Shown here: positions 1 to 64,000 of the stretch, in pieces
Position numbering within the stretch: the stretch's first letter is position 1
Layout: each line of letters starts with the position of its first letter
DNA from: Pseudovirgaria hyperparasitica
Taxonomy: Eukaryota
DNA: 64,000 nucleotides
Reading direction: 5' to 3' (one strand)
Assembly (NCBI GenBank): GCA_010093815.1
Contig: ML996566.1
Position numbers and translations under genes: made by a program
The notes under the pieces: model-generated
Databases searched by the model: none
The model's input: only the letters and a program-made list of their open reading frames with translations
What the model was told of the DNA's origin: nothing

Positions 1-591
1 ATAGTTTCGTTGTGTATTGTTGATCATGAGGTGCATGTGGGATCTGAAAAAATCGGCATGAAAGGAATGTATTGCGGTAGGCACTAGTCTCGGCATAGCT
101 TGAGACACGAGGCTCTCACTCCAAGTTTTGGGAACATGTGGTCTGGCCGTAGCCGCGAGAATCCCTCAGCGGGTAGCTCAATGCTATCAGTACATCTACC
201 TAAAAACCATTCATTACTTCTTTGCTACACGCGACCAATGTTACATAGGAGCCTTCAATGTCTTCTCCGTCCGTCCCGCCAGCGAATTTCAATGATCACT
301 CTGGATGAATGCGTGCCATTCCAGAACTAGCGAGCATAGATGTGCCAATGACTAGTTCTGTGTCCCAACTATGCCTATGTCTATATTCTGCGATGACTTA
401 AGACAATGAACGTGTTAACCTCATGTGAAGAAGTGTTTGCGAACGGACAGAGCACGAAATGTAGTACAGAACATGATCCCGAGCTGAAATTGATGAAACA
501 CAACCAGTAATCTGAGCTTTCTTGCCAACATATTTTTCTCATTGATCGCCCAAACGCCAAAATTGCAATAGCCTAAACTGACACAGCTTCC

Positions 592-1891
592 TTAATCAAC
601 TGGCGCATGTTTGAAGAGGAACGACACACTCTCCCCGTTGTGGGTCCGGCGACACGCTTCTGCAAGCTACACAGCGGGTCAGTAGCTGCAATAGGCAAGA
701 GGATGTGTAATCCTGGTTTGCGAATGCCTGATGGATGGGGTTGTAAAGCTAGTGAGTCTGAAGGCAAGCATGACAGAATCGTGAAAAAGACATGTGTAAC
801 AGACACTATAAAAGTGCACTTACCGTAGGGCTGATATCAATGGTCTCGATTTTGGAGCACAACTCCTTCTTTTCTGTGTGGGGGACGGTATTGGTCACGA
901 CGATCTTCTTGAGCTTGCTGTCGTTCAAGTTCTGGATTGCATTACCACTCAAAACACCGTGAGTGACGATTGCCAACGCCTCTTTCGCGCCGTGTTGAAT
1001 GACTACATCAGCTGCCTTGCATAGGGTCCCGCATGTGTCAGCGATATCATCAACAATAATAGCAGTCTTTCCAGTGACATCTCCGACCAGGACCATTCGT
1101 GAAACCTCATTCGGTCTCGGGCGTTCTTTGTGGATCAGAGCGAAACCCAAGTCAAGACCGTCCGCTATAGAGGTTGCTCTAGAAATTATGTTAGCTTCGA
1201 TGACAATACAATACAGAGATCGGGGTTATGGGGAGCCCAATGCACACCTTTTAGCTCCTCCGGCATCCGGACTAACAATGACTGCGTCCTGAAGCGGAAC
1301 GTGTTCCCGGATCCAGCGAAGGGTACTAGGTTCGGCGTATAGATTGTCCACAGGGACATTGAAAAAGCCTTGGATCTGACTGGCATGTAAATCCATAGTG
1401 ATTACATGGTTACAGCCTGCGGTCTGCAACATATTTGCCATGAGCTTGGCGGTTATAGGAGCGCGCGACTTGTCCTTTTTGTCCTGGCGCGCGTACGGAA
1501 AATTGGGTATAACAGCCGTGATCCGACGGGCAGAAGCGGTCTTGCATGCTCGTATCATGATGAGGAGCTCCATGAGGCCATCGTTGATATCGCCGGGGGC
1601 GGTGGACTGGAAGACGAAGACTATAAGACGTTCAATTAGGAGCGCGGGATGCAAGCAGAATATATTGTACACACCATCTTCATCACGAACCGACTCTCCG
1701 ATGGTTACAGAGGTCTCTTGATTAGAATATTGAAGCACTAACAGCTTGGCCAATTCGATGCCCAACCTAGGTAACGCGTAAGAAGCCAGGTGAGGGAAGT
1801 GAGCAGATCAAGGCGCATACCGATCAGCCACCAGCTTCGCAAGGGTGGGATGACTGTTGCCAGTAAGCAACTTGATTGAATTGGAAGCCAT
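592..1891 (-). CDS. PRS2: Ribose-phosphate pyrophosphokinase (PRPP synthetase, Prs2/Prs4 type), 5 exons
   Basis: [15 protein letters not shown] start (ATG 1891), [51 protein letters not shown]-binding loop. Last exon [24 protein letters not shown] follows GT-AG intron 823..667. Paralogue assignment is less certain than the family. Confidence 0.95.
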
Positions 1892-3008
1892 AACGATATG
1901 GCAATGGTGTGGTGGAGGAGAGCGGCGTTAGCGTTAGCATGTTGCAAAGATAGAAGCTCGTGAGAAAAAAAACCTCTTGGAAGATGAGTCGTCATGGGTG
2001 CCCGGAGCAGGCCGAGCCTAAAATTGAATTCCAGTTGAGCCGGCCGTGCAGCATGCGGCAGGTGGGGAGCTTGTGACTATCAAGACAGCTTTGGGCCGTT
2101 GGGGTTAGGGCCGGTTTCGGGGCAGCGGGGTTACAGTTTCTCCTGACTCAACACCAACAATACACTACCATTCTCCTCCTCCACACCCACACCTACACCC
2201 ACCGCGTGCCTCTCCATCTTCCAACGGCTCTAGGATTCACACGTTAGGTAGCCGTTAGGTACAGTTGCAGGGTCCCTTTTGGCCCCCATGAACGCCTGCA
2301 CGACACGCCCTTGAACGTCATCTTGCCCGCGCCTTTTCTTCCTCCAGCTATCTCCGCCGTTTCAGAGCACCTGCATACCCATTGGCTCTACCCCTCCTGC
2401 TTCCCATCTGCGTCGCTGTGGACGCAGCCATAATAAACAGCTTCTGGCGTCGCATACCATTCGGTTGCAACTGAGCCTATCACTTTTCTTAGGGCTTCAT
2501 ACAGAGTACGTTCAATCGGAGGCATAACACGAGACCGGCAACAATTTCAGAATCAAGTAGTATGACCTCATCAAATATCTGATGTATTATTTACCGTCTA
2601 TTGTAATACCTTGGACAGACTCCTGTTAAGGTATCAAGCTGCGAAGACTTGGTGACCAGGGTTGCCGTCCATCCCGCACTCCTCATAATCCTGAAACAGC
2701 TGGAGGACCCATGGTCAAGAAAATAGCTGTAACTATTCTTGTCTACTATAAATACTCCCAGTAAGTTCGGGTTCCGGACGCAAGCTCAACCACCATACAG
2801 GAAAAAAGAAAAATATGGGTCAAGCCGCACGCTCTAGAATATCGCGCAGCAACATGAGTCATGAAGATTATATCTGTAGCCGTGCACGACGACTTTCAGA
2901 CAGTATAGGCCGTGCCCCCTGTGAAACGCCCAAGAAGAGCGATCACTAACCGGGTCGTGTGTACAAGAAACCATTATGATGGGTTATGTGCCGTGTAGGC
3001 GGTAATGA

Positions 3009-4597
3009 TTAGGCTGAGGGCTCGCACAGCTGCCCGATGGCTTGTTGGATATCCGAGAAAAGGTCCAGAGCCCGACCGTCTGCGTAGATCTTGATAGACT
3101 CAACCTCTCTCCGCTCGGGACCTCTTCTTGGGCTGTCTACCTTTATAGGGCTTCTCGGTGGTGTCGTGGGCGTGACGACCATAGGTCGACTATGCTCTGA
3201 GTCGAGAAGTAAAGCAGCTGCAACATGTTCTAGCAATTTCTGACGAACTCTGAGGCGGCGATTCTCGGCCTGTTCAAGTTTGAGAATCCAATCGTCGATT
3301 GATGTATCGAGCTCAGCAAGTGCTTCTTCCTGTTTGAGCAAACTTTCGCGGCTGAAAACGAATTCGGTCCGCTTTAAGTAGGATATCATACGACAATGCA
3401 GTTTCTGTCGTCCATCCCGTAGGGACTTGTAAGTTTTTCGCAGGTATTCACAGCGCTCGTCAAGTGCACGTAATTCCTGTACGGAGTCAGTATTAGAAAA
3501 AATCTTTTTGAGATATATGACTAACTCTCGATAGCACAGTAACATCCTTTTTGTGTAGAACGGCAAACTTCTCAGCTTGATACATAGATTGTTTGTGCAA
3601 GCTTGCTCTCTCATCATCTGGCAGATGAATTAAGGCTTCAGACAAACGGACTCCAGGTGGTAGATGCCAGGTGTCAGTTTGGGCGCTTTTGCCCGTCTCG
3701 GAACATGTCCGACTTCTTTCTCTGTTAAGCTGCTTATACGGCCGACCACGGTCCATAATGGTATTATCTGACTGATTGCGACTATGCAATGGCCTCGCTT
3801 GAAGGCTTGAATTCATTTCACTGATGGGTGACTTTTTCCGTTCTGTTGCTGACGCGATCGCTCTGTGTGATATTGATCCGGCACCTTGCGAAAAGTTTGG
3901 GGATCTTCTGCCTTCCAGCGCTGGGGCACTCTGTGGGCCCGCTGGGAATAAAGGCGCTATCTTGCCATCACTGTTCATTCTTCTCAGAGCTGGAGAGCCT
4001 CTACGACTCATCAAAGGAGATTTTGGTGGTGGTCTGGGTGGCACATCGTTGTCGTCATCGACAAGAGTGGTCTTGGTATCAACCTTCAACACTGGCCGTG
4101 GTACTGCGGTAGGACTCAATATAGGAGATAGCGGCTTCTTGGAAATTTGGGATGTGTATGGAAGGGCTGCAGAATGTGGACTGTCCGAAGTGAAGATATC
4201 TCGATTCCAATGATCGGGACGTAGAGGTGCTGGACCTGTAACACACGAAAGTAGTGCATCTCCAAACGGTCCCTGATGCCAGGCATTGCCTGGAGCACTA
4301 CTGCATCTCTCGTGTCCAACGGGGACCGCCGAAGCGCTTCGTAAGAGGGCAGGTCGTCCCGGTATCGTTGCTTTACAGGTTAGACGATAGCTTGCGAATA
4401 GAGAGTCGACACTTACGAGAGTCGAGGGAATTTTCTTGGACAGTAGCCATGGCCGCACTCAATTCAGGCACACTGACCTTTCTTCGTCGATATAGATCCC
4501 CGCCCCACGGTTTCATTTGCCAGATAGATTGATGATGCTCCAAGGTCACGGCTGTGTCACTGAGCGAACTCGGCGAGCGACCTATAGCCAAAGCCAT
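3009..4597 (-). CDS. Uds1 (up-regulated during septation 1) domain protein, 3 exons
   Basis: GT-AG introns 4416..4371 and 3525..3477 join ORFs in frame. C-terminal coiled coil LSRELRALDERCEYLRKTY...LEQAENRRLRVRQKLLEHVAAAL matches the fungal Uds1 domain as I recall it. Start codon uncertain. Confidence 0.8.
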
Positions 4598-7455
4598 AGC
4601 TCTGTCTGGGCTGATAAAAGGCTGTGGAGAGGATGATGGTACTTTTTCAAGAGGACGCTTTGGAGGATATGAGGGCCTGAGTTGATATATGATTTGGCGA
4701 GAAGCGGTAGAAGTGCCCAAATGGGAACCCCTCTTGTACAATTTTGAGGAATCTTTTCCTGTGGACTAGTAGGGGAGTCAGCAGGAAGAACAGGACGAAG
4801 GATGGGGGCTGATATAAAAGAGTCTATATATGGCGAGGGTTCGACTCACCACGCGAGTGTCGCTCGGATGGACTATTCCGTATGCAGCACCTGGTTTATC
4901 CTCAGGAAGCCGCATACAATTGGCGATGTGTGTCATGGTCGAGGCCTCTGGGAGAACTTTTCTAGTATGGGATATCTTGTGGACTATACGCTGGTGAGAC
5001 TCGGCAAGCTTGTGCATCAAACCCGGGCGGTTTTCCCTTGCAACAGTGGCAGACAGCAACCTTTAAGGGTGGGTCTTAAAACGACTATTGCCACAGGGAC
5101 AGCTAGCAGCGTGGAAGGCCTGGCTCAAGCTTAGGCTCAAGCATCCAAGCGAGCATCCAAGATCCAGCCAAGGAAGTAAGCAAGAAGTGAAAGAGCTGCA
5201 GCCCTGGTCTTAAAACAGGGAATGGCGTTCGCTGCACCAAAGATGTGGGGAACAGGCGGCAGGTCGATACATAGTGTAGTCGAAGCACACTACACGACCC
5301 ATTGGATAAGAGTTTGATGCTCTCTAGGCAAGTATTAGAAAAACTCACTGACGTCGAGACCATGATGATTGGGCGGGACCATCTACCCGACACTGCCCAC
5401 GACGAGTTCTCTAGCCGGCAAGGGCAAAGAAGGATGTTGTTTTGGAAGTCTGCCATTTACCGGAGACTAGTAGAGTATACTTCGGCCATTTCCAGATTAG
5501 TGAGATGGTGCGTATGGAGTGAATGGTCATTTTGAGGTAGAAGAAGCGCGAGGCGAACAGGGATTAAGAGAGGCGGGAGGGGGTTTTAGGAGTGTCACTA
5601 GTAATGATATACCTAGTTATAGCTGACTTTGGCAATTGGCTTCATGCAATCAGCAGCACACAAGTACATAAGTGAAACGGTTGTCTTGTTTCCCGTAGTA
5701 GCATGGCCGTCGCATCCTACCATCATGACCCAGTCGTAATGTCAGCAAGTGGTTCTTCTTCTCTTGTATGAGAAGAGACCTATGTAGTGCAAATTGATAC
5801 CCTTTTCGCATAGTTTATCGTCACTAGCCACAAGCTGCACGGCCCATTTAATCACTGAAGTTATCTTCGACATTGTTGACAAGCCATACTAGTCTTAACG
5901 ACGTTAAAGCCGAGAAGCTTGCGCTACATAATGTCCCACAGTGGTGTTTACCCTGGGATTAACACCACCGACTATTCTGCTTCTCAACGAACATATATCG
6001 AACAAATGGAAAAGCAAGTCAGTGCAGTCCCTAGGATGGCCGCAGAGAAGTAGGCTGGGGATAGGCTGAAACATGCGGATTCGCTTCCCAGTCCAGCACG
6101 TTGACCCGTCCCGCCTGTGCCTGTTGAGCTGCACCGTGATCCGTCGACTCGGCCAGGTCTTCCCTGCCCCCAGTCCTCCGTCCTCTATCCCAATTCTCCT
6201 TCCCCTGATATACAAACCTACGCTGATTACTACAAGATAGCTTACTACGACTTGCTCGCCTGATCTCTCGCAATCGCTTCAACCGTTTACTGTCCTTTGA
6301 TACGTCTCGATCTTTGCCTCCTTGTAATGGCTTGCGCACCAGCACCAGGATATAGGCCTCAGATCAGATATCGATCGATCGTGTGCTACTTGCGTCTGAA
6401 CTCGTACAGAACGCCGGCTCATCCTGGTACTTCGTCCTTGCAGAACACATCTTCTCTGTCGTGCGCCATCGTCTTCACTCGGACATGTGCCCGATCCTAG
6501 CTCTGTAGGCTCGCTGCGACGGAATACTCTCATGGATTCATGGTTAGTGTCCGGTGCACGTATAGCTTCATCTATATGGCCCATGCTGCAGCTCCCGGGG
6601 ACGGGAGCTCGTGCTGTCATGGATCATGACCCTGTGTCACTTCAGACAGAGGCCTGGTACCTTTTTATCTGGGGTGCTGCATGGGCTCCTCGTGTCGATT
6701 GTTGTTTGTTCAGACCAATCTACAAGTGTGCTATTCTACTCGAGTGACATTCATGGTGGGCCCGATTTTCGTGTCCGTCAGAGATCAGCGGTGCCTGATT
6801 AGCATGTCAATCAGTTGTTTAGAGTTGCGCTGACGTCTTTTTGAATCCTACAGAAAGGCATATACTATTTTGGGCCTATGAATGTCGAGATGGTTTCATC
6901 CGACATGCCCTCAAGACATGTCCCGCAGAGCAAGTGCTTGCTCGATATCCGCTTTCTCCCCAATTTCGCAAAACAATCACGCTTCTCCACTAGATCGCCC
7001 ATACAGCTGACGGTTAAGATGTATTTCGCGAGCTTGTTCACGGCATTCCAGCCCGTGGTCCGTGGATAAGAGGCATGAAGATCTGTGGAATCAGTGGGCT
7101 GCACCAAAGTCAGGTTTCACCATTTCCTACCTACCAACTATGTCTAGATGTTTGGACAAAGTCTATGTTCCTAGTGTGATGACTGCAAAGAAGCATCGGT
7201 CCAAGACATTCCAGGTTTCTTTAAACGCCACGCTAGATTTGACAATTGGTCTTTAGATCGCCGTTATCCACAAATAAGGCCATTTGCGCTTTGGTCTTTT
7301 TGTGTCAATACGCGTGGTAGTCCTGCTATGTATGTGCACGCTCCAAAAGCGTATGGACTTTATGCTTCGCGGTCTCTTGGAGATAGCGAAGCCATGAAAG
7401 TGTGTTCGGAGGCCGTTGTGTAACATTGGACCCTTTGTCCGTCCAAAAGACATGC

Positions 7456-9480
7456 AGAAAAATCAGCGCACAGTGTGTGTATGTTCAAGTCAGCATGCAA
7501 AGCCCCGAGATCCAAACAAGGCAACAAGACTGATAAGCAGCGCCACGAGGAATATCACACAGCATTCCTGCGTGTGCTGAGAACAACACGCAGGTGTGGC
7601 CGCAGTCTAGAACGATGCCCACGTTTGACACTACAGGCTATTTTCGAATCATAAATCCCCCATAACTCCTCTCACTAACACACTAGCTCAAAATAGGCTC
7701 GTCCGTACCGGCAGATGCGACAGGCGCCTGCATAGCAGAATTGCTGGGTTCATGACTAAGTTAAGGAGGAGGCACTGCACTATCAGTTAGAACTATGGCT
7801 TTCGCGGACTCCCGAACAAGGATGCATGACACGCGGTATAGGTCACATTCGACTTTCGACCCACCGCCAAGTCTCAACAGGTAAAGTCGATAGTCACGGA
7901 TCATCAAGTTATCTGATTCAATCAATAACTAGCATCCTTTGTTTTTGTCGCCCTATATTCGCGCTTCGAATACTTTGGTCGGAGAGTAGAGCCGGAAAGT
8001 GGGGACTCTAACCTGAAGCAGTAAGGTGATCCGGGGCCGACAACAGATCTGACACTTGGACTGCGACCGATAAAGTTTGTTGTCAATCCTTCAGGGTCAC
8101 ATTCGTACCTGGATTTGCATTCGAGTACTATGAGCGATTCTTGGCGCGTACTCGACGTTCATTTTCTCTCATCTCTCCTATCAAACTAATATGATTACTG
8201 CCAGCGATTTCGTCTTGACTTGTAATGGAATCAGATAATATTCGTCATCAGTAATCAAGCTCGCTTAACACCATTGCCCGGGATCAGGGTTTGTGCCCAC
8301 GAGTCGAGAGCGCGGAGCAAAGGACCACAGCAAATTTGGCGGGCCGTTCGGAGCGCGGCGAAGCTGGTAAATGTTATCATGATCCCGCCCTCACGACCTG
8401 TTACCTGGGTCACTCTACTTGTACCCCGCACATACTATTCCAGGGGTTCTTCTATTAGTGATTGTAATTGCTATAACTGTGGGGGGCTACTTCCCAATGT
8501 TTGGATTATTGATTACCGAACCGGGTAAGTGGTGATACATATCAAAGTTGAGGAAAGGGGTGGCTGAACCTTGAAAAGCCTTAAATGACGTCGCGTGCAC
8601 GAATTTATGAACTTTATCACGACTGTGAAATAGTTGTGGACGGTTTCACGGTACTTCTGATTCAGATTCCCCTACTAATTGTCTGTTCTAGGCGACAGAT
8701 CAAAGAAAGATAGATCAGAGTTTCACTGGGCTCATCCACCATGGTATCCATCTAAACCATAGCACAGACAAGAGTCAATGCAGCCTTATTTCAGTGAACT
8801 ATCTTACATAATGTCATTCAAGCCAAAGAAAGAACCGTGACGATAACAAGATACTTTTCGGGTAGTTACCTCGGTAAGGGAAGTCCCACTCGCTACCATT
8901 CTGTCGGGTAATTACACAGTCAGCTCAATTTCGAGGCGGATAGTCCCACGCCAATATTTATATAGCTTCTAGGCAAGGTTCACTGCTCATAGAAGCACTC
9001 TGCCCTGTTTTTGTTGTACAGGCGCAAGCCACGCACGTTCCTGTAACCGGAGCCGCAGTCGTGGCATTATCTACCACCAAGCAACCTCCCACGCACCGCG
9101 TGCGCCATATGCAAGCACAAATCATGATATCACCAGCTTGAAACGTATACCCTTTGTGTCTGCCTGACTGTAAACACAAATAGGACCGTTAGGGTTGTTT
9201 CAGATGACCTAGTCTCCGTCTCACGAGGTGTTCCAGGCACAGCCCTCTGGTCTTGTCCCCAAGACTCGATATGGTTGGTCGTCCACAAGTGCCGTGAAAG
9301 AAGATTCCGGCTTTCCCAGCTTTTCGGTACCAAGTCACTTGTCATGTCAGGGTGCACGTACAAGATCGCCAAAAGTGCGAAAGCTAGTACAAACTTACCT
9401 TACGCTTGGTAGTCTACTACCAACACAAATAGGCTCGTGATCAGCCTCAGAGTCCGTGAACGGACGTGCTTGAACAATAA
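7456..9480 (-). ncRNA. TER: Candidate telomerase RNA (TER), ~2.0 kb
   Basis: Gene-free interval. Template AACCCUAAC at 9196-9188. Long imperfect helix 9395-9340 with 7831-7785. Terminal pairing 9476-9469 with 7489-7482. Three-way junction 7608-7527. AUUUUU-CU-GCAUGU at 7463-7450. Many G-U pairs form only on the minus strand. Ends are approximate. Confidence 0.72.
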
Positions 9481-10578
9481 GCGTAATTCAAGATTGGTAA
9501 ACTAGCCTCCACGCTCTGGTCTGAGAACTGTCATCGACGTCCGTGTGTACAGATGAGCCTCAATCAAAAAACGTGGCCCCCATTTCCCTGCTGACAGGAA
9601 TACAGATGGACGAGTGATGACAAAACAAAAGACAGAAAGGTGTTTACAAGCATTTGCCCGCTTTGTGGTTGTCGTCAATTGAGCCCTCTTCCTACCCTCG
9701 TCTTCGAAAACCCTTCTTGACGATCATTTGACGGCGTCTGTATCGGGCAGTCCTCACTGATCTCGTAGAGCCAGATTAGACATACATTGAACCCCTGTTG
9801 CAGCCTCTCCGAGGCCTCGAAATGCTTACCACGACACCAGTATTCTGACTATGAGCATATAGTAGCTGCATTTATGCTATATTTACAGATCTCCACCGCC
9901 ATTTAAGCTGTGTGTGCTCTCACGAGGGTGACTAGACATGCAGCGAAGCATCTATAGTCATATCCATGACAAATAATGAGTTCCATGATCCTGATCAGTT
10001 GCTCACAATCTTTCACATCGATCGTTTCCGATGTACCACTATCAACAGGACAGTGTCGAACATGAGATCGTGGAAGCATGGCCAGATTCGTGGGTGTACT
10101 ATATTTGTCACGCAATTATCGACCGTCCTAGTATTTGTGATGATGGAATTCTCCGAGAAGTGATGCTATCGACGGCTTTTGTCTTCATAAGCCATTAGTT
10201 CCTTGGAAGTGACTCCTATATTGGTGGTTTAACGGCTCCATCTGATGGATCTGGCATGGTGAGGTGTCCTTGTATGGAAAAGATACGATTTGCACTGTGT
10301 TCTTGGATGAAAGATGGAAGCGATCGTTTGTGAGAGGGGCAGGGGGAGGTCCTACGTACTCCTGTCAACAAACATATATGAAAGCGGAAATTCATAGCTT
10401 GGCCTTGTAGGTACTTTGGACTCATGTTAGCATGACAGAGCATGATCGGATACGCAATTCTGGAACTCTGGCATAATCCTTGGTCGCCTGAGTTTGTACC
10501 TGGATTATACATATCGGCAGTCAACGTCTCTTAATATTCATACAAACAAATCTTCTCTTCTTACACATCCCAGCATCC

Positions 10579-12327
10579 TCAGCGTATCTCGACTCCCAGT
10601 TTCTCAACCAGCTTAGTCTTGATCCCTTCATGCATCCTGTTTGCCTCCACGTTTGTTAACGTACGTTCCAGACTACGATACACAATGCGATAGCATCTGC
10701 TCTGGCGGCCGGTCTTCGGGTGCGTGAACGAGTCTGTGAGTCGCACGTCTTCAACGTCGGCGCCGGCTTCGTTACGCACAATTTCCATCAGGTCGTTTTC
10801 TTGGAATAGCGCCGGGGTGGCATCAGCATTGGCAGAGCTTCCCGTCGCTTCTGCACCACCGGCAGATGAGGCTGAAGATGTAGCAGTTGGCTTTGAAGTC
10901 TCGTGCGCGGCTTGCTGGGAAGAGGGAGTTTGAGGAGTAGGTAGCCAGAAAGCGACGTCTTTGGGACATTCGGGATATTTTGAGAATGGTACAAAGCGTG
11001 TGAATCCTTTCTTCTCCGCCGAGAACTGGGAAAGGAACCGGTTATCAGCCGACCAGAAAAGTCGGATGTCTGGGATCGAGAAGAGTAACATGGCAATACG
11101 CTCCAGGCCCAGCCCAAACGCCCACCCATGTCTTGACGGTACGCCGGCATCGTTCAGGATGGACTGCTTAACGATTCCTGACCCGAGCACCTCGAGCCAA
11201 TCACCTTGCCAGAAGACCTCCAGCTCCCATGAGGGCGACGTGAATGGGAAGTACGCCTCGACCCAGCGAATCTTGAGGGGTTCCTGTGATTCTCGAATTG
11301 CGACCTTATCGCCCGAGCGGACGGCCGCGTCGCGCGCTGCGTTGAAGATAGTCACGACAACATCCTCCAACGATCGCTTGAGATGGGTGGCCATAGCCTT
11401 GCATTCGCCTTCCGAGTGGTAGTCTGCCTGCAGTGGGTTCCCATCGTGGAATGATGGATTTGGGTCCTCGACCTTTACGTCGTGGCGTGGGATCTTATCG
11501 ACTTCTCCCCAGATATGCTGTTCGAGAGTCGTGCCAGATGGCAAGGAATTCCGATCCCACGTCATTGCCCCTTCCATTTGGTGGAAGACAGGATAGTGGC
11601 TGCGATCCACAGCATCTCTGCGGTACACGTCTGCTGCGATGAGGTATCCATCGCTTTGATTTGCTCGAAATGTATCTAGCTGGTGAGCGGACGTATGCGT
11701 GCGTAGAACTGTATCTTTATTGATGTAGTATGTGTCAGATTTTGCTCGGCCAGGGTGGTCACCAGGGAAGCCTAAGGAGTCGAAGTTTTGAGCAGTAGTC
11801 ACGATTGGGGACAAGTTGTTGTGGTACTTGTAACCTGGAAAACGTGACTCGATGAGTGTCCGCGTTATGGCGAGAGGGTGGTCCGGTTGTAGATGCAGGC
11901 GGCGTGAGATGGAAGACAGTATGCTAGGAGTAACATTGGTCCAGTTGTCGGTCTGTTCTGTGCGGCCTCCAATTGTTATGGATGTGGATGCTGATACTAT
12001 GGTTAGCAGGAACAGGGGCATTGAACACCGAAGCGTGATATGTGACAAGCCAGGCGAGTGTCTGCCACGACAACAACATCAAAGTCCCAATTGACAAGAT
12101 CATCCATGTATTTATGTGTTTGTGTTGTATAACTCCTCGACGATAACGAGTTTGATAGATATGATGAGTTCGTCGAGCATTATTGGCATGATAACTTGAG
12201 AACGTAGCTTACCTGAAGATGAATAACGACATTGGGAGCATATCCACGGGTAGCTTGCGGGTTTCACATGCGTTACTGCACGTTCTACGGACCGTAGAAG
12301 TACATTTGGCCGTACTCTCGACCTCAT
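10579..12327 (-). CDS. MSF1: Mitochondrial phenylalanyl-tRNA synthetase, 2 exons
   Basis: LRTHTSAHQ, DVYRRDAVDRSHYPVFHQMEG, YFPFTSPSWELE, GWAFGLGLERIAM and a C-terminal anticodon-binding domain. Arg-rich presequence in exon 1. Intron 12212..11991 (GTAAGC...GCTAAC...CAG). Confidence 0.95.
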
Positions 12328-12662
12328 GTTTGATGGATCTGATGACGATGTTTATACGCCGGATGCGAAAACTCGGACTAGCGTCCAAGCTCCGGACTCC
12401 CTTGTCCAGGGGGAGTTTTCAGCCCTATCATCGGCGACTCATCGGCGAACGGCTATCGTCCATTTTATTTCCGACGCTAGGTATCGGCCTTTGCCGTCCT
12501 CGGCTGCCATTTTGCGCCGCCAGCTTCTGGAATTTGACGATAGCTCACTGCGACATCATCCACGCTTATTCACTCCATCACCCCTCCTCTCGCTCGCGCC
12601 TCTCCTTCCTTCTTGTCGACACCGTGCAGCATTCAATTGACTTTGTATATGCTGCAAACACC

Positions 12663-13727
12663 ATGTCGACCACAAAGGAGGCCAAGAAGCCGCTGCACTA
12701 TCCCTTCTGGTTCGGAGGGAGCGCAAGCTGTTTTGCTGCGTGCGTAACGCATCCGCTAGATCTGGGTATGTGAGAAGACACGACTTATCAGATAGTTGCT
12801 AATTGGACCTCGAAGTCAAGGTAGATCGCACTCACATATGCCGTATCATCATCGGGACTCTCACTTACAATCCCAGGTGCGCCTTCAGACGCAGAAAGCA
12901 GAGGGTCCACGCAAGAACATGCTCCAAATGACCCTTCACGTCGCAAAGCAAGATGGTTTCTTAGGCCTCTACCGCGGTGTACATCTTCCCCCATTCCCAA
13001 CCACCCTTCGGACTTCGCAAATCTCACTGACTGCCCATAGCTCTCCGCGTCCATCCTCCGCCAAATGACATACTCCACAACGCGCTTCGGCGTATACGAA
13101 GAACTCAAATCCCTCTCCACAACACCTACCTCTACGCCCTCATTCCCTGTCCTCATCGCCATGGCCAGTACATCCGGCTTCCTCGGCGGTGTCGCCGGCA
13201 ACCCGGCCGACATCATAAACGTCCGCATGCAAAACGACGCGGCCCTGCCACCTGAGAAGCGACACAACTACCGACACGCTATTGACGGGATAATCCGCAT
13301 GTCGCGGTCCGAGGGACTCGGCAGTCTGTTTCGGGGCGTGTGGCCGAATAGTGCGCGGGCAGTGCTCATGACGGCGTCTCAGCTGGCCTCCTACGACATC
13401 TTCAAGCAACAATTACAGAGACGACTCGAGATGAAGGAGGGCTTGACGCTGCACTTTTCTGCGAGTTTATTGGCTGGGTTTGTGGCTACGACGGTGTGTT
13501 CGCCAGCGGACGTGATCAAGACCCGGGTTATGAGCTCGACGAAGAATGGCAGTTTGGTGGGCTTTGTGTTGAGCTTGTTCCAGAAAGAAGGCTTTACGTG
13601 GATGTTTCGTGGGTGGGTGCCGAGTTTTATTCGGTTGGGCCCGCATACGATCGCAACCTTCTTGTTCCTGGAGCAGCACAAGAAGATCTACAGAAAAGTC
13701 TATCACATAGACGAAAAGGCTGCATAA
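12663..13727 (+). CDS. DIC1: Mitochondrial dicarboxylate carrier, 4 exons including a 5-nt microexon
   Basis: HYPFWFGGSASCFAACVTHPLDL-VK-VRLQ, NPADIINVRMQND, SPADVIKTRVM, GWVPSFIRLGPHT. Exons 12663-12765, 12816-12820, 12877-12978, 13041-13727. Confidence 0.95.
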
Positions 13728-14057
13728 TCAGGCATTAGCTGCCTCGTAAACGACAATCCTGGACCGTTGTACAAATGGGCTGGACCATTTGGAGTTGCGT
13801 TTGAATATAATTTAGCTGCATTCGCATGGCGTTGGAAATTTGATAGTCTCTTATTGGTCCTTCGAGCGCCATTGATTCCTTAGCTAGCGATAGAACTCAC
13901 TTGGTAATATATAGGAAACGAAAACGGATGGAAAGATGACTTTTCTCTTTGAATTTCTCATCTTAGCACCGCGAGACTAGCAGGACAAGTTACAGTGACT
14001 GCATCAGTCTCACAGGCCGTGTGATAGTAATACCGACAATGTCAACGCCTGTCTGAA

Positions 14058-16942
14058 TCACCGAACTTCAGGTCCTTCCTTCTCAATCCCGTGAAAACTC
14101 TCCAAGATATCGCTCCCACCAAGGATGCCCATTCGTCGCTTGGATCTTCGCTTCTCCTCGCTCCAAACCTCATGGAACCTGATTGCAGCATCGCTCGCGG
14201 CCACCACGATACAGCCATCTTTGTCCCGTCCCAGTCTATCCGCACCATCCGTGTCTCGCTGACCTGTGTTTGGACTCCCAGGGTAGCCAATTGCGAATAA
14301 CGCCCTTGACTCGTCGTACCAGGGTATGGCAACAACCTGTTCGCACGCAGGCCAAGAGAACACCGCGATCCGAAAGGGGTGGTCTGGTTGTGCAAAACCG
14401 AAAGTTGCTGCTATCTCACGTCTCGTGTTACTCCATATAAGTGATGTCACTTGCGCCGCACAGTCAATAGTAGCTAGACCAGCGCCCGATATTGTGTGAT
14501 AGAAATGAATGCATCGGTCGTTGGACCCACCGCCGATTGCGACTAGTCCTCGCTGCCAGGGACAAAAGGCAATGGCTTTGACGGCGGCATTAAGGATCCA
14601 TTTGTGTTTCTCGCGACCGGCTGGAATGGATAAAACATTTCCATGACCTGGAACCACTGTCCACCGACGTTCACCATCCGCTCCAATCTCAACGTTGACC
14701 TGTGCAGTCATTTCAGGCGTAGGCGATATACAAAGTAGCTTTTTCGTTTCGAAAAGAAAACATGCATTATCGTTGCCTCCGGTGGCAAAGTACTCTCCGT
14801 CACTAGACCAAGACAATCCACAGACTTGCTGCGTATGAACTGTGATACGTGCGAGTAGTGTCATACCTCCGTGAAATCTTACAGCATGAATACTTTGTTC
14901 AGGTGGCCATTCGACAGAGTACAAGTATATATGTCCAGCTTCATCGCCTATCAGAAGCTCCTCGGTTGGAACCTGGATTTCTGGCGCCTTGATAGAGCCT
15001 CGTTTGACAACGCTCGGGCGAAATGACACGCATGCGATAGGGCTAGGCTGAGATGCCTCGAATCGCGGTTCTTCATCAAATAGGCTCCACAGAGAAATCC
15101 GTCCATCAGCTCTACCGACAGCAAGAATGGCCTGACCGCCCGCAGCGGAGGAGAATGCCAAGGTAGTGACATGACTGTTTGACAAGTTGTTCACACGCTC
15201 CGGAGTATCGACTCCCTTTTCCTCAGACCAGAGGTGCACGAAATTCCCAAGCCCTACCGCCAGGCATTTCGCAGTTGCAGAATAAGCCAGCAAGGAGCAA
15301 TAGAAATCATCGCGTAGCTGGGGAGCGTCGAGAACTGTATAAGTAGTCAGTATCGGTTTTGACTCGTAACGAACGCAATACATATCTAAATGGTATAATA
15401 GGCACTGGCTTGATATCCTTAATGGGCAGTCTCGACGCTGTTGACAAATTGTCAGCAAGATTGAGTTTCTTTCCTAACTCCTGAGTATTTGATGCTTGCT
15501 GAAGCAAGACACTCACAGGCCTTCCAAAGCCCATCCTGCCCGAAGGCTGTTCCACCAGCGACACTAGGGTCAGGAGTACAGCCACGGCTGGTCGATGCTA
15601 AGGCGTCTGAAGCATTGGTAGCACCGAGAATGCGGCATGACTGATCAATGTCGAATGCCGCGGCCAGTCGTCTCTCGTAGGTTTCGAGTTCACTTTCCGG
15701 ATCCGCCTTTTGCAAGAATTTTGATGTGTACAAAGGCGCATTAGTACCACTGCCAAGCAGACCTCCTTGGCCTGTCGAAATCCCCACAACACTATCACCC
15801 GCCACAGCGCTACCACCAACTTGCCAAATAGCACCATCGCTGATCTGGCGAGGGGTTGTGACGGACGGTCGTGAAGCTGTGAAAGAGTTGTTCCTAACGT
15901 TCGGACGGTTTTGGCTTTGCCGCAGTGCACGCAGCTGATTGGTAAGCCTACTACTCCTGCGCAACTGGCGAGCGAATGGGTTTGGGGTTCCACTTGCTCG
16001 GCGGTGCAGTCTTTCTGGATCGGTCAACGCACTTGTAGGCTTACTAGTAAAAAAGCTCTCTGTTGAACTGTTTGGTGAGCGCCGCGCAGGAATGAAACGG
16101 TCGGCCATACGACTTGGTGTCTGTACTTGCGGGGAGGAGCCTCCACGAGAGAGCCATTGGCTATGTCTTAACGGCGAGCCACGGTACCCACTCGGCAATG
16201 CAGACAGAGAAGTTACACGACGTTTGCAGGGGGTGAATAGAAATGCATCGACCGCCGGGGAAGCCTCAGTTAGAGGAGTTGTTACGCCAATGGGATAGGG
16301 GCCGATGTTTGGGAATGGTGAATGCTCGGGGGAGGTCAGTTCAGCCGTGGTATTTGGGTCCTTAGCCCTCCATCTACGCTTGGGACAAGGGGTGTAACCC
16401 GGAGAAAGTGAAATGGGGTCAAGGCGATAATAGTCCGTGTAAGGCGTCTCCGGCTCCAGGTCTTCCCTATCATTGACATCAGATGATGCGCTACTGGCGA
16501 CCGAAGAACCTTCCCCGTCGTCAGTGCCATCGCACTGAGGTGAGCCCTTCATAGTCATGCGTTGCAATAATCTCTTGAAGCTGCTGTAGTGTGTCGAATC
16601 GGTGCAGTGTGACTCCACATGAAGGTGAACATCGTCAGCCGACAATGTGCGCCGGCACGACACATTGTTCACGTTTCGACTCTCCGTCAAGCAGGTTTCA
16701 GCCCGTGGCCGGCTTCTAGGGACCTTCTGTGGCGAGTTCGGAGAAGATGGCATGAGTATGGCATGAGATTTCTCTGTCTGTCGAACCCTATATATCCTGG
16801 GTGTCTTTGGGGACGGCGTAGAAACCTTAGCTTCTTGTTTCTCCGTGTAGCGGTAGTCCTCGGACTTGTATTTTTTTGGCGACAAAGGGGGACTGAGCAC
16901 AGCTGGACGTGGCGGCGAGGCATGATTGGTGATATTGTTCAT
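14058..16942 (-). CDS. AMA1: Fizzy/Cdc20-family WD40 APC/C activator, Ama1-like (meiotic type), 3 exons
   Basis: C-box DRFIP, PFR-VLDAPQLRDDFY, HTQQVCGLSWS, AAVKAIAFCPWQRGLVAIGGGSNDRCIHF and an IR-like tail (EVR*). Introns 15516..15438 (GT-AG) and 15385..15337 (AT-AC). Start is the first in-frame ATG and is uncertain. Confidence 0.85.
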
Positions 16943-17466
16943 GCTGCGGGAGAACGTGTTCCTCGCGCCCCTGGCGCGGCCCTCCAATTCCAGGGGTCGA
17001 GACTATGCGACGTTTGAGTGGCTGGAATGATAGATTGACAGAATACGTCGGCTCGCTTCGAAACACTTGATGTATTCAGTGACAAAGGACTCGATCAAAG
17101 GACAAAGTTCCGGGAACGCAGTCGGAGCAGTCGAGGTTAGTAGGAAGAGAGGAAGGGGAGAACTGCATGTTCCGGCGTATGTATGCTTGGCGAGGAGAAG
17201 ATATGAGATGAGCGCAATGGATGAAAGTGAACTCTGGAACGATGATAAACAATGCAGTCTGTAGGTAGAGATCAAGGTTAAGAAAATGAGTGGTGTATCA
17301 ACATTAGCCAACAGCCAAGAAGAGCAGCAGCTTCATCCATTCTTTGCAGGTGGGTTGGTCCGCGCAGCACTTGCCTTCTCCCATCCTCTCGCCTTCTCAG
17401 CCTGCGAGCGATATTGACATCTTTCATCATCGTGAACCATAGGATTAAGTTATACTTTTCTACTTG

Positions 17467-18692
17467 ATGGCAAGCGTAAGTCACGCATTGTCCCCTCTGC
17501 TGAGGTTGAGAATGGCCGCTGAAGGGAGAAGCATGGTGTTCCGCGCGTGAGAGGTGTCGAGAACTCTGCCAAGTCCGAACACGCGAAACAGAAAGAACAA
17601 GAAAAGATCGCGAAATACAAGACACTCAACGACACGGTCAAGACTCGAGTATGTATTCATAGCTATCACACTTTATATTTGACCTTTGCCGACACTGGAT
17701 TCTCCTAGATAGCTGACAAGCAATACACCCTCGACACTTTCCACCACACCTCGGAGCTACTCACCGAAAACCCTGAATACTACACAATATGGAACCACCG
17801 TCGAACTATCCTCCTGCATCTCTTCCAACCTATCCCTCACGATGATCCATCAACAGAATCGACGTCCGACAGCGCGCCATCGCCGGTCCCAAGCCCCTCC
17901 GTCCAGCACATACACGACCTCATAACGACCGATCTACGATTTCTCATTCCCCTCCTCCAGAAATTCCCCAAATGCTATTGGATATGGAATCATCGCCTGT
18001 GGCTTCTCTCACAAGCATCACTGCTTCTCTCAACACCCACGTCCATAGATATCTGGCGCGAGGAGCTTGGCCTTGTGAGCAAAATGCTAGCACGCGACGC
18101 GCGCAACTTCCACGCCTGGGATTACCGTCGGTTCGTAGTGTCGCGCCACGAACAACAGACAGGGAAGAGCTTAACTGAGGAAGAGTTTGCATATACGACG
18201 AAAAAGGTCATGGGAAATCTGAGCAATTTCTCGGCTTGGCATTATAGAAGTAAGCTTATTCCACGTCTACTGGATGAGCGCGAGGCAGGCAAGGAGGACA
18301 GGAAGAGAATGCTAGACGCAGAATTTGACTTTGTTAACGAGGCTCTCAATACTGATCCGTATGACCAGAGCCTATGGTTCTATCATCAGTTCCTGGTCAG
18401 CACCTTGCAGCCAGATGCATCGGAGAAAATCGCGACAGAACTAAGTAACCGGGATCGCGTAGCAAGACTGGAGGCGGAGATTGAGGCGATCCGGGAGATT
18501 GAGGATGATACGAAAGATTGCAAGTGGCTATACCAGAGCTTACTCAAGTATTCGGCTATATTGCTCGACGTCGAAGCGGCGCAAAAGGCTGTCACGAACG
18601 AGGATTTGAGTGTGTGGATGTTGCAGCTGGAAACGCTGGATCCATTACGAGCAGGAAGATGGACCGACCTAAAAAAACGTCTAAATATGTAG
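17467..18692 (+). CDS. BET4: Geranylgeranyltransferase type II (Rab GGTase) alpha subunit, 3 exons
   Basis: MAS|HGVPR N-terminus across intron 17476..17531. Prenyltransferase alpha repeats NPEYYTIWNHRR, FPKCYWIWNHR, RNFHAWDYRR, SNFSAWHYRS, DPYDQSLWFYH and DPLRAGRW. Confidence 0.93.
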
Positions 18693-18726
18693 AGCACTCA
18701 GACTTCGACCTGACTCATCGCAATTA

Positions 18727-20537
<1,811 letters not shown>

Positions 20538-20632
20538 CTCGTATGGTAACGATCGAGACTCTCAAATACTACAATGAGAAGTATTCAAACTCATAGCTAT
20601 AATTGTAGCTGTCTGTAGCTTCAGTCGTGGCA

Positions 20633-20645
20633 CTGGGGAGTGGGG
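20633..20645 (+). promoter_or_regulatory. Tandem CreA/Mig1-type sites (SYGGRG) in the shared abfC/transporter promoter
   Basis: CTGGGG at 20633-20638 and GTGGGG at 20640-20645, about 100 bp upstream of the abfC ATG. Short motif, could be chance. Confidence 0.4.
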
Positions 20646-21243
20646 TGACCGGACAGCCCACTTTTGGAAAGCTTGTCCCACCGGAAGGATCTGTCTATGC
20701 ATTCACACCGACATCATTGGGCTGGCAGCTCAAAAGTAGCAATGATATATGCTTCGATGGATGATGCTTTGATCCGGATGAGCACAACGGCGTTTGCCTG
20801 AAAAACGATTCTGGCCCAGTACAGAAAGTGTTCCATGCACGTAGGGGATAGCAAACAGTTGACAGTTTCAATCACTTCGAAGGACGACCTCTAAAGGATG
20901 CTTAGGTTCATCCAGGATGATTGGTGGAAAATCAAGCACGACACATGTAGTGGATTCTAGTGCCCGCACCCCATGTTTCCCCAGATTCTGAGGTTCCCAG
21001 GCCTATCAACATCTTTCCCAACACCGGAACTGCATCATTATGTATCGTTTGGCTTGACATGTGTGAGTTCTCGCCAGGATCCGTAGCTTCTTCCCCGGAC
21101 TGACTGTGCGCCACGATGTCACTAATAGCATGACTTAATATTGTACATATTTAGTGGACATGCCTACTAGTAGACCTACGAACAACATGTCGTTCCTGTC
21201 CCCGATCATTTCGTGGTAACGTTTGTATAAAAAGAAGTCAAAG

Positions 21244-22991
21244 ATGAATCTTCCGCCCAGAGTGTACCAGGTAAGCCGCGACTACCCTTCGGGTGCATCA
21301 TCATATGCTGACTTGGCCGTAGTTTCTTGTAGGCCTTTTCGCCTCACTTGGCTCGCTGCTATTCGGGTATGATCTTGGTGTCATAGCTGGCGCAATCGCC
21401 TGTGAGTCTTTCAAGGCTGAGTTTGATCCCACCGAGAATCAAAAGTGAGTGGCTCAAATGGCGAGGTACGCTTCATATCTGAACTGGACAGGGGTGCAGT
21501 CGTTAGTGTGTTTACGGGAGGAGCATTCTTCGGTGCACTCCTTGCTGGTGCCACGGGAGACTATTTTGGCCGAAAGAAGACAATTTTGCTGGGCGCGACC
21601 ATATTCATTCTTGGCGGAGGTTTGCAGACTGGCGCGCAGAGTCTTGATTTTCTATACGCCGGACGGTGCCTTGCGGGCGTCGGTGTTGGTTTCCTGACCA
21701 TGATAATACCACTCTATCAAGCAGAAACTGTACACCCTGACATTCGTGGGCGGGTGACTTCTTTGCAGCAATTTATGCTTGGAGTCGGAGCTCTGATAGC
21801 GTCTTGGACATCTTATGGTGAGGATTAACAAGTGACAACTGTAATTGTGGCATCTAACACTGCACAGGAACATATATAGGTTTCGCTCCAGATGATAGCA
21901 GGCAATGGCGGGTCAGCTTAGGAATTCAAATCATCCCAGCCGGCATCCTCGCACTCTGTATCCTCCTATTTCCCGAGTCGCCAAGATGGCTCATCGATCA
22001 TGGCAGACCAGGTGATGGTCTGTCGACTCTTGCAAGACTACATGCTAATGGCGATGAAAACGATCCTTGGGTTCGTGCTGAGTTCGACCAAATTCAGGAG
22101 GCAATCACATTTGAGCATGAACATGAAGCCAAGTCTTATACCGAGCTTTTTACTGATAAGTCTTCCTTTCGGCGGCTTTTCCTTGCCTGCGCCTTGCAGG
22201 CATCTGTGCAAATGACCGGTCAGTAACTCCTTGGTAGACTAAAATGACACGACTAAACATAGCCTGCAGGAGTCAGCGCAATTCAATTCTTTTCGGTCGA
22301 TATCTACGGACAGATCGGGATTGCTGGAAACGATACCTTGAAATATCAAGCTATCAGTTCAGTCTTGGCCTTGATTGCTGAGTTTCTCTGCATGTTACTG
22401 ATCGACCCGATTGGGCGTCGTTGGCCACTGATCGGAGGTAACCTTGGAAACATGGTCACTTTCATCGTCGCCACAATTCTGCTGGCGAAGTTTCCGCCTG
22501 GCGAGTCAGGCAACCATAGTGCGGCATGGGGGTTCATTGTCATGACGTGGTTGTACAACTTCTCGTTCAGCTTGACGTGCGGACCGTTAAGCTGGATCAT
22601 TCCGGCGGAGATATTCGACACAAAGACTAGATCGAAAGGTGTTTCCATCGCCACAATGACTTCTTTCGCATTCAACACAATGATCGGACAAGTAACGCCA
22701 ATTGCGATGGCTAACATCAAATATCGATTTTACTTCCTCTTCATCGTACGTATACGGGTACAAACTTGAATGAGTAGTGCCACCAGACTGACATGTGACC
22801 AGATTTGCAACTTTACCAATGCTTTGTTTTTCTGGGCCTTCTTGCCTGAGACAGCCAAGCGGCCCTTGGAGGAGATGCATTACCTCTTCACAAATGCACC
22901 ATACTTTGTGCCTATGATGAAGAAGTCAGAGTTCGAAACGCACGATTTGGAGCGTCGTGTAGAGGAGGTTGAGAGGAAGCGAGCCCTTTGA
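21244..22991 (+). CDS. MFS sugar porter (possible pentose/L-arabinose transporter), multi-exon
   Basis: LGSLLFGYDLGVI, GDYFGRKK, PLYQAE..P..RG, PESPRWL, DPIGRR, GPLSWIIPAEIF, PETAKRPLEEM sugar-porter motifs, joined by GT-AG introns. Substrate is inferred from the neighbouring gene only. Confidence 0.92.
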
Positions 22992-23672
22992 GCAACTTGT
23001 TACACCACATCTGTGATATATGTAGGACGCCCGTCCACCTGCCAAAATCATGAATGCGGTCACTGGTCTCGATTGCCATTGGCGTCCCCCATTGATACTT
23101 GTGACGGTGGCAATATTTGTTCCTTATGCTCTCGAACTTTGCGTGATTCCTCGCGCCCTTGATCAGACCAAGCCCAGCCACCAAGCGCGTTCCATAATGA
23201 TGGCGGATTAGACTGGACAGTCGATTTAGATGCACGATACTCAGTATCTGCGATTGGATATTGCTGAGGGCTCAGTGGCGTTTTTGATCCATCAGCAGGT
23301 ACAGATACGGATGCTCTTTTCTCGCATCAGTATGAAGGTTTACAACAGTCCACAGTATCGTAACCTACTGTGTGCCTTCAACTCGATCAAACTTTCGCTT
23401 CTGTTGTTCTTCGAATGCTGGCTTGAAAATCGCAGTCCCTTGGATCAGTAGTCAGATATGTGCGCGAGCTATAGACGAGCAAAGTTACCTGTAGCGGCTC
23501 CAATGAACGCGACAATTACGAATTGAACCAAGCCTCTGGTCGATGACATTATTGATCTATACTTCCGCCCAGGATGGTAATGCGAGCTGTGTGAAACGTC
23601 AAAGCATCATTTATACATACCACAGGTTGAGAGTCTAGCTCAGAATGGCCCGTGCGCCTTCTAAGTGTGGAG

Positions 23673-23687
23673 ACGCGCCGAACGCGT
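23673..23687 (+). promoter_or_regulatory. MCB-like (MBF) elements upstream of MMS22
   Basis: ACGCG at 23673-23677 and ACGCGT at 23682-23687, about 80-95 bp upstream of ATG 23768 of a DNA repair gene. Confidence 0.5.
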
Positions 23688-23767
23688 CTTTCGGGCGTGT
23701 AATTACCCAACGAGGCAGTACCCGCCAGAGGTACATCTATACACGATCTCATCAATGTGATGCTCCG

Positions 23768-26700
23768 ATGTTAGCATGGCGCGAGAAAGGCTATGTGCCA
23801 GACTCTGAGGATGAGGACGACTCACAAGAAAAAGCTCGTTCACCGGGCTTGCAAGGCGCAGCAGAGACCGAGGCCAACGATAATGGGTCCAGGGCTGCTT
23901 CTTCCGCGATAGCACCACGAAAGAAACCGTTCAAGACATCTACCCCAACGCAGGCCAAAACCGTAGACTATGACGATGATATCGATGAGCTGTCAAGAGA
24001 CCTTCCGAATCTGGGCGCCCATCTAAGACAGACACTACCGGTGGAACAGAAGAACTGGGAAAAGAAAGAGACTACTGCGATACAAAGAGACCATGACCCG
24101 TATGAATCGTCTGATAGTCTGTCCTCGCCGCCGTCAAACCTGTCTACCCCACCCCTCTCGCCAGAGCTGCCGGCTGTAAGTGTCAATCGGAATGGTCAAA
24201 CACGACGCCCACAAGCACACGTCGTGGTATCACCTCGTGCGCCGATTTCGGCAAGAGATGATGATGTTGTCATGGAAATAATCGATAGCAATCCTCCTCT
24301 ACAATCAAGGCGCAACTTCCGCCAGCGAAAAGCCATTCAGCTGCATCCATATATTCTTGAAGGGGAAAGATATCGACAAGAACTTCGGGCTCGAGGTGTC
24401 AAGCCAGTGCATGTCGGAACACATGTGCATGCTCACGCCGCCACTATTCGTCACGACCAGTACCAGAATGGGGACGAGCAATACCAGAGCTCAGTCTCGT
24501 CGAGTGGACACAACGGTTCGGGACTCAATATCAGTTCACCAGCACACCCAGTACAGACTTCGACTCCGCCTACCTTAGGAAGCTCGCCAGCCGTGCCCAT
24601 ACCTGATCGCTCAGATAGTGATGCTTCACTGCCAGACGTCCAGGATCTTTTGAGAAATGCGACAGCTGGTCGTATAGGAAAAGAGATCACTCGGACACCG
24701 AATCCCAAACCAAGACGAGGTCGACCACCCAAACATAGACCAGTCGGATCAGTCACGCATAGAATTGGAGATGTATCAACTAACCGCACGGCAAACTCTC
24801 CCTCGTTGCGAAGAAGCGAGCATCGTCAACTTTCAAGTCCATCACCGCCAAGAAAACGCGCGAAGAAAGCCCACATTGATTCCAATTCCCGATTACCGAC
24901 GCCTACGGCCTCATCGTCGATACGATCACGATCGCGTTTCATACAGACCATACCCGACGATTCGGACTCGGACGCCATTACTCGAAGTCGTCGGCGACGT
25001 CGAAATGTACCGGCACCTATCCAAGTTTATAGCCAATCTTCTTCTGCAGATTCTGGTCCGGACGAAGAGGATACTCAAGTCGTCGAAAAGGTTGCATTGC
25101 ATAAGTATCGTCGAAAGATTAAGGGAGTATTGCCAGCCTCATGGCTAAGACTCGACCGGCAAGCGCAGCAAAAACAGCCAGAGCTTAGGAGACCGTCTGC
25201 ACAATATCGAAGAGCAGCAAGCGAAAGTCGTGGACTGGACACAGAAGAGCCGCTCATGCTCGATCAGGACCCGACAGACCATCTACGTGTGCCGCAGTAT
25301 GAGACCAACATAGAGAATACAACAAATGTATCCAGTGATGAAGGTAGACTTGAAGAGGAAGGCTTACGTCAGATACATAACACTATGGGCGAAGCGGACG
25401 AGTACGACGTGGTTGATACGATAGCCCTACCCAAAGCCAGAATACGCGCACCAAAGGCCACAAAACGGAAGAGACAGCTCAGACTGGACGATCAGGGCCT
25501 ACGAAGTATTACTTCCGGGAAACGTGGCATTCGGTTTGAGGATGAGAAGAGCAGAAAGCCACGAAACAATGGTACGGCCGATCTCTCTTCCAGGGTCCCT
25601 CGATCTCATCGATCGAAGAAGGCACGGACGTATCTGCCGAGGCGGAGCATACTTGATGCCCCGCTTTCTCCGGCTGAGCATTCTGAGACGGTCCCTCAGT
25701 TCATTCGTCTCGCGCAGCGCCAAGCGCGAAGACAAGATAGCCAGGGCAGACATAGCCCCTCCCACAAACATGTGCGCTTGCAAACCGAGACCGACACAGC
25801 GGACGCATTCAAGACTCTGACCAGGTGGAGAGAGGGCAAGATCGTACGGTCAAAAGAGAAACCCCGGGGTCCTCTTCGAGGGCCTCTGCAACCGCGGGAC
25901 GCAAATCAGGACCAGCACACCCTCGAAGTATCCGTACAGAAGAGCCGCCCAGAGACCGTCATATCTTCAAATTTCAATGATTCCTCAAGGAACGGCGTTC
26001 AAAAGAACACCGCGAGTCTGCGTCAAAGCAGATTACAACCTATTTATATGCAGCAGACTGTGTCAAGGGAGCAACGTCCACGAATACACCATGTAAGTAG
26101 TAGTACAAAAGGGCTGCGTAGAGGTAGACCTCCAGTCAGCGATCCTATGTACCGTTCGGGCCAACTGGAAGGCATAGAAGATGAGAATAACCTACCTTCG
26201 TCTCGCACAAAACTCGCAGCCAAGACGAATATCATTCAGGCTCTCAAGAAAAGGGGTCCTGCTATGCCGCTTCAATTGGAAAGATACTTGATGGAGAACG
26301 TATCAACTGAAGCCGACGAGACGAGGAGTACATTCGATGGTGACCGGCAAGACCACTCCAAGTCGACAGGTTCACATGCGCCTCGCCTGAGGAAACGGAA
26401 GCCAGTACGCCTCGACGTGCAGACTCGCGAGTATCGACAGCCTTCGGATCCCCTGCCAATCACAATTCCATCTGAAGAGCCTCAGGGTGTCTATACGAAA
26501 GGTTTACAGGGTCTTGATTCCTACAATCTGAGGTTCTCTACTGATTTTGATGTTCATCCTCTCGAAACCGATACATTCTTCGGCCCTGATACTTTCGTAG
26601 GATCGGGAGAGTTTAAGCTATCTTTGACCGCTGGGACGCGAGACTTTAGCACTTGTTCTGGCTCGGATCTTGTTGTATTTGGAGAATCAAAGTTCTGCTG

Positions 26701-29700
26701 GAATTATTGGAACGATATTGCCGCCTCTGAACTGTCGAAGGGCTTCCAAAGTTACCTTCTACAATTCGAGTCGATTTCTGAGGTATCGAGTGAGCAAGCA
26801 GTTGATAGTCTCTATGGCAAACTAGAGGTAACTTTACGTTCACTGGTCAAATACTTCGCTAGGACAATGCGGTTCTCGGACCCCGTTGATCGTTCCTCGT
26901 GTATACAGAAGACCATCGATGCCTTGACTGGAATGCTACCAATCTACTCTGGCAACGATCCTCGGGAGACTATATCTCGAGGCAAGATCGCCTCAAACAC
27001 GCTGTTGTGTGCTTTGATGGGAATATTGTCGGACATGTCACAGCATTCTTCCGTGCAACATAGCTTGAGACTGAGTGCTGAGGCGTTGTTTTCGAACTCT
27101 GTCAAGTTTCTTTTCTCGAACATCTTGGCTGGTGGACTAGGACAACTGAGAGGATATCTCTCCGATAATCGACTCCATCTCCAACGCGAGAAGGGCATCT
27201 GTGACGATCGACCTTTTGTTGAAGCCCTGATAGTAGCACTACACCTCGGTGCAAAGCCCATCCTCTCAGTGACATCTTTGGGAAACTTTCTCGGAGAGCA
27301 GCTTGATACACAGCTGAAGGATGTTCAGCATGTGGCACGATTCGATAGTATTTGGTACGACATCTTTACGATCCTCCCGTATGCGGAGATGGAAGCAGAC
27401 GGGTCGATGAGGACTGGACGTCGGTTTCAAGAGCCATTGGAGCTTTGGCCGGGAGTTAAATCATTGCTAAGCAGACTGTTCCAGCTATATTTTGCATCTC
27501 AAGCCAGTCCGGCTATGAATGGCTATATCCGAGCTGTTCTGACGCGATGCTGCAACCTTGTCCAGTTATGGGGCTGGTGTCACGGAGAATCCGTCCTCGG
27601 AATAATATTCGACTTCCTCGCGCGCAATGGTCTAGCTCCTTTGCCGCATGAAGAATATCATGGATCGCCTCGGTTCTTGGATAGTCTCAATCAACCCACC
27701 GATCTTCGTGTGCAGCCGGAAGACAAGGCATTCCACATATTCCTGAAGATGCTCGGATCAACTCTCAGAAAACTTGGCGCATTATATTCAAGGAAGAAGA
27801 TGCCAGGAATTGTCTATAGATTCATTCCTAATCATGGCCGAGTGTACAGGAAAGACATGCCTGTCAAGCAGCAGGATCTAGACGCGTTGCAAAACCATCA
27901 TGATCTCCTCTGCGTTTTGTATTGGGCATCTCCGCCAGGTTGCCGACCGAAGCTGGACCTTTTGCGAAATCTTGTTGACCACCAGTCATCACATCGGGAG
28001 GCATGCCGACTGAATGTACGAGCATGGACTATCCTTGTTCGATTCCAACTTTCAACGACTGAAGATGCTGAATCTATTGTACCGTTTGGGACATGGTGCA
28101 AGGAGCTGATAGAGCAGACGCAAGACCAGTATTGGCTCGCCAAGACAGAAGCTTTATCTCAAGTTGACGCGGCTCGCGGTAAAGGGGTCAGAACAATCAC
28201 GGACGATATCGTTCAGTCAACGATAACGAAGAATCAGCGTCAAATCTTGGGGACAATGAGTAGTATAGTTGCAGGCATGAGGACCGCTCTCATGACGTCC
28301 AATGACAAGCACAAGTCTGCACTACTACTCCGCCATGCCTGCTTGACGTCGATTTTCAAACTCTTCGATCCCATGCTGAAACGGGCGAATGCAGTCATTC
28401 TTGAGGCGCTCGAAGTGTCTCGGGAGTATCTCCAGCGTTGCGCAAAGGAAGCAGAGAATGCTGCCGATAAAGCCAATGACGAGAGTCAAGACTACGGAGA
28501 CTTTCCTGATTTAGATGAGATGGATATATCCAGCGACAATGCAAACGCGTCCACAGCTCCGGATGAGGCCGATTTTCTGACAGAACCACTGTGGCAGCTG
28601 GTCTCGAATTGCTTCGGGGCTGACAAATCTCCCACTGATGATAGTATGCTCTCGGCGTCGGTTGATACCTGGGTGGCCGCGACCAGGGCTAATGTCATGG
28701 TAAAGCAACAACCTTGGAGCATCTACATTGATCCGTATAATCCGATGTCATGGCACCAGCTTCGAGACACCGAGCAACGTCGAATATACACTCCTTACTT
28801 CCTGGCCCAAGTCTTGACGACCGACATGAAGGCATACGAGGGCAACAGTATCATCTTCCTGTCCGCTTGGCTCGTCTCGCTTGTCGAGCGAGAGGCTCTG
28901 GTGCGGTTTCAATACAAACTTACCGCCGCCTTAGCTAGCGACGTCTTGTCAGAGCCTCTCCTGGAAAACCTCCCCTTTGAGAGGGACCGTGCCTCGCAAT
29001 ACATGATCGGGCCAATCGAGCTCCGCGAACGTCGACTCATGCTCATATCAACAGTGCTCGGTAACATGCGCCAAGATCTCGAACGGATGCCTCATGGGCC
29101 CGCAAACCACATTACCGGAAAAAGACAAGACTACGGGCAACTGCTCAAGGACCTCATGGGCGCCATGAAGCGAAACTACCGCGAGCTCCAGCAGGGCAAC
29201 GTCGTAGTCACCGGAAGCTACGTCGACTTCGTGCACCGCGTCGTCGAATCTCTGCAGCAATTCACCTCGGACATCCGGCCCCTCGACCCCTTCTTCACCG
29301 ACTCCGCCGCATTCCCCCTTCCCGCAGATGACCCGAACTACGTAATCGGCAAGTTGAAAGGCTACGCATTAAAGACAGGCGAAATGGGGAACTGCATCCA
29401 ACTAGCAACCTTCCTACAAACCCTCACCCAACGCGCCGCCATCGACAACCAACACTCAATCCTAGCCCAGCAACTCCTCAGCGCCATAAACCACCCCTTC
29501 GAATCCGGCCTCCCGCACAAACCCACCCTGCGCCGCCTCCTCATGCAAGCCCTCTTCCCCGTCTACATCCCCCTCGCCCTCTCCACCCCCTGCGGCTGGC
29601 TCCTCGCCCAACCCATCCTCAGCGTCTGCACCACCCTCCTCGACTCCCTACCCTACACCTTCTCAGTCTCAGACCCTCGTAGCCGCGCCGCGGTATCGTC

Positions 29701-30457
29701 CATCCTGGACTCCCATCTGCGTACCCTCTGCCGGACCGCGCACCTCGTCGTCTCGCGCCCTGCTCTCCTGCATCAGCCTAGCGTCCTGCGCATCCTCGCG
29801 CTGCTCTTTGATAATGTCGCTGCTGCGCTGCCGGTGCTGGATTATGTTTCTCGGCGTACGACGGGGCATTGTTGCGGTGGTGGAGGGGCATGCGGGCCGC
29901 TGGTCACATACCTCCTCTCGTGCGCGTCATTTGTTGCAGATTCGCTGGGCGGTGTGTCGGATGTGCCTTTGCCGGTCCTTCCTGATGCTGTTGTGGATGG
30001 TGGTACTGCCATCTCGACGACGATGACGATGACGACGACGACGAATACTGCGGATATGCAGCAGCAGCCGCCGCTCTTCGGTAGTATCCGCGCTTTTTGC
30101 GACGTGGAGTTGCGTCGGGCGTTGGTGGATAGGTGGGATAGACGGGATGGTGGTGGTGGTGGTGGTGGTGGTGGTGGTGACGAGGACGACGACGGTGGGG
30201 TGTATACTTTTGTTGAAGCGGGGGTGCGGAGGAGGACTACTGGGGCGTTGAATGGGTTGGGTGGGTTTGAGGGGGTGAAGGGGGAGGTGCTTGGTTCTGT
30301 GCGCGGGTTGAGGGGGGTTTGGGGGGTTGTTGTGCGTGGTGGGCTTGGTGGTGGGAGTGGTGAGGAGAGGGAGGAGGTGGTGGGTTTGTGGGAGAGAGGG
30401 AGCGGGAGTAGGAGGTATTTGCATGTTGGTGAGATGGGGGGTGAGTTTGTTGTTTGA
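23768..30457 (+). CDS. MMS22: Mus7/Mms22-family replication-fork repair protein, single exon
   Basis: Uninterrupted 6.7 kb ORF with family-typical motifs WREKGYVPDSEDED, RQRKAIQLHPY, KIKGVLPASWLRLD, PNHGR..LQNHHDLLCVLYWASP and SHREAC. An in-frame upstream ATG exists at 23645. Confidence 0.85.
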   Translation: MLAWREKGYVPDSEDEDDSQEKARSPGLQGAAETEANDNGSRAASSAIAPRKKPFKTSTPTQAKTVDYDDDIDELSRDLPNLGAHLRQTLPVEQKNWEKKETTAIQRDHDPYESSDSLSSPPSNLSTPPLSPELPAVSVNRNGQTRRPQAHVVVSPRAPISARDDDVVMEIIDSNPPLQSRRNFRQRKAIQLHPYILEGERYRQELRARGVKPVHVGTHVHAHAATIRHDQYQNGDEQYQSSVSSSGHNGSGLNISSPAHPVQTSTPPTLGSSPAVPIPDRSDSDASLPDVQDLLRNATAGRIGKEITRTPNPKPRRGRPPKHRPVGSVTHRIGDVSTNRTANSPSLRRSEHRQLSSPSPPRKRAKKAHIDSNSRLPTPTASSSIRSRSRFIQTIPDDSDSDAITRSRRRRRNVPAPIQVYSQSSSADSGPDEEDTQVVEKVALHKYRRKIKGVLPASWLRLDRQAQQKQPELRRPSAQYRRAASESRGLDTEEPLMLDQDPTDHLRVPQYETNIENTTNVSSDEGRLEEEGLRQIHNTMGEADEYDVVDTIALPKARIRAPKATKRKRQLRLDDQGLRSITSGKRGIRFEDEKSRKPRNNGTADLSSRVPRSHRSKKARTYLPRRSILDAPLSPAEHSETVPQFIRLAQRQARRQDSQGRHSPSHKHVRLQTETDTADAFKTLTRWREGKIVRSKEKPRGPLRGPLQPRDANQDQHTLEVSVQKSRPETVISSNFNDSSRNGVQKNTASLRQSRLQPIYMQQTVSREQRPRIHHVSSSTKGLRRGRPPVSDPMYRSGQLEGIEDENNLPSSRTKLAAKTNIIQALKKRGPAMPLQLERYLMENVSTEADETRSTFDGDRQDHSKSTGSHAPRLRKRKPVRLDVQTREYRQPSDPLPITIPSEEPQGVYTKGLQGLDSYNLRFSTDFDVHPLETDTFFGPDTFVGSGEFKLSLTAGTRDFSTCSGSDLVVFGESKFCWNYWNDIAASELSKGFQSYLLQFESISEVSSEQAVDSLYGKLEVTLRSLVKYFARTMRFSDPVDRSSCIQKTIDALTGMLPIYSGNDPRETISRGKIASNTLLCALMGILSDMSQHSSVQHSLRLSAEALFSNSVKFLFSNILAGGLGQLRGYLSDNRLHLQREKGICDDRPFVEALIVALHLGAKPILSVTSLGNFLGEQLDTQLKDVQHVARFDSIWYDIFTILPYAEMEADGSMRTGRRFQEPLELWPGVKSLLSRLFQLYFASQASPAMNGYIRAVLTRCCNLVQLWGWCHGESVLGIIFDFLARNGLAPLPHEEYHGSPRFLDSLNQPTDLRVQPEDKAFHIFLKMLGSTLRKLGALYSRKKMPGIVYRFIPNHGRVYRKDMPVKQQDLDALQNHHDLLCVLYWASPPGCRPKLDLLRNLVDHQSSHREACRLNVRAWTILVRFQLSTTEDAESIVPFGTWCKELIEQTQDQYWLAKTEALSQVDAARGKGVRTITDDIVQSTITKNQRQILGTMSSIVAGMRTALMTSNDKHKSALLLRHACLTSIFKLFDPMLKRANAVILEALEVSREYLQRCAKEAENAADKANDESQDYGDFPDLDEMDISSDNANASTAPDEADFLTEPLWQLVSNCFGADKSPTDDSMLSASVDTWVAATRANVMVKQQPWSIYIDPYNPMSWHQLRDTEQRRIYTPYFLAQVLTTDMKAYEGNSIIFLSAWLVSLVEREALVRFQYKLTAALASDVLSEPLLENLPFERDRASQYMIGPIELRERRLMLISTVLGNMRQDLERMPHGPANHITGKRQDYGQLLKDLMGAMKRNYRELQQGNVVVTGSYVDFVHRVVESLQQFTSDIRPLDPFFTDSAAFPLPADDPNYVIGKLKGYALKTGEMGNCIQLATFLQTLTQRAAIDNQHSILAQQLLSAINHPFESGLPHKPTLRRLLMQALFPVYIPLALSTPCGWLLAQPILSVCTTLLDSLPYTFSVSDPRSRAAVSSILDSHLRTLCRTAHLVVSRPALLHQPSVLRILALLFDNVAAALPVLDYVSRRTTGHCCGGGGACGPLVTYLLSCASFVADSLGGVSDVPLPVLPDAVVDGGTAISTTMTMTTTTNTADMQQQPPLFGSIRAFCDVELRRALVDRWDRRDGGGGGGGGGGDEDDDGGVYTFVEAGVRRRTTGALNGLGGFEGVKGEVLGSVRGLRGVWGVVVRGGLGGGSGEEREEVVGLWERGSGSRRYLHVGEMGGEFVV

Positions 30458-31223
30458 GTTGATTCGATGGTGATGGGATACGGAGAAGGGATACAGAGAA
30501 GAAGGTAAAGGAGAGTGTATATATGTGAGGAAGAAGACGACGACGAGGGAGTGGTGGGTGTGTAACGAACGTCATGAACAGAGGTCGTATTTGTATTAAT
30601 CACCCCCCAAAAAGGGTGCCATGGCATGGTGTTTATATGTTCGTAGTAGGTATGTCATCGGATCGGTTCGGTCTGGGGTTCGATTGGGTGGAGTTGGAGT
30701 AGGAGTTTGGGCTGGGCTGGGTGACGTTGGGGTTAGGGGGCGCAAATACACTTCTATATACATACACATCCATCCACAAATCAACAGCACATCCAAGCCT
30801 TCAAGACCTTCACAATAGATAACGACACATATATCCATCCATCCACCATCCATCCCATGCCCACCCAACCTGCACACAACTCCACATTCATCCCAAAATT
30901 AATCACCATCAAATAGATTTTACAGAGTTCAGTGCTCGATATTGTACAGGATTTGACTGATTAACAAATTATTGGATACAAATTTCCTTCCCACCCTATC
31001 GTGGGCCAAAGAGAGAAGAAAAACCATTATACTTTACACTTTACACATCACTTCACACATCAGAATAGAGTGTGAGTGATGCTTGCATTGTGAGTCCTGT
31101 TTAGAAAAACAACGTACAAGGACGAGTCTATGGATTTGGGGTATAGTGCTTTTTCCAACGCCAACAAGACAGAAAAAGAGAGAGAAAAAGGCCAAACCAG
31201 GGCCCTCTCTCTCTCCCCTACAA

Positions 31224-31352
31224 AGCACAGCGCTGATCCCATACATTCCATTCAACGCACAGCGCTGACCTCATGACCCATACATTCCCATCAACGCCCA
31301 GCGCTGACACCATGATCCCATACAATCCCCTAAAACACAGCACTGTCCCATC
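31224..31352. repeat. Degenerate tandem repeat (~31-39 bp, 3-4 copies) at the dynactin stop codon
   Basis: Repeated CAGCGCTGA...CCCATACA(T/A)TCC...TCAACGC. The most diverged copy overlaps the last codons of the CDS. Confidence 0.8.
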
Positions 31353-34300
31353 CGCTCCATGCCTCTGAAAGCGCACTCTCCTGCGCCGACAGCGTAAAGT
31401 ATGACACGCTCGACTTGGGCTGCCAGCCAGCGGCCTTGTCCAAGCCGATGAACTTCATGACATCCGCCACGTGATCGAGCTCAGTCTTTGGATTGCTACA
31501 GGCGAGGAAACGGTTTGTGCCTGGGGGCAGAGTACCGCCAAGCCAAGACTGAATCCTTGCGTCATTCTGCCGGAGCTGGCGGCTATATGTTGCGCGCATG
31601 TATTGAGTGTTCTTCTCCATGGCAGCCAGTTTTGCTTCAAGAGTTCGAACTTTGCGGACTCGCAGCTCTGGCAGAGGACCGGTGGTGGATTTGCTTTCAC
31701 CGCTGAGTTTGCGATAGTGTTCCGCAGTGAGCATGGCGCGCTCTCTCTCCTCATCGGCCTTCTGCATGCGCTCGCGGTGTGCAAGGACTTGTTTTTCCTT
31801 CTCGGCCACCAAGAGCTTCATCTCAGCAAGAGTGTCTCTGAGATCTTGCATTTGGGCGGCACGCCTGCTGGCATCCACGACACGCTTCTCGAGAACCTCG
31901 ACTTTGACATCGCGTTCTTCGAGTTCTTGCTTGCGTGCGGTAATGTCTCGGCGCTGAGAATGGACCTCCTCGCGGAGCTTTCTCATTTCCTCCTCGGCAT
32001 CGACACTGACAATCTTTGCCGCGGCAAGCTCCTTGGAGCGAAGGACCCATGGAGCAGGAGCGCGCTCAAACTCAGCGGTATTGTCAAGATCTGCCGCCTG
32101 GGCGGCGAGCTCCATGAGCTGCCCGGTAAGAGTGTCCAGGCGAGCTCCCATGGCTGCAAACGGAGTTGTTTCCTTGCTGATGCCAGAGAAAACCACACTG
32201 GCGGTGCTCAAGACTGTTGCGCGGATAGAAGCAAATGTGAGCTGGTCGGCGCGGCTCTCATCCATGATGATTGCAAAGATGTTCTCGCCGAGTCTGCGGC
32301 TGTACTCGGCCAGGTCTTCCGCAGCGAGAAGGGCTTGTTGTAATTGGGCATTGCTGCGCTGGTTGAGACCAAGGCTGCGTGCTTTCAGCTCCTGTAGCGC
32401 GCGTATGGCTTTGCCGACAATGACTTTGGCGCTTCGGCAGTAAGAGCCCATCTGTTCGGCTTTGCAGAGGAATTGGTCAAGGTCGTCTTCCGTTTCATCT
32501 TCAGCAAGCGCTGGGACCTGGACACGGACGCCTTCTGTGAGAACTGTGATGGCAATCGCAGTAGAGTCGAGGTGTGATAGTATGAGTGTTGTGGACATGA
32601 GAATCTCGTCAGTGTAGGCAGCGAGGTCACCGCCCGACAGGTGATGCTCGGCAAGATGTGAAATGACTGCACATGAGCGATGAAGTTCCTCTGCGACTTG
32701 CTTCTCTCTGAGGTCCTCTTTCTTGAGCAGTTCAATGTAGCTGTTGAGACTGCGCTCAATAGGCTCGAGGTCAAAGAGGGCGCCCTCAAACTTGGCAAAC
32801 TGGTCGACGGAGCAGCTGTAGATGTGGTTCACAAAGCGCTCCGCCATGGAGCTCATGTATGTAAGCTTGTCCAAGACGTCGCAAGCATCGAAAATGTCCT
32901 CCTCGTGCATCGACTTGTCCGAGCCAGCCACCTTGTCTTTGACAAAGCCATGGAGAAGTGTGGCCTTGAAAGCAACTCTCTTGAAGCGAAGCAGCGCTAG
33001 GACAGAGTCGCGCTCAGAATGGAAGGCCTCTGGCAGGAAGAGCTGCACAATGGCCAGGTGTTCAGCAGCCTCTTGGGCTTCGAGCTTCCTGAGTTCCATG
33101 TCGATGGTCTTGATCTTGGAGCTGGCGGCAGACTGTTGAAGTTGTCTGTTGAGATCCATCATCTCACGTGATTTCTCTTCCATCTGTTGAGCCTCCGAAT
33201 CGGTGATTTCTTTGGTCGACCTCAGATGCTCCAAATCAGACTGCATGTTGGTAACGAGGTCTCTGAATTTTGTGATGGTGTATTCTTGATCAGCGAGAAC
33301 CTCGTCTTGTTGGATCGCGCGACGGGCCTGATCAGCAATCTGGGACTCCTTGAAGTCGATTTCGTCTTGCAGTTGCTTCTCAGTCTCGATGTGATTGATC
33401 TCAAGCTCGTCGTTGACTTCTTTGAGACTTTCGAAATCTTCGACGGTGATCTTGAGCTCGTCAATCTGATCGATGAGTGCCTCATTCTGCTCCGTGAGCT
33501 GTTCGATAATGTCTTCAGCGCCAAGGGCAGCCTCCAACTGCTGACGGAGGTCGTCAATGTCTGCCTCTGCTGCAAGCAGCTTGGCTTTGGTCTCGTCATG
33601 TTCTTGCTTGACCATGCTGAGCTGCTCAACCTCGCTTTGGAGACTTTCAACTTGGTCTTGGAGCTCGGCTTCTTTTTCCTGAGTGACGTCGCGCAGACGT
33701 ATGAGAGCATCTCTGACGCGACTGTTCTCACGCTCCATCTGGAGCCAGCCCTTGCTTGTACGCTCCTCAGGGTCCATCTCTCGACCAAGCTCCTCATTCT
33801 CGTCTTTGAGGATGTCGTTCTCAAGCTGCAACTCTTCGATGCGAGCGCGGATTGTGTCCAGCTCAGTCTTGAAGGCTTCGGCTTGCTCCTCGGCCATTTC
33901 TTTGTCAAGAGTAGCCATTTCCAGGTCGGCATCATGCTCGGCCTGGAGAGCCTCAAGGCTTTCGAATCGATGTTCTGATTCTTTGATGGTCTTCTTGAGT
34001 TCGATGTTTTCTTGGCCTAGCGGCTGGTACTTTGCCTGGAGTTTTTGAATGATAGATTCCAGGCGAGTCTTTTCTTCGCCAAGACGGTCGAGGTCCTTGA
34101 GCTTCTCACGATCCTCGGTGCGCTTCTTTTCGAGCACACGAAGTTTTGTTTGAAGCTCCTCAACTTGCTTGCTGTTGCTTGCTGTTGTTTGATTTCGAGC
34201 AACTGTGCTTGGCGTGCCCGAGGGAGCTGAAGAAGTAGTAGGTCGCTTGGGAGCCTCAGTAGAGGGAGCCTTTCTAGGGGCAATTGAGAGACGACCAGGA

Positions 34301-34704
34301 GCAGGCTTTACTGGTGGTGGGAGTATTTTTTTAGATGGGCTGACTGCCATGCTTGCTCTCGCGCTTGCACGATTTGTAGCAGTGCTCGCCGGTTTCGACA
34401 TGGATGCAATTGTCGAGTGGCGTTTGTTGATGGAAGAAGCTGGAACTTTTGCACCAGAGGATGCAGCAGGCTTGGGTGCCGGTTCTATGACTTTCGAAAT
34501 GCGTTGAAGAAACATTCCGTGCTTAGGCAGGCAGGTAAAATAACGCTTGCCCTGGACGGCACCGTCATTCTTTCCGGTGGCTTCTGAAAGCTCTACGCCA
34601 ATCCAGATGCCCTCGCGAAAAGAGACTTCGCCGGCATAACGAACAGTTGCAACTTGTCCGTCTGCAAGCTCGACAATTGCACCTGGCTTGATGTTGGGAT
34701 CCAT
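31330..34704 (-). CDS. nudM: Dynactin p150Glued subunit (NudM/Ro-3/Nip100), single exon
   Basis: N-terminal CAP-Gly (GIWIGVEL..ATGKNDGAVQGKRYF), basic S/P/K-rich linker, long coiled coil (LEMATLDKEMAEE) and dynactin domain (KTIDMELRKLEAQEAAEHLAIVQLFLP). Confidence 0.95.
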   Translation of the reverse strand: MDPNIKPGAIVELADGQVATVRYAGEVSFREGIWIGVELSEATGKNDGAVQGKRYFTCLPKHGMFLQRISKVIEPAPKPAASSGAKVPASSINKRHSTIASMSKPASTATNRASARASMAVSPSKKILPPPVKPAPGRLSIAPRKAPSTEAPKRPTTSSAPSGTPSTVARNQTTASNSKQVEELQTKLRVLEKKRTEDREKLKDLDRLGEEKTRLESIIQKLQAKYQPLGQENIELKKTIKESEHRFESLEALQAEHDADLEMATLDKEMAEEQAEAFKTELDTIRARIEELQLENDILKDENEELGREMDPEERTSKGWLQMERENSRVRDALIRLRDVTQEKEAELQDQVESLQSEVEQLSMVKQEHDETKAKLLAAEADIDDLRQQLEAALGAEDIIEQLTEQNEALIDQIDELKITVEDFESLKEVNDELEINHIETEKQLQDEIDFKESQIADQARRAIQQDEVLADQEYTITKFRDLVTNMQSDLEHLRSTKEITDSEAQQMEEKSREMMDLNRQLQQSAASSKIKTIDMELRKLEAQEAAEHLAIVQLFLPEAFHSERDSVLALLRFKRVAFKATLLHGFVKDKVAGSDKSMHEEDIFDACDVLDKLTYMSSMAERFVNHIYSCSVDQFAKFEGALFDLEPIERSLNSYIELLKKEDLREKQVAEELHRSCAVISHLAEHHLSGGDLAAYTDEILMSTTLILSHLDSTAIAITVLTEGVRVQVPALAEDETEDDLDQFLCKAEQMGSYCRSAKVIVGKAIRALQELKARSLGLNQRSNAQLQQALLAAEDLAEYSRRLGENIFAIIMDESRADQLTFASIRATVLSTASVVFSGISKETTPFAAMGARLDTLTGQLMELAAQAADLDNTAEFERAPAPWVLRSKELAAAKIVSVDAEEEMRKLREEVHSQRRDITARKQELEERDVKVEVLEKRVVDASRRAAQMQDLRDTLAEMKLLVAEKEKQVLAHRERMQKADEERERAMLTAEHYRKLSGESKSTTGPLPELRVRKVRTLEAKLAAMEKNTQYMRATYSRQLRQNDARIQSWLGGTLPPGTNRFLACSNPKTELDHVADVMKFIGLDKAAGWQPKSSVSYFTLSAQESALSEAWSGWDSAVF

Positions 34705-34794
34705 CTTGTGTTGATGGAAAGTGACAAACGGTAGAACACGCCCACGAGATGGGACGTGTCAGGTTTTGTGGAGAGTGTAATGTGTTTGGCGAGA

Positions 34795-35243
34795 GGTTTG
34801 ATGAGTTTTTGAATGATTCTGATGAATTGTGTGATGGTACTCGATCAGAAAGTTTGATTGACTCTGATGAATTGTACGACTTTGATGGTATTCGATCAGA
34901 ACGGTTTGATGAGTTTTCTTGAATGATTCTGATGAATTGTGTGACCGTACTCAATCAGAAGTGTTTGATGAGTTTTGGTTGATTCTGATGAATTGTACGA
35001 CTTTGATTGTAGTCGATCAGAAGTGTTTGAAGAGTTTTCTTGAACGACTCCGATGAATTGTACGACTTTGATGGAACTCGATCAGAAGTGTTTGAGTTTT
35101 CTTGAAGTTTTCTTGAACGACTCCGATGAATTGTACGACTTTGATAGTCCTCAACCAGAAAAGTCTGACAAGTCTCCTTGATCAATTCTGATGAACTTCC
35201 GACTTTGTGACGATAGCCCTCAATCAGAAAAGTTTGATGAATT
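34795..35243. repeat. Minisatellite, ~7 units of ~50-70 bp, upstream of dynactin
   Basis: Consensus GTTTGATGAGTTTTCTTGAAYGAYTCTGATGAATTGTACGACTTTGATGGTACTCGATCAGAA, repeated with indels. Confidence 0.9.
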
Positions 35244-35922
35244 TGACAGAGAGACGCGACGAAAAAAAAGAAATCCAGGCAATCTGCATCAAAACACACA
35301 AGTCAATTTTTCAATCCTTTCAACGCATTCGGCCAGAGGCCATACTGAACAAAGCCGATTCTTTCTCTTGAAACGTGTCTGGAAGCTTTGTCTTGTGTGT
35401 GTGTGCCTTTGGTTTGATGAGTGTAGTAGAAAGGAAGACGGCGGAACGCGGTTTCGAGAGAGAGAGGGAGAGAGAACAGGCTGCACGGACCAGCTGCGCT
35501 AGTGGCAGCTGGATCCGGGCTAGCGCATTGGAAGCATGGAACCGGAAACGGTCAGGGATAGCAGGAAACGAGAGAAGAGGTTAATAAGGATGGATGGATG
35601 GGAATCGTGGTAGGGTGTATGCTTATTGTGAGTCGGAGGTGTGTGTGTGTGTGTGAGTAGGAGGCGTAGAGTTGGCTGATTAGCGTGGTCGAGTGCTTGC
35701 TTGACGGACAGCGTCTGCCAGCACCGTTCCTTCCTCGCATGTGGAGCCGACCTCATGTCGCTGGGATTCCAGGTCCCTGTGACTTTTTCAGGGTGATCAA
35801 TTCGTAAAGACAGACAGACACATTCGCCAACATATCCGTGCCTGACATACAATCGCACTAGCAAACCAATCATTCCCTGATCGCTCCTTGCCAATCCTTT
35901 CAATGTTCTCATATCCACCCAT

Positions 35923-36445
35923 CTACGACTCCACAGCCAACGCCTTCAAACCCACAAGCCTCCCATTCCCCCCATCCACGCCCACAACATAATACTCCAC
36001 CCTCGTGCCCCCAAGCCGCACCCTATAAACCCGCACCTCCTGCCCCCCAGCCGCCTCCCGCACCGCCTCAAACACCCCCTCATATCGACCCCGCGGATCA
36101 AAATCCTGCCGAGACAGCCCCTCAACCCCATCTTTATGCCCGATCAGCTGCGCGAGACCATCTGCAGCACCACTTGTGTCAGCCAAAAAAAAGTCGAACA
36201 TGCTGATGATTGTCGGGAAACAGCTTACCGTCTGAGGGTAGGTCGGCGGTTTCGTAGGAGAGGGATACGGGTTCAAAGGGCTCGTCTGCGTCGGATTGGT
36301 AGTATTGCTCGATGTTCTGCAGGGCGGCGGGGATGGCGGTGTCGACGGATTTGGTGCTCGGTTTGGCGGGGGATTGGGTTTGGGCCGGGCTGGTGTCCTG
36401 GTTTGCTTTGTCGAGGAAGGCGGCGTAGGCTTCGTCTGAGGCCAT
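35923..36445 (-). CDS. Small fungal protein, nuclease A inhibitor (NuiA)-like, 2 exons; possible 57-aa N-terminal extension from ATG 36616
   Basis: MASDEAYAAFLDKANQD...YYQSDADEPFEPVSL. Intron 36228..36162 (GTAAGC...GCTGAC...CAG) joins in frame to ...EVRVYRV..GGTRVEYYVVGV...RLVGLKALAVES*. The gene model is more certain than the NuiA call. Confidence 0.8.
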
Positions 36446-37049
36446 GGTGCGTGGGTGCGGGGAGGTTAGGAGCGGTCGAGTGAGCGCGGTGGGTGTGCTG
36501 GTGGTTTGGAGTCGGGGTCGAGGTCTTGTTGAGAGGAGGGTGGTTATGCGTCTGAAAGGTATGCGGATGGGTGAAGTCTTTGGGCGGAATTGTGTGAGGA
36601 GGCGAGGGGTTGTCATGAGGGTTGCATGGCTTGTTTATTTGCTCTGCTATGTCTTCCAGGTTTTTGAGCCTCACGTCAGGGCAGGTGGGTGCTGTGCTTC
36701 ATTACGTCATCAGCCGTGATGAAGCAAGCACGTGACTGAGTTTCTGCCTGGGCGCTCCAAGGCTCCAAGAAGCCATCGGATGGATGGCCCAGCTTGCTCC
36801 TCCAGACTAGAAACAAACAGTACAAGCGAGCGGGTCGGGAAGGTCGTGACAAGCCCCCAACCCCCTTGTCGGTCCGTCGTCGTGTCACGTTCCGCAGATA
36901 CAGAAAGGCTAGACAGCGTATTAATCAACATAGGAATCACAGCGACTAATTAGTAGGGATTCACCGTGAAGAAAGCGAGATGGTGGTGGTGGCTGCACGT
37001 GGTGGAGCCGGTGTACACTCTACAGGTTGGATTAGGTGCAGCTTCTAGG

Positions 37050-38088
37050 CTGTGTGCTAGATGTGTGCTAGGTGTGCTAGGTGTGCTAGGTATGCCAAGG
37101 GAAGGTTCTGCAGCAGTTGGAGCGGTAATACTAGGTACGGTACCTAGCTAGCTACGTCAGGTAAGTAGCCGCTGGACACACCACCACCCGTACAGTACTC
37201 GGTAGCTGTGAGATAACGCCACGGGAGAGAATGCAGATGACACAGCAGGGCAGGGCAGGGCAGGGCAGGCAAGGGCAAAAAGGATGTGTGTGTGAGTGAA
37301 CGAGGAGCGAGCGGACGGACGGACGGCTGGCTGGCTGGCTGGCTGGTCGGGGGGGTGTGTGTGTAATGTAGCGACGGATAATGGACGCGACACCTGGCGG
37401 CAGTGTGCGACGATGCGAGGATGCGAGGATGCGACAAAGTGACAGCCCTGCGCAGGAGAGTGTCAGGGCGGCATGTTGGTCGCAGTATGTAGTACAGCAT
37501 GGGGATGGTCGAACGGTTAGTCTCAGCACGCAGCACGCAGCACGCAGCACGCAGCACGCACCCCAGGCAGGCAGGCAGGCAGGCAGACAGGCAGACAAGC
37601 AGACAAGCGGGCAAGGGGAGGTATATCATACAACAGGACAGGACGGTCGTCGCGCAAAGGTGGATGATGACATGCATGCACGTTCGTGTTTCGAACATGT
37701 TGACCGGCGGCGGCGCAAACAGGTTTCCCAATTAATTAATGGGTTGGGGGCGAATGATGGTGTAGGGTCATTAGTTAGTTTGCACGCCGTCGACAAAGAG
37801 AGGCGGCAGTCAAACATGTAGAATAAAGATCAAGGGCACATGGTAATTTATCGCGAGAGTTGGAAAGGAGAGAAGCAAGCAGCGTGGAAGACAAAGAGCG
37901 AAAAAAGCTTGATTAAATGCTTCTGATTATAGCCCAAAGGATTTCGGCCGACGAGGTAAGGCTGGGGGCGATGGATGGCAGTGATGGAGTGATGGAGTGA
38001 TGGAGTGATGGAGTGATGGAGTGATGGAGTGATGGAGTGAGGCAGATGAAGGGATGGTGGTGGTGGTGTCAGTCACGATAGTAGCAGC

Positions 38089-38120
<32 letters not shown>

Positions 38121-39500
38121 CAGCAGCAGTAGTAGCAGCAGCCGGCAAGGTATTAAGCGAGAGCTTGGGATGTTGTTGTTGTGTCAGCAATCATCAGCAC
38201 TCAAAACCTCATCGGAAGAGCCCTGAAGAGGCTGGGGGGGCTGACGATGATGAGCGGAACGGCAGCTGCAAGTCGTTGAGGAAAGGAAGGGGCTTTTTCT
38301 GTGTCTGTGAGTGCGAGTGTGAGAGTGTGAGTGATGGGTCCCCCCCCCCCGGGTCTGCTGCGTAGATAGGTAGTAATTAGTATGGGCATTGGGTGGATTC
38401 ATTTGTGGAGAGAGAGAGCGAGAGTCCACCCTGCTGCACGCATGCACGCACCCACCCACGCATGCGGCTTTGACGAAAAGGCTGAACGGTGCCGAAGTGT
38501 AAAGTTCGCGACGATGATCTTATTGTTGTTGTTCCCATTCACATTCTAATTAGCTATTGCCGCTGCGTTTGGCGGGAGAGGAGAAAAGAGGCTAATTAGA
38601 CAGGAAAGGCCGAGCGGAGGATGGCGGGCGGGCGGGCAGGCAGCGTTTGTAGTAGTGCTGTACTGTATGTGGGAGTGCGGCACACACATGCTTCGCTTGC
38701 AATTCATCATCCGTTGGAATGGATGGATGAGCAGAAAGGACGTGTGCTCTATTATATATATCATGTACAGAATCTCCGATAAGAATGCCAGCTAGCTAGC
38801 AAGCGACCGACCGACCTAATTAATAGCTGGCTGACTGGCCGTCACCAAACACGGTAGCTATTATCTCGCGACTCGCGACAGGGACGTGGGCAGGCAGGGA
38901 GCGATATTATAATGGATGTGTGTGTGGATGGCAGATCTGGCAGGCCCCTTGCACAACAGCAGCACAGCAGCAGCCATACACCACACACCTCACAACCATC
39001 AGCACCAGGACCAGCACCAGGACCAGCACCAGGACCAGCACCAGGACCAGCACCAGATCCCCGAACCAGGCTAGCAATTAGCTCCACAGCCGCCGCAGCG
39101 TCACAAGTTCCCGCCAAAGGAAAGTAGGGGAAGTAGGGGAAGTAGGGGAAGAAGGGGAAGCGTGTCTTTTGGCGCCGCCGTGGCTTGAGCGGGACTGGTG
39201 TGTCGGACTCTCTCACTCAGCTGCTGCTTGTTGGTAATATACGGAGGATATATATAATACACACACATACACACACACATATATATATATATAATACACA
39301 CCACCACTCCACTAGGGGAGTCAGCAGTGTATTGTATTGTATATACATCTGACTGGCGACGACACTTTCATGCATCTACTGTAATTACTGTTGTTGTACT
39401 CACTTACCCACCACACACTAGCTATTAAGCCCTCCGCACAATACACACACTACACACCATACACACACTCACACACACTCACTTACTCACTTACTCACTA
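37050..39500. repeat. Dense cluster of diverse microsatellites
   Basis: (GCAGG)n, (GACG)n and (GCTG)n at ~37245-37345; (CAGCACG)n 37525-37560; (GGCA)n ~37565-37600; (GTGATGGA)x7.5 37981-38040; (GTA/GCA)n 38080-38140; (AGCACCAGGACC)n 39001-39056; (GGGGAAGTA)n ~39124-39160; (CA)n/(TA)n ~39250-39295. Confidence 0.95.
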
Positions 39501-40284
39501 ACCCCAGCCTCAACCATGCACTTTCACCCCCCTCCCAAAACCCGGTCTCTCCACCCAAACAAACTACCCTTGCGCCCTTCTTCCCTTGTTCCCCCTTGTA
39601 TCTGGTTAGTTCACATGCCAAGCCCAACGGAAGTTAACCTGTCCACGGCTCACGGTCCACCCATACAGATTCCTACCTAATGGTGTCGACACTTTTCAAA
39701 CCCTAACCTCCGCCGTCAGATGCCATCGTCTCCCGCGCGCCCTCTCTCGCTGCTGCTGCTTTCTCTCTCTCTTCTTCTTCCCTTTCTTCTCTCTTCTTCT
39801 CTTCCTCGACTGCTTCTCTTCCACCATCCTCACTTCATTCATCCTCCCAAACAATCGCCAATCTCCCATTCATCAGTCCGCCATCGCTTCGTCGCGTCCC
39901 TTTCACTACTCTCTGTCTCTCTCTCAATCCCGTGACCTTCCTAATCTGGCTCTCTTTTCTCCTTCGTTCGCTGCCTTGACAGCTGTCATAGCACTCACTC
40001 ACTCACACACACATACACACACGCACACACTTGTGCCTGCACCTCCACCTCCGTCTTGCGACGCGACTTTCGGTGCGCTCCACTGCCTCCACTCAATCAT
40101 CTCTTTCTCATCTTTACTGATTGGCCTGCCATTAGCTCACCTTCATATCACCTCTGTTCCCTCAATCGCCGACTGCTGAACCGAGGCCTCGTGCTGCCTC
40201 TCTTGAGCTCGCTCTCCCATTCTTTCGTGCCTGACGCCGTTCGAGCTTGCTTCGTCCGCTTCATCGCACACTCACAACATCATC

Positions 40285-43200
40285 ATGGCTAGCCATCAAC
40301 ATCCTTCGCCCACTGCTGTCGGCTTCCCGCCAACCCATCAACATCCTGCTCCTCCTCACGCCCAGCCCAATGGCCACGCCATTCAACATGGCCCGCAACC
40401 TCCTCCCCCAACCGGTCCCCCAAAGACACATTCACAATATCTCGGCCAATTGAATGAGCAGACATGGAACCAACTAGGTCCGTCTCTTCCTCCAACTCAC
40501 TCTCCTCACAACACATTCATCCGACTGACTGTCCTTTGTAGGTTCCATTTCCGAAAGTCTCGGCGCCCAAGACGAGGCTTCTTCATGTTACGAGCGCGCG
40601 CTGGCACACAATCCGTGGTCCATTCCTGCTCTCCAAGGTATCGCATGCGTCCTGCGTGCACAGGACAAGTTTGCGCCTGCCACAGAGTACCTGAAGAATA
40701 TTCTGAAAATGGACGGCAACAATGGCGAGGTTTGGGGAAGCTTAGGTACTGTCTCATGCATCGCCCCACCTCTCTTCTCCACGCAAGCCATTGACACCCC
40801 ACAGGCCACTGCTATCTTATGCTCGACGACTTACAACAAGCCTATGGAGCCTATCAGCAGGCCCTCTACCATCTACAGGACCCAAAGGTACTTTTCCCCG
40901 TCTTGCACTCTTTGCCCATCTTCTAGCCCAGCCCCCGCTAATCTGATCTCCAGGAACCAAAACTCTGGTACGGAATTGGCATCCTGTACGATCGCTACGG
41001 TTCGCTCGAGCACGCCGAGGAGGCCTTCTCTCAGGTGATGCGAATGGAGCCTACTTTTGAAAAGGCGAATGAAATCTACTTTCGCCTCGGTATAATCTAC
41101 AAACAGCAACAGAAGTTTTCGTCCAGTCTTGAGGTATGTTGTTCATCAATGGCTTGGTGGCTTCGCATCACCGCTTATGCTAACTTGAAACAGTGCTTCA
41201 AGTACATTGTTCACAATCCCCCTCGCCCGCTAACCGAGGAGGACATTTGGTTCCAGATTGGCCATGTCTACGAACAACAAAAAGATGCAAGTCATGACCG
41301 GGCACCGTTGAAGTAGGACCATTTACGCTGACCATGTCTACAGTATGAATCTGCCAAGGGCGCATACCGCAGGGTTCTTGACCGTGATCCGCATCACGCA
41401 AAGGTCCTGCAGCAGCTTGGCTGGCTGCATCATCAACAGAGCACCAGCTTCCAGAGCCAAGAGCAGGCTATTGAATATTTGGAGAAGTCTGTAAACTCTG
41501 GTCGGTCCTCTTACCCCGATCACCGCCCAGTCGGGAGTGCTGACCCGTACAACAGACCAGACCGACGCACAGAGCTGGTACTTGCTCGGTCGCTGCTACA
41601 TGTCACAGCAGAAGTACCCGAAGGCGTACGAGGCTTACCAGCAAGCCGTTTATCGTGATGGCAGAAACCCGACGTTCTGGTGCTCCATTGGTGTCCTCTA
41701 CTACCAGATCAACCAGTACCGCGATGCCCTCGACGCCTACTCTCGTGCCATCCGACTTAACCCGCAAATCTCCGAGGTCTGGTACGACCTAGGCACTCTT
41801 GTAAGTTTTTTTTTTGTCAACTGTCACCTGTCGCCGCGCTTGGTTGGTTGGGTGGAGGCCTTGATATGAATAACATTTATGCTAACTTGACTTTTCCCCC
41901 ACAGTATGAAAGTTGCAACAATCAGACTGCCGACGCTCTTGACGCCTACCAGCGTGCCGCTGAACTTGACCCCGGCAACGTTCATATCAAGGCCAGATTG
42001 CAGCTGCTTCAAAGTGGCCAGCCCACGAACGGCATGCCAAACCAAACCGCCCAACCTCCAGCCCCTCAAGACGTGCCTCCTTCTGCCTACCAACCTGCTT
42101 CTATGAATGGTCCCCCTGCTCCCCAATGGGGCGCCGCCGCTCCTTCACATCCTCCTCAGGGCCCCATTCCTCCCGCGCTTGGTTCGGGCAGTGACTGGAA
42201 TCGTCCTCCGGCTATTGCTGCGATTCGTGATCCACCACCACCGCCCCCACCGCAGCATGGTGGCCAGCACGAGCCCCGAGATCCCATTCGACCTCCACCA
42301 CACGCTGCCTCTCACCCGACCAGCCCGAGATACGAGCCCATGAGACAGTACCCTGACCAGCCGCCGCCGCCGCCGCCGCCGCCGCCGCGTCAAGGTCCCC
42401 CTCCTCCCAGGAGAATGTCGCCTTCACCAAAGCCGCACAACACGGCTCCGGGTGGTGGTGCATACCCAGGTCCTTCGAACCAGCCACCACCCCATCAGCT
42501 ACCGCCGCACCCACAACAACAACAGCAGCAGCAACCACCACCGCCGCCGCCGCCTCAAAATAGGATCAATAACCCTAATTACGGTCCAAACGCATCCTCG
42601 AGTGTTCCTCCGTCGGCCTCTGGCATTGCCGGCCCGCCTCCTCCACAAGGTCCCATGCCGGGATACGGTCGCATGCCAAGTCCCGGGCCTGGTCCGAACC
42701 AAGGCCCCGGCTCAATGGCTGGCCCAGGTCCAGAAATCCGGCCTCTGTTGGAACGCAGCCACAGTACCACTTCCCCGAGGGGAAACTTCCACGACCGCCA
42801 GTATCCACCTTCCAGCGGTGAGACGAATCACGGCATCGAACGTGGTGCTCCTCCTCCTGCGGCCGCTCTTGCTGCGGCGGAGTCTGCTGCACGTGAGCGA
42901 GATGATCGTACTCCTGCTGGGCCCAAGCGCATGCGTGAGTGGGAGAATGACGATTCAAACATGAAGACACCCAACGATGAGAAACGACCCCGGCTGGACG
43001 ATCCGCACGTCCGACGTCCGTCACCCCCGCACAACCGTGCTCCGACGCCGTCGTCTCGTCGTAGCCCTCCAGGCAGTGAGCAGCGTCGTCACGAAGAGCC
43101 CCCTCCTCGTCGCCCAGCTGACGACGAAGGCCATCGCCGAGAAGGCTCCTACCACCCTTCGGAAGCTGCTCATCACCCACAAGCTCTCCCTTCCATGATG

Positions 43201-43449
43201 GTCGCTGCTCAACAGCAGCAGCAGCAGCAGCAGCAGCAACCACCCTTGCCAGGACCTGCGGAGATTCCAAAGCAAGAGCCTCGCGAGCTGCACGAGCCGG
43301 CAGCCCGCAAGATGGAAATGGACGAGGACTACAGCGACGGCGGTGAAGATGAGAAGCGCAACCTCAAGTCCGAACGCAACAGTCCTCGGAGCGCCATCCC
43401 TGCAAACGGCGCCTTGCATGCACCCACACCCGTCGACCAGAAGGCTTAG
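40285..43449 (+). CDS. SSN6: General transcriptional corepressor Ssn6/Cyc8 (TPR), multi-exon
   Basis: TPR array: GEVWGSLG|HCYLMLDDLQQAY, EPKLWYGIGILYDRYGSLEHAEEAF, EDIWFQIGHV, DAQSWYLLGRCYM, GRNPTFWCSIGVLYYQINQYRDALDAYSRAIRLNP. P/Q-rich C-terminus ends with EPAARKMEMDEDY. One intron is GC-AG. Confidence 0.96.
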
Positions 43450-44177
43450 CTAGCACTGTGAGACGGCGTGTATGGCATGTATGGCATGTATGGCATGTTT
43501 GTTGTCCTGTCTCGGGGATCGTTTCTATGGTGACGGCATGTTTTCTGTTGAAGAGGGATATCTGGGGTGACGGGCGGACTTTACGGGCGGACTTGACGGG
43601 CGTTGTTTCACACAATGTTATTCTGACAATAGAGGAGAGCAAGGGAAGCGAGCGGCTTCCCGGGTGATGTCGAAATATGGTTTCGAAAGTTTTGCGGGGA
43701 GGGATTTTGAAAGATTAAGCTGATGATGGACTATTATGGCTACTGATATCCCCCATTTTCCTTGATGTAAAAAAGGTTGAAGGACCTGGTCACTCTATGA
43801 ATATGGCTTTGACATGTGCTTGTGTCGTGCTTGTGGCGTGCTTGTGTCGTGCTTCTATTGTACTTGTGTCGTCCTCGTATTGTCCTTGTGTCGTGCTTGT
43901 AACGTCCCTCTATGCAGTAGTGGCCACAGCAACAACAGACACACTTACGGCCTGGCACGAGTTCATTGAAATGCCAAGTGCTATCCTTGTTCTAGCGTGT
44001 AATATACGACCACCAGGTCTTTCTTGAAAAGGGAAATTATAAATTCAACTAAACGCCAGCCTGGCAGCTCATTGCCTCTAATCCTCCCCAAAAAAACCAA
44101 CACGTACAAACACACCCCACCCCACGCCATCCTCTCTTCCCATTCCCATTCCCATTCCCACTCCCATCCCCCAAAAT

Positions 44178-45817
44178 CTACCGCACCATCTCCTGCTGCC
44201 CCTCCGTCCCAGGCACACCCTCACCCTCACCCTCACCCTGCCCATCCCCCCTCCCAAACACCACCGCCATCGCCTCGCCCAAAATGCCCATCCCCTCGTC
44301 AATCTCCGCCTCGCTAATAACAAGCGGCGGCACAAACCGCAGCGTATTAGTGCCACACGTAATAACCAACAGTCCACGCTCCCTCGCCGCCGTGACAACA
44401 GGCGCAGGGTCAACAGTAAGCTGCAGGCCCAGAATCAGGCCTTTGCCTCTGACTGCAGCACTACCACCTTGCTCCCCATCCCCGTCAGCAGCGGCAATAT
44501 ATCCCGGAAACCGAGCCTGCAAAGCGCGGAAATGCGCGCGGAAAACCTGCTCTTTCGCGCGGACGGCGGCGTGCAAAGCCGGGTCGGACAAGCGGGAGAG
44601 GATATAATGCGCGAGCCGGGCGCCGAGCGGGTTCCCGCCGAACGTGGTGCCGTGATCGCCCGTCTGGATCTTTGAGGCGACAAACTCGTTGACGAGCGTG
44701 GCGCCGATGGGGAAGCCGTTTCCGAGGGCTTTGGCGGTGGTGAGGATGTCGGGGTGGGCTTCGCGGGGGAGGGCGCCGTGGGCCCAGAGATGTCCTGTGC
44801 GGCCGAGACCGCATTGGATTTCGTCGTAGATGAGGACGGCGCCGACGGCGGTGCAATGTTTGCGGAGAGCGAGGAGGAAGGACGGGGTGGCGGTGTGGAT
44901 GCCGCCTTCGCCTTGGATGGGCTCGACGATGACGCCGCAGGTTTGAGGGGTGATGAGGGTGGGCAGGGCGGCGATGTCGTTGAGGGTGCCGTGGGTGAAG
45001 CCCGGGACCATGGGGCTGAAGGGTTTTTGGTATTTCGGGTTGGGCGTGGCGGAGAGGGAGCCCATGGTGCGGCCGTGGAAGGAGTTTGTGAAGGAGAGGA
45101 AGTGGGTTTTGGTGTCGGCTTCTGGGGAGGAGGAGGAGAGGTGCTTGCCGACCTTGCGGGCGAATTTGATGGCTGCTTCGTTGGCTTCCGAGCCGCTGTT
45201 GCAGATGAAGGCTTTGGAGGCCGTGTGCATTGCGCCGGACTCGAGCGTCTTTTCGACGAGGCTTTTTGATAGCGCGCCGGTCCAGGGGTTGTGGTATAGG
45301 TTGGAGGTGTGGACGAGGGTTTGTGCCTGGTTGGTTGGGTTGGCTGTCAGTCTTCAATTCTCCTGGCGTATAGCAGTATGCCCTGTACGAACCTGTTGGT
45401 AGATCAGCTTTGAGAACTCGGCATCACAGTGCCCGAGAGAGTTGACGGCGATGCCGGCGGTGAAGTCTAGGTATTTCCTGTTCTCGACATCCCACAGGTA
45501 GCATCCTTCTCCCTTCTGGAACATCGGCGGCGGTCGAACATAGGTGGGGACCATGAACGGGAGCTGGGAGTTGACTATGCTGGAGGTTTGCGAGTCCGAG
45601 GGCGGATCGGGGGTTGCGAGAGCGGCATCTTTCTGTGCGAGGTATTAGCAGATATTCTTCTTCCGAGTCCAATTGGATCAACATCATCACGTACAGAGAT
45701 GGCGTTCTTGAGCGCAGATGGGAGACTGGACGCCGCTACCGATGCGGATGCATGTCTGCGCTGGGAGAAGCCTGTGGCGCTGCGGCTCAATCGTGTCGAG
45801 ACATGCCTGAGAGACAT
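44178..45817 (-). CDS. ARG8: Acetylornithine aminotransferase, mitochondrial, 3 exons
   Basis: Presequence MSLRHVSTRLSR, YLDFTAGIAVNSLGH, NSGSEANEAAIKFARK, IVEPIQGEGG, YDEIQCGLGRTG, PDILTTAKALGNGFPIGA (PLP Lys), HGTTFGGNPL. Confidence 0.96.
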
Positions 45818-45923
45818 ACTTCCTCCTACTGCCGCTCGACGACTGTGAAGCTCAGGTTCAGGTCCGGAATGGTGGTGCAATTAATCAAGCAGAGAATTCC
45901 TGAACGAACATTGGATGAGGAAC

Positions 45924-45930
45924 GAGTCAT
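45924..45930 (-). promoter_or_regulatory. Gcn4/CpcA/CPC-1 core element ATGACTC upstream of ARG8
   Basis: ATGACTC on the minus strand about 110 bp upstream of an amino-acid biosynthetic gene. Single imperfect site. Confidence 0.45.
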
Positions 45931-46373
45931 AGGGCGCCCCAATAAAAAAAACCACGCGGGCTGCATTATCGATAAGGGGTAAATACTTTAGGTCCAGCGA
46001 CTTCGGACGCCCTAAGACGAACGACGCGCCATCAGGGTTCCTGATCGTTAATCATCTGAGAAGACATGACAGATCTCTGTACGCTTCGTGCAGTCGATTG
46101 TTGGTGCTATGTATTAGCATCTCGACCGACAAAGCGCTGTGCAATGGACGATATCCCGCAGTGGCACAACAGCCGCAGTGGCTGACGTCGTCAGGTTTAG
46201 CGGGATCCGGGGAAGCCAAGACCCTCAATAACCGAATCGCATCTCCTCTCGTCCATGGCATGGAAGCATTACATGGGCTCATACGCCTCGATCTTGATCT
46301 CCTTCGTCATTGAAAGATACGCATAAGAACAGCACGAACGTGTAGTGGCTCCCCGCTACATACACCGCCTAGC

Positions 46374-47597
46374 ATGTCGACCCCAAGAGCTGGCTCCTTG
46401 GTATGGCGCTGCTCTCGAGCGTGCCTACAACCATCCTCACATCGCACATTCACAAGCACAGCTCCCCGCCCCGCGACCGTACGAATAGTGGAAGTAGGGC
46501 CAAGAGACGGACTGCAGAACGAGAAGAATGCCATACCAGTCGAGACAAAGATCTCTCTCGTCGATCGCTTGGCAGACACTGGCATCACATGTATTGAAGC
46601 CGGCTCATTCGTGTCCCCGAAATGGACGCCTCAGGTGGGTATGGACACCAAGCAGAGAGAGACACAGCATTCATAAGATGTCCAGATGGCCAACTCGTCC
46701 AGGATCCTGGAGCATGTCCTCCGACGGCCTCCCAGGTCGGCAACGCCCATAACATACCAATGGCTGCTGCCAAACGTGAAGGGACTGGAGAATATGCTGG
46801 AGATTTACGAACCATTTGCGAGCGAGGCAGGCTATCCCACACCTCCGGGCACGCCTGAGCACGATAACGGCCCTGCTCTAAACACATCCTCCCAAGACCC
46901 GAATGCGATCAAGTCTGCTCAGTCCGGCCCTGACGCGATGACCCCTCCAAAGACCGCTCCTACCGAGATCTCCCTCTTCACCGCCGCGACCGAGACATTC
47001 ACAAAGAAAAACACAAACTGCACCATCGCGGAATCGCTGGAGAGGTTCAAGCCGATCATGGCAAAAGCAAAGTCCCTGGGAATCCCTGTGCGAGCCTATA
47101 TCTCCGTGGCGTTAGGTTGCCCCTACGAAGGCCCAGACGTTAACCCAGGCGCAGTCGCCGACCTCGCCATATCGCTCCTCGAAATGGGCGCATACGAGAT
47201 ATCAGTCGCCGACACGACCGGCATGGGCACAGCGCCCAGCACCGACCGGCTTCTGAAGACTCTCTCCTCCGCAGGCATCGAGAACAGAGATCTCGCCCTG
47301 CATTTCCACGACACCTACGGCCAAGCGCTGGTCAACTCGGTCGTCTCTCTTGAGCACGGAATCAGGACTTTTGATAGCGCTGTCGCCGGGCTCGGTGGCT
47401 GCCCCTTTAGCCCCGGTGCAACTGGGAATGTCGCCACCGAAGATCTTGTACATTGCTTCCACAGCCTGGGTGTGGATACGGGTATTGATATCCAGAAGCT
47501 TGCCCGGGTAGGAGAGTGGATCAGTGATGAGGTCGGACGGCCGAATGAGAGTAGAGCTGGCAAGGCGGTGCTGGCGAAATTAAGGAAGCAGGCATAA
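46374..47597 (+). CDS. HMGCL: Hydroxymethylglutaryl-CoA lyase, mitochondrial, 2 exons
   Basis: VRIVEVGPRDGLQNE, IEAGSFVSPKWTPQ|MA (intron 46635..46685), ALGCPYEG, LHFHDTYGQAL, GLGGCPFSPGATGNVATEDL. Confidence 0.96.
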
Positions 47598-50500
47598 GAA
47601 GTGGTGTGTATATGCATGTAATCACGTTGATGAATATGCAAGCGTAGAGGTCTGCAAGAATAAACGACATTCATGCCTTGCCGACGAACCTGCATTTGCT
47701 ACACTGAACCAGGCTCGAACGGGGGGATAGACGTACTGCCCAGAACCAAGTCTTGCTTGCTCAAACACCGCGTGTATCTCGACAATCCTCGCCACCAGTC
47801 TATGTTCGCCAATTCTCCATACTAACCTACTCATCAAAGTCCATCAAAACAACACCTCAGAGTACCCGCTCAGAACATGTCACTCTGATTCATTCCAATC
47901 AGGTCATGCTAAACTCTCCCTCACCCAACAACCAATTACCCCCAAAGCTTCAATACTCCGTTACCTAATCGAACCAGTCCAACCTATGTTTTCCTCTGTT
48001 TGCCTCTGCGATGGTACATCTGAACGCACGGTTGATAAAACGCATTAGATATCGGCCCTTTTTCCCTCCTCTCACCACCCCCCCCTCCCCTCTCATCTTC
48101 AACCTCCTCACCTCCCCTCCTCCCCGCCCTCAATCACAACATCAGCCTCCTCCCCCACGAAGAAGCGGCTCCGCCGAAATCACGCGATTGGAACATGTTA
48201 TCCGTGCTGTGGCACTGACTTGACTGACTGACTGCCCGTATCTGTGCGTGTATCTGTGCTCCATGCTCTGCATCAGTGCTCTGTATCCGTGCTCGACATC
48301 TGCTCACTCCGCGGCCCTATCCGACCGACTTTTCCACCCGCCAGCACGCGCATGCGTGGCGGAAAATGGACCCTAAAACTACAATATCGAATTTCGTTCT
48401 CGGTACCTGTGCGGGACAGGATAGGACAGTATAGTACGTACGTACCTGCGTCCCATCCATCCATCCATCTCATAGCCGTAGCCGTACCCGTCCGTACCTA
48501 CTTCCGTCGTGCGTTGACGCTCGAGCGCACCGCGAGAAGAGGTCGAGATGTGTCACGGGGGATGACTGATGTGTTTGGTTTTTTTTGCAACCCCCCCCCT
48601 TTTTGTCCTCCTCTCCCCTTCTTTCTTTCATATAGCCGTGCGCGTTGTCTCCGCATGTGACTTTGCCCCTGACCCCCCTGACCCCCTTCGCCACGCGAGT
48701 AGAAGTCGAGCTCTTCTCTTCACGAGGGATGCAAGAACCGAGATGTCTGTCTGTTTTTGCAGCCTTGTTCCTATTTGCCCCCCCTTTGCTCCCGGTTTCC
48801 CCACAGACACAGACACAGACACAGACACATTCGAAGAAGGAAGTATACTCCGTGGATGGGGTCATGCATGTTGTGGCGGGTATTTGGTTGTTTGGGGGGT
48901 GTACACGTGTGGTGGCGCGTGTACTTGCTCCGCAAGGACTGAGAGAAGGGGGGAGGGGGTGCGTAGTCATGTTTGTTGGGACAGGGAGTTGTTGTTTTTG
49001 TTATTATTGTTGGCTTGGTATACATATGAGATTACGCGGGATGACGATGGTGGTGGTGGTGGTGGTGGTGCGATATCTGATAGACTGATTATGGAATGAC
49101 TGACTGACTGACTGATTGATTGATTTATGGACTGACTGACTGACTGACTGATGAACTGACTGATAGCCTGACTAGCTGAATGATAGACTACTAACCGACC
49201 CACAAGCCAAGAACATATCTCAGGGACTCTACATAGCGAGAATGGTACTTTGAGGTGCCCTCCCAGACAAGCTATCTAGCCAGATACTCATAATACCTGA
49301 TAATATTCTCCATCTGCTCCTGGTAAGAAAGGGGTATTTTTGCTTGGCCGGGTGTGACGAGCTGGGTATGACGATGATGAACGAGCGATTCAATACATAG
49401 CTCGCTTTTTGGAAGTAGAGGGTATGTGTGGATGTGATATGTATAGCTCAAAAAGGGAGACGTATAAATTAATTTATTATATTCTATAGATATTGGTTAA
49501 GTAGGGATTCAGGGAGACACGGGAGAGACACAGATTCAACAGTCTGAGTGGTGATCGTCATGCAGGAAGGGGGTATTTGTCAAATACATAAAGCAACGCA
49601 ACGTATAATTCGACACAAAGATGGAAAAACCCGGCGACCGCTGTAACATATAAGACTCGCAACACACAACCTCAACCCCGTCAAAACTCTATTCTGACCA
49701 CCACCCTCTAAACGCAACCTTCGATATCAACTTCATCCCACCTCCCCTGACACCCAGCACCCACTCATTCCCCCTCCTTCCACACACCCCTTTCCATACA
49801 CCATCATCGTGCACCAATCGACCAAACCACCCCCTTTGCCTCGTCTCGGCCGTGAATCCCTACATCCTGCCCGCGCCGACGCTCTTCCTTCTACGTACTC
49901 TCAATCTCATATTACTATGTCCCTGTGATTGCAGGACTGCGTGTGCGATGGGAACATGCTCACCTAGTGCGTCGGACACAACTCTCCATTCTACCATACC
50001 CAGCGGGCGCAGTCGTCGCAGTAGGGTCAGCGGTGGCGGAGGTAGTCTTGGTGTTGTTTGGGCCATGCGTTTTTTTATTTTGCATTTTTGGTTGTTCGGC
50101 TGGTTTGTCCAGGGGAATGGGGTGATATGATAGAGGAAGGGGGCTTGAGAAAGTGATAGCAAAATCGGGACCGGGGAATGGGATCACAGTGATTCTATCT
50201 TTTCAACCAGGCAGACTGTTTGACTTTCTGTTTTTCTCACATATATCAATGTGAACGGTCTGGATGGCTGTTATGATGCCGTTCGCGCGGAAGGGGAAGG
50301 GCGCGCTTCCTCGACTCAGTGCCCTTTGTGACTTGGTTCGTTTTGGGACAGTCGGGTCTCTGGTACTCTGGTTGTCTGGGCTCTCTCGCTTCCAGCCTAT
50401 TCCTTTTTTCTGTGTGTGACGTGTCCTGTGCCTGTGACGGGCACTCTCGGGATCGTCGGGAGTAGGGAGTGGTTGGACGGATCATCGGACTGCGAACTTC

Positions 50501-53500
50501 ATGATGGACGGGTATAAACTGGTTCGCGAGAGCACGTGTATGTGTGTCAAGCCTTTTTCTGGTCCTCGGATGTAACAGACAGTCTTTCAGTCCTGATTCT
50601 TAGACATCGAGATGGACTAGTATAGTTATACGAGACTCTGGGTTGTTCTGATTACACGAGACAGGTTTTGGGGGAGTGATCAGTATTCTGCGTAAATCTT
50701 CTTGCTCAGTCGAATTAAAGAGACTCGCTCGGGACAGACAGGTTGTCGTGACTGACAGTGCGTTGAGCAGACTATGCGGTTCCATTATGCATCGCGACCA
50801 AGCCGTCGAAGGGTGAAGGACAAGTATAATAACACGAAACTCGAGTCTATCTATATCAACAAGACGTCCAGCGCAGCAAGCGTAAACACAATTCGAAGCA
50901 AACCAGCCGGCGAGTAGCTGTAAGCAAACCACAAACCTCAAGATCGAACCTGACACCGCTCTTCTCCCATAGCCGTTTCTTCGCGCCGTTAACACATCTT
51001 TCGCTGCATCGTCTGATACCGCCATAAACAGACCCTATATCGTCCTTGACCACATCCTCCCATCCTTGGCATCCATCCATCCATCCATCCATCCCCACCG
51101 ACCAAACACAAGTCACAACTCACAAAGCAAAAAGCAGCCGTGAAACATCGGCGCCTCCAAACTGTCAACGTCACACAACAGCCTCGACTCCCGTCCCCTC
51201 CCCACAGCAATCCACGACACAGAACAGGTCGGCCCCCATCCACGCCCAATACATCGACGAGGCCGGGCCGTAGAGTAGACACACAATCACAACCACAATC
51301 ACAAATCGCAATGCTGTATTCCGTCCCCGTCCCCGTTCCCCGATTCCCCAGTTCCCAATTCCCAGCGTGTGCCCTGTCCGCACGCTCGCCCGTTCGCTCT
51401 CTCCGTCGCCGATATCCCGATTTTCCGAATGGTTAGCCCCCCCTCCCTTCAAATCCTTCCTTCGCTGGGTACACACTCCCACACTCACACACACATGCAA
51501 ACACTACACATGGCGTAATCGCAGGATCCGCCATGCATCATCCGTGGGTCGTGCTCGTGTGTTGTGTGTTGCATCCTACGCCAAGACACGACAAGGCTGA
51601 GTAGTTACTGTAGTTACATAGGTCCCCACAACAAAGGATCGATCCTACGAGACGGACGAAGGATCTTCCGCACAGGGGCTGGTATGTTACACCCCTCTCA
51701 TTTATGTTCACTGATAGAGATCAATGATGGGATCTGGGGTATGAGGAGGAGGAGGAGGAGGAGGAGGGAGGGGAGGGGTGGTATGTTGTAGGAAACAAGA
51801 TGCGTAGTCCGTAAATGGAGGGCCGGTCCGCGCTGGTTGGTGAGGCTGTAGGGCGAGGCGAGGCGAGGTCGGGTGCTCCCTTTGTCCCCTGGCTGGCTGG
51901 CAGCTGGCTGGACCGAGCGAGCGAGCCTTAGGCAGACAGGTCCGTAGGCACCATCGACAGTCTATCTCAACTCACCGTTTACGACACACGCAAGATGCAA
52001 AGAATTTGACTTGTGTGATCATCTTTTCACCGCTCCAGTATCTCAACATCTATTGTTAGCATAGGCATAGATGGGTGGATGCGCTTGTCTAGTCGTGTTG
52101 ACGATGTGCTACGTACTAGCCGCTCCCGCGTTTACACGGAGGGGGCCAAGAGCAACAATGACATCTTGCTTGCCACTCAGGTTTCAACGCAAGCGCCGTC
52201 TAATTTTGGTGATACAATCCTGAAAGTGGCCGATTGGTGTGTATGATAGAATTACATGCCATCATATAATGCAGCGTCGATGTAAGTCACACGTGATGGT
52301 CGAAAAATATGAACTTACTGGGGAACAAGTCCACTTGTCGAAAGATCAGATCAGGTATCGGGGGACGTGGTCGAGCCCAGAAAAGCATGTCACTCAATCC
52401 AAAACCAAACCTGCCAAGCAGGAATCAGCTATTTCCCAATATTCTGGATCTATGTGCTTGTGGGCCTCAAGATGTTCGATATCGGAGTGCATCTACATCA
52501 AGGCAAAGCGGACCAAGAACCCCTACACGGACAAATACTTTGTATACTTTGCAATGTGATACAGGCACGATCTCCGTCCATAGTGGTCACTGGTGGTGTG
52601 GTGCGTCGGATACTGATATCCACGCTGTCTTCGAGACATGGCTCCCTTATCGATACGCCAAGCCATGTTTTATACGATCCCAAAGAACTGGCAAAAAAAG
52701 CCCCAAGGTCATCCATCAACATGGCGCCATCGGATGAGAGCGAAAAAGGGCTTCGACAAGCTGGCATGTGCTTAGTCTGCTTGACAGAGAACTCGGACGT
52801 CTTGTCTTCTTTTGGGTTGTTGTTTTCAGTATAGACAAGTGTCCAGCAGAGAGACCTAGCTAAACATATCGGCATTGTCGAACCCCTATTCTACGCAGCG
52901 GCCAGCGCTGTCTGTTTATGCGCATCCAGGGCTGTACTGCTCTCGTGTACAGGTATGTGCTATCGCTTGACGTGACAAGAGCCTTTGCCGAGCCTGCTGC
53001 CCCAGGGGAGATCAAACCAGGGTATGAAGCTCGACCTTCGCAGGAATTAGTTCTAGCATATCAAACTGGCCTTCATCGATAACAAGGCCATGCCCTACCT
53101 AAACCAGGATGCGCAGTGGGCCGGCCAGTAAGGGTATGCTCTGGTGATCATTCGCTAAGCAGGTACGCAATGCAAGCCGACACCAAGCTAATGCGACGAT
53201 CAGATGACTGCACTGGTGTGGAGTTTTAAAAATCGGGTTGTTCACTCGGTATGTCGGGAAGTGCATGTCTGACACTTCATACCCTGTGTATCAGCGAAGT
53301 CGAGGTTGAATTGCAGCGAGCGGAAATGAACGTCAAGACCGGGACGAGGTAGAAGACTGCCCCAGTTCTTCAGCCTTGTGGGACGTCCGAGCACTGACTG
53401 CGCCTCGTATTGTAGCTGAGATGTAGCGAATGCAAAAGTAAAAGTTGTCTAAAGTGAAAACTGTGTTGGTCGAGACAGCGTCACCGATCACGTGAGACAT

Positions 53501-56363
53501 TCCGATTACCTAAATGCGACATGACATGTAGTGGGCCGCAGTGAGTGGCAGACGGTGGCACGTGTGTGTGGGGGGTAAATACAGGATTACAGGCTGAGAT
53601 CTCGGGTGCGTCCGATGGAATATAGTAAACGATAAGGTTGTAGCTTTGTTTTGTGGATCATCATGAATATCAAAGGTATCGCGTGCAGGCGCTTACTTTT
53701 CCATGTCAATAGACTTCCTGTATAACAGTCTGTATACAGCGAGTCATGCAGAAAAAAGGAAGCAGAGTGCTTCGGGGGCCTTAAGCCACCACATATCGCT
53801 GCGACCGAGCAGCCTTACCCTGGCCAAGGAAGCCTTCGAGAATGCGTCAAGGGCGGCATCAAGGCGGCAAAGGCTTCATTATGGCGGCGAAGGCTTCGTG
53901 GCTAGAAAGCTTACCCGCCTTCTACACAAGAGCCCCATGACGCTGTGGATTATCAGACCCATTACTGTACAAAACAATGTCGTGTATGTACCCATATGGC
54001 GAGGCTGTTTACATAGAAGTGTCGAAATGTCTTGTATCCAGGCCACGCGCTCGCACGTTGAAGTCTTTACACCCTTGTAGCGATGATGGCTCATGGGATT
54101 TGGACAATCTCACAATACCCCTTGGCAGCTTGGCTTTGGCTGCATTCTGCAATGTATAGCCGGCTCGAGCGCAGGACTGCTGTGCTACTGCTAAAGCTTT
54201 TAGGTGTTGACACTCTGTTGGCTCTGCGACGTTGTGGTTGGCAGACCCATTTCCAGGCTCCATCCCGGGCCAACTGTTCGACGCCGCAAGTCGTGGGGGA
54301 TTCCACAGGGCGTTGACATGATTCTTTCACACATATCATTATCAGCAGATCAGGCTCTCTATAGTCATGGTCAAAGCGTCTATCTGTTGACGTTCCTGAC
54401 CGCTGGAGAGAGTACGAAAAGTCGGCAGCTGATGGTTCTCGAAGTGCACTAGGTGAGCCTTGACATGCCTGATAGGCGTGCTGGCCCAATGAACGTACCA
54501 GGGGCCACAGGCAGATCTACCTGCACGCACGATGAATGGCCACCAGAGGGCTGTTTGTTTCCTGATTCCACCTGGCCTGTCAACATTGATCTACTGCAGC
54601 TTATTCGGTGTGCTGTTCGTCCACGATACCATACAACAGCAGACACGAAAGAAACACACCTGTCCTGTGCCCGCTCTTCGGCTCAATTTGAAGTCCGGTC
54701 CTTGGCCATAGATGAGACAAAGAGGGGTCTACAGATATCCCCAGGGAAAAGGCAGTCGAAGCAAGCTAGAAGGTTACTGGGCTTTTCGATGCGTCTTCGA
54801 CACAGGCAGCTAGCTAATGGCGGCTGCCCGCTGGCCTTCTGACGGACATCATCAACATCATCATCAAGCATCAAGCGGAGCTGTAGCCAATCTCAAGCAG
54901 CATTATGCGCGGTCGGCTCCGTGGCCAGATCCGGTAAGGCATGGAGAGTGGGGTGAACAACAAGCAGTCTCACTCGCTGAGGACGGGCATATGCGGGAGG
55001 GGGTGGCTGAAATTGTCTAAAGCAGCGGCTCCCTCATCTCTGCCCCGGACGCAAGCAAGCGGTTCCTGAGCTGTAAGAGCGCGGCGATGGCGCATCTTCT
55101 GCTGCAGCGGCGAGGGCGTATGGGGGGGCGTTCAGGCCGTTGATGGCCGTTTGAAGCTGGGGTGGTGATTGGGAATTTCAAGGGGAGAGGCAATGGGAGG
55201 ACCGATATGCTGCATCGGCGGACCCTGCCCTACAGACTAGCTGCATGTCCCGCCGGGCGAGGTGAGACTGGGGAGAGCTGGCTTTGGTGACTGGCTCCGA
55301 GAAAATGTGGAGGAAATCAAAGTGTATGTATGGAGTGGGTGTATGTGTATGGTGTATGTGTATGGTGTATGGTGTATGTATGGTAAGAGGAGAGACTGCT
55401 AGACTGCTAGAGAGAGACAAAGGAAAAGGCCCGTGCTGGCCCTGCGCCACTGACAGCCCACCGGCCCCATTCATCCATCATCACCCGCTCCTCGCTCTCC
55501 TCGCTTCGACAGCACCGATGTAACCCTTCGCCGCTGGCAGGCGATGTGGTGGAGTGGCCAATGTCTTGCTCTCTTTGTAGTCTTGTAGTCTTGTAGCTGG
55601 TTTCCTGTAGCCTATGGCCATGTAGCCACCGAGGTCGTCCTAGTGCTGGCATGCAAATGTGTAACACCCTGCTGAAATGGCGACAGCGTAGCGCGAACTC
55701 CCATCATCAAATAGCAATCCTCTCTTGCTCGTCTTCTCGATGCCGAGGGGCAATCAAACAGGGCACAGGTCCGGAAGGCTGAGGCCAACGAAGCAGAGTG
55801 GAGGAAAGGGGAGATCAAGAACGTCTCCTGAGTTCTGAGAGGTCGAGTATAGATGATGAACACAGATTCGGTCTCGTAGTAGCATCCCCAGACGCCTGAA
55901 CAAGACCCATTTTCTTTTTGGTCTGTCTGTCTGAGAAGTACACTCTAAAAAGTCCTTGAGAGAGGCCAGCTGTTTTTCTACGCTAAGAACAGTCCTGGTC
56001 AATGCAACAGCTTGGCGACAACAAGGCCTATTACCTATTCTCTGCTTCTGTCACCACCTCCCCCCCCCTCCCCCCTCCCCCAATCTTCTGCCCCTCGTCT
56101 CTGATATCGACATACACCCCGGTAGCCCCGGGGCGTTCTTCTGTGCTTTAGTGAGGATCTTATCTGGACAGGAACTGAATGGTGCACAGCTCCACAGCTT
56201 AATATTGGCCATGTAGTCGCTAATCCTGAACCATCGTGCGCATATTGCCTTCATTGTTCCATTCTTGACAATTCATATGGTCCAGGTCTGCAGGTTGCAA
56301 ACTTTCTAAACTCCTCATTCTCAGTTTCCATTACCCCATCATACATACGCCTTCCTCTTCACC

Positions 56364-58937
56364 ATGTCTACTTCAAACGCCTCTACCGCTACCCAGACCT
56401 TGGACCCACCGCCGGCCAAAGAAACGTCACAGGCACAGGCACAGGCCACAGTTCCTCGCAAGCGAAGAAGAAGAGCTCCAGCAAGCGGTGCTGCCGAAGA
56501 CTGCTTTACTTGTCGTAAACGTCAGACCAAGTGTGACCGACGTCGTCCATACTGCACTCAGTGTATTGAACTTGGCAAAGAATGCTCCGGCTACCGAACC
56601 ACGCTGACTTGGGGAGTCGGAGTTGCAAGTCGCGGCAAGCTTCGTGGCATGTCCTTGCCTGTACCAAAGTCACCATCAAAGAATGATAGCACCAGCAAGG
56701 AGACAAAGATCACCAAGACTGCAGCTTCAAAAAGCACCGTCAGCACCCCTTCTGTCTTCACTCCAGCGCCGGCTGCTTCTCGCCAAAGCCCAGACTTCAA
56801 CCACTATGCCTCGGCACCAACCACCAACCATATCGTCAGCAATGCTCAGGACTACTTCGCTGTAAACGCTACAAGTCCGATTCCAATCCCAACTGCTTCG
56901 GCTCAACAAATGAACTGGCATGTACAGGCTAATCCCTTTGACTTCAACGAGAAAGTCTTGAGTTCGAACCACCTGCAGTCTAGGCCACAGATTGGTCGTA
57001 TCTATACGTCCATCTCATCCTATGACACAATCTCAGCCTCGACTGGATCCATCAGCGCCTACAGTGATCGGGATTATCCTTCGCCTAGCGACTTCAGCCA
57101 ACCGGACGATTTCAGCTACACCGATTCGCATATTCCATCCTACCCCGGAGTTTATATTAGCGAGCCACATTCCTATGAAAGTCTGTCTCGCCAGACGTCC
57201 TATGGCCTGACCAGTGACGCCATGAGCTCTAGCATGAGTTCGGATCAAAGTCAACATGATTTCCTGGACAGCGCTGGAATCCATGGCTCGTATAGCTCGG
57301 CAGGAGGAGACTTTGTCAAATTCGAGCCAATCTATGAGCATGACTTGCAGCACAGCATGGACATGGTCCCCCAGCACTCTCCAACCAGCTACTACCAGCA
57401 GATGGAGAACTTGTTGGTAGATAGCTTAGCAGGCGAGTCCGGAGTCTTTCCACCCAATACGGCACCATTCCTGACAATTCCCCGTAGTGTACTCCCCCAC
57501 CAAATATACCAATTGTCGCCTCGCCTGCGATTCTTGCTCGACTACTATGACAAGGCCATCTGCCCAGTTCTGGTCGCATTCGATGGTCCAACCAACCCAT
57601 ACCGGATGCACGTGATGCACCTGGCCATGGAGGACGAGGGATTGATGAATGCGATTGCTGCCCTGTCCACCAACAACATTCGCATGAGGGGCGGCACAAA
57701 CATGAAGCGCCTCGGGTACGACCAGACTTCATGCTCGAGTCCTGGCGGCTCCCAGTCCATCCTTCCAGATAGTGCATACGCCTCAGTGTCTGCTCAAGAG
57801 ATGCGGGACTTCCAGGGCGAAGCGACACAGGAGGAGTTGCGCTACAAGGCTCTGTCAATTGAGGTGTTGAACCAACAGCTAGCAGATCCCTCACAGGCAA
57901 AGAATGATTCAGTCCTGGCGACTCTTCTTGTACTTTGCCTGTTCCACGTTTGCGACAGTGGATTCTCCAAGTTCAAGACTCAGCTGGCTGGGGTGCAGAA
58001 GCTGCTGAGCCTGCGCGATCGCTCGCATCAATCGAACTTCGTGGGCTGGATCGAGGTCTTCTTCACCTGGTTTGATGTCATGAACTCGTGCGTGAACGAG
58101 CGGGAGACAGAGGTGCGACCCGAGTCGCTGGACATGCTCAATCTTTCCACCAATCTCGGCGCCTTGGAGCATCTCGTCGGCTGCGAGGGACGGCTGTTCA
58201 AGTTGATTGCCCGTCTCGGTCGTCTGAATCTCCTGAGCCAGAATCGGCCTGTCCGTGGGTCTGATGCGACGCCTCGTCCATCGCCTCAGCCCAGACGAGC
58301 CAAGGACTACTACAGCCTCACGTTCGACAATCTTGATGGCAATGGCTGGGGACCCCTGGTATCAGACTGGGATGACGGGCGTTCGGACTTTTGGCTTGAG
58401 TGGCAGTACGTACGCGAGCGATTGCAGGAATGGGAGCTGCACACTGCCCCGCCATCACAACAACAATCACATGCCAGTAGCCCCCCTGTCGCAGCGATGT
58501 GTGCAGTAGTAGCACCAATAACACTTGATGCACCTCAGCGTGACCTGCTGCACATCAGCGAGTCTTTCCGCTACGCCGCCCTCCTTTACATCGAGCGGTT
58601 GGCCAATCCAGACCTCCCGTCGTCTGCAATGGTCTTCCAGAACCTGGTCGCGCAGGCCTTGTATCACATCTCACATATCGGCATCACCTCGTGTGTCAAC
58701 AAGTTCCTCCTCTGGCCCCTGTTCATTGCCGGGACCGAGTGTGTGGACGAGCATCACCGTGCCATTGTCAGACAACGCTGCGTCGAGATTCAGCGTGAGA
58801 GTGGCTTTTTCAACAATCTGAGTGGGCTCGAGGTACTGGAGAGGACATGGAAGCAAGACTACATGCCAGCATCTGGCGGTCCGTTCAAGTGGCGAGCGGT
58901 CATGGACAAGGTGGACGGAGAATACGTTTTGGTGTAA
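56364..58937 (+). CDS. Zn(II)2Cys6 transcription factor with C-terminal fungal-specific TF domain, single exon
   Basis: CFTCRKRQTKCDRRRPYCTQCIELGKECSGY binuclear cluster after basic RKRRRR. C-terminal NPYR, LATLLVL, WFDVM, SESFRYAALLY, LLWPLFIAGTEC blocks. Confidence 0.93.
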   Translation: MSTSNASTATQTLDPPPAKETSQAQAQATVPRKRRRRAPASGAAEDCFTCRKRQTKCDRRRPYCTQCIELGKECSGYRTTLTWGVGVASRGKLRGMSLPVPKSPSKNDSTSKETKITKTAASKSTVSTPSVFTPAPAASRQSPDFNHYASAPTTNHIVSNAQDYFAVNATSPIPIPTASAQQMNWHVQANPFDFNEKVLSSNHLQSRPQIGRIYTSISSYDTISASTGSISAYSDRDYPSPSDFSQPDDFSYTDSHIPSYPGVYISEPHSYESLSRQTSYGLTSDAMSSSMSSDQSQHDFLDSAGIHGSYSSAGGDFVKFEPIYEHDLQHSMDMVPQHSPTSYYQQMENLLVDSLAGESGVFPPNTAPFLTIPRSVLPHQIYQLSPRLRFLLDYYDKAICPVLVAFDGPTNPYRMHVMHLAMEDEGLMNAIAALSTNNIRMRGGTNMKRLGYDQTSCSSPGGSQSILPDSAYASVSAQEMRDFQGEATQEELRYKALSIEVLNQQLADPSQAKNDSVLATLLVLCLFHVCDSGFSKFKTQLAGVQKLLSLRDRSHQSNFVGWIEVFFTWFDVMNSCVNERETEVRPESLDMLNLSTNLGALEHLVGCEGRLFKLIARLGRLNLLSQNRPVRGSDATPRPSPQPRRAKDYYSLTFDNLDGNGWGPLVSDWDDGRSDFWLEWQYVRERLQEWELHTAPPSQQQSHASSPPVAAMCAVVAPITLDAPQRDLLHISESFRYAALLYIERLANPDLPSSAMVFQNLVAQALYHISHIGITSCVNKFLLWPLFIAGTECVDEHHRAIVRQRCVEIQRESGFFNNLSGLEVLERTWKQDYMPASGGPFKWRAVMDKVDGEYVLV

Positions 58938-61900
58938 GGGTACATAGTTTTCTTTGTTTATGTCATTGCATGAGACTTCAGATGGAACGAGCGATGTATG
59001 GACAACTCGTAATGTGTTTGGATGTGTTATGACTGCATTGTATGGGGATATGATGATGTAACGCATGCATAGGGATGGCGGCGGTCTACTTTGTTTATTC
59101 ATATCACATGGTTGCGAGATACCTCTGGTCTTACTGGCATGCATTCTTCCCTACACTGGTATACAGAAAACAAGGGCAATCATCACATTACTCACAACCA
59201 ATTTCAACGTTTTCAATGCGTCTGCGAGATTCATTGCGCAAGCATCTAAGCGAAGTCACTACCAGGCAGTGCACGTCACGGATGGGCCCGCACATAACAC
59301 TATCGGAGCACTTGAAAGCACTTAGAAGCCCTTGATGCACTCAAAGCACTCGAAAGCACGTAAGAAGGAGCATATTGGAGTCATACGACTCATGAACAAC
59401 ATTCTTACGCAGAGCAGGATGACATTAAGGTTGAACTACCCCATACGCGTTAGCCGATCATCCAGCCGGCAGAGATGTTTGATGTTCACTCAGCACGTCG
59501 CCGGTCCGGATCCGTTCCCAGCCTCTTTAGAGGTGTAATCTCCGCGACCAGCAATCAACGTCGTTCTATTTCATCCGACCGAGAAGCCCAGGAGTCTCAC
59601 CATTCACTTCTCCCCTGCCTTGGCAAGCGTGTAGCGTTTATAATTCGGCATCCTGCCAGACTCGGCGCCTGATCCTTAATTTCAGAAATAAAAGTCACTG
59701 CCGCGAAGGCACGTTCGAGGAACTTGAGGCTCGAGCTCGACTCTCGAGCACCTCACTGCAGATGGATATGGATATGGATGCGCCCCACACAACACGAGCA
59801 TACATAGCACCTGCGCTTCTATCTACCCCACAGGTGCTGGTGCTGGTGCTGGCTTCACCGCACATTCGTGATATTGAACCGGCTGTATATGAAGCGCCGA
59901 CACTAGTTTGACCGTTGACAGCCACAGTCATGGGAGGCAGCATTCTATGCCCTGGGTGGCGGGATGCGCTTTGTTGATCCTCCGCTGACCTGTACGTGTG
60001 GCGATCTCGTGCCCACCACACGCACGTCGGAGCGCGCTCCAACCTTAACCCTCCAAAGCCAGCCCGCGATGGGGGAAAAAGCCCCCACTCGCGGGCGTGC
60101 TGATCCCGCCGCGGCTGGCTGCGCCTGTTACGAGAGATAGCCAGCCAGGACGTCGACATTGACGTTGATTTACGTGATTAGCCGAAAGAGAGACACACAA
60201 CCAGACGTACCAGGCCAGACGCGGCAGCGGTAAACGGAAGCCCAGCATCATTTTGGGTCGAGGTCATTGCGTCGTCGGCCCCATCAATGTTGGTAATTGT
60301 ATGTAATGTACATACATATTGACCGTTAGATAGCCCGAGCGTTGCATATTGGACTTGCGAACGTGGGATGTCATCACCAAAAGCATTACACTGGGTATCA
60401 AAGTGCTTGCTTGATCTGGGGCCAAGGGATAGAGGCTTAGCCGCTTTTGACTGCTGGACTGACTTGATACTGACACATACAGCGCGCGCAAGTACAAAGT
60501 AGGGGCCCTGTGCCGGTCGGCCTGCCCGCGTACGGCGTCGGGCTAGCAAAAGCTTGATCAAAACAAGCTCATGAAAGCTGGGTCTGAGGTCACATCGGCG
60601 GTCATGCCGACAGGTCATACTTTGCCTGTGGCTTGACACCGCCCTCATCCAATCCTACACGGCATTGATGGCAAGCTGTTCCCAGCAGTGGTGGGGTGGA
60701 CTATGTAGATAGTATTAGATACACAGCCAGGATCTACTTAGACTTCTCCCTACTTGCCCCCTCCCCCCCTACCCTTATCACTGCTCGGAGACTAATCATT
60801 CACGGTTAGGAGATCGACAACATAAAGGGTCTGAGCGGTAACCATCGGACCAACGCCGTATCGCAGCTCGCTTGCCTCCTTCATGCAAAGGCGTCAGGAA
60901 GCTTTTACCACCCCGTGCACCAAGAACGGGGGGAGAAGGAGGCTGTTGCTGTGTTCGCATCTTGCAGCTCGCGCTCGTGCCTGGAGGAGACCGCCATCCT
61001 CATCTCTATTGTTCCTGATCTTGCTAACTGCGGGATGTAGGCGTGTCAATACGAATCCTTCGTAATTCTAGACGGATAAATAGATGGACGTACAGACATA
61101 CATGGTTGTGCTGTACCAGGCTGACTACGAGGATCCGCGCGATCCATGGCTGGGGTGGGCTGGCTATCTGTACCACTGGCTGAGCTAGAAGTACTCTGGA
61201 AAGGGAACATATCGATAACCGATTATGCAGGTCACCACCCGCGCGCCCGCGCACAATCAATTATACAGCAATATTCCTGGCGAACTTTAAACAGTCCTTC
61301 GTTCATGCATCATCAACATCAGCATCAGCATCATCGAGATCCAAAGGCCAACAATAGCTGCAAGATAGCTTACGCTCGCCTTGTAGCGGCCCAGAAGCGC
61401 ATTCACTCTATACCGTCCCAGCTTGTATGCATCTCCGAGCGGCCCTGGGATAGCCAACTTAGAATATTCCGTGCGCGTTCTGTCGGCAGTAGAGCGCTTC
61501 CTGTCGGGTGTCGTGTCGGTAGCGATAGTTCTACGACATCATTTTCATACACAACTGCCGTTCATCCTAGACTTGGGGGGACTATTACTCATCAAATCGC
61601 TTATACAGAAGCAATAGTAGAGACTCGTTAAGATTCACAAAGCTAACGCATCGTGCAACCCTTTCCCGGCCCCCGTATCGACGAGACCGCTTCTTGGCAC
61701 ACTCTTAAACTTATTACCCCCAGATCAATCCTTGCTGCGACCTCTGTACCTGCTCACGGTGCAGTGCAGCGGCAACGGACGGTAGCTGCAAGGCAAGCAT
61801 CGTCAGCGTGGTCGACAATAATACTTGAAAGCTCATATCCTCGTCTCGGTGAGCTGTGAGATGGAGACGGAGGAAGCTACTCCAAAGTGACACCATCAAC

Positions 61901-63349
61901 ATCAACATCTACCACTCTTTAAGACATTACCTAAAACATGCTGCCGAGACGGTCACATTCACAGCATCGTCTTGTCGTCGGGGCCATGGACCTGGTTCGG
62001 GCAGAAGAACGCCTCGCTGCATAGAAGCCTGCACGGAAATCAAACAGAAGCCGCTACGATCTCCCTACTTACTTCTCCGCATCCATGGAGTTTATAATAC
62101 GTTAATTCGAAACGCCACTGCACCGGCACCACACATATTCTATAAAGCTGCATCAAACACACGAGAAATCCTGGAGATCTGCACGCGCCTTGCCATGTTC
62201 GATTATATATCCGTAAGTTTGGCCAATCGCCTATGGATAGGTGCCTCTTCGCACGTAAAGATGCAACTAGACCCTTTACAAATAACCTCGAAACACTTAC
62301 TATATAGTCTCTGCTTGGTTCCATTGGCCACGGCGTCTTGTTATTTCCGTTCCCGGTAAAAGCACCCAATCCCGCGTAGTAGTGCACCATAGCTATGCAA
62401 GCCTCTGCTATACGATGGTGCCATGGCTGGCTTTAGTGGCCATCCCGTCGCAACGCCAAGGGGGTAGTAGTATCCTATAATATCACAAATCGAAGCCTGC
62501 ACAGAACGTCTAGAAACATTGCCCCGGGGCGAGGCTAGGGCGGATGGATAAGCTTGTTGAAACATAAGCGATGAATGTGCAGCGGCATGTCGGGAGTCAC
62601 AGCAAGGACTGACACATAACAAGGTGCGGCGCCCGCGGGCGGCTTGAGGAATGGTATTGGATCATTCTCCCCTTGAGCTTCTAATGGCCGATCCTAGAAA
62701 AAGCCACCCACAGCCACCAGATTCTCCTGGCTGATGGGCTAACACGCCACTAGTTAGTCAGGTGTACAGCCTTGAGGGGGGGCTGTAAAAGCCTCGGCCG
62801 CTGAGAATGTACAGAATAGCTCCAAGCAGTAACCGTGAATAGCCAGCTTGATCGATACACGTGACTAATATTCTAGTCTGCTTTATAGTGAAAAGTGCGA
62901 GAGGACTATCATCAATACTCGAACTGGCAAGGCGTGGTGTGTGGGTCTTTGCAGCCCGCAAGACCGCTCTATCCGCTCTATCAAAAAGCTGATGACTGTC
63001 TACACATGCATGCATAGTACTTTCCTTCGCATGTGCTTCCCTTCGAGTCAGTGACTTTCAGTCCACAGCATCATCCCAGAAGAAATCATCCAAGGAAGCC
63101 CTGTATCAAGCACGCAAAATGCTAAACAGAAAACCATGACTCTTAACACAATGTAAAATATTGGCACCATCTCTCGAGTCTCGACCATTCATCCGGAGGT
63201 CGCCGGCAGATAAGTCCTTGACCATGGACCGTCGACTATTGCATAGATCTCAAGCAGCAGGGTTTACCTACCTTCGATCCCTGTATCCCGTTTTGTTTCA
63301 TTTATCGCATAAGAACATCCTTGAGCCTTCTAGAAGGAAGTCCTGCATT

Positions 63350-64000
63350 CTGTAGGGTTGACTAACTAGCTAATGACTCGCATTTCCAGTAGTCTCCCGT
63401 TCGTCTTATCTTCTGCTTCAACGCTTCTGCAGGATACTGTAGGCTCTTTACTACTAGTATATGAGTCAAGTGGTAAACTTCAAGCATATTATGCTTAGCA
63501 ACAGTGGGTGCAAGCAGTCCCTGGTCGCTCTTTTTTAGATAAGGACCTTACTAAATAAAATCACTTACTATACCTAAACTTTTTTTTATATAGAGTTAAT
63601 GGTTTGAAGAATATAGATTGAAGGACTTTATTCCTTTGTGGTATGTACAGATTATTTACTTTATTCAGCTATGGGAGTGCTACGGAGACTAATCTAATTC
63701 AAAGATTAACGTTCATCTTTGGCGTAAGTATTGTTCTTACATATAAAGGTTATGCAATATTCAACTCTATTACATAATCAGTATAGATAGACCGCGAGAA
63801 TCTCCATATAGTTGTATTAAGTTATATCTATGTTACTACTAGATCGTGGGCCAGCCTTTTAATCCAGTAAGTTACTATTATACTATATCTAGAGGCCTAT
63901 GCTAACTTCTCGGAGACGTTCTTAAGCCTTACCTAGTTAATAGAATTTACAAGTTAGGTGCGACCGCGTCTTAGTAGAGGGCTAGTTTAAAGAATTATAC
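63350..64000. other. AT/TpA-rich, RIP-like degenerate sequence running off the window end
   Basis: Abrupt drop in GC, abundant TA, TAA and TAG, and no entry in the ORF track after 63355. Residual GTATGT/GTAAGT and CTAAT/GCTAAC motifs on +. Confidence 0.6.

What the first reader, a model, noticed from the sequence alone, without database searches (positions are those of the whole stretch)
15335..15385. U2-type AT-AC intron gates the WD40 domain of the Ama1-like APC/C activator and overlaps a frameshifting GT-AG decoy
Seen (minus): CCA TTT AG|ATATGTATTG...TACTGACTACTTATAC|A GTT CTC GAC GCT. Removing 15385..15337 (49 nt, AT...AC) restores the conserved PFRVLDAP motif. Retention stops at 15307. 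The overlapping canonical GTATTG...CAG intron (15381..15335, 47 nt) is out of frame and hits a premature TAG. The donor ATATGT and branch TACTGAC are U2-like, not U12 (ATATCCTT). Established: these fungi lack the minor spliceosome, paired A...C termini can substitute for G...G in U2 splicing, and S. cerevisiae AMA1 is controlled by Mer1-dependent meiotic splicing. Inference: an independent splicing switch restricting the activator to the sexual stage.
Basis: partly seen in the sequence, partly recalled or inferred. Interest (0 to 1): 0.85.

Follow-up and report, generated by a model that had tools for sequence, protein, structure and literature searches.

The report
Ancient AT-AC intron in fungal AMA1
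A 49-base intron with the rare AT...AC ends really is cut out of this fungus's AMA1-like cell-cycle gene, the same odd intron is conserved in about half of the related fungal genes examined, and it makes many public gene models drop a small conserved exon.

Summary
On the minus strand a 49-nt AT-AC intron (15385..15337) lies between a 52-nt micro-exon (ends ...PIIPFR) and the Cdc20/Fizzy WD40 exon (VLDAP...). Removing it gives one 918-aa frame. Retention, or the overlapping 47-nt GT-AG, gives early stops.

Contigs of two runs of a second sample (kind not on record; RNA-like) skip exactly these 49 nt. The two DNA runs do not.

Among 80 orthologous metagenomic loci, 77 are informative: 38 AT-AC (26 distinct intron sequences; 27 with the window), 26 intronless, 9 GT-AG, 2 AT-AG, 1 AT-AA, 1 GT-AG slid by 2 nt. 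Positions +1, +2, +5, +6, -2 and -1 are invariant while the intron interior is saturated.

The donors fit the U2 consensus with G1 changed to A, not the U12 motif. A CTRAY branch lies 10-11 nt from the 3' end. AT-AC loci group with four classes of Pezizomycotina.

The AT-AC intron is spliced in the only transcript-like data, and the upstream canonical intron 1 is the one retained.

The public 900-aa model skips the micro-exon, and 66 of 120 public orthologue models lack this junction.

Verdict: new member of a known kind (U2-type AT-AC intron), unusually old.

The parts
14058..16942 (-). Coding span of the AMA1-like Cdc20/Fizzy-family APC/C activator gene. The ATG is at 16942 and the stop codon at 14058-14060. 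With both introns removed the product is 918 aa.
   Evidence: The WD40 exon is 100% identical to P0001, named 'WD40 repeat-like protein [Pseudovirgaria hyperparasitica]'. Orthologues are named AMA1 by their sources.
15517..16942 (-). Exon 1: the N-terminal region with the C-box (DRFIPARR). It ends ...GQDGLWKA.
   Evidence: Pfam finds no family in it. The alignment consensus is PDRFIxxR.
15438..15516 (-). Intron 1: 79 nt, canonical GTGAGT...GCTGAC...CAG. It is retained in the transcript-like contigs, and retention gives a stop at 15452-15454.
   Evidence: No joint is seen here in X3 or X4.
15386..15437 (-). Micro-exon 2: 52 nt, encoding SSRLPIKDIKPVPIIPF plus the first two bases of the Arg codon. 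It is skipped by the public model.
   Evidence: The peptide (R/K)xVPxxPF(R/K) is conserved with third-codon-position wobble: entropy 1.62 bits against 0.73 and 0.32. It aligns to solved CDC20 and FZR1 chains.
15337..15385 (-). AT-AC intron: 49 nt, phase 2.
   Evidence: Contigs of X3 and X4 skip exactly these 49 nt. It is conserved in 38 of 77 informative orthologous loci.
15380..15385 (-). 5' splice site ATATGT, the U2-type consensus with G1 changed to A. The 'decoy' GT is its +5/+6 (15381-15380).
   Evidence: Donor hexamers among the 27 distinct AT-AC introns: ATATGT 13, ATAAGT 6, ATACGT 5, ATAGGT 2, ATGAGT 1.
15346..15352 (-). Branch-site-like TACTGAC. The putative branch A is at 15347, with 10 nt following it to the 3' end.
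   Evidence: A CTRAY motif with 10-11 nt spacing occurs in 26 of 27 distinct AT-AC introns. The branch point is inferred, not mapped.
14058..15336 (-). Exon 3: the third base of the Arg codon, then VLDAPQLRDDFY..., the CDC20/Fizzy WD40 propeller, and the C-terminal ...EVR tail. Its first two bases, AG (15336-15335), are the 'decoy' acceptor.
   Evidence: Pfam PF24807: E 1.2e-56, 192.6 bits against a curated cut-off of 200. Also.

Best explanation
This is a bona fide U2-type (type II) AT-AC intron, removed by the major spliceosome. U1 and U6 recognise the donor AG|ATATGT in the normal register. The branch A of TACTGAC attacks. Exon ligation then uses the AC that lies 10 nt downstream, with the A(+1)-C(-1) pair standing in for the usual G-G pair, rather than the AG two bases further on. 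Splicing joins a 52-nt micro-exon (...PIIPFR) to the WD40 exon (VLDAP...) of an AMA1-like APC/C activator.

The intron is old. The same phase-2 AT-AC intron, 46-53 nt long, is kept in orthologues that group with Dothideomycetes, Arthoniomycetes, Lecanoromycetes and Leotiomycetes. In other lineages it has been lost or converted to GT-AG.

Shown here: the sequence, the reading-frame logic, excision in transcript-like contigs, and conservation with selection on the termini.

Inferred: use of the major spliceosome, the branch point, the RNA nature of runs X3 and X4, and the ancestral state. The intron is not shown to be a regulatory switch.
For: - Frame logic: only removal of these 49 nt restores the conserved PFR|VLDAP junction.
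- Contigs of runs X3 and X4 (second sample) skip 49 nt, from 15335 to 15385 with 1 nt of ambiguity. DNA runs X1 and X2 do not. There are 0 other differences.
- The share of sampled 31-mers held by X3 and X4, 0.98 and 0.97, fits the 0.972 expected if only the 49 nt are missing.
- X4 contig depths change along the gene (27.3, 8.98, 3.4), and X3/X4 total 23-27 M letters against 36-50 M for the DNA runs. This is RNA-like.
- Orthologues: of 80 loci, 38 are AT-AC, 26 intronless, 9 GT-AG, 2 AT-AG, 1 AT-AA, 1 slid GT-AG and 3 uninformative.
- The 27 distinct AT-AC introns (window plus 26) all have A1, T2, G5, T6, A-2 and C-1 (0 bits), while interior positions carry about 1.6-2.0 bits.
- GT-AG orthologues sit at the same phase, which fixes the register.
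- The micro-exon is under coding constraint. Its residues align to solved CDC20 and FZR1 chains.
- No donor has the U12 +4 to +6 TCC.
- Ascomycota and Basidiomycota lack convincing minor introns and most minor snRNAs (PMC10639083, passages).
- A1/C-1 compensation in U2 introns is established (PMC1557818 and PMC11585973, passages).
Against: - Runs X3 and X4 are not on record as RNA (kind '?'). Both come from one sample.
- They are contigs, not reads, so they cannot give splicing efficiency, strand or rare isoforms.
- The same contigs keep intron 1 and cross intergenic DNA, which is unusual for clean mRNA.
- The junction is ambiguous by 1 nt: AT-AC or TA-CA.
- No genome was held, so the absence of U11, U12, U4atac and U6atac in this species rests on literature alone.
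- Class assignments of the metagenomic loci rest on clustering with named proteins in a quick tree with some long branches.
- The tree is unrooted, so 'ancestral' relies on the accepted fungal phylogeny, which I recall and did not test.
Confidence: 0.85

Rival explanations
1. The AT-AC intron is a stage-specific splicing switch. It would be inefficiently spliced or retained in vegetative cells and removed only in the sexual stage, so that the activator is restricted to that stage.
For: - AMA1 is gated after transcription elsewhere. In S. cerevisiae its splicing depends on Mer1 (PMC11585973, passage). In Sordariomycetes FgAMA1 carries a premature stop that needs sexual-stage A-to-I editing, with six independent origins of that stop (PMC10776026, passages).
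- A1/C-1 introns splice 'less efficiently' when engineered (PMC1557818, passage).
- Retention gives a stop at 15307-15309.
- Strict conservation of the termini is compatible with a function.
Against: - In the only transcript-like data the intron is removed in the surviving contig path of both runs, with no retained variant listed.
- Conservation is equally explained by the two-mutation barrier to GT-AG.
- Several lineages replaced the intron by GT-AG or lost it without losing the gene.
- No data from different life stages were available.
Confidence: 0.12
2. If splicing gates this gene, the gate is retention of the canonical intron 1 (15516..15438), not the AT-AC intron. Most transcripts in culture would keep intron 1 and end at a stop inside it.
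For: - X3 and X4 contigs run through intron 1 without a joint, although they splice the AT-AC intron 52 nt downstream.
- Retention ends the frame at 15452-15454.
- The precedents for AMA1 gating are the same as for the switch idea.
Against: - Contigs drop minor variants and can mix molecules.
- There is one sample of unknown kind and condition.
- Intron 1 has good signals (GTGAGT, GCTGAC, CAG), so retention could be noise in a barely expressed gene, or unspliced or contaminating nucleic acid.
- My attempt to compare intron 1 across orthologues was too noisy to use.
Confidence: 0.3
3. The public annotation is right: one 182-nt GT-AG intron (15516..15335) skips the micro-exon and yields the 900-aa protein. 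Alternatively, one of the local canonical GT-AG pairs is the one used.
For: - The 182-nt model is in frame, canonical and identical to P0001.
- Five further in-frame GT-AG pairs exist locally.
- 66 of 120 public orthologue models also lack the PF(R/K)V junction.
Against: - No 182-nt, 40-, 43-, 46-, 64- or 88-nt joint appears in X3 or X4; only the 49-nt skip does.
- All these models delete or alter residues conserved from fungi to human CDC20 and FZR1.
- The micro-exon shows coding constraint in AT-AC lineages.
- The local donors (GTGCCT, GTATTG, GTTCGT, GTCAAA) lack the +5 G.
Confidence: 0.03
4. It is an artefact or decay: an assembly indel hides an in-frame GT-AG, or the gene is a pseudogene.
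For: The overlapping 47-nt GT-AG is only 2 nt out of frame.
Against: - There are zero base differences or indels in four runs from two samples, though X1 and X2 may be the assembly's own source.
- The same AT-AC arrangement occurs in 38 other loci.
- The 425-codon WD40 exon is intact and 60-72% identical to its orthologues.
Confidence: 0.01
5. It is a U12-type (minor-spliceosome) AT-AC intron.
For: It has AT-AC termini, and its branch-to-3' spacing of 10-11 nt is close to the distance I recall for U12 introns.
Against: - The donor is ATATGT, not /ATATCCTT. All 27 distinct orthologous donors have G5 T6.
- The branch motif is CTRAY, not the U12 type.
- GT-AG orthologues show the same 9-10 nt spacing.
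- Dikarya lack the minor spliceosome (PMC10639083, passages).
Confidence: 0.01

Closest known systems
U2-type AT-AC ('AT-AC II') introns of animals, such as those of SCN4A and SCN5A (Sheth et al. 2006, PMC1557818; passages read)
   Same: Both have AT...AC termini on an otherwise U2-type 5' splice site. The strong /ATAAGT consensus is quoted in PMC5029451; here the donors are ATATGT, ATAAGT, ATACGT, ATAGGT and ATGAGT. Both are conserved over long times (the human and puffer-fish borders are conserved). Both are extremely rare (15 in human, 6 in mouse, 3 in fly).
   Different: This one is fungal and lies in a lineage with no minor spliceosome at all. It is very short (46-53 nt), with a branch only 10-11 nt from the 3' end. 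It groups with four classes of Pezizomycotina, and natural AT-AG and AT-AA relatives occur beside it.
Engineered or minor AT-AC splicing in S. cerevisiae: G1-to-A rescued by a last-base G-to-C change (Parker & Siliciano 1993, cited in PMC5029451 and PMC11585973), and the RPL30 nested AT-AC isoform (Gould et al. 2016, PMC5029451; passages read)
   Same: The major spliceosome uses an A(+1)-C(-1) pair in a fungus that lacks the minor spliceosome.
   Different: The yeast cases are artificial, or make up 1-2% of transcripts with an atypical donor. Here the AT-AC pair is the only route to the conserved protein, and it is under purifying selection.
AT-AC II introns hypothesised in xylanase genes of filamentous fungi (mentioned in PMC1557818), and bulk counts such as 0.03% AT-AC junctions in SnowyOwl models (PMC4084796, passage)
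   Same: These are rare AT-AC introns in Ascomycota.
   Different: They are different genes. I saw no report of this AMA1 intron or of its conservation. The searches were AT-AC + ama1 (1 paper, the two terms mentioned separately), AT-AC introns + filamentous fungi (2 papers) and AT-AC + Neurospora (22 papers, 15 listed).
Post-transcriptional gating of AMA1: Mer1-dependent splicing in S. cerevisiae (PMC11585973) and the editing-dependent premature stop in FgAMA1 (PSC33) in Sordariomycetes (PMC10776026)
   Same: It is the same gene family, and an RNA-level obstacle must be cleared before an intact protein can be made.
   Different: No stage dependence is shown here. The AT-AC intron is spliced in the available data, and the retained element is the other, canonical intron.

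Membership tests
U2-type AT-AC (type II) intron | Intron begins with AT and ends with AC | tested here: met
   15385..15337 reads ATATGT...TTATAC. The RNA-like joint allows this register or one shifted by 1 nt. GT-AG orthologues at the same phase fix the register.
U2-type AT-AC (type II) intron | Apart from position +1, the 5' splice site fits the U2-type consensus | tested here: met
   The donor is AG|ATATGT. Among 27 distinct orthologous AT-AC introns T2, G5 and T6 are invariant and A3 nearly so.
U2-type AT-AC (type II) intron | The intron is actually excised from transcripts | tested here: met
   Contigs of X3 and X4 skip exactly 49 nt, and DNA runs X1 and X2 do not. Caveats: the run kind is not on record, both runs come from one sample, and these are contigs rather than reads.
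U2-type AT-AC (type II) intron | Removed by the major (U1/U2/U4/U5/U6) spliceosome | not testable with these tools
   This is inferred from the splice-site type and from the reported absence of minor introns and snRNAs in Dikarya (PMC10639083). No genome was held to scan.
U12-type AT-AC intron | 5' splice site /ATATCCTT | tested here: not met
   The donor is ATATGTAT. 0 of 27 distinct orthologous donors have C at +5 or +6. The motif is as quoted in PMC5029451.
U12-type AT-AC intron | U12-type branch sequence close to the 3' end (motif recalled, not from a call) | tested here: not met
   The branch-like motif is CTRAY (TACTGAC, TGCTGAC, TGCTAAC and similar). The 10-11 nt spacing is shared with the GT-AG orthologues.
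U12-type AT-AC intron | The genome encodes U11, U12, U4atac and U6atac | not testable with these tools
   No whole genome is held for this window. The literature says these are absent from Ascomycota.
Cdc20/Fizzy family APC/C co-activator (AMA1-like) | CDC20/Fizzy WD40 propeller | tested here: inconclusive
   PF24807 scores E 1.2e-56 and 192.6 bits on exon 3 alone, just under Pfam's curated cut-off of 200. PDB hits for orthologue P0020 are CDC20, FZR1, Slp1 and Cdh1, with E from 1e-39 to 1e-26.
Cdc20/Fizzy family APC/C co-activator (AMA1-like) | N-terminal C-box (DRFIPxR; motif name recalled) | tested here: met
   MADRFIPARR is present in exon 1. D, R, F and R are nearly invariant in alignment A1.
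Cdc20/Fizzy family APC/C co-activator (AMA1-like) | C-terminal IR tail (recalled) | tested here: inconclusive
   The window protein ends ...EVR. Orthologues end in IR; I424 is nearly invariant and R425 invariant.
Cdc20/Fizzy family APC/C co-activator (AMA1-like) | Orthology to, and the meiotic or sporulation role of, Ama1 | not tested
   Only the names given by sources to orthologues are available ('meiosis-specific APC/C activator protein AMA1', 'Bcama1', 'Meiotic fizzy-related 2'). FgAma1 is reported to be needed for ascospore morphogenesis, not meiosis.
Stage-regulated (Mer1-type) meiotic splicing | Splicing differs between vegetative and sexual stages | not testable with these tools
   Only one sample of unknown condition is available. 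In it the AT-AC intron is spliced and intron 1 is retained.

The most novel reading that the evidence does not exclude
The AT-AC intron of AMA1 would be a fossil several hundred million years old. One version: it is a former U12-type intron that survived the loss of the minor spliceosome in Dikarya by adopting a U2-type donor and branch while keeping its AT-AC ends. The other version: it is a U2-type AT-AC pair kept because slow exon ligation forms one layer of a recurrent, multi-layer RNA-level gate on AMA1, alongside intron-1 retention here, Mer1 in yeast and stop-codon editing in Sordariomycetes. The Helotiales-like series AT-AC, AT-AA, AT-AG, GT-AG would then show that the fungal major spliceosome accepts A(+1) with C, A or G at a branch-proximal 3' site.
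Probability: 0.15. Interest if true: 0.85.

Novelty: new member of a known kind. Interest (0 to 1): 0.62.

Why it matters
1. It gives a natural, deeply conserved substrate for studying how the major spliceosome pairs the first and last intron bases. It comes with ready-made evolutionary intermediates: AT-AC, AT-AA, AT-AG, GT-AG and a 2-nt slid GT-AG.

2. It explains a systematic annotation error. Gene predictors limited to GT/GC-AG skip or mangle a conserved micro-exon in more than half of the public AMA1-orthologue models examined (66 of 120), including the model for this genome.

3. AMA1 is already known to be gated at the RNA level in yeast and in Sordariomycetes. This locus has an unusual intron next to a retained canonical one, so it is a concrete place to test whether such gating is general in filamentous ascomycetes.

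Tried and rejected
- Whole genome: none is held. I therefore could not scan for minor snRNAs or for other AT-AC introns in this species.
- Sequencing runs: no RNA holder is listed. X3 and X4 have kind '?', and I treat them as RNA-like by inference only. The caps on the look-up of sequencing runs and read laying (one call each) prevented a second look at neighbouring genes' introns.
- AT-AG variant shifted by 2 nt (15383..15335, giving PFRF): rejected, because the joint keeps base 15335.
- Five local in-frame GT-AG pairs and the 182-nt exon-skipping model: rejected as the main isoform, because no such joint is seen.
- Antisense reading of the joint (GT...AT on the plus strand): rejected as non-canonical and unrelated to the conserved coding junction. 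This is my inference.
- Intron 1 and micro-exon boundaries in orthologues: my script gave many spurious solutions and I did not use it.
- Earlier findings of this scan: nothing found by words or by sequence. One search failed on a word format.
- Literature that led nowhere:
  - FZR1 + minor intron: 0 papers.
  - Minor intron + CDC20: 2 papers, unrelated by title and not read.
  - PMC3091305: its 'AT-AC' hits were 'KS-AT-ACP' domain strings.
- U12-relic idea: I found no evidence for or against a U12-type intron at the homologous position in other eukaryotes.
- The search of protein representatives confirmed a large family (5501 hits at E up to 0.001) but added nothing on the intron.
Full report
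WHAT IS THERE

The gene lies on the minus strand, with its ATG at 16942 and its stop codon at 14058-14060. Its parts are:
- Exon 1 (16942..15517) carries a C-box-like DRFIPARR and ends ...GQDGLWKA.
- Intron 1 (15516..15438, 79 nt) is canonical: GTGAGT...GCTGAC...CAG.
- Micro-exon 2 (15437..15386, 52 nt) encodes SSRLPIKDIKPVPIIPF plus the first two bases of an Arg codon.
- The intron in question (15385..15337, 49 nt) reads ATATGTATTG...GATACTGACTACTTATAC.
- Exon 3 (15336..14058) begins with the last base of that Arg codon, followed by VLDAPQLRDDFY.

Exon 3 is a CDC20/Fizzy WD40 propeller. Pfam PF24807 scores E 1.2e-56 and 192.6 bits, just under the curated cut-off of 200. The exon-3 product is 100% identical to a 900-aa public protein that its source names as from Pseudovirgaria hyperparasitica. 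Several sources name its orthologues 'meiosis-specific APC/C activator protein AMA1'.

CHECK OF THE OBSERVATION

- AT-AC removal gives one 918-aa frame.
- Retention stops at 15307-15309.
- The overlapping 47-nt GT-AG (15381..15335) frameshifts to a stop two codons later.

- A 182-nt GT-AG intron from the intron-1 donor to the AG at 15335 skips the micro-exon. This is exactly the public model P0001, which reads ...GLWKAFLDAP.
- An AT-AG variant shifted by 2 nt is in frame.
- Five local GT-AG pairs of 40, 43, 46, 64 and 88 nt are in frame, all with donors lacking the +5 G.

TRANSCRIPT EVIDENCE

Four public runs hold the locus. X1 and X2 are marked DNA? and may be the source of the assembly. X3 and X4 come from a second sample whose kind is not on record.

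Laid on 13900-17300, no run shows a single base difference or indel. X1 and X2 show no joint. X3 and X4 each have one contig with a single joint that skips 49 nt, from 15335 to 15385, with one base of ambiguity. The skipped part is therefore 15337..15385 (AT...AC on the minus strand) or 15336..15384.

I regard X3 and X4 as RNA-like for four reasons:
- X4 contig depth changes along the gene (27.3, 8.98, 3.4).
- Their total contig length (23-27 M letters) is below that of the DNA runs (36-50 M).
- Their word shares (0.98 and 0.97) match the 0.972 expected if only the 49 nt are missing.
- What is missing is a perfect intron.

This is an inference, and both runs come from one sample. None of the canonical alternatives appears as a joint.

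The same contigs run straight through intron 1. The dominant assembled form therefore has the AT-AC intron removed and the canonical intron retained, which ends the frame at 15452-15454.

CONSERVATION

A scan of metagenome contigs with an alignment of 22 orthologues returned 80 loci. I classified the sequence directly before VLDAP in each. The 80 loci break down as follows:

| Class | Loci |
|---|---|
| AT-AC, phase 2 | 38 |
| Intronless | 26 |
| GT-AG, same phase | 9 |
| AT-AG (L031, L037) | 2 |
| AT-AA (L030) | 1 |
| GT-AG slid by 2 nt (L028) | 1 |
| Uninformative, cut by contig ends (L012, L018, L019) | 3 |

The window's own intron adds one more AT-AC case. Together the AT-AC cases give 27 distinct intron sequences of 46-53 nt. 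Their donors are ATATGT (13), ATAAGT (6), ATACGT (5), ATAGGT (2) and ATGAGT (1). This is the U2-type consensus with A in place of G at +1.

A CTRAY branch motif with 10-11 nt after the branch A occurs in 26 of the 27. The 27th (L001) has TACTCAC at 10 nt, read by eye. The GT-AG orthologues have 9-10 nt, except L073, where the last CTRAY match lies at 5 nt.

Across the distinct AT-AC sequences, positions +1, +2, +5, +6, -2 and -1 have zero entropy, while interior positions carry about 1.6-2.0 bits. The last seven codons of the micro-exon show 0.73, 0.32 and 1.62 bits at codon positions 1, 2 and 3. The termini and the micro-exon are thus under purifying selection while the rest of the intron is saturated. 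This rules out an assembly error or a pseudogene. Together with the phase of the GT-AG orthologues, it fixes the AT-AC register.

A quick maximum-likelihood tree was built from 93 WD40 sequences: 63 distinct exon-3 translations, including the window's, plus 30 named proteins. Identical translations were collapsed, exon-3 translations under 300 residues were dropped, and 2 of 32 chosen named proteins were left out because no motif was found in them. AT-AC loci fall in these places:
- with Pleosporales and the window;
- in a second Dothideomycete group;
- with Alyxoria (Arthoniomycetes);
- with Lecanoromycetes (Gyalolechia, Heterodermia, Psora);
- with Helotiales (Leotiomycetes).

GT-AG is confined to part of the Helotiales-like group and to its sister clade. 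At least 9 state changes are needed on the tree. The tree is unrooted and has some long branches. With the accepted class phylogeny, which I recall and did not test, AT-AC is the most parsimonious ancestral state for these classes.

Within one tight Helotiales-like group, whose members are all 82-88% identical to the Cudoniella protein, the states AT-AC, AT-AA, AT-AG and GT-AG all occur. This is a natural series.

MECHANISM

- The donor register, the branch motif and the lack of U12 motifs point to the major spliceosome. The U12 motif /ATATCCTT is as quoted in PMC5029451.
- Larue & Roy (PMC10639083, passages) report no convincing minor introns, and loss of most minor snRNAs, in Ascomycota and Basidiomycota.
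- An A(+1)/C(-1) pair can replace G/G in U2-type introns. This is stated in PMC1557818 and PMC11585973 (passages), citing Parker & Siliciano 1993.
- The constant 10-11 nt branch-to-3' spacing suggests that the 3' site is chosen by proximity. That would explain why the AC is used rather than the AG two bases downstream. This is my inference.
Its GT is +5/+6 of the donor consensus. Its AG is the Arg-codon A plus the Val-codon G, which is present in nearly all the orthologues.

THE SWITCH IDEA

Gating of AMA1 at the RNA level has precedents. S. cerevisiae uses Mer1-dependent splicing. FgAMA1 (PSC33) in Sordariomycetes carries a premature stop that requires sexual-stage A-to-I editing, with six independent origins of that stop (PMC10776026, passages).

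Here, however, the AT-AC intron is the one that is spliced in the only transcript-like data, and several lineages have replaced or lost it. If splicing gates this gene, intron 1 is the better candidate, but contigs from one sample of unknown condition cannot establish that. I give the AT-AC switch 0.12 and an intron-1 gate 0.3.

ANNOTATION CONSEQUENCE

Of the 120 public orthologue models listed, 54 keep the PF(R/K)V junction. That count is 45 by pattern plus 9 with a VLNAP variant. The other 66 lack or mangle it, including the model for this genome.

The micro-exon residues align with YIPSLPDRILDAP of human CDC20 and KIPFKVLDAP of FZR1 in solved structures. These models therefore drop a conserved part of the protein.

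COMPARISON AND NOVELTY

U2-type AT-AC ('type II') introns are a known, very rare kind: 15 in human, 6 in mouse and 3 in fly. They have been hypothesised for fungal xylanase genes (PMC1557818). A 1-2% AT-AC isoform is known in yeast RPL30 (PMC5029451). Bulk counts of about 0.03% AT-AC junctions are reported for some fungal annotations (PMC4084796).

My searches found no description of this AMA1 intron. They were AT-AC + ama1, AT-AC introns + filamentous fungi, AT-AC + Neurospora, and AT-AC + fungi + U2-type. I read only passages of the papers, and subscription journals are largely outside the library.

I file it as a new member of a known kind. It is remarkable for its age, for the strict selection on its termini, and for the intermediates found beside it. 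Whether it descends from a U12-type intron could not be tested. There was no genome and no early-diverging fungal loci, and the searches FZR1 or CDC20 + minor intron gave nothing useful.

Noticed in passing
window 15438-15516 (minus): The canonical intron 1 (GTGAGT...CAG, 79 nt) is retained in the X3 and X4 contigs that splice the AT-AC intron. Retention ends the frame at 15452-15454. It may be a retention gate or merely inefficient splicing.
   Followed up: partly
window 15335-15516 (minus); protein P0001: The public 900-aa model uses a 182-nt GT-AG intron that skips the 52-nt micro-exon. 66 of 120 public orthologue models likewise lack or mangle the PF(R/K)V junction.
   Followed up: yes
L030, L031, L037, L032, L034, L041, L044 (intron just before VLDAP): Closely related Helotiales-like loci, all 82-88% identical to the Cudoniella protein, carry AT-AA, AT-AG, AT-AG, GT-AG, GT-AG, AT-AC and AT-AC respectively. 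A(+1) with G or A at the last position is unexpected for U2-type introns. All have intact 427-codon WD40 exons.
   Followed up: partly
L028, about 3950-4003: The intron is slid by 2 nt relative to the others (CGAG|GTATGT...GCAG|TA). This corresponds to the window's out-of-frame 'decoy' GT-AG register made in-frame by two extra exon bases.
   Followed up: no
window 14058-14066 (minus): The protein ends ...EVR, whereas the orthologues end in IR. I424 is nearly invariant and R425 invariant in alignment A1, so this is a variant of the APC/C-binding tail.
   Followed up: no
L021-L024, L026, L033, L035-L036, L038-L040, L043, L046-L047, L050-L052, L054-L055, L058-L059, L069-L072, L074: 26 orthologous loci have no intron at this position. 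In the sequence I examined, the coding sequence runs straight through the micro-exon region. On the tree these loci fall in several separate places.
   Followed up: partly
P0014, P0017 (public models): These two Pleosporales models read ...PPLRDDYY or ...VPLRDDYY and so delete VLDAPQ. This resembles the window's in-frame 64-nt GT-AG alternative and is probably another predictor workaround for the AT-AC intron.
   Followed up: no
window 17060 (run X1): One 53-letter contig of X1 has a 23-base loose end unlike the window (table 7). It is probably a library or adapter remnant.
   Followed up: no
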